Shown here: positions 1-18,202 of the stretch, one piece after another
Layout: each line of letters begins with the position of its first letter
Position numbering within the stretch: the first letter of the stretch is position 1
Source: Candidatus Parvarchaeum sp.
GTDB lineage: Archaea; Nanobdellota; Nanobdellia; Parvarchaeales; Parvarchaeaceae
Assembly: GCA_049965555.1 (NCBI GenBank)
Contig: JBMFWF010000012.1
Location: forward strand, 1-18,202
Length of the DNA stretch: 18,202 nt
Direction: 5' to 3'
Translations under genes and position numbers: made by a program
The notes under the pieces: model-generated
The model's database searches: none
The model's input: only the letters and a program-made list of their open reading frames with translations
What the model was told of the DNA's origin: nothing

Positions 1-1
1 A

Positions 2-574
2 GAGAGGCTGGGGATTCTAAGAGAAGTCGGCCAGGGGCTAGAAGGCAGTTATGCCGGCCACGTTTCGAATCTATTCTCAGATGGCAGGGGGCTTTTTGGC
101 TCTAACGGCATCATAGACAGGATAATAAGCGATTTTCCTTCATTCAAGGACTCCTCTCGATACAAAGGACATGAGATCATATTTAACAAGCGGGCGCAAC
201 TTGCCGTTGCCATGATCTATGAAAGGTTCCTATCGGATAATAAAAGGTTGCTTTCAAAGGAGGACGCGGACGAAATTACAGTATTTGCCGATTACGAGCT
301 TCCAAAGATACTGCATGCATTGGGGATATTGACTTATAGCAGTAATTTAGAGGACAAAATACAAAATAATGTTTTGATAGAGCGGGACAGCGAACAGGAA
401 GTAGAACTCAGAGCAAATACGATCTATGCTGCGGAACTAATAAAGGGCAGAATAAACGCTAAGCGGACACCGGAAAACCAGGTAAATGCGCTCAACATCG
501 ACTATCTGCTTTGGTCTGAAGGGCGTAAAATTGGGGATAAAAAGGCCCATTTAACTGTGACTACAAACTACTAA
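2..574 (+). CDS. Queuosine salvage family protein (Qng1/DUF2419/C9orf64-like), 5'-partial
   Basis: The frame is open from position 2 (ERLGILREVG...DFPSFKDSSRYKGHEIIFNKRAQLAVAM) into the listed 212..574 ORF. It carries the family motifs FxD...Y.G....F.KRAQ, FADYxLPxxLxxLGILxY, EVELRA, IDYLLW and a C-terminal HxTxTxxY. Confidence 0.85.
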   Translation, partial: ERLGILREVGQGLEGSYAGHVSNLFSDGRGLFGSNGIIDRIISDFPSFKDSSRYKGHEIIFNKRAQLAVAMIYERFLSDNKRLLSKEDADEITVFADYELPKILHALGILTYSSNLEDKIQNNVLIERDSEQEVELRANTIYAAELIKGRINAKRTPENQVNALNIDYLLWSEGRKIGDKKAHLTVTTNY

Positions 575-920
575 GAACCAACATTTGCTGGCGGGGCTTA
601 CAAGGTTGTGGACCATTACAGCAAAAAGGAGTAGAAAGCAAACTGAAGAATATTGCCAAGGCTGTGTTCCTTTTGTTTCCGTTCTTTCTTGCTTTTATTA
701 TGTAATAATTTATTGCTATTATAAAGCTTATTGTGTAGCTGAGCAAAAATGAGCAGATGATGTCAAATAAAGGATAAAAAGAAGAGAAGACTGCTATGCC
801 TACATTGTCATGTATAAAAAGATAAGCGTAAGCAGAGAAGATTATAATAGGTATTATTGCAAAAAATTTGTTTTGTTTTAAAAGACTGTCAAAAACTTTC
901 ATTCCTTTAGTATTTTCCAT
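561..920 (-). CDS. Hypothetical membrane protein (about 3 hydrophobic segments), possibly truncated
   Basis: 119-aa ATG-started ORF with hydrophobic stretches (FFAIIPIIIFSAYAYLFI; IICSFLLSYTISFIIAINYYII; TALAIFFSLLS). Its 3' end overlaps the convergent Qng1-like gene by 14 nt. Confidence 0.45.
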   Translation of the reverse strand: MENTKGMKVFDSLLKQNKFFAIIPIIIFSAYAYLFIHDNVGIAVFSSFYPLFDIICSFLLSYTISFIIAINYYIIKARKNGNKRNTALAIFFSLLSTPFCCNGPQPCKPRQQMLVLSSL

Positions 921-1073
921 TTCTTTTTATTGTAGCCGATTCATAAAAACTTTTTTTTCATAAAATTATTTCTAGAGATAAACTAATCCTGAAAGCAAGG
1001 AAGTGCTAAAAGCTAAGATTTTTAAAAGTTTAAATATTACTTATGTTCTATATAACGATAAAGGTGATAAAAT

Positions 1074-1109
1074 ATGTCAGAAGATGGCGGTAACACTGAA
1101 CATCCATGA
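1074..1109 (+). CDS. Candidate micro-ORF MSEDGGNTEHP (11 aa)
   Basis: BRE/TATA-like AAAAGTTTAAATA at about 1024-1036, SD GGTGA at 1063-1067, ATG 1074, TGA 1107-1109, T-rich tract from about 1131. Confidence 0.25.
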   Translation: MSEDGGNTEHP

Positions 1110-1199
1110 TTTGAGGGTGTTAGTGATCAATTGTTTTTGATTTGATTTTTTAGTTTTGTTTTGAAATTCTTATTATAGGAATTATTGATATTGGAGAAT

Positions 1200-1927
1200 C
1201 GATAAAAGTCAGTTTCCCTTTATGCTTTTTTAGGTTAATGGTGGCTATGGAAGATAAAGTAGGGAACGGATTTTTATTTGAGTTACTTTATTCTTAGATT
1301 CTTTGTTAAAAATCTTTTTTGGAAATCAAATATCATGGTCCAATTTTCCTCGGGGCCATCATTTCCATCACAGTTTGTAGCTAATTCTAAACAGTTAAAA
1401 AAATGTTTAAATCTAATTAGTGAAGCGAAGCTCTATATAGCTGATTAATATTCTAAGAAGGCTAACTTTAGATTTGTAATTTTTGGGATAGTGGAAAGTT
1501 TAAATAATGCAAATTAAGTTTCTTGAATTTTTCTAAAAGTTCTAAAACCTCTTTTTTGTCTATTACTTCTTTGATGATCCCGAATTTATTGGATGATAAT
1601 GAATTAAATACTCATGTTTCTGCGATTTATCTATTAAGGTAACTTTCCGATTGGTAGGATTCCCTTGTATAACGCTTTGTCCTTTGATAGGTTTTCGTTA
1701 TTAACTGCAAAAATAGAATTATATGGACTTTACCTATGATATCGCTTGTATTCTATAGTAGTGATATGTTTATATGCAAAATCGAAAAACCCAGAACCCT
1801 TGACTTGTATAAGTCTTCTATCTGTTGCATAAAGATTCTTATAACTTTGCAATATCTTTTCACCATCAAATAAATAGTTATTTACTACTAAATTTTTCTC
1901 TAAGTCACCACTTTTATTGTATTTCAT
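1200..1927 (-). pseudogene. Decayed gene remnants; the 5'-most piece (1730..1927) resembles a bacterial PH-domain-like N-terminus
   Basis: 65-aa ORF (YLFDGEKILQSYKNLYATDRRLIQVK...FAYKHITTIEY) is followed by short protein-like minus-strand fragments (e.g. IIKEVIDKKEVLELLEKFKKL; CLELATNCDGNDGPEENWTMIFDF) broken by stops, in very AT-rich DNA. Confidence 0.4.
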
Positions 1928-2038
1928 ATCTTACAGATTACTTCTCATAAAACTTATATTCTTTCCTTCTTTTATGGCTTTCTGCCTGATAACCTGTTTA
2001 GTTGCTGATTCCAAGTTTCCCTTCTTTAGTTAATATAA

Positions 2039-4024
2039 TTACCACATGTTTAGATTTGGATATTTAACTGGCAATTTTCCAAGCTTGCTCTTTTCTTTGA
2101 AGGTGCTTTCAAACTTTGGATGTGTAACCGCAGGAACTAAACCCCTTATCTTTTCGGGAGAATGCGGGTCTATCATAGCAAACATTTTTGCAGTTTCATC
2201 CCTTACATTGCTCTTCCATATCTGCGACCAAGCTATGAAAAACCTCTGCTCAGGAGTAAACCCGTCTATTTTCTTGTTTTCTGCGGGGTTTCTTTTAAGA
2301 TATCTCTGCAAAGCATCATATGCTATGCTTATCCCGCCAAGATCTGCAATGTTTTCACCCAAAGTGAGTTTCCCATTGACCTTTACTCCAGGTATTATTT
2401 CAAATTTGCTGTAGAAATCAGCTACTTTTTTAGCAAGAGCATTGAACTTCCTTGTATCTTGGGGAAGCCACCACTCCTTCATTCTACCATTTCCATCGTA
2501 CAATCTTCCTTGGTCATCGTAGCCATGCGTTATCTCATGGCCTATGACTCCGCCTATTCCGCCGTAATTCACAGCAGCATCCTTGCTGGCATCAAAGAAC
2601 GGAGGCTGAAGTATCCCCGCAGGAAACGCCAATTCATTCCCGCTGGGGTTATAATAAGCATTTACCATTGAAGGAGTCATCAGCCATTCCTTTTTATCGA
2701 CCTTTTTCCCTATTCTTTTTATCTGCCTGTTTATTTCAAATTTTATCGACCTTGTCACGTTCCCGAACAGATCGTTTCTTTCTATCTCTAATTTTGAATA
2801 GTCCCTGAACTTCTCAGGGTAGCCTATCTTAACGTTAAGCATGGAAAACTTCTTAAGAGCCTTCTTCCTTGTTGCTGGGCCCATCCATTTCACTGCTTTA
2901 AGCCTTTCAATGAATATGCTTTTAACATCACTTACAAGCTCCTCGGCCTTTCTCTTTGCCTCTCTGCTAAAGTTCTGCTCGACATAAAGCTTGCCCAGAG
3001 CTTCTCCTATCGAAAAATCTATTAACTTTATTGCTCTTTTCCACCTAGGCTCCTGCACTTTTTTGCCCATCAATTTTCTGCCAAAGAAATCGAAATGTTC
3101 TTTCTCAGCCTTTGAATGCAAAAGCGAAGCAGAATGGTTTATTATCTGCCATTTGAGGTATGCCTTAACATCATCGACTGTGAATTTTGCTCTTATCATG
3201 TTGACTTTGTCCAGGAATTCCGGCTGGCCCACCACCATAAATGATATTGGATTGCCTCCAAGTGAAGAGTATATTCCAAGTAAATCGATTGCATTGAACC
3301 TTTTCTTTATCTGTTCAATGCTAAACCTGTTGTAGTTCTTTATCTCATCTCTTAGCTCGACTGAACTGCGGCTTGCTTCTGCAAGGTAATTCTCTATTTT
3401 CATTATTGAATCGCAGTAATCTCTGGCTTTGCCGTCCTTCTCGCCATATAACTTAAACATCTTTACGATGTGATTCTTGAAGTCAGATACCGCCTTTGCG
3501 TGCTCCTTTTTCAAGTAGTAGTCCCTGTCCGGTAAAGAAATGCCTCCCTGCGTTATGTAAAATGAATAAATGCTGCTGTCCTTCTTGTCCTCTGCTGAAG
3601 ACAGATCAAAGAACGAAGATATCCCCTCTTTCATTAATTCTTTTATAACAGAGTTTACATCATCAAAATCCTTTATCGAATCGACGATCTTCATAAGCGG
3701 CATTATTGGTGAAAAGCCCTTCTTTTCTATGGTTTTTGTATCCATGAAAGAAAAGAAGAAATCGCCGACCTTTTGTTCTACCGTCCCTTTTTCCTGTTTA
3801 TTGTAAGCGCATGACTCGGCTATAGCTTTTAAAATCTCAAAGTTCTTGTTTGAAAGCTGTATAAAGGAATCGTACCTTCCCTCCTCCTTTGGTATCGGCG
3901 TGCTTGACCGCCACTTGCCGCAGGCATAATTGTAGAAATCCTCAAACGGGTCTATTGATAAGTCCATGTAAGAGGTTGAAAAACCTATGTTTTTCGCACT
4001 TTCCTTCCTTTCAGAGCTTTCCAT
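2039..4024 (-). CDS. pepO: M13 family zinc metalloendopeptidase (PepO/neprilysin-like), apparently cytoplasmic
   Basis: 661 aa with DFYNYACGKW, VNAYY, FPAGILQPPFF, NYGGIGGVIGHEITHGYDDQG (HExxH), GENIAD and DPHSP motifs. No signal peptide is evident. Confidence 0.95.
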   Translation of the reverse strand: MESSERKESAKNIGFSTSYMDLSIDPFEDFYNYACGKWRSSTPIPKEEGRYDSFIQLSNKNFEILKAIAESCAYNKQEKGTVEQKVGDFFFSFMDTKTIEKKGFSPIMPLMKIVDSIKDFDDVNSVIKELMKEGISSFFDLSSAEDKKDSSIYSFYITQGGISLPDRDYYLKKEHAKAVSDFKNHIVKMFKLYGEKDGKARDYCDSIMKIENYLAEASRSSVELRDEIKNYNRFSIEQIKKRFNAIDLLGIYSSLGGNPISFMVVGQPEFLDKVNMIRAKFTVDDVKAYLKWQIINHSASLLHSKAEKEHFDFFGRKLMGKKVQEPRWKRAIKLIDFSIGEALGKLYVEQNFSREAKRKAEELVSDVKSIFIERLKAVKWMGPATRKKALKKFSMLNVKIGYPEKFRDYSKLEIERNDLFGNVTRSIKFEINRQIKRIGKKVDKKEWLMTPSMVNAYYNPSGNELAFPAGILQPPFFDASKDAAVNYGGIGGVIGHEITHGYDDQGRLYDGNGRMKEWWLPQDTRKFNALAKKVADFYSKFEIIPGVKVNGKLTLGENIADLGGISIAYDALQRYLKRNPAENKKIDGFTPEQRFFIAWSQIWKSNVRDETAKMFAMIDPHSPEKIRGLVPAVTHPKFESTFKEKSKLGKLPVKYPNLNMW

Positions 4025-4044
4025 TTAAAAGCTAAGACGGCATT

Positions 4045-4542
4045 CTATTTATTATTAACATCCGTCCGGCCCTGTAAGTTCTTATAATTCCCTGACAGAT
4101 ATTGATTAATGGCGTATGCGAACTTACTAAGCTGCTTTGCACTCATTTTCTCCACTTCATAGCCGTTGAAAACTACTTTTTTAGTAGTGTAGTCTGCAAA
4201 TGCGATGTTTTTATATGAATTGCCTTCCCTCCTGGCAAAGAACATATAAATATTGGTTTTTCCACTGCTGTAATCCTTTCCATTTGAGAGGTAAACATTG
4301 TTTTCATCCTTGAAGAGCTTGCCGAAAAAGTTATCTTGTTCGATGCTGTCCCTTACTTCATACACTAAAAGCGTTTTTACTTCTTTGCTGTTTTTACTTT
4401 CTAGATTTACAGGAAAGGAGTTTGCTTTTATTTTCAATGGCATCCAGTTTTCGGCAGGCAAACTGCTGAAAGCTTCTTCCACTTTTTTATTCAAATTGCT
4501 GCTGCCTTCAAGCATTTCTTCCAAATCTCCGTATTTTTCCAT
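4045..4542 (-). CDS. Hypothetical protein
   Basis: 165-aa ORF preceded by SD-like AAGGTGG, co-oriented with and 20 nt upstream of the M13 peptidase. Confidence 0.7.
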   Translation of the reverse strand: MEKYGDLEEMLEGSSNLNKKVEEAFSSLPAENWMPLKIKANSFPVNLESKNSKEVKTLLVYEVRDSIEQDNFFGKLFKDENNVYLSNGKDYSSGKTNIYMFFARREGNSYKNIAFADYTTKKVVFNGYEVEKMSAKQLSKFAYAINQYLSGNYKNLQGRTDVNNK

Positions 4543-4798
4543 TTTTAACCACCTTTATTAACCGGAAGATCAATTCTATAAGCAATACGTTTGCAGCCAA
4601 AGACAAAAGGAAAAAAAGTACTCCTTGAAAAGTAAAAGAAAGCTGTTTGTCGGCAGAGCTTTCGAAAAGGCTAGCTAAAACAGTGCATATGAAAAGCTCG
4701 AGATTTATTGTCTCGAATCTTAAGTAGCTGAAAACCCTGTCTCCAGCCTTGTTTTCCACTTTACCTTTATTTCCAAACGTTGCTTCGAATTCTTCCAT
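4508..4798 (-). CDS. Small hypothetical membrane protein (2 TM)
   Basis: The likely start is ATG 4798 (MEEFEATFGNK..., 96 aa) rather than the listed 4897. Two hydrophobic segments (LELFICTVLASLF; GVLFFLLSLAANVLLIELIF). Confidence 0.55.
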   Translation of the reverse strand: MEEFEATFGNKGKVENKAGDRVFSYLRFETINLELFICTVLASLFESSADKQLSFTFQGVLFFLLSLAANVLLIELIFRLIKVVKNGKIRRFGRNA

Positions 4799-4861
4799 TT
4801 TTTTAGATTTTTTTGATAGATTATAGTAAAAACAAAAAAGTTTTATTTTATAGATTAAGCA

Positions 4862-5025
4862 GCCCAAACGTATGAAGTTGTTTTTATGAACCCGCAAGAC
4901 GTTTGGGCAGATTACCTTGTCTTGACAATGAGCTTATAGGCAGGGTGATTAAATGAATATGTCCATGAAAGCATATCTGCGAGTAAATCCTGCTTCACTT
5001 TACTCGCTGCATTCATGAGACTTTG
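4862..5025 (-). ncRNA. Candidate structured non-coding RNA (two long stem-loops), family unknown
   Basis: Perfect 10-bp inverted repeat GCCCAAACGT (4862-4871)/ACGTTTGGGC (4899-4908). Second long hairpin with CATGAA/TTCATG, GCA/TGC and perfect GCGAGTAAA/TTTACTCGC stems (about 4961-5021). A T-tract follows on the minus strand at about 4827-4839. Strand is inferred. Confidence 0.45.
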
Positions 5026-5053
5026 CATTATATGTTATGCTAGGAATTAGTAT

Positions 5054-5248
5054 GTGAACTACCCCAAGCTTCCGCATGGAGCTTCACGCTTCTTCGGAAA
5101 AGGTTGTTATCCTCTGCGTGCATACTGCCCGGTTCCCGAGCAACTATTTTATTCTCCTTCGGTCTTACATTGCACGAAGCTAATTTGTGCAAAAGAGCTT
5201 TCCCCTTTCGGGTAGGTGTAGCACTTTCAGCCTCCACCGAGACCTGCC
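5054..5248 (-). ncRNA. TnpB omegaRNA/reRNA-like scaffold, copy 1 (guide = flank ATACTAATTCCTAGCATAAC...)
   Basis: GCTCGG-GAA-CCGGGC hairpin, CACGC...GCGTG pairing in the context CACGCAGAG...GAAGAAGCGTGAAG, and the terminal RE hairpin plus TCAC. There is also a 5' multi-stem domain (GGTCT/AGACC, GGTG/CACC, CCC-GAAA-GGG, TTGCAC/GTGCAA). Confidence 0.6.
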
Positions 5249-5321
5249 TTTTACATATAATATCTGATTTTTCCTATATTTTTACTTTTCCTTACTGTCA
5301 GGGGAATTCTCTGCGGATTAG
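5054..5321 (-). mobile_element. Non-autonomous IS200/IS605-family derivative (PATE/MITE-like), copy 1, left end damaged
   Basis: The minus strand ends GAAG-CTCCATGC-GGAA-GCTTGGGG-TAGTTCAC, a subterminal hairpin plus TCAC typical of IS605/TnpB right ends. The left boundary abuts TTTAA. There is no TSD and no transposase or TnpB ORF. 5054-5290 matches 14266-14502 with one mismatch. Confidence 0.8.
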
Positions 5322-5331
5322 TTAAATCTAA

Positions 5332-6456
5332 TTATTTCTTTAGGCCAAAAAGCCCTTCTTTCAGCTTCAGCCCAAAACCGTGTCCTTTGCCTATTGTGTT
5401 TTTTCCTTTAATGGTCTTCAAGCCGCTGTAAACAAACCTGTTTTTATGCGTCAAGTGGGAGTCCAGATCAGAGAACCCTATGTCTTTTATAGAAAGCGCG
5501 AAATGCGTTCCTGCCGTTATGCCGACCCTGCTTTCCTCCATGCAGCCTACCATGATCCCTATGTTTTTTGACCTTGCTTCCTTCGCTATCTGCATGGCCT
5601 TTGTTATTCCCCCTGTTTTCATGAGCTTTATATTTACCATTGAAACCGCATTCATCCGCGCAAGTTTATTCAGGTCTTCGATTGTCTTCAATGACTCATC
5701 GGCCATTATCGGTACAGTGCTTTCTTCATTTAATTTTTTTAGAGAGTAAAGATCCGAGAATTTCACAGGCTGCTCCAGAAAACCCAGATTAAATTCCTTT
5801 GAATTTTCAAGGAAGAACTGTGCTTCTTGAAATGAATACCCCTGATTGGCGTCTGCGACTATTTTGATTGAATTGCCCACTGCCTCTCTTATCTTTTTTA
5901 TTCTTTTTAAGTCATTATCAACATCAAGGCCGACCTTGACCTTTATAACCTTAAATCCTTGTTTTTTATAGAATAAAGAATGCTTTACTGAAAGCTTTTC
6001 GCTTTCTATGCCTATCGTCATAGAAATCGGTTTTGCTTTTCCTTTTCCACCTAACAATGAAACCGCCTTTTTCCTTAAGATCTTTCCCACGAGATCATAT
6101 AAAGCCAGGTCTATCCCTGCCTTTGCGGTATTCTCTCCTTTTGACATTTCATCCAGTTCTCTGTTTATCCCTTTAAGGTCTAGAGCATCCTTTCCTTTCA
6201 ACTCCTCTGCAGCTCTTTCTATGAAGCTGGAAACTGAATAAGAGTCCTCATTGGTTACTTCTTTGTCCGGGGCTGCTTCACCGATCCCCTCGAACCCCTT
6301 TGCCTTTACACTTACGAAAACCGTTTTGCTTGATGAATAGGATTCATTTGCTATCCTCAATGGCTCGTTTAGAAGCAGATCCTCTACTTTAAATGTTATA
6401 TCATCTATCGGAAAAGCTGTTGTCTTACTAAGCTTTTGCATGCTAATTATTTGCAT
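5332..6456 (-). CDS. Dipeptide epimerase (L-Ala-D/L-Glu epimerase-like, enolase superfamily MLE subgroup)
   Basis: GIGEA, KAGIDLALYDL, KVK, DANQG, EQP, ADES, NIKLMKTGG, GCMEES and DLDS (DxD) motifs. Alternative start ATG at 6441. Confidence 0.9.
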   Translation of the reverse strand: MQIISMQKLSKTTAFPIDDITFKVEDLLLNEPLRIANESYSSSKTVFVSVKAKGFEGIGEAAPDKEVTNEDSYSVSSFIERAAEELKGKDALDLKGINRELDEMSKGENTAKAGIDLALYDLVGKILRKKAVSLLGGKGKAKPISMTIGIESEKLSVKHSLFYKKQGFKVIKVKVGLDVDNDLKRIKKIREAVGNSIKIVADANQGYSFQEAQFFLENSKEFNLGFLEQPVKFSDLYSLKKLNEESTVPIMADESLKTIEDLNKLARMNAVSMVNIKLMKTGGITKAMQIAKEARSKNIGIMVGCMEESRVGITAGTHFALSIKDIGFSDLDSHLTHKNRFVYSGLKTIKGKNTIGKGHGFGLKLKEGLFGLKK

Positions 6457-6500
6457 GCTATAAAGAAATATTTTTAAAAACCTGTTTTTATATAAGTAAA

Positions 6501-7214
6501 ATGTTGAAAAGAGAATTTTCCAGCTATCATGGAATATACAAGCAGGCCATAAAAGATTACAAGTGGCTTATAATCGCCGGCCTTGTTCTGTTTCTTCCAA
6601 GCATAATAATATACTCCATAAAACCCACTGCTTTACCTTACTGCCCTGTAGAACAGCTATGCTCTTCTTATTCAACGCCTTTGGGTGCATTCACTTCGAT
6701 CTTCATATATGATTCATGGACAAACATATTAGCATTTGTAGTTTTCTTTGTATTCCTGTGGGCCATAGAGATATTTGCAAGAGATTATGTAAGGCCCAGA
6801 AGAGCAAATTTCGCAGCTGTATTCATGTATGTTTCAGGGATATCTGCGAACTTGATAGAGATCGCATACAATCACAATATAATTTCATTCGGCCCTTCCG
6901 GTGTCGTCTATGCTTTCATAGGCATAATCGTTTCATTCAGCGTAATAAACATACTGCTGCCGAATTGGGAGCGCGGAAAGGACAGTATTACAAAAATAGA
7001 AGACAAGGGATACGTCCTTATTAACCTAATAGTTTTCGTGTTTTTCTTCCTCTGGATATTCTTTAGTCCAGGCAGCTTTATATCAAAGGCCCCGAATGTC
7101 AACTATGCAGTGCACGGAATAGCATTCACAATAGGGTTTGTAGGGACGTTTGTGAGAGCCATTATACTGCGGATAAGAGATATGCCAGAGCCAAAATACA
7201 TGCTTCGCAAGTAA
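6501..7214 (+). CDS. Rhomboid-family intramembrane serine protease
   Basis: About 6-7 TM segments. GPSGVVYA (GxSG catalytic Ser) and VNYAVHG (catalytic His). The TM2 HxxxN motif is degenerate. Confidence 0.8.
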   Translation: MLKREFSSYHGIYKQAIKDYKWLIIAGLVLFLPSIIIYSIKPTALPYCPVEQLCSSYSTPLGAFTSIFIYDSWTNILAFVVFFVFLWAIEIFARDYVRPRRANFAAVFMYVSGISANLIEIAYNHNIISFGPSGVVYAFIGIIVSFSVINILLPNWERGKDSITKIEDKGYVLINLIVFVFFFLWIFFSPGSFISKAPNVNYAVHGIAFTIGFVGTFVRAIILRIRDMPEPKYMLRK

Positions 7215-7279
7215 AGGCAGAGTAATACAAAGGTAATACAAATAAAAGGCATTTTAAAGACATATTTTCAATTAAAACT

Positions 7280-7636
7280 GTGGTAAAGGAGGGCTTGGCG
7301 CAAATAATAGAGTCTATTAAGAAAGACTCCTACGATTCTGTCATATTGGTTGAGGGAAAAAGGGACAAAGAGGCCCTTAAAAAAGCCGGGATACCTGGAT
7401 ATGCAATACTCCAGGTCTCTTACAAGGATGAGAATACAATATACAATGAATTGATTCTTTACCATAGAGATAAGATAATACCGCTTTACGATAACGACAG
7501 GACAGGGGAGAAAAAGCTTTCTAAGCTTAAGAACTTTCTTTGTGGAATGGGATTAAAACTTGTTGATTACAGAAGCTCCTTGAATGAAAACGGCATAACA
7601 TACATAGAAGAGATAGACAACAGGTTGGGCATCTGA
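7280..7636 (+). CDS. Small stand-alone Toprim-domain protein (RNase M5/primase-like)
   Basis: 118 aa, GTG start, ILVEGKRD and YDNDRTG (DxD) Toprim motifs. Confidence 0.85.
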   Translation: MVKEGLAQIIESIKKDSYDSVILVEGKRDKEALKKAGIPGYAILQVSYKDENTIYNELILYHRDKIIPLYDNDRTGEKKLSKLKNFLCGMGLKLVDYRSSLNENGITYIEEIDNRLGI

Positions 7637-7679
7637 ATTAATATATATACATTGCTTTTCTATACTTAAATAAAGATAT

Positions 7680-8696
7680 ATGAAATTTTATATTTCAATT
7701 GATTATTCCGACAGCGAAAGCAGGAAGGCACTGCCCTCACTCATAAGATTCATGAAGGAAAGAAAAGCAAAGTTCTCCATTGAAAAAAAGGAAAAGAAGG
7801 GCAAAGCTGAAGACCTCAAAGGATTTGACATGATAATAGCATTCGGCAGCAGCTTCAACGTACTAAGAACATTTAGACAAATGAAATCGGATATTCCTGT
7901 GCTGGGCGTTTCAATATATGAGAATGAGTTCCTTCCTGAAATAACACTAGAGGACTTCAAAAGGCTTTTCACAATAATAAACGACGGCAAGTACAGCATA
8001 GAAAAGAGGAACAGGCTGGAAGCATTTGTTGATGATAAACCGCTTCCGCCAGTATTGAATGAATTTGTTATAACTGCAAATAAGAGCGCATCAGTGATTT
8101 CATATTCATTGTATATTGACAAAAAGAAAATGTTCAATGATGAAGGGGACGGTATAATAGTGTCCACGCCTACTGGATCTACTGGCTACTCTTCCTCTTC
8201 TGGCGGGCCGGTAGTGCTGAATGATGCTGATATCATAGAATTAACGCCTTTATCCTCAATGCAGCAAAACAAGCCAATGATTGCAAACGGAAATTCATTA
8301 GTGACAATAGATAACCTGAATTCCAAGAGCGGGATAGATATCGTATCAGATGGGAGATTCCGCTACCAGTTCAGAGGTAAGAGGATAACCATAAGGAAAT
8401 ATGAACAGCCGGCCAATTTTATCACGATAAATGAAATAAAGAAAACACCGATAGAGAAGATGAAAAGCAGGGAATTAAGCATGCCTAAAATAGATGATGC
8501 CCCGCCTTCTGCTAAGTTCATACTCAAGCTTTTGCAGTATGAGGGGCCGTTGACACAGAAGGACATAATAAGCCTGTCAGCACTGCAGATAAGAACGGTT
8601 AGGCATGGCATCCTCTACCTTAAAAAGAAGGGCCTTATAGAGGAAAATAAGACGCTTAGAGATGCAAGGTTCAGCATTTACAGGCTCAAGAATTAA
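7680..8696 (+). CDS. NAD-kinase-fold protein with degenerate GGDG motif fused to a C-terminal winged HTH (putative regulator)
   Basis: Retains LNE and GDGIIVSTPTGSTGYSSSSGGP. IIAFGSSFNVL replaces IxxGGDGTxL. The C-terminus PPSAKFILKLLQYEGPLTQKDII...RTVRHGILYLKKKGLIEE...DARFSIYRL is a MarR/ArsR-like wHTH. Confidence 0.85.
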   Translation: MKFYISIDYSDSESRKALPSLIRFMKERKAKFSIEKKEKKGKAEDLKGFDMIIAFGSSFNVLRTFRQMKSDIPVLGVSIYENEFLPEITLEDFKRLFTIINDGKYSIEKRNRLEAFVDDKPLPPVLNEFVITANKSASVISYSLYIDKKKMFNDEGDGIIVSTPTGSTGYSSSSGGPVVLNDADIIELTPLSSMQQNKPMIANGNSLVTIDNLNSKSGIDIVSDGRFRYQFRGKRITIRKYEQPANFITINEIKKTPIEKMKSRELSMPKIDDAPPSAKFILKLLQYEGPLTQKDIISLSALQIRTVRHGILYLKKKGLIEENKTLRDARFSIYRLKN

Positions 8697-10107
8697 GTTT
8701 TTCCTCCATTATCCTGTTCCTTGCATCAAGTATGTCTTTTCCTATTCTAACAGGGAATGGTTCAAAGTCCTCCAATCGCCGATATCTTTCCTGCAAGGAT
8801 GAAAGCTGTCTTTTTGTGTATTCTTTTATTTCCTTTAACGATGGAAAATCGTAAACCAACTTTCCGCCTTCTATTGCCGGCACAAGAAGCTGCTGGTATC
8901 CTTTGTATTTATTGCTAGAAGGCCTGTCTATTATATCATCAAGCATGAATCCATCTTCAAACCTGCGGTATATTTGCTTGTTAAAAGGCAATGTCGTTTT
9001 ATCGCTGCTGCTTATCTTTATCTTTGGAATAAATGTTCCATTTTCCTCTTCTTCCACAAGCTTGTAAACTCCCCCCAAAGCAGATACGCCTCCTTTCTTT
9101 GAAATCGAATTATAGTTTGCCGCAGTGTCCAGCCTTGTCCCAACACCGTAAATGTCTATCGGAGCATTGTTCTTTACAAAGTAATCTATCTGGTATTCAT
9201 CCAGATCGCTGCTTGCTATTATCTTTGTGTTTGAAAAGCCGTTATCATCAAGTATCCTCCTTACCTGCCTGCTTAGTTGTAGCAGATCGCCGCCGTCTAT
9301 CCTGACGCCTTTTAAGTCGTATCCTCTCCTTCTGAGCTCATTCCCAACAATGCAGGCATTCTGTGCCCCTTTCAAAGTATCATATGTGTCTATGAGGAAA
9401 ACTGCGTCATTTGGAAACGATTCAGCGTATTCCCTAAAGGCCTCAAGTTCGCTTTCCCTTTCCTGAACGAACTTATGTGGCATAGTTCCTGAATATGGTA
9501 TACCAAGTTTCATTGCAGCAGATACCAATGCTGTCCCTGCCGCCCCTCCTATGTAAGAGGCCCTTGAACTTAAAATTGCCGCATCCCTTCCGTGTGCCCT
9601 TCTTGCGCCAAAATCAAGGAAGGCTTTGCCGTTTGAAGCGTATGCTATCCTGGCTGCCTTGGTCGCCACCATGGTTTGGAAGTTCATAACAGAAAGGATA
9701 TAAGTTTCAAATAGTTGCACTTCTATTGAATTGCCGGTCACAGTGATTATTGGCTCATTTGGAAACACGACAGTCCCTTCTGGCACTGCATTCACATTTC
9801 CTTTAAACTTAAAGTTCTGCAGGTAATCTAGAAAATCGTCTGTTAATGCGCCGTTTGAGCTTTCTTTCAGCCACTCTGCCTCTTCTTTGCTTAGCTTAAA
9901 GTTTTTTATGAAGCTGATTACCTGCTCTAAACCAGTAGCAACCATATAACCGCCCAGGTTTTCAGGTATGTTCCTGAAATAATACACCTCGGTTATCTTA
10001 TTGTTTCTCCCATGATCGAAGTTCGCCTGGCCGCTTGTAAGCTCGTAATAGTCAAGAAAAAGCGGCATTTCAGAGTCATTCATTAAAAGTGAATTCAGTT
10101 TTTCCAT
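8686..10107 (-). CDS. pncB: Nicotinate phosphoribosyltransferase
   Basis: LDYYELT, AVPEGTVVFPNEP, QLFET, DFGARRAHG, GTMPH, LIDTYD, GVRIDGGD, SSDLDE, YGVGT and GVYKL motifs. Confidence 0.95.
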   Translation of the reverse strand: MEKLNSLLMNDSEMPLFLDYYELTSGQANFDHGRNNKITEVYYFRNIPENLGGYMVATGLEQVISFIKNFKLSKEEAEWLKESSNGALTDDFLDYLQNFKFKGNVNAVPEGTVVFPNEPIITVTGNSIEVQLFETYILSVMNFQTMVATKAARIAYASNGKAFLDFGARRAHGRDAAILSSRASYIGGAAGTALVSAAMKLGIPYSGTMPHKFVQERESELEAFREYAESFPNDAVFLIDTYDTLKGAQNACIVGNELRRRGYDLKGVRIDGGDLLQLSRQVRRILDDNGFSNTKIIASSDLDEYQIDYFVKNNAPIDIYGVGTRLDTAANYNSISKKGGVSALGGVYKLVEEEENGTFIPKIKISSSDKTTLPFNKQIYRRFEDGFMLDDIIDRPSSNKYKGYQQLLVPAIEGGKLVYDFPSLKEIKEYTKRQLSSLQERYRRLEDFEPFPVRIGKDILDARNRIMEEKLNS

Positions 10108-10115
10108 AACTATAG

Positions 10116-10132
10116 AAGAAATGGCATTTCTT
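10116..10132. promoter_or_regulatory. Perfect 17-bp palindrome AAGAAATG-G-CATTTCTT, candidate operator in the pncB/pncA divergent promoter
   Basis: 8-bp arms with a 1-nt spacer, lying between a TATA-like TTAATA (minus strand, about 10137-10132) and the pncB ATG at 10107. A related half-site AAAAATGGCA occurs on the minus strand at 10180-10189. Confidence 0.55.
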
Positions 10133-10245
10133 ATTAAGGAATCTAAATGGGAAATTTTTGCAGCTTATTTTAGTCCATGTGCCATTTTTTCCCACACTAA
10201 ACATGATTTAAAGAATCGCTGACAAAGAGTTGAAAAGGAGGTAAT

Positions 10246-10863
10246 ATGGAAAAAGCTTTATTGCTGGTGGATTTGATAAAGGGCTTCGGCCAAGAGGGAT
10301 ACGACAAGAACATGTACTGCAGAAACGTGGAAAAAATAAAGGGAAGTCTACAGCAGCTTGTTGAGTATGCTAATAAAAACAACATACCTGTAATATACTG
10401 CTGTGATGCGCATGAAAACAATGACCCTGAACTGAAAAGAAACGGCGGGCCCTGGGAGGAGCACTGCATGAAAGGCACTGAAAGCAGTGACATTGTTGAT
10501 TGGCTCCCTTCTAAAAATTTATTGAAATTAACGAATACTGACGCAAAATATAAGATCATCGGCAAGGAAGCACAAAATAAAATGTACAGGATCGACAAGA
10601 GAACTTACAGCGGGTTCTACAATACAGTTCTTGATGAGCTGTTAAAAAATAACGGCATAAAGGAAGTTTACATTGCAGGACTTGTGACAAGCATATGCGT
10701 TCAGCATACAGCTGCTGATGCATTCTTCAGAGGCTACAAAATTAATATTGTTGAAAACGGATGCGCCGACACAAACAACGAAAAACATGAAAATGCCATA
10801 GAGTACATGAAAAACAACTATTCTGCTAAGATAGTTGAGATGGAGAAAACTGGTTTGAAATAA
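10246..10863 (+). CDS. pncA: Nicotinamidase / isochorismatase-family cysteine hydrolase
   Basis: LLLVD (catalytic Asp), DAH, WEEHC, DKRTYSGF (Lys) and GLVTSICVQHTAADA (catalytic Cys). SD AGGAGG upstream. Clustered with pncB and nadE. Confidence 0.9.
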   Translation: MEKALLLVDLIKGFGQEGYDKNMYCRNVEKIKGSLQQLVEYANKNNIPVIYCCDAHENNDPELKRNGGPWEEHCMKGTESSDIVDWLPSKNLLKLTNTDAKYKIIGKEAQNKMYRIDKRTYSGFYNTVLDELLKNNGIKEVYIAGLVTSICVQHTAADAFFRGYKINIVENGCADTNNEKHENAIEYMKNNYSAKIVEMEKTGLK

Positions 10864-10877
10864 CACTCTGTGTGTAT

Positions 10878-11705
10878 ATGGAAATTCCAAGCGAATTAAG
10901 GATAAATGAAAAAAGCGCAGTTGAGTACACCGTTAAATGGGTAAAGGATTACTTTAAACCACTTAAAACCAAAAAAGCTGTAATTGGGTTATCGGGCGGA
11001 GGTGATTCTACTTTTACAGCTTACGTCTGCAGAATAGCACTTGGAAAGGAAAATGTTCTTGGAGTGATAATGCCTTCTGATTCAAATCCAGAAGAGGATG
11101 AAAAAGATGCATATGCAGTTGCAAAGGCAATCGGGATTAGTGCAAAGACGATAGATATCTCACCGATAATGAAGGCAATAGAAAGGGAAAATCCTGAATT
11201 AAAGGAAGAAAAGAACAGGATTGCAAGGGCAAACATAAAGGCAAGGCTGAGGATGCTTCTTTTGTACAAGGAAGCAAATGAATCAAACGCTTTAGTTGCG
11301 GGAACTGACGACAGAAGTGAACATGCTTTAGGTTATTACACAAAATATGGGGATGGAGGAGTCGATATAAATGTGCCAGAGCATCTTTACAAGATGCAAG
11401 TTAGGCAGATACTTCTGTGGATAGGGGAAAATGAGAATATGGGCATATTTGAAAAGATAGCTGAGAAGGTGCCTTCTCCAAGGCTATGGAAGGGACAGAC
11501 AGCAGAAAACGAGCTTGACATCCATTACGAAGATATTGACAGAATACTTTATACCATGAACGAAAAGAAGATAAGGACTGCTGAGAGGATAGCAAATCAA
11601 ACCGGTATAAAAAAGAGTAAAGTAATGAAAGTCCTGAAAATGATGCAGAAAAATGCGCACAAAAACACCCTGCCGCCCTCTCCCCCTATAAGATATTTTA
11701 ACTAA
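10878..11705 (+). CDS. nadE: NH3-dependent NAD+ synthetase
   Basis: GLSGGGDS PP-loop, NIKARLRM, GYYTKYGDGGVD, LYKMQV and PSPRLWKGQTAENEL. No glutaminase domain. ATG 10878 is preferred over GTG 10872. Confidence 0.95.
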   Translation: MEIPSELRINEKSAVEYTVKWVKDYFKPLKTKKAVIGLSGGGDSTFTAYVCRIALGKENVLGVIMPSDSNPEEDEKDAYAVAKAIGISAKTIDISPIMKAIERENPELKEEKNRIARANIKARLRMLLLYKEANESNALVAGTDDRSEHALGYYTKYGDGGVDINVPEHLYKMQVRQILLWIGENENMGIFEKIAEKVPSPRLWKGQTAENELDIHYEDIDRILYTMNEKKIRTAERIANQTGIKKSKVMKVLKMMQKNAHKNTLPPSPPIRYFN

Positions 11706-11722
11706 AAGAGGCATTAATTGAA

Positions 11723-12481
11723 ATGAAAATAAAGATAATCTCAAAGAAAAATTACCCTGAGCTGAAGAAACTTTATAGAAGATTCGATATTTCAGATGAT
11801 GCAGGAGTGTGCATTGCCGTAGGCGGTGACGGTACTTTCATAAAGGCAGCAAATGAATTTGATGGGCCCATTCTGCCGGTAAGAAGCGATGAAAAGAACA
11901 GCACAGGGTATTATGCAGATGTTGGCCTTAAAGACATTGACTTTATAATTAAAAGCCTGCTGTCCAAAAATTATAAAGTAGAAGAAATTGGAAGAAAAAT
12001 AGAGGTTGGTTATGATAAAAGCAAGTATTACGGAGTGAATGAGATCCTTTTAAAGGACATACAGGAAGAGGTTTACTTTAAACTTTATTATGATGAAAAG
12101 GAAAAAAGAAACAGGCTTTATGAATACACTTTAAGCGGAGATGGCTTTTTGGTAACCAGCGCAATAGGTTCTACAGCATACAATAGAACTGCAGGTGGCC
12201 CAATAATACTGGATAAAGACGTGCTGTGCCTTACTTTTCTGTCGATAGAGAACCCGCTTACTAATTCTGTCATACTGAGAAAAGATGAAAAACTGCATGT
12301 TGAAATAGAGAAAGGGAGAGGAGTGCTCAGCTATGACGGCATAGTTATAAGCGAAGTCAGCCCGGGCAAATCCTTTGACATCAGGCTTTCAAACAAAAAG
12401 GTAAAAGTTTTGAAACTGAAAAACCATTATGAAGAGTTCTCTGAGAAGCTGTCTAGAATAATAAAAAGCAAGATGAACTGA
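11723..12481 (+). CDS. nadK: NAD(+)/NADH kinase (intact catalytic motif)
   Basis: IAVGGDGTFI, VNE, GDGFLVTSAIGSTAYNRTAGGP and YDG motifs. Lies downstream of nadE. Confidence 0.9.
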   Translation: MKIKIISKKNYPELKKLYRRFDISDDAGVCIAVGGDGTFIKAANEFDGPILPVRSDEKNSTGYYADVGLKDIDFIIKSLLSKNYKVEEIGRKIEVGYDKSKYYGVNEILLKDIQEEVYFKLYYDEKEKRNRLYEYTLSGDGFLVTSAIGSTAYNRTAGGPIILDKDVLCLTFLSIENPLTNSVILRKDEKLHVEIEKGRGVLSYDGIVISEVSPGKSFDIRLSNKKVKVLKLKNHYEEFSEKLSRIIKSKMN

Positions 12482-12535
12482 ACGTTAGGGTAGAAAAGCA
12501 AAAGATATTTAAGTTATTGTAGTTATCAAAAAACA

Positions 12536-12856
12536 ATGGCAAAGATGTTCTTTTTTGTTATAAGTGCAGACTCTGAAAAGATAAACATGGCCGTAGGCTT
12601 TGCTTCTAGAAGAAAAGAAAAAGGAGATGAAGTAAGGTTCCTTGTTTTCGGGCCGGCAGAAAACTTTATAGCAGAGCATGGAGAATTGATTGAAAACATA
12701 GACAAAGTTAAGGAAGCGATCAAGCCAAAGGCCTGTGTGTTCATAGCCCAGCAGAACAAACTTGAAGACAAGTTCAAGGGCCATTTGGAATTGTTGCCTG
12801 CCGGAGAATACATGTCAAAATCAATAGAAGAGGGCTTTTCAATTATAACTATCTAA
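12536..12856 (+). CDS. DsrE/DsrF-like small protein
   Basis: 106 aa with the pattern EVRFLVFGPAE...KACVFIA...AGEYMSKSIEEGFSIITI and a single Cys. Confidence 0.7.
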   Translation: MAKMFFFVISADSEKINMAVGFASRRKEKGDEVRFLVFGPAENFIAEHGELIENIDKVKEAIKPKACVFIAQQNKLEDKFKGHLELLPAGEYMSKSIEEGFSIITI

Positions 12857-12889
12857 ATAGGAATGATTTTAGTTTAGAGTAAACCTTAC

Positions 12890-14209
12890 TTACATCGATT
12901 TAACGGTCTTTTCGAGCCTATTCAATCCCTCTAGGATCTCGTCTTCCTTTATTGCAAGAGAAGGTCTAAATCTAATCCCTTTTTCTCCTGTCTTTAGGGC
13001 AAGCATACCATTCTCCCTGTAAAGCTTGTCTATGAACCTGTCTCTCTCTGCAGTGTCCTTCAAATCAAAGGCCACCATCAAGCCTCTGCCTCTCGCATTG
13101 TATATCTTATCGGGATATTTTTCTTGCAGATCCTGTATGCCTTTAAGAAGCTCTCTACCTCTTATTTCTGCGTTTTCTACCAAATTATCCTCTTTTATTA
13201 TTTCCAGATATCGCGTAGCTCTCACCATATCGGCAAGGTTTCCTCCCCATGTTGAATTTATCCTGCTGGGAACATGGAAGACATGCTCTTCGATGTCCTC
13301 TATCCTATCGCTTACCATTATACCGCAGACTTGCAGCTTCTTCCCAAACACAAGTATATCGGGATTGAAATCAAAATGCTGATATGCCCACCATTTGCCT
13401 GTAGCGCCCATGCCGGTCTGGACCTCGTCTACTATGAAAAGCATTTCATTTTCATCTGTGAATCTTCTAAGCCTCTGAAAATACTCTTTTCTAAAGTGAT
13501 TGTCTCCGCCCTCTGCCTGTATCGGTTCTATTATAAGGGCCGCTATATTGTCTTTGTCCTTCTTGACAGCTTCTTCTGCCTCTTCAAGGCTTTTGTTTTC
13601 AAGGTCTTCCACCTTCTTTAAGTTCTCTTCATTCAAAGGAAAAGTTATCTTTGGATTTGTAATTCTGGGCCAATTGAACTTGGGAAAGTACTTTATCTTG
13701 TTCGGATCAAAGGTGTTAGTAAGAGAAAGAGTATAACCTGATCTGCCATGAAAGGCCTCTTTAAGGTGCATTATTTTCTGTCCTTTCTCCTCCTTATGGC
13801 CATTCATAAAGTTCTTCCTTACCTTCCAATCTATTGCGGTTTTAAGCGCATTTTCAACTGCTAATGCGCCGCCTTCAATAAAGAAGTAATGCTTCATGTG
13901 AGTAGGCGCGGCTATCCTATCCAAAGCGTCTACAAACTCTGCCATTTCGACAGTATAAACGTCGCTGTTTGTTGGCTTGTTTATCGCTGCCCTCTGCAGC
14001 TTCTTCAAAAATGATGGCTCAAACATCTTGTCATGGTTCATCCCGATTGTAGAAGTTGCGAAGAAACCAAAAAAGTCCAATAGTTTTTTATCATGCAAAG
14101 AATCGTAAAGCCATGATCCCTTTGATTTTTCCAGATCGAGAACGAAATCATAGCCGTCTGCAAGGATGTGCCTGCCTAGTATAGAATGCACATCTTCTGG
14201 CTTTATCAT
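12890..14209 (-). CDS. lat: L-lysine 6-aminotransferase (class III PLP aminotransferase)
   Basis: HILADG, LDFFGFFA, EGGALAVENALK, FHGRSGYTLSLTNT, EPIQAEGGD, DEVQTG, FGKK.QVCG and RINSTWGG motifs. Confidence 0.92.
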   Translation of the reverse strand: MIKPEDVHSILGRHILADGYDFVLDLEKSKGSWLYDSLHDKKLLDFFGFFATSTIGMNHDKMFEPSFLKKLQRAAINKPTNSDVYTVEMAEFVDALDRIAAPTHMKHYFFIEGGALAVENALKTAIDWKVRKNFMNGHKEEKGQKIMHLKEAFHGRSGYTLSLTNTFDPNKIKYFPKFNWPRITNPKITFPLNEENLKKVEDLENKSLEEAEEAVKKDKDNIAALIIEPIQAEGGDNHFRKEYFQRLRRFTDENEMLFIVDEVQTGMGATGKWWAYQHFDFNPDILVFGKKLQVCGIMVSDRIEDIEEHVFHVPSRINSTWGGNLADMVRATRYLEIIKEDNLVENAEIRGRELLKGIQDLQEKYPDKIYNARGRGLMVAFDLKDTAERDRFIDKLYRENGMLALKTGEKGIRFRPSLAIKEDEILEGLNRLEKTVKSM

Positions 14210-14265
14210 GATATTTATATGCGCTATTAAGATTTAATAATTACATTTTTGCTTTTACAAGATAT

Positions 14266-14460
14266 GTGAACTACCCCAAGCTTCCGCATGGAGCTTCACG
14301 CTTCTTCGGAAAAGGTTGTTATCCTCTGCGTGCATACTGCCCGGTTCCCGAGCAACTATTTTATTCTCCTTCGGTCTTACATTGCACGAAGCTAATTTGT
14401 GCAAAAGAGCTTTCCCCTTTCGGGTAGGTGTAGCACTTTCAGCCTCCACCGAGACCTGCC
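14266..14460 (-). ncRNA. TnpB omegaRNA/reRNA-like scaffold, copy 2 (guide = flank ATATCTTGTAAAAGCAAAAA...)
   Basis: Identical to 5054-5248 with the same hairpins and a different 3' flank. Confidence 0.6.
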
Positions 14461-14553
14461 TTTTACATATAATATCTGATTTTTCCCATATTTTTACTTT
14501 TCTTACCGCCCTTCATCCCACATCTTACGAAAGGAGACTTTTTGGTGGATTAT
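14266..14553 (-). mobile_element. Non-autonomous IS200/IS605-family derivative, copy 2, with imperfect left-end hairpin
   Basis: Same right end ...GGGGTAGTTCAC. The left end (minus strand) reads TTTAA|ATAATCCACCAA-AAAG-TCTCCTTTC-GTAA-GATGTGGGA-TGAAGGGCGG, with the hairpin at 14516-14537. It is a direct repeat of copy 1 at an offset of 9212 nt. Confidence 0.82.
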
Positions 14554-14579
14554 TTAAATCGATTTAATCTAATATTCTA

Positions 14580-15071
14580 ATGAGTTGTATAAGCTTAAAT
14601 AAAATCTTGGAGATAGCCTCCGAAGAACAGAAAGAAGAGATAGAGACAAACAAAGAGCTGAAAAGGAAGGTTAACTTTCTTGCGGATAAGAAAACAGGAT
14701 TAAAGGATATATACAAAAGACTAATTTACAGGGAAAAGGAAAAGCACTACATAGAACTCGATGAAAAGCAGTTTGACAGGTATGAAACGCTGAAAGGCAT
14801 TGTTAAAAACACTCTGGAAGCGGGGATTGCAGGCACGATGACAGGCACCCTGTTATACACATACCTTGGAAGCTCTCTACAGCCTTCTGTCTATATTTCA
14901 GTTTTCTTGTCGTCTGCTTCTCTCTATGGCGTTTCCGCATTCATCTACAAAAGAATAGAAAAAACCTTTGGAAAAGAACTTGCAAGAAAGGGGAGAAACC
15001 TAATAGAGGCATTAAATGACCTTTATCTGATAAAATCAAAGGAATACAAAAATGCATTTTATCCAAGATAA
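14580..15071 (+). CDS. Hypothetical membrane-associated protein (2 TM hairpin)
   Basis: 163 aa with a charged N-terminus and two hydrophobic segments. TATA-like TTTAAATC at about 14553-14560. Confidence 0.7.
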   Translation: MSCISLNKILEIASEEQKEEIETNKELKRKVNFLADKKTGLKDIYKRLIYREKEKHYIELDEKQFDRYETLKGIVKNTLEAGIAGTMTGTLLYTYLGSSLQPSVYISVFLSSASLYGVSAFIYKRIEKTFGKELARKGRNLIEALNDLYLIKSKEYKNAFYPR

Positions 15072-15074
15072 CTA

Positions 15075-15953
15075 ATGGAATACAAAAGGTTGGGAAACAC
15101 AAGGGAAAGGCTGTCTGCTATAGGAATAGGTACATGGCAATTGAGCAAGGACATAAAAGAGAATGAAAAGGCCATAAACCTTGCTATAGAAAAGGGAGTA
15201 AACCTAATAGACACTGCAGAGATATACGGAACAGAAAACACTGTCGGTAGAATAATAAAGGGAAAAAGGCTTTTCATAGCTACAAAAGTCTGGGCAACGC
15301 ACTTTAGATATGACCAAGTTTTAAAGGCATGCGAAAGAAGCCTTAAAAACTTGGATGTAAAGAGCATAGATCTTTACCAGCTCCACTGGCCAAACCCCAG
15401 GATAAACATAAAGGAAACTATGAAAGCCATGGAAAAGCTAGTTTACGATGGCAAGATAAGGTACATAGGAGTAAGCAACTTTAATGAGATGGAATTGAGA
15501 AATGCTCAAGAAGCCATGTCAAAATATGAGATAGTTTCAAATCAGGTTGAATACAACTTAATTGAAAGAATGCCTGAAATTAATTTAATTGATTACATGA
15601 AAAAGGAGAAGATTACGCTTTTAGCTTACAGCCCATTTGCGCACGGGAAAATATTCAAGAAAAAATACAAAGACATAATTGAAAGAGTAGGGGAGATAGG
15701 TAAAAAATACAATAAGACGGCTGAACAGGTGCTATTAAGATGGCTTATACAAAAAGATATTGTCATACCATTGACAAAGGCCAGCAATCCAAATCATATG
15801 CAAGAGAATATTGCTGCTGCTGATTTTAAGATAAACCAAAAAGATATGAAATTTATAGATAGTCTTACTCCAAAAAACAGCAATGCCGGGTTGAGCAGGT
15901 TCAAAAACTTCATAGCATATTACCTTATTTTGAGGGATTTGCTTCGGCTTTAA
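15075..15953 (+). CDS. Aldo/keto reductase
   Basis: IGIGTW, IDTAEIYG (D/Y), ATK (K), LYQLHWP (H), IGVSNF, NQVEYN and YSPF motifs. Confidence 0.95.
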   Translation: MEYKRLGNTRERLSAIGIGTWQLSKDIKENEKAINLAIEKGVNLIDTAEIYGTENTVGRIIKGKRLFIATKVWATHFRYDQVLKACERSLKNLDVKSIDLYQLHWPNPRINIKETMKAMEKLVYDGKIRYIGVSNFNEMELRNAQEAMSKYEIVSNQVEYNLIERMPEINLIDYMKKEKITLLAYSPFAHGKIFKKKYKDIIERVGEIGKKYNKTAEQVLLRWLIQKDIVIPLTKASNPNHMQENIAAADFKINQKDMKFIDSLTPKNSNAGLSRFKNFIAYYLILRDLLRL

Positions 15954-15991
15954 CAAAAAGTTTTTAATACTCCTGCATCTTATATAATAAA

Positions 15992-16402
15992 ATGATATTC
16001 GCTGATTTCAAGGAAACAGTAAAAACAAGTGACTTGGAGAAAGTACTCGACGCTACATTTTCTGAATTAGGTTATAAAGTTCTAAGAGTAAAAGATAATT
16101 ATCATTCAGAAGAGTACTTTGAAGGGAAGATGATCCCAATCAAAGAAGGCATAGAATATGAGGTAAGGAAGAACTTCCTTGGGCCAAAGATGTACTTTGG
16201 ATTTAAATTTAAAACGGGCTTTGAAGGAAAACTGCAAAAATTTGTGTATGATAAAGAACAAGCAAGACAGTTGTATGGTTGGGTTTATTCATTAAAAGAA
16301 GACAAATACAAAGATGACCTGCTAGAGGTAATAAACACTGCGGTAAATAAGATTAACAACGAAAATAAAGCAAATCTGGCAAATATAACATACTACAAAT
16401 AA
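15992..16402 (+). CDS. Hypothetical protein
   Basis: 136-aa ORF with BRE/TATA-like CAAAAAGTTTTTAATA about 25-35 nt upstream. Translationally coupled (TAATG) to the next ORF. Confidence 0.7.
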   Translation: MIFADFKETVKTSDLEKVLDATFSELGYKVLRVKDNYHSEEYFEGKMIPIKEGIEYEVRKNFLGPKMYFGFKFKTGFEGKLQKFVYDKEQARQLYGWVYSLKEDKYKDDLLEVINTAVNKINNENKANLANITYYK

Positions 16403-16689
16403 TGGAAGAAAACAATAAACATATAACTTGGCAAAGCGAAAACTGTCTTCTTTGCAAATATTTTATACCAAACGATGTGCTAAATGCAGATATTTTAGAG
16501 AGAGGGAAGTGCGCACACCCTTCTCTTGTCAAATTTAATCTAGTCGTTTCAGGAAGAGACTGGTGCAACTTGTTTGCAAAGATGAGTGACGGCAGAAGAG
16601 AAAAACTAATCCAGGAAGGATTCAAAAAAGACGATGAACAGCAGAAAAAGCTTATAGAAGAAAGCAAGAAAGCTGGAAACTTTGATTAA
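16402..16689 (+). CDS. Small Cys-rich protein, HiPIP-like metal/Fe-S binding motif
   Basis: ENCLLCKYF...GKCAHP...VSGRDWCNLF gives the pattern CxxC-xn-C-xn-WC. No signal peptide. Confidence 0.6.
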   Translation: MEENNKHITWQSENCLLCKYFIPNDVLNADILERGKCAHPSLVKFNLVVSGRDWCNLFAKMSDGRREKLIQEGFKKDDEQQKKLIEESKKAGNFD

Positions 16690-16780
16690 TTAGAGTATAA
16701 TGCTTTTTAAGCTATATATTAAATTATTTTAACTAAAAACAAACTTTATTAAAATGTCTGCTATAAGCTTATTAATAAAA

Positions 16781-18202
16781 TTAAGAAACCCCTCCGAATC
16801 TAACAAAAGGCATTTGGTTTACAGCATTAGTAAGAGCATAAACATGTAACGGGTAAGTATCTGTATTACCCTGTGCATAACCAAACTCATATCCCCAAGT
16901 TTCTGATAATCTGTTTCCGAATTCGTTTACTAGATAATTTTGATACAATTTACCATTTATAAGCCAATTACCAGTTACATCATAAGAATCAGAAGTTGTA
17001 TTTAGAGTTTCATTTGACATCCAAAAATAAGAATAGAATTGTCCATTATAAGGTGCATATACCCTAGGAGGGGGTGCCGAGATTATAGTGCTCTCATTTG
17101 CAATTTGACCAAATGTCGGACCCGGTACTCCGGCATTAATACTTATCCCATAATATATGGTTCCGCCGTTATTATAATTATTCCATTGCACGAGTATACC
17201 ATAATGTGAAAGGTCTAGTCCTGAACCTGATTCAGTAAAGTAACCTATAATTATGTCTGTTGAATTTGTTGTTATCACAAGTCCATTATCAATTGAAACA
17301 TCTGAAGATATAGTGCTCGTTGGAACACTGTAGGTATTCTGAACATTGTAATTTGGAGAATAAACCCACGCAAATTGATAAATGCTTGTTCCACTTGCAA
17401 AATTGTAATAAACCTGGAAAACATTGGCCCCATCATCATATTGCGCGTATGTTGCAGATAGCTGCGGAGCTTCGCCGTCGTTTGCTGTATTGAATAGATT
17501 AGTTGATGTGGGAGCAAAGCCTACATAAATTGTTTCTGATGATCCTGCTGGGACTGATGCTATCTTAAGCCACCAGGTTGCATTGTCTGCCGTGTAGCTT
17601 TCTAACCAAGAAGGAATTACTGTGCCGTTGTAATAGAAAAACTCCACATTTTGACCGAAATTTCCTGTCGATATACTGGTCCAGCCCGGATCTGTTGAAT
17701 TGAATACAAGCATTTGCTGGAAAGGAGAAGGAGTTGCTGAATTCTGTGTATTGGTTATTGTTACAGGCTCATAGCTTGTCAATACAGAAGGCTTTCCAGG
17801 TATTGAGGTTCCTGCAACTGTCCCTGTCGTGTTTGTTACTACGTTGCCGGCGGTTGTTGAATAGCTGTACTGTATGCTTGCCGACAGGGAGTAATGGATT
17901 CCTGCCGATGTACAGGCTACATTTGGTATTAAGATAGTGGCTGTTTGGCCGCTTGTCAATGTTATTGGATTTGTTAGTGTATAACTTGCAGCAGTGGTAT
18001 TTGCTCCTGTTGCTGATGTTAAATAAACCTTGTCTATTGTCAATGAATTTGCATTGTTTGGTATTGGACCTGCTATTACTGCTATTTTGTATCCTAGGTT
18101 ATTGCATAATGAAGAAGAGACTGTAAACGGTGAGAAACCAGAGCTTGTGAATGTTACGCTGGAACTTGGGTTGAAGATACCCATTGAATAGAGGATAACT
18201 GC
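16781..18202 (-). CDS. Pilin-like (class III signal) DUF2341-domain surface protein, 5'-partial
   Basis: The frame stays open to the window edge (AVILYS-MGIFNP, the end of an archaeal pilin hydrophobic helix). It has a Ser/Thr-rich region, then PVTITNTQNSATPSPFQQM...NVEFFYYNGTVIPSWLES...TWWLK...GEAPQLSATYAQYDDGANVF. Confidence 0.8.
   Translation of the reverse strand, partial: AVILYSMGIFNPSSSVTFTSSGFSPFTVSSSLCNNLGYKIAVIAGPIPNNANSLTIDKVYLTSATGANTTAASYTLTNPITLTSGQTATILIPNVACTSAGIHYSLSASIQYSYSTTAGNVVTNTTGTVAGTSIPGKPSVLTSYEPVTITNTQNSATPSPFQQMLVFNSTDPGWTSISTGNFGQNVEFFYYNGTVIPSWLESYTADNATWWLKIASVPAGSSETIYVGFAPTSTNLFNTANDGEAPQLSATYAQYDDGANVFQVYYNFASGTSIYQFAWVYSPNYNVQNTYSVPTSTISSDVSIDNGLVITTNSTDIIIGYFTESGSGLDLSHYGILVQWNNYNNGGTIYYGISINAGVPGPTFGQIANESTIISAPPPRVYAPYNGQFYSYFWMSNETLNTTSDSYDVTGNWLINGKLYQNYLVNEFGNRLSETWGYEFGYAQGNTDTYPLHVYALTNAVNQMPFVRFGGVS

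Follow-up and report, generated by a model that had tools for sequence, protein, structure and literature searches.

Two nearly identical stretches of a Candidatus Parvarchaeum contig (called the window below, meaning the whole 18,202-nucleotide stretch of DNA that was analysed) are, in our judgement, rather probably gene-less, non-autonomous derivatives of TnpB-type IS200/IS605 elements, of the kind known as palindrome-associated transposable elements (PATEs) or standalone omegaRNAs, which putatively guide TnpB in trans and do so selfishly. Each element is inserted directly 3' of TTTAA with no target duplication, each has left and right ends that also occur on full-length tnpB elements within the genus, and each retains the structured right-end module of the tnpB 3' end, followed by a unique flank after ...AGUUCAC. 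Elements of this kind, including their action in trans with TnpB, have already been described in other microbes, and the kind itself is not new.

The two copies and their insertion sites

A repeat search of the window returned one two-copy family, 240 nt long and in direct orientation (5051-5290 and 14263-14502). The copies are identical at 239 of the 240 positions when compared base by base, and the sole mismatch (5275 T vs 14487 C) is the one named in an earlier, sequence-only reading of this DNA; identity ends at both edges, with nothing shared outside. Such a repeat in 18 kb is beyond chance, given this identity and the independent covariance-model matches described below. The similarity of the bodies indicates recent copying or conversion. 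Positions 5051-5053 and 14263-14265 are flank and lie outside the elements, ATA being the opening of both targets. Read on the minus strand, the copies share the 3' terminus ...GAAGCUCCAUGCGGAAGCUUGGGGUAGUUCAC and then diverge immediately (ATACTAATTCC... vs ATATCTTGTAA...). Direct reading also bore out the boundaries proposed earlier, with GATTTAA directly before the 5' start and a hairpin plus AGTTCAC at the 3' end. The near-identity falls short of the TTTAA boundary by 31 nt in copy 1 and 51 nt in copy 2, and between these left-end parts (5291-5321 vs 14503-14553) there are several substitutions and indels, about 20 nt in total. The features, with the basis of each in brackets, are:

5034..5053, minus strand: putative guide 1, the 3' flank ATACTAATTCCTAGCATAAC (diverges from copy 2 after AGTTCAC; equals the post-TTTAA sequence of the empty sites)
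5054..5321, minus strand: cassette 1, a protein-less IS200/IS605-type element, probably of PATE / standalone omegaRNA type, 268 nt (empty orthologous loci; contig breaks between 5053 and 5054)
5054..5147, minus strand: 3' scaffold module of cassette 1, 94 nt, with hairpin A (GCUCGG-GAA-CCGGGC), long-range stem CACGC/GCGUG, terminal hairpin and AGUUCAC (match to covariance model R1)
5148..5253, minus strand: 5' domain of cassette 1, about 106 nt, with a proposed fold in which outer stem GGUCU/AGACC closes three hairpins (eight sequences, hand-made structure)
5276..5289, minus strand: A/T-rich box AAAAGTAAAAATAT, a putative archaeal promoter (left ends aligned by eye)
5291..5321, minus strand: left-end remnant of cassette 1, CTAATCCGCAGAGAATTCCCCTGACAGTAAG, lacking the 3' hairpin arm that related copies have at this end (compared with full-length elements, copy 2, C6, C9 and C4)
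5322..5326, minus strand: TTTAA target / transposon-adjacent motif (TAM) directly 5' of cassette 1 (direct reading; kept in the empty sites of relatives)
14246..14265, minus strand: putative guide 2, the 3' flank ATATCTTGTAAAAGCAAAAA (flank reading; empty sites)
14266..14553, minus strand: cassette 2, a protein-less element of the same probable type, 288 nt (empty sites in relatives)
14266..14359, minus strand: 3' scaffold module of cassette 2 (R1 match, 76.7 bits, E 1.5e-14)
14360..14465, minus strand: 5' domain of cassette 2, with the same sequence as in cassette 1 (sequence comparison)
14554..14558, minus strand: TTTAA target motif of cassette 2 (direct reading; empty sites)

Both copies have an intact right-end hairpin; at the left end, the hairpin of copy 2 is weakened and that of copy 1 has its 3' arm deleted, so cassette 1 may have lost its mobility. 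The box AAAAGTAAAAATAT occupies the position of AAAGTATAAAA in full-length elements, about 30 nt upstream of the tnpB ATG. As the earlier reading had stated, neither TnpA nor TnpB is encoded by the cassettes: none of the four internal open reading frames (64-83 aa) matches Pfam at E <= 0.01, and in the same scan OrfB_IS605 and Cas12f1-like_TNB were matched by one full-length tnpB and by a fragment of the gene.

Orthologous loci of relatives show both sites in their empty form. Site 1 is empty in four of them (G012, G023, G002 and G013), where TTTAA is followed by ATACTATT, i.e., by ATACTA..., and site 2 is empty in five (G001, G012, G023, G045 and G005), where GTTTAA is followed by ATATCTTGTAAA (TTTAA followed by ATATCTTG...) or by ATATTT.... 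In all four DNA runs examined, contigs break between 5053 and 5054, and their loose ends carry the empty-site sequence. Since the relatives' orthologous loci lack the elements, these are true insertions and not assembly artefacts, and the comparison with the empty sites shows that TTTAA is the insertion motif and that neither insertion produced a target duplication. A cassette conserved at the same locus across species was not seen, the orthologous sites of relatives being empty.

The tnpB relatives and the RNA scaffold

A tnpB-linked parent, which the earlier reading proposed to look for, exists in pieces in the window's own genome (G000; fragmented into 28 contigs, 92% complete) and at full length elsewhere in the genus. 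The G000 tnpB on contig C25 scores above the Pfam cut-offs, and its DNA continues into the start of C10, which bears the same right end; one N-terminal half of tnpB is located at an end of C4 and another at an end of C13, and no single intact copy is assembled. Relatives of the C25 fragment occur in 18 of the 33 genus genomes, G000 counted in. Six full-length loci (L039-L044) have open frames of about 402-413 aa and a right end of the form ...GAAGCGAGAAGC, hairpin, GGGGTAG and TTC(A/G)C. Among the five whose left ends were compared, four (L040, L041, L043 and L044) start with TTTAAC followed by (A/G)A(G/T)TCCGC(C/T)G(A/G)GAATTCC..., and these four match the cassettes at both ends; L039 is the exception, having a tnpA 3' end upstream instead and sharing the right end only. 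A full-length TnpB of the genus (G048) contains the HTH_OrfB_IS605, OrfB_IS605 and Cas12f1-like_TNB domains, and aligns over residues 5-368 with ISDra2 TnpB structures (PDB 8bf8, 8exa, 8h1j; E 1e-48).

The RNA scaffold was compared by means of a covariance model (R1) built from 15 TnpB-linked right ends only. In the window R1 has exactly two matches, which are the two cassettes, each spanning the whole model (positions 1-119) with 76.7 bits and E 1.5e-14; this search, suggested in the earlier reading, upholds the origin from TnpB-type IS200/IS605 elements that was claimed there, as the 3' 94 nt of the cassettes fit a model derived from tnpB-bearing elements alone. The 15-sequence alignment has 34 pairs, with compensatory changes in 20. 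In the model-fitted alignment of 26 R1 matches from 42 sources, 22 of the 34 pairs change on both sides, and 91.7% of the cells are paired, compared with 33-43% when the partners are slid. The long-range stem is kept in the cassettes by a third pair type (CACGC/GCGUG vs CUCGC/GCGAG and CCCGU/GCGGG). Rfam 15 gave no match at gathering thresholds (only SNORA71 appeared, weakly, at E 1), and a tRNA search gave none.

Judged by its sequence, the cassette scaffold departs from a plain tnpB right end: it is short of one stem and one hairpin and has gained a 5' domain of about 106 nt. In place of stem B and hairpin C of R1, which take up about 30 model positions, the cassettes have 5 nt, a short U-rich/purine-rich stretch. 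The 5' domain cannot be aligned to tnpB except for the 13-nt GGCTGAAAGTGCT, which corresponds to the KAESAG codons, and the fold proposed for it has modest to weak support from eight sequences, one of which supplied the structure. Therefore, since stem B and hairpin C are missing and the 5' domain is absent from tnpB, compatibility of the cassette RNA with the resident TnpB is putative.

Comparison with known systems

Standalone omegaRNAs are treated in the introduction of PMC10691335, which cites Altae-Tran et al. 2021, and are reported there to work in trans. By that account they resemble the cassettes in being mobilised without effector or transposase, in lying beside effector-bearing loci in the genome and in taking the flank as guide; the published examples given are bacterial (Ktedonobacter), whereas the cassettes belong to a very small archaeal-type genome and have a putative function, with a scaffold remodelled as above. 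PATEs are described in Haloquadratum (PMC3119063) and in Geobacillus stearothermophilus (PMC10055086), and the latter source states that they 'often encode omegaRNAs' and need TnpB in trans. As described, they share with the cassettes the lack of target duplication, a length too short for a protein, ends common to IS605-type elements and an origin by internal deletion. PATEs further lack terminal inverted repeats and have near-terminal palindromes, an arrangement that the cassettes, with their intact right-end and impaired left-end hairpins, may share. Where those PATEs consist of just fused termini, the cassettes also retain a promoter-like box and structured RNA of about 200 nt, and copy 1 has partly lost its left-end palindrome.

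The earlier reading named TTTAA as an archaeal TnpB TAM, and it is published as such for SisTnpB1 of Sulfolobus islandicus (preprint 10.1101/2023.03.06.531077), described there as an archaeal TnpB whose 5' TAM is TTTAA and whose guide RNA comes from the right end; that system is a tnpA+tnpB element, while the cassettes are gene-less derivatives. The same source gives TTGAT as the TAM of ISDra2. In ISDra2 TnpB-omegaRNA and in this family alike, the scaffold overlaps the tnpB 3' end and the guide begins at the transposon end, the differences being the TAM and the tnpB stop codon, which in the tnpB-bearing elements here is just 5 nt short of the element end. With CRISPR arrays and the guide RNAs of TldR the cassettes share RNA guides used with a Cas12/TnpB-type protein, but they have no repeat-spacer array and no adaptation, their guides are set by the insertion site, and they match only their own flanks.

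Possible action of the cassettes and its alternatives

From published TnpB biology we infer that transcription of the minus strand would probably start from the promoter-like box kept from tnpB and would yield a scaffold of about 200 nt running on into the flank, that this RNA would be bound in trans by TnpB from the tnpB-bearing copies elsewhere in the genome, and that about 16-20 nt of flank would serve as its guide.

It is possible, though we think it doubtful, that elements of this same origin are now inert, i.e., decaying relics that are untranscribed or unrecognised by TnpB and have no activity of their own. Several observations point that way: half of the left-end hairpin of cassette 1 is missing, stem B and hairpin C are absent from the scaffold, and a 5'-truncated copy is present on C9 in G000. 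Y1 TnpA (PF01797), which would be required in trans for mobilisation, has no match in G000 (92% complete, and repeats may be unassembled) and is present in only 2 of the 33 genus genomes. Related cassettes in G013, G018 and G006 have degenerate right ends, no TnpB above about 50% identity to the C25 fragment was found in these genomes, and by their sequence these cassettes look like decaying relics. However, the two bodies in the window are identical at 239 of 240 positions, which points to recent copying or conversion; the promoter-like box, the terminal AGUUCAC and every retained helix are intact, compensatory changes have preserved hairpin A as well as the long-range stem, and the genome also contains a tnpB of this family.

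It seems quite unlikely that the main effect is in cis, with cassettes that rewire a neighbouring gene by serving as mobile promoters or leaders. At site 1 the insertion splits a TTTAAATA box, the centre of which is about 27 nt upstream of the start codon (ATG) of a 38-aa conserved open reading frame, and cassette 1 brings its own promoter-like box oriented towards that frame. Nevertheless, TTTAA is just a frequent motif in A/T-rich spacers (the genome has 5160 such sites), the distance from site 2 to the next start codon is about 57 nt, with a nearer A/T box intact there on direct reading, and the other copies are not within such boxes.

We regard as very improbable a host-serving, CRISPR-free repertoire, in which domesticated guide-RNA genes would lead TnpB, or a relative with a dead nuclease, to foreign DNA or host promoters. 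The sequence-only reading had proposed a distributed, CRISPR-free guide repertoire, and the cassettes are indeed dispersed, with one scaffold and differing 3' flanks; the part of the proposal that concerns standalone guide RNAs acting in trans is already in print (PMC10691335, PMC10055086), thus it is no new idea, and a host-serving role did not emerge. For each of the eight right ends in G000, the 20-nt flank has no full-length match other than itself, none of the 5160 TTTAA sites of G000 matches either window guide at more than 11/16, and the viral collection contains no exact match to either 20-mer. These searches, of a kind that the reading had proposed, gave no second target. A TAM-flanked guide target in a virus, plasmid or host promoter was not seen. 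The guides equal the sequence beside TTTAA in the empty sites, as insertion alone predicts. A nuclease-dead TnpB had also been suggested as partner, and TldR proteins, described as nuclease-dead TnpB relatives, are known as RNA-guided repressors; the resident TnpB fragment, unlike TldR, keeps its RuvC residues on direct reading (IDVG, KAESAG and DRDYN), so it is not of the dead-repressor type.

An assembly artefact (the collapse considered in the earlier reading) or an ordinary structured RNA gene with no transposon link is scarcely credible even with so fragmented an assembly and is ruled out by the empty sites, the R1 matches and the exact breakpoints in other genomes and runs, both copies lying inside one contig with unique flanks and having ends common to tnpB elements with no Rfam or tRNA matches.

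Returning to the cassettes as gene-less TnpB-type derivatives, the sole TTTAA-adjacent sequence expected to pair with each guide is the element's own empty donor site. After excision, the vacated site would be re-cut by the guided TnpB, and recombination would restore the element. Therefore, since each guide would pair only with its own empty donor site, our analysis suggests that the effect of the cassettes is likely selfish, and not one of host defence or host gene control.

Ends and insertion sites of the two cassettes

A repeat search found one long direct repeat of 240 nt in the window, at 5051-5290 and 14263-14502, and base-by-base comparison of its copies recovered the same single mismatch that the sequence-only reading had claimed (5275 T vs 14487 C, 239 of 240 bases identical), with zero identity outside both repeat ends. 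The repeat is three bases longer than in that reading because both flanks start with ATA, and these three bases are flank. On the minus strand, the 3' ends of both copies read ...GAAGCUCCAUGCGGAAGCUUGGGGUAGUUCAC, and directly past this shared end the copies diverge (ATACTAATTCC... vs ATATCTTGTAA...), while GATTTAA immediately precedes both elements, as had also been claimed. The near-identity ends short of the TTTAA boundary, by 31 nt in copy 1 and by 51 nt in copy 2, and the left-end parts of the two copies differ by several substitutions and indels, together about 20 nt.

The 33 genomes of the genus were queried with ~1.8 kb of sequence surrounding each cassette, and in several related species the cassette is absent and both flanks are directly joined. 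Empty site 1 reads ...TTAACTTTAA|ATACTATT... in four genomes (G012, G023, G002 and G013), and empty site 2 reads ...GTTTAA|ATATCTTGTAAA... or ATATTT... in five (G001, G012, G023, G045 and G005). Therefore, the limits of the elements are as follows:

5054-5321, minus strand, cassette 1 (268 nt)
5322-5326, TTTAA preceding cassette 1
14266-14553, minus strand, cassette 2 (288 nt)
14554-14558, TTTAA preceding cassette 2

Both elements entered directly 3' of TTTAA, without target duplication. Public DNA runs give the same junction, since in all four runs compared with 4700-5700 (4 of 16 runs) contigs end exactly at 5053|5054, and their loose ends are the empty-site sequence (TTAAAGTTAATGATT..., plus strand); further contigs start at 5054 and carry different flanks. 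The run contigs are 85-99% alike, so they come mostly from relatives. An assembly-collapse artefact, which the sequence-only reading had itself put forward against its claim, is excluded by the empty sites in relatives together with these exact breakpoints. A composite transposon carrying the NAD-salvage genes, which predominate in the 9 kb of housekeeping genes between the cassettes, is rejected because both empty sites lie on one contig of G012, about 8.95 kb apart, which matches their spacing in the window. The stretch 7680-12481 is a compact cluster of NAD salvage and biosynthesis, with two NAD kinase-like genes, NAPRTase, an isochorismatase-family gene and NAD synthase.

The left ends, 5291-5321 and 14503-14553, belong to different sub-lineages, despite the 239/240 identity of the bodies: that of copy 1 resembles those on contigs C9 and C4 of the window's own genome (G000) and is without the 3' arm of the left-end hairpin, and that of copy 2 resembles the one on contig C6. 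This mosaic of left ends and bodies suggests that recombination or gene conversion may have taken place between copies, rather than a single recent jump.

At site 1, the insertion target, TTTAA|ATA, is a TTTAAATA box with its centre ~27 nt upstream of the ATG of a 38-aa ORF (5019-5053 / 4912-5028, minus strand), which is conserved in G012 (MQS.MNAA.KVKQDLLADMLSWTYSFNHPAYKLIVKTR). What looks like the TATA box of a leaderless gene is thus interrupted by cassette 1, whose own promoter-like box is directed into this ORF.

As for coding capacity, none of the four cassette-internal ORFs (64-83 aa) matches any Pfam family. Rfam gave zero matches over the whole window at gathering thresholds and, at permissive thresholds over 5000-5360, SNORA71 alone, at chance level; neither tRNA nor tmRNA was found in the window.

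Parent tnpB elements in the genome and the genus

G000 is 783 kb in 28 contigs and 92% complete. The search for the scaffold across this genome, which the sequence-only reading had proposed as the way to a tnpB-linked parent, gave both relatives and tnpB pieces with the right end. A third long copy lies at C6:22368-22608, with 96% identity to the cassette DNA, and a truncated copy on C9, while matches of the right end only are found on C4 (two), C10, C17 and C3; the copy on C3 contains a left end, the first ~40 tnpB codons (MRNYKFRPYPNK...) and a right end. A tnpB fragment makes up contig C25 (575 nt); it scores above the Pfam cut-offs of both OrfB_IS605 and Cas12f1-like_TNB, and direct reading finds IDVG, KAESAG and DRDYN kept in it. 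Its 3' end shares 16 nt with the start of C10, which runs on into a right end, and two tnpB N-terminal halves stand at the ends of C4 and C13. The pieces at contig ends are thus C4:1-434 and C13:1-434 (N-terminal halves), C25 (middle) and C10:1-128 (3' end), and therefore at least two tnpB copies are present in G000, split by assembly; two or more complete copies are probably masked by repeat collapse. The ten very short contigs C19-C28 (507-934 nt) have a G+C of 0.30-0.54 and unrelated open frames, and some of them may be foreign to G000.

Relatives of the C25 fragment occur in 18 of the 33 genus genomes, G000 counted, and six genus loci (L039-L044) contain tnpB open frames of 402-413 aa. The ends of full-length elements were compared at five of these loci (L039, L040, L041, L043 and L044). 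Four of the five start with TTTAAC|(A/G)A(G/T)TCCGC(C/T)G(A/G)GAATTCC..., and in L039 a tnpA 3' end stands directly upstream in place of that left end; all five finish with ...GAAGCGAGAAGC-hairpin-GGGGTAG|TTC(A/G)C. The tnpB stop codon is 5 nt short of the element end (TAG in GGGG-TAG-TTCAC, in L040, L041, L043, L044 and a further locus, L006), and therefore the last ~40 TnpB residues (...REPASMLAEL...KREAPCKNLG) are encoded by the structured scaffold. The TnpB of the related genome G048 matches the solved structure of ISDra2 TnpB (residues 5-368, E 1e-48). Y1 TnpA gave no match in G000 and is present in 2 of the 33 genus genomes. Other tnpB clades coexist in the genus (L046, L052-L055, L058, L061 and L067), with 38-53% identity to the C25 fragment and with different ends, e.g., right ...GGGAGGATGTCAC and left GTGAGCGG....

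In public metagenomes, at least 120 loci match the right-end pattern; an open frame of ~300-460 aa that terminates at the same stop codon, TAG, is present in about 13 and absent from many others, so gene-less derivatives of this TnpB element family are common. The short pattern CAGTATGCNCGCAGAG gave 119 chance-like loci in genome contigs, none with the element signature by filter, and among three of them read by eye there was one true relative. This element, L124:650-760, is ~100 nt long and comes from a record with the label Candidatus Parvarchaeota archaeon; in it a few left-end bases are fused directly to the right-end scaffold (TTTAAAC|AAGTCTGCC...GGGTAGTCCAC), which makes it a still smaller derivative of the same family.

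Shared scaffold and cassette-specific 5' domain

The covariance model R1 was built from 15 right ends, 7 of the genus and 8 of metagenomes, all of them tied to tnpB frames, with the cassettes left out. RNAalifold predicted 34 pairs for these 15 sequences; compensatory changes occur in 20, and the pairs are arranged as hairpin A, a long-range stem (GCUCGC... with ...GCGAG), stem B, hairpin C and a terminal hairpin. When the whole window was searched with R1, unfiltered, the only matches were at 5054-5147 and 14266-14359 on the minus strand, both with 76.7 bits, E 1.5e-14 and model positions 1-119, so a model derived from TnpB scaffolds, the kind of search suggested beforehand, picks out both cassettes and nothing else. 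Over 42 sources, R1 found 26 places; their alignment was fitted to the model, and in it 91.7% of cells are paired vs 33-43% with slid partners, and both-sided changes are present in 22 of the 34 pairs.

In the cassettes, hairpin A is kept via compensatory changes (GCUCGG/CCGGGC vs GGUAGG/CCUGCC), the long-range stem is kept with a third pair type (CACGC/GCGUG vs CUCGC/GCGAG and CCCGU/GCGGG), and the terminal hairpin with AGUUCAC is kept as well. Stem B and hairpin C are absent, with 5 nt standing for ~30 model positions. Numerous U-G and G-U pairs are compatible with this strand only.

Upstream of the shared module, ~106 nt could not be aligned by blastn and blastx to 16 full-length tnpB elements, and the sole tnpB match in the cassette middle is 13 nt that correspond to the KAESAG codons. 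Cassettes of this long type, i.e., with the extra 5' domain, occur in 5 of the 33 genus genomes (G000, G005, G013, G018 and G006), and a pattern specific for them had no match in metagenomes. Single-sequence folds of the 5' domain recurrently show an outer stem GGUCU/AGACC around three hairpins. MAFFT with RNAalifold on eight long-type copies gave a poor consensus (25 pairs, 1 compensatory) and was replaced by a hand-made structure. As one of the eight sequences served to derive this structure, the 84% of cells paired in their alignment (30-42% when slid) and the both-sided changes in 10 of 46 pairs lend weak support to the predicted fold.

Between the left end and the cassette RNA lies AAAAGTAAAAATAT; full-length elements have AAAGTATAAAA at the same place, ~30 nt upstream of the tnpB ATG. 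By this correspondence of position, AAAAGTAAAAATAT may be a retained tnpB promoter. In G013, G018 and G006, the right ends of the long type are degenerate, and the search gave no TnpB more than ~50% identical to the C25 fragment; these copies look like relics.

Guides, possible mechanism and significance

The eight right ends in G000 have eight different flanks, and each 20-nt flank has a full-length match to itself only within this genome. The search for TTTAA plus guide that the sequence-only reading had called for gave no second target: against the 5160 TTTAA sites of G000 the best match of the window guides was 11/16, and the viral collection contained no exact match to either guide 20-mer. 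Each guide is the sequence right after TTTAA in the empty sites, which is the outcome of insertion alone and is also what the published homing model requires.

Following published TnpB biology (PMC10055086, PMC10691335 and, for the TTTAA motif, the SisTnpB1 preprint), the minus strand would be transcribed through the scaffold into the flank, and TnpB produced elsewhere in the genome would bind the cassette RNA. It would then cut the element's own vacated site (TTTAA plus flank), and recombination would restore the element. The main rival to this homing mechanism is that the cassettes are now inert, which we consider possible, although less likely.

It has been described that standalone omegaRNAs without an effector are found beside effector loci and work in trans (PMC10691335), that palindrome-associated transposable elements (PATEs) frequently encode omegaRNAs dependent on TnpB in trans (PMC10055086) and derive from IS605-type elements via core deletion (PMC3119063), and that TTTAA is the transposon-adjacent motif of SisTnpB1 (preprint 10.1101/2023.03.06.531077). 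The central idea of the sequence-only reading, stand-alone guide RNAs, is already published with these standalone omegaRNAs and PATEs, and thus not new. In comparison with them, the remodelled scaffold is the single distinctive trait of these cassettes.

To speculate, the long type could be an RNA-only hyperparasite of TnpB elements and not a random deletion product, in which the tnpB promoter would be fused to the guide scaffold, a stem and a hairpin dropped and its own ~106-nt 5' domain gained, and which would persist by relying on autonomous relatives for the TnpB that retains it and the TnpA that moves it. Since TTTAA would coincide with archaeal TATA boxes, a host promoter could be replaced, with an omegaRNA-mRNA fusion as a result, and site 1 with the 38-aa ORF might be such a case. 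We regard this proposal as improbable.

The overall interpretation of the sequence-only reading is supported in part. The origin of the cassettes from a TnpB-type IS200/IS605 element, their boundaries, the TTTAA target motif, the shared structured module and the tnpB in the genome are established here, and of a host function there is no sign in any of our results. The current picture is unchanged, as standalone omegaRNAs and PATEs were already described. In an archaeal-type genome of very small size (0.78 Mb), the results document protein-less carriers of guide RNA that belong to a TnpB family with the motif TTTAA, and provide precise empty sites and a covariance model of the scaffold. These help to annotate such repeats, which are missed by Rfam, and to pick minimal scaffold variants for trials with archaeal TnpB.

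Follow-up and report, generated by a model that had tools for sequence, protein, structure and literature searches.

To our knowledge, the regulators described for NAD metabolism (NadR, NiaR and NrtR) are all bacterial, and a full-text literature search returned neither a description of a regulator joining an NAD kinase (NADK) to a winged helix-turn-helix (wHTH) nor an archaeal transcription factor for NAD synthesis. NrtR is a bacterial protein, annotated as an enzyme, in which an enzyme-fold effector domain carries a C-terminal wHTH and which controls NAD synthesis and salvage, as given in the excerpts of PMC2330246 used here. The archaeal RbkR combines a riboflavin kinase with a MarR-type wHTH, acts at palindromic operators and occurs in several archaeal phyla; within the excerpts of PMC5397151 used here, its wHTH is N-terminal, its kinase is active and it never co-occurs with a plain kinase, and NadR and BirA are named as further enzyme-regulator fusions.

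The window analyzed here (18,202 nt, contig JBMFWF010000012.1 of Candidatus Parvarchaeum sp., assembly GCA_049965555.1) contains a gene for an NADK-wHTH fusion beside genes of NAD salvage (Table 1). We put the probability at about 75% that this gene encodes a transcription factor of an undescribed pan-archaeal family, with an NADK-fold sensor joined to a MarR-like wHTH, that controls NAD salvage. Such a regulator would resemble NrtR, as excerpted, in its enzyme-fold sensor with a C-terminal wHTH, its control of NAD genes, its annotation as an enzyme and the comparative-genomics logic of its discovery; NrtR differs in being bacterial, with a Nudix sensor and an unrelated operator, whereas the fusion has an NADK fold and no Nudix domain. 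With the excerpted account of RbkR it would share the union of an archaeal cofactor kinase with a MarR-type wHTH, palindromic operators at genes for the same cofactor and a multi-phylum distribution, but in the fusion the wHTH is C-terminal, the catalytic motif is mostly degenerate and a second canonical kinase is usually present alongside. Its likeness to NadR, NiaR and BirA would lie in the control of cofactor genes by an end product or precursor, although their folds (NMNAT/RNK, 3H and biotin ligase, respectively) are unrelated to the NADK fold.

Table 1. Coordinates of the fusion gene, its motifs, the neighboring NAD genes and the candidate operator in the window
Feature	Positions	Strand	Basis or remark
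NADK-wHTH fusion gene, candidate regulator, 338 aa	7680..8696	+	ORF, Pfam, AF2, Foldseek
G56-S57-S58-F59 codons, at the position of the GGDG phosphate-binding/catalytic motif	7845..7856	+	alignment with NADK2 and family
N127-E128, NE motif of the NADK C-terminal domain (LNEFVIT)	8058..8063	+	alignment
T163-Y170, TPTGSTGY, glycine-rich NAD-site motif	8166..8189	+	alignment
Flexible linker, residues ~256-272	8445..8495	+	lowest pLDDT blocks, 59-75
MarR-like wHTH, residues 273-338	8496..8693	+	alignments, fold, superposition
Presumed recognition helix, residues 304-316, R305/T306/R308 invariant	8589..8627	+	alignment
pncB, nicotinate phosphoribosyltransferase, predicted target	8686..10107	-	NCBIfam NF006695, 479.6 bits (cut-off 469)
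Putative pncB TATA box, reads CTTAATAA on minus strand, ~27 nt from ATG	10131..10138	-	conserved block
Arm 1 of candidate operator, 17 nt, ATGGGAAATTTTTGCAG	10147..10163	+	8 nt upstream of putative pncB TATA box
Arm 2 of candidate operator, 17 nt, reads GTGGGAAAAAATGGCAC on minus strand	10179..10195	-	10 nt upstream of putative pncA TATA box
Putative pncA TATA box, ATTTAAAGAAT	10206..10216	+	conserved block; presumptive assignment
pncA Shine-Dalgarno, GGAGGT	10237..10242		
pncA-like nicotinamidase (isochorismatase family), predicted target	10246..10863	+	Pfam Isochorismatase, E = 2.2e-35
nadE, NAD synthase	10872..11705	+	NCBIfam NF010587, 272 bits (cut-off 255)
NADK2, GGDGT-bearing NAD kinase, 252 aa, AVGGDGTF	11723..12481	+	ORF, Pfam, NCBIfam

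Domain anatomy and motif loss in the fusion

Both Pfam domains of NAD kinase (EC 2.7.1.23; PF01513 and PF20143) were recovered from the fusion above their gathering thresholds, NAD_kinase over residues 17-105 (E = 3e-7) and NAD_kinase_C over residues 126-248 (E = 1.9e-19). At E values up to 0.01, Pfam gave these two domains only, and no Nudix, NMNAT/RNK, 3H or biotin ligase domain was found in the fusion. All NCBIfam NADK models (18/18) matched as well, each far below its curated cut-off (best score 129.9 versus 326 bits). Structure prediction, which the sequence-only reading had suggested as a check, agreed with an NADK body; the AF2 model (pLDDT 86.3) resembled solved NADKs (7qvs, Foldseek E = 2.1e-25), and comparison with canonical enzymes such as those of A. 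fulgidus (1SUW/1Z0S) and P. aeruginosa (7QVS) gave E values of 2e-25 to 4e-22 by Foldseek and 1.7e-43 to 1.4e-41 by profile. The two-domain fold and the NE and glycine-rich motifs are common to the fusion and these enzymes, which keep GGDG and have no wHTH, whereas the fusion carries GSSF and a wHTH. No PDB chain covering both the NADK and wHTH domains was found.

The same reading had claimed that GGDG was replaced by GSSF with retention of the NE and TPTGSTGY..GGP motifs, and both parts were borne out by alignment and translation. G56-F59 sit opposite the GGDG of the neighboring kinase NADK2, so the motif Asp and the Thr that follows it are both lost, and no acidic residue is present anywhere in the stretch G-S-S-F-N. 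N127 and E128 are in place, and residues 162-179 read STPTGSTGYSSSSGGPVV, with the TPTGSTGY..GGP motif present. Among close congeners, G[SN]S[FS] occupies the GGDG position in 10/10 rows, and all 15 rows of the Parvarchaeales clade (15/15) are without an acid at motif position 3. N127 is invariant in 29/29 aligned rows, as are G166, S167, T168 and Y170 in the alignment.

The C-terminal wHTH proposed by that reading proved to be real, though weak by sequence. The fusion's own matches to HTH_24 (E = 0.006-0.012) and MarR (E = 0.012-0.025) were both under the Pfam gathering scores; when ten aligned C-termini were searched, TrmB matched 9/10 and MarR 8/10, with a best MarR E value of 3.9e-8. In isolation the domain was predicted to fold with a helix-helix-helix-strand-strand topology (pLDDT 91.4) and could be superposed on MarR-family DNA-binding domains (TMq 0.85-0.91, rmsd 1.1-1.8 Å), namely the cores of MarR, MepR, MftR and BpsR structures, several of them solved with DNA. 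It comprises just 66 aa after the linker and covers 0.32-0.57 of the MarR targets (Foldseek TMt), and the N- and C-terminal helices that form the dimer interface of MarR proteins (~140 aa) are missing from the fusion. Because of this short length, the partial coverage and the sub-threshold Pfam scores, the domain is best regarded as a MarR-like wHTH module and the fusion not as a member of the MarR family. Within the genus, the wHTH is the best conserved domain (94-61% identity), the GGDG-bearing N-domain is the least conserved domain and the linker is the least conserved segment. The third helix of the wHTH is nearly invariant between phyla, and P276, S277, A278, R305, T306, R308, D328 and R330 are invariant in 28/28 rows. 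The fusion thus shows the traits of the proposed family: an NADK-like body, a C-terminal PPSAKF...RTVR...RDAR wHTH and a total length of ~330-350 aa.

A genome-unique inverted element between pncB and pncA

The sequence-only reading had placed the fusion against a pncB/pncA/nadE/nadK cluster with an intact GGDGT kinase 3 kb away, and both statements hold. The 3' end of the fusion gene overlaps the convergent pncB by 11 nt, pncA, nadE and NADK2 follow, and NADK2 starts 3027 nt beyond the fusion end. The pncA-like product scored 61.6 bits on the nicotinamidase NCBIfam model, below the cut-off of 174. pncA and nadE are probably co-transcribed, and NADK2, judged by its sequence, is presumably an active NAD kinase. 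Across the genome (783,591 bp, 92% complete), PF20143 matched the fusion and NADK2 and no other protein. Clustering with NAD genes would be expected even of a plain enzyme, since NAD kinases belong to the NAD pathway.

Across 33 genomes of the genus, the fusion and pncB were found together in 15/33 and were both absent from 14/33. The fusion occurred without pncB in 2/33, both copies being shortened, and pncB without the fusion in 2/33, one of these a piece of 55 aa where a contig ends. The toprim...NADK2 stretch of G016 no longer contains the fusion, pncB or pncA, and of nadE just a fragment is left; G035 has a 194-residue fusion remnant with no NAD genes alongside. As the two genes are adjacent, joint loss of the fusion and pncB could be a single deletion. 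NADK2 is kept without the fusion in G015, G016, G023 and G032, and in G016 and G023 it is still there with pncB absent too.

The region 10108-10245, between pncB and pncA, which the sequence-only reading had named for EMSA, contains a conserved pair of inverted arms spaced 32 bp from center to center. Both arms are kept in 10/10 congeners, and the flanking spacer is variable. Arm 1 and arm 2 are the top and second matches in the genome to the arm PWM (scores of 24.6 and 20.0, respectively) and the only intergenic matches ≥13.4 in 783,591 bp; the remaining matches lie inside ORFs, at shuffle-like counts. In four loci not used to train the PWM (L182-L185, of which one belongs to another family), the pncB|pncA spacer contained the top match within 6.6-8 kb in every case (4/4), against a chance expectation of ~0.06 (from 38 matches ≥12 genome-wide). 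G032, which has pncB-pncA-nadE without the fusion, has a spacer of 35 nt and no element. The conserved block upstream of the pncB ATG, which we take from archaeal promoter architecture to be a TATA box, lies so close to the start codon that a leaderless pncB mRNA is implied. A perfect-looking palindrome just upstream of pncB (GAAATGGCATTTC, 10118-10130) was rejected as an operator because congeners do not conserve it. In the window, nothing resembling the arms was detected ahead of the fusion gene, where a conserved TTGCTTTTCTATAC block is situated between a TATA-like box and the ATG.

Relatives of the fusion and co-occurrence with a palindrome

A whole-protein alignment search followed the generic TPTGSTAY motif and returned mostly ordinary bacterial NADKs, with fusions only at L003 and L004, and a search with the wHTH alone was used instead. 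Of the 62 loci retrieved by the wHTH pattern, 55 carried an NADK+wHTH ORF. Fusions were found in at least nine archaeal lineages, comprising Nanoarchaeota/Parvarchaeota, Thermoplasmatota, Thor-, Baldr-, Micr-, Iain- and Nanohaloarchaeota, Thermoprotei and Nitrosopumilaceae; a metagenome scan (P0001) gave no confirmed relative. In haloarchaea, stand-alone wHTH homologues of 83-130 aa occur without an NADK part and with no palindrome nearby, and these were set aside.

A survey of homologues for GGDG loss and for linkage to NAD genes, both suggested as checks by the sequence-only reading, gave positive results. Among 171 fusion proteins, the motif position reads GGDG in 11, GGDx in 28, GxD/E in 53 and G[DE]x in 49, with no acid at positions 2-3 in 30, and a decay series from GGDG through GGDR, GDD and GDN to GSSF could be followed; the Nitrosopumilus fusion reads GGDK/GGDR. 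NE or ND is present in 171/171, N127 is kept in 171/171 and TPTGSTGY is nearly invariant. In other independent lineages, the fusion is linked to nadA, nadC, nadE, nadB or NMNAT-like genes, and in G076, G092, G100, G108, G124, G153, G167, G173 and G179 it either diverges from nadA or immediately precedes it. Relatives of the fusion appear, from sequence data, to control NAD synthesis genes in many archaea. The original idea of an NADK-fold sensor controlling salvage is supported by comparative genomics. It needs two corrections: such fusions are not peculiar to this organism, and GGDGT survives in some family members.

A palindrome, GGCAA-N3/4-TTGCC, was found between the fusion and nadA in Thor (L093, L004) and Baldr (L098, L094) loci; in L090 it precedes the fusion gene, and in L138 it precedes nadA-nadC-aspDH. 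The single perfect site in Nitrosopumilus G001 (1.8 Mb) is in the aspDH|nadA spacer, with 0 for a reversed-pattern control; allowing one mismatch gave 65 sites versus 10 for the control, too many to interpret. In four further Nitrosopumilaceae genomes, nadA is preceded at a distance of 76-90 nt by a perfect site; Thermoplasmatota G002 has two perfect sites, one of which precedes the TATA box of nadA by ~50 nt. In G003, G004 and G005, perfect sites besides the fusion|nadA site were placed inside ORFs by a simple ORF caller, whose calls are soft in GC-rich genomes (it put the G002 nadA site in a spurious ORF). L099, L106, L108, L097 and the Micrarchaeota loci showed no site by either model.

For a controlled comparison in a Thermoproteota sample, sites with ≤1 mismatch and ≤300 nt upstream of nadA were counted. 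Such a site was present in 14/16 fusion-bearing versus 0/12 fusion-less genomes, with a background of ~10 such sites elsewhere in ~105 kb of these loci, and in Thermoplasmatota the corresponding counts were 6/11 versus 1/27, figures that overstate independence because the sampled genomes are kin. The exceptions are the 2/16 and 5/11 fusion-bearing genomes in which a near-perfect nadA site is missing and the 1/27 fusion-less genomes in which one is present. The arms in the window deviate from an ideal GGCAA-N3-TTGCC palindrome by 2-3 mismatches and a 4-nt spacer, and so are tied to the family-wide operator only by resemblance and by continuity through L182-L185, L098 and G003; by that resemblance they may be degenerate copies of the palindrome.

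Proposed mechanism, alternatives and meaning

We propose that the NADK fold serves as a ligand-sensing and oligomerizing body tethered to the MarR-like winged helix. The GGDG Asp is needed for NAD kinase catalysis, and with the motif decayed to GSSF the fusion is probably a pseudoenzyme that has lost kinase activity, catalysis being left to the separate NADK2. It would bind a pyridine dinucleotide (NAD or NADP, oxidized or reduced) in the kept NAD pocket, with NAD+ as the first guess for the ligand, and would occupy both inverted arms in the spacer from which the pncB and pncA-nadE(-NADK2) promoters diverge, possibly as a dimer of dimers, an oligomeric state suggested by what is known of NADKs. 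By binding the arms, the protein would make transcription of the genes for NAD salvage and amidation respond to the NAD(P) pool. By analogy, the effect may be repression with NAD as co-repressor; the arms are located on the upstream side of the TATA boxes, a placement that is not classic for archaeal repressors and would fit activation too.

That the fusion is instead bifunctional, a regulator that retains NAD kinase activity despite GSSF (through other residues or polyphosphate chemistry) in the manner of RbkR, BirA and NadR, we regard as unlikely. The entire NADK fold is under purifying selection (N-domain identity of 74-87% among close congeners), and the fusion outscores NADK2 on NADK models. 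Members with intact GGDGT exist and are, from their motif, probably bifunctional, and the sole PF20143 match in Micrarchaeota G004 is the fusion; from these two observations, the family was probably bifunctional ancestrally. Against present activity of the protein in the window stand a motif without an acid, from which the Thr after GGDG has gone too, the same lack at position 3 throughout the Parvarchaeales rows, the requirement of the Asp for catalysis, and a GGDGT kinase in the same locus that is kept where the fusion is lost.

It is very improbable that the regulator senses a ligand other than NAD(P), such as ATP, polyphosphate, NaAD, NMN or ADP-ribose, or uses the NADK fold as a ligand-free oligomerization scaffold. 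Known NAD regulators do sense varied molecules: NiaR senses niacin, NadR senses NAD and ATP, and the effector of NrtR, whose Nudix domain is often catalytically inactive, is ADP-ribose. In the fusions, however, the NAD-site motifs are invariant (171/171) while the ATP-side motif decays, as would be expected under selection for NAD(P) binding. Least credible is a plain divergent NADK paralogue, with a wHTH for oligomerization or for RNA or protein binding and with arms and palindromes bound by another factor: databases name the family 'NAD kinase' throughout, NAD-pathway enzymes often cluster and the HTH matches of the fusion are sub-threshold, but its wHTH is the best conserved part, with a third helix nearly unchanged between phyla, and superposes on DNA-bound MarR domains, and the palindrome follows the presence of the fusion in both phyla compared and is also found in spacers that adjoin the fusion gene.

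Building on the reading of the fusion as an NAD(P)-sensing transcription factor, we lean towards a wider view, taken as a whole, in which NADK-wHTH proteins would be the long-missing master regulators of archaeal NAD biosynthesis. They would descend from an ancestral bifunctional kinase/regulator acting on GGCAA-N3-TTGCC and would control de novo synthesis through nadA or salvage through pncB/pncA, in a range reaching from Thermoplasmatota to ammonia-oxidizing Nitrosopumilaceae and DPANN. Several turns to a pure pseudoenzyme sensor would have come after a second kinase took over catalysis, and in the DPANN genus studied here a dimer of dimers would bridge operators 32 bp apart, setting both divergent salvage promoters in response to the NAD(P) pool.

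Because a concrete operator and target promoters are at hand, including that of nadA in cultivable Nitrosopumilus, the hypothesis is open to a few EMSA, ITC and kinase assays. The passage from GGDG to GSSF would offer a clean natural series from enzyme to sensor, useful for studying how pseudoenzymes evolve and for the design of NAD(P) biosensors. If the proposal is true, hundreds to thousands of archaeal genes now called NAD kinase would encode regulators or enzyme-regulators, and metabolic reconstructions that count the dead-motif fusions as the NADP-forming step would be wrong.

The fusion protein and its archaeal relatives

The fusion gene was confirmed as a genuine open reading frame encoding 338 amino acids. 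Residues 1–255 form an NAD-kinase (NADK) fold (Pfam NAD_kinase, E 3e-7; NAD_kinase_C, PF20143, E 1.9e-19), residues 256–272 a linker of low model confidence and little conservation, and residues 273–338 a predicted winged helix-turn-helix (wHTH), with three helices followed by a wing of two strands (pLDDT 91.4). With the AF2 model of the protein (pLDDT 86.3), the best Foldseek matches were solved NADKs (7qvs, E 2.1e-25), and the modelled wHTH superposed on MarR-family DNA-binding cores, several of them solved on DNA, with TMq 0.85–0.91. By sequence this wHTH was sub-threshold in Pfam (E 0.006–0.05), and those of relatives gave MarR matches up to E 3.9e-8; no PDB chain spanning both domains was found. 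The sequence-only reading had described GSSF in place of GGDG, a C-terminal wHTH, an intact GGDGT kinase nearby and an abutting NAD cluster, and each of these was borne out. G56-S57-S58-F59-N60 aligns to the G-G-D-G-T of the neighbouring 252-residue kinase (NADK2), and N127-E128 and T163–Y170 (TPTGSTGY), followed by GGP, are retained. Since the Asp and Thr of the motif, whose role is known from the NADK literature, are missing, we infer that kinase activity has been lost. All 18 NCBIfam NADK models matched the protein, every one far under its curated cut-off; because it scores below these and lacks the defining GGDG, we would not file the protein as an NAD kinase, although it derives from one. 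Within the genus, identity to the window protein was highest for the wHTH (94–61%), followed by the C-domain (91–46%) and N-domain (87–32%). The third wHTH helix was near-invariant across phyla (R305, T306, R308). In the 783,591-bp genome (92% complete), PF20143 matched the fusion and NADK2 and nothing else.

Features of the window (coordinates within its 18,202 nt)
Feature	Position	Strand	Remark
Queuosine salvage protein	2–574	+	cut by window start
M13 peptidase	2039–4024	-
Enolase-superfamily MR/MLE enzyme	5332–6456	-
Rhomboid-like membrane protein	6501–7214	+	weak match
Toprim protein	7280–7636	+	118 aa; Pfam Toprim_4, E 5e-6
Toprim–fusion gap	7637–7679		43 nt; TATA-like run and TTGCTTTTCTATAC
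NADK–wHTH fusion	7680–8696	+	338 aa
pncB	8686–10107	-
Rejected palindrome	10118–10130		GAAATGGCATTTC; 11–23 nt upstream of pncB ATG
TATA-like block of pncB	10131–10138	-	about 27 nt from ATG; conserved in spacer alignment
Arm 1	10147–10163		ATGGGAAATTTTTGCAG; conserved in spacer alignment
Arm 2	10179–10195	-	GTGGGAAAAAATGGCAC; conserved in spacer alignment
TATA-like block of pncA	10206–10216		conserved; Shine-Dalgarno also ahead of pncA
pncA	10246–10863	+
nadE	10872–11705	+
NADK2	11723–12481	+	252 aa; GGDGT
Class-III aminotransferase	12890–14209	-
Aldo/keto reductase	15075–15953	+
Ser/Thr/Asn-rich protein	16781–18202	-	at least 467 aa, reaches window end; weak DUF2341 match, E 3.8e-6; possibly a surface protein

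A protein search returned 1450 matches at E ≤ 0.001 among 4498 candidates; the best 120 of these were mostly of 320–350 amino acids, came from Parvarchaeota and Thermoplasmatota and, if named, were called 'NAD kinase'. A wHTH-keyed genome scan yielded 60 loci, to which two from an earlier search (L003 and L004) were added. An NADK–wHTH reading frame was present in 55 of the 62, from Nanoarchaeota/Parvarchaeota, Thermoplasmatota, Thor-, Baldr-, Micr-, Iain- and Nanohaloarchaeota, Thermoprotei, Nitrosopumilaceae and a Methanosarcinales-labelled MAG, and ESM-Atlas clusters of NADK_C + HTH_24 proteins were 100% archaeal. The remaining seven loci, all haloarchaeal (L105, L107, L112, L121 and L140–L142), encode stand-alone proteins of 83–130 amino acids that share the fusions' PPSAK...RTVR...DARQ wHTH signature and have no NADK part; neither an NADK nor the palindrome described below was found near these genes.

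Loss of GGDG proved widespread across the family. In a tally of 171 fusion proteins, a biased sample of listed protein matches and loci, GGDG was intact in just 11, with GGDx in 28, GxD/E in 53, G[DE]x in 49 and no acid at motif positions 2–3 in 30, and NE or ND was present in 171/171 and the glycine-rich motif nearly invariant. The family combines a conserved wHTH tethered to an NADK body with invariant NAD-side motifs and a decaying ATP-side motif. On a rough FastTree tree, whose long outgroup branch leaves the root uncertain, GGDG-intact members were scattered (five changes, at least four forced), and the Parvarchaeales clade (15 rows, support 100) had lost the acid throughout, one row reading GDSF. 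PF20143 matches numbered two in Nitrosopumilus sp. b1 (G001; the fusion and a 278-residue frame), three in a Thermoplasmatota genome (G002), two in Baldrarchaeum (G003), three in Thor (G005) and one in a Micrarchaeota genome (G004), this last being a fusion that carries GGDGT. The simplest history would be a bifunctional kinase/regulator as ancestor, with the kinase motif decaying where another kinase exists.

Salvage-gene linkage and the pncB–pncA spacer

Sixty relatives were screened for the fusion, pncB and PF20143 matches. Among the 33 genomes of the genus, including that of the window, 15 held both fusion and pncB and 14 held neither; two held the fusion without pncB (G018, where a contig end cuts it, and G035) and two pncB without the fusion (G032, and G015 with a 55-residue fragment at a contig end), counts behind which lie few independent events, given that these are neighbouring genes in kindred genomes. 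The order toprim–fusion>, <pncB, pncA>, nadE>, NADK2> was constant in 12/12 fetched congeners (NADK2 lies past the fetched end in L183), and one genome of another family (G053) showed NAD-cluster synteny in a variant order. G016 kept toprim and NADK2 and had lost fusion, pncB and pncA; G023 and G015 kept NADK2 alone. This pattern of presence and loss marks NADK2 as the housekeeping kinase, with the fusion behaving as an accessory to pncB/pncA.

Two natural decay products were seen. In G016 a piece of nadE persists between toprim and NADK2 (L187, 2046–2336); in G035 the fusion gene breaks off after residue 194 and the NAD cluster has disappeared (L190, 4224–4856). The small toprim gene, which lies immediately 5' of the fusion in 9/12 fetched congeners (L173–L180) and adjoins NADK2 in fusion-less G016, encodes a protein whose NCBIfam match, a PRK04017-like 'hypothetical protein', scores below the cut-offs. 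A PF20143 match was absent from 12/33 genus genomes, some about 90% complete (G007, G019 and G026), and from 26/28 same-family and same-class genomes outside the genus, tallies that may overlook divergent NADK2-type kinases, since the search missed a 274-residue NADK2-like frame in G042, of another family of the class; there (L192) it is co-directional with pncB and pncA, without a fusion. The DPANN archaea of these match-less genomes may not make their own NADP.

Alignment of the pncB–pncA spacer from 10 congeners revealed two conserved inverted arms with centres 32 bp apart, each placed 8–10 nt upstream of a different TATA-like block; the intervening and flanking sequence is variable. A matrix built from these 20 arms was scanned across the whole genome. 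Arms 1 and 2 ranked top (24.6 and 20.0), and all other matches of at least 13.4 fell within reading frames; six matches reached 16, two of them training sites, against 1, 3 and 5 in three shuffles (a slightly narrower count). As the scan picks out the spacer arms, the element is no common property of promoters. Arms of this kind made up the training set, so the informative evidence comes from untrained sequences: in 4/4 such loci (L182–L185) the top match (12.5–19.8) in 6.6–8 kb sat in the pncB–pncA spacer, where about 0.06 matches were expected in 1291 nt in total (rate, 38 matches ≥ 12 per 783,591 bp). G032, the sole congener with pncB-pncA-nadE and no fusion, has a 35-nt spacer without the element, and the pncB loci of two fusion-less genomes of other families (L191 and L192) gave no intergenic match.

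A near-perfect, operator-like palindrome closer to pncB was rejected, being conserved in 0/9 aligned congeners. In the toprim–fusion gap, the TTGCTTTTCTATAC block is kept in close congeners and could be a fusion promoter, initiator or autoregulatory site; the arm matrix gave no match to it.

A palindrome upstream of NAD genes in other phyla

The expected linkage to NAD genes held in several distant lineages. nadA is divergent from the fusion in Thor (L093 and L004) and Baldr (L098), as is a nadA-nadC-aspartate dehydrogenase operon in L138; in Iainarchaeota (L106 and L108) the fusion is flanked by nadC-nadE and, on the opposite side, by an NMNAT-like gene and nadB, and in L099 an NMNAT-like gene adjoins the fusion, with pncB-pncA-nadE-NADK 3.5 kb off. 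It failed in the Nitrosopumilaceae, Thermoplasmatota and Micrarchaeota loci examined and in L095 and L102, where no NAD genes flank the fusion. The shared spacers contain palindromes of the form GGCAA-N3/4-TTGCC: GGCAAATTTTGCC (L093 and L138), GGCAACATTTGCC (L004) and GGCAAAAATTTCC (L098 and L094), that of L098 scoring 20.3 on the window's matrix. Sites lie 47–134 nt upstream of the fusion start in L004, L090, L093, L094 and L098, and the 55 fusion loci (637,166 nt) held 55 sites with at most one mismatch, where shuffled sequence gave 24 on average and 33 at most. The palindrome is a candidate pan-archaeal operator, of which the window's arms, as degenerate palindromes, would be a local dialect.

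The 1.8-Mb genome of Nitrosopumilus sp. b1 contains exactly one perfect palindrome (reversed control, 0), in the 91-nt spacer from aspartate dehydrogenase to nadA. A perfect site also lies 76–90 nt upstream of nadA in G066, G069, G070 and G067 (the last flagged unpublished; the claim stands 4/4 without it); their other perfect sites fall within reading frames, except one in G069 with unannotated neighbours. The N3 core varies between genomes and the palindrome arms are kept. GCGGCAAATCTTGCCGC, one of two perfect sites in G002, precedes the nadA ATG by about 80–96 nt and a CCTTATATCC box by about 50 nt; in Baldrarchaeum, GGAAAAAATTGCC lies upstream of nadA. No nadA was found in the window's own genome, which fits a salvage-only regulon.

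For a controlled comparison, 61 genomes were drawn evenly from the phylum of Nitrosopumilus sp. b1, nadA loci were obtained from 30, and the best match within 300 nt upstream of nadA was recorded, a fusion being called when a frame of 300 residues or more matched the wHTH profile at E ≤ 1e-13. At most one mismatch was found in 14/16 fusion-bearing genomes (0 in ten, 1 in four, 3 in one, 4 in one), mostly 76–123 nt upstream, in 0/12 without fusion (2 in four, 3 in six, 4 in two) and in 1/2 ambiguous genomes with short wHTH frames (1 and 3); elsewhere these loci held about 10 such sites in about 105 kb. In a replicate that took 61 genomes of G002's phylum (400-nt window), the figures were 6/11 with a strong fusion, 1/27 without and 0/2 with weak wHTH matches. 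Genomes within both samples are related, not independent, and the association runs in the same direction in both phyla. The fusion gene was divergent from nadA, or stood immediately before it, in nine further genomes (G076, G092, G100, G108, G124, G153, G167, G173 and G179).

A second conserved intergenic site, GGCAAACTTTGCC, was noted in Nitrosotalea-like genomes, upstream of a 470-residue frame without a Pfam family. It occupies 1501–1513 in L208 (G069) and, in L122 (genome flagged unpublished), L130, L134 and L136, lies on the downstream side of the fusion at a distance of about 7.75 kb; it may mark a further regulon member.

Proposed mechanism and relation to known regulators

A conserved candidate operator tracks the fusion protein, and the predicted targets are genes for de novo NAD synthesis or for salvage. 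NADKs form dimers and tetramers, and the fusion would oligomerise likewise, each wHTH pair reading one palindrome; in the window, two degenerate palindromes would be read just upstream of the two putative, divergent TATA boxes. A ligand bound in the NAD pocket would change the protein's affinity for DNA. End-product co-repression by NAD+ is favoured by analogy with NadR, NiaR, NrtR, BirA and RbkR; an activator that lets go at high NAD would fit the location of the sites, upstream of TATA, equally well.

Like NrtR, the protein would be an enzyme fold turned sensor on a wHTH and would control NAD genes, and in its proposed action it resembles RbkR, an archaeal cofactor kinase–wHTH regulator. It belongs to neither, because its effector fold is NADK. 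A full-text search of openly accessible literature found no NADK–wHTH regulator and no archaeal regulator of NAD biosynthesis; an earlier description may exist in subscription-only papers or RegPrecise-type databases.

The proposal that an NADK fold serves as sensor on a wHTH controlling NAD salvage is supported by the conserved arms, the NAD-gene linkage and the palindrome that tracks the fusion. We put the probability that the fusion is a transcription factor for NAD genes at about 0.75, and hold its ligand, presumably a pyridine nucleotide such as NAD+, and its pseudoenzyme status to be less certain. Beyond this gene, the result leads to a new hypothesis for a whole family, one that names an explicit candidate operator.
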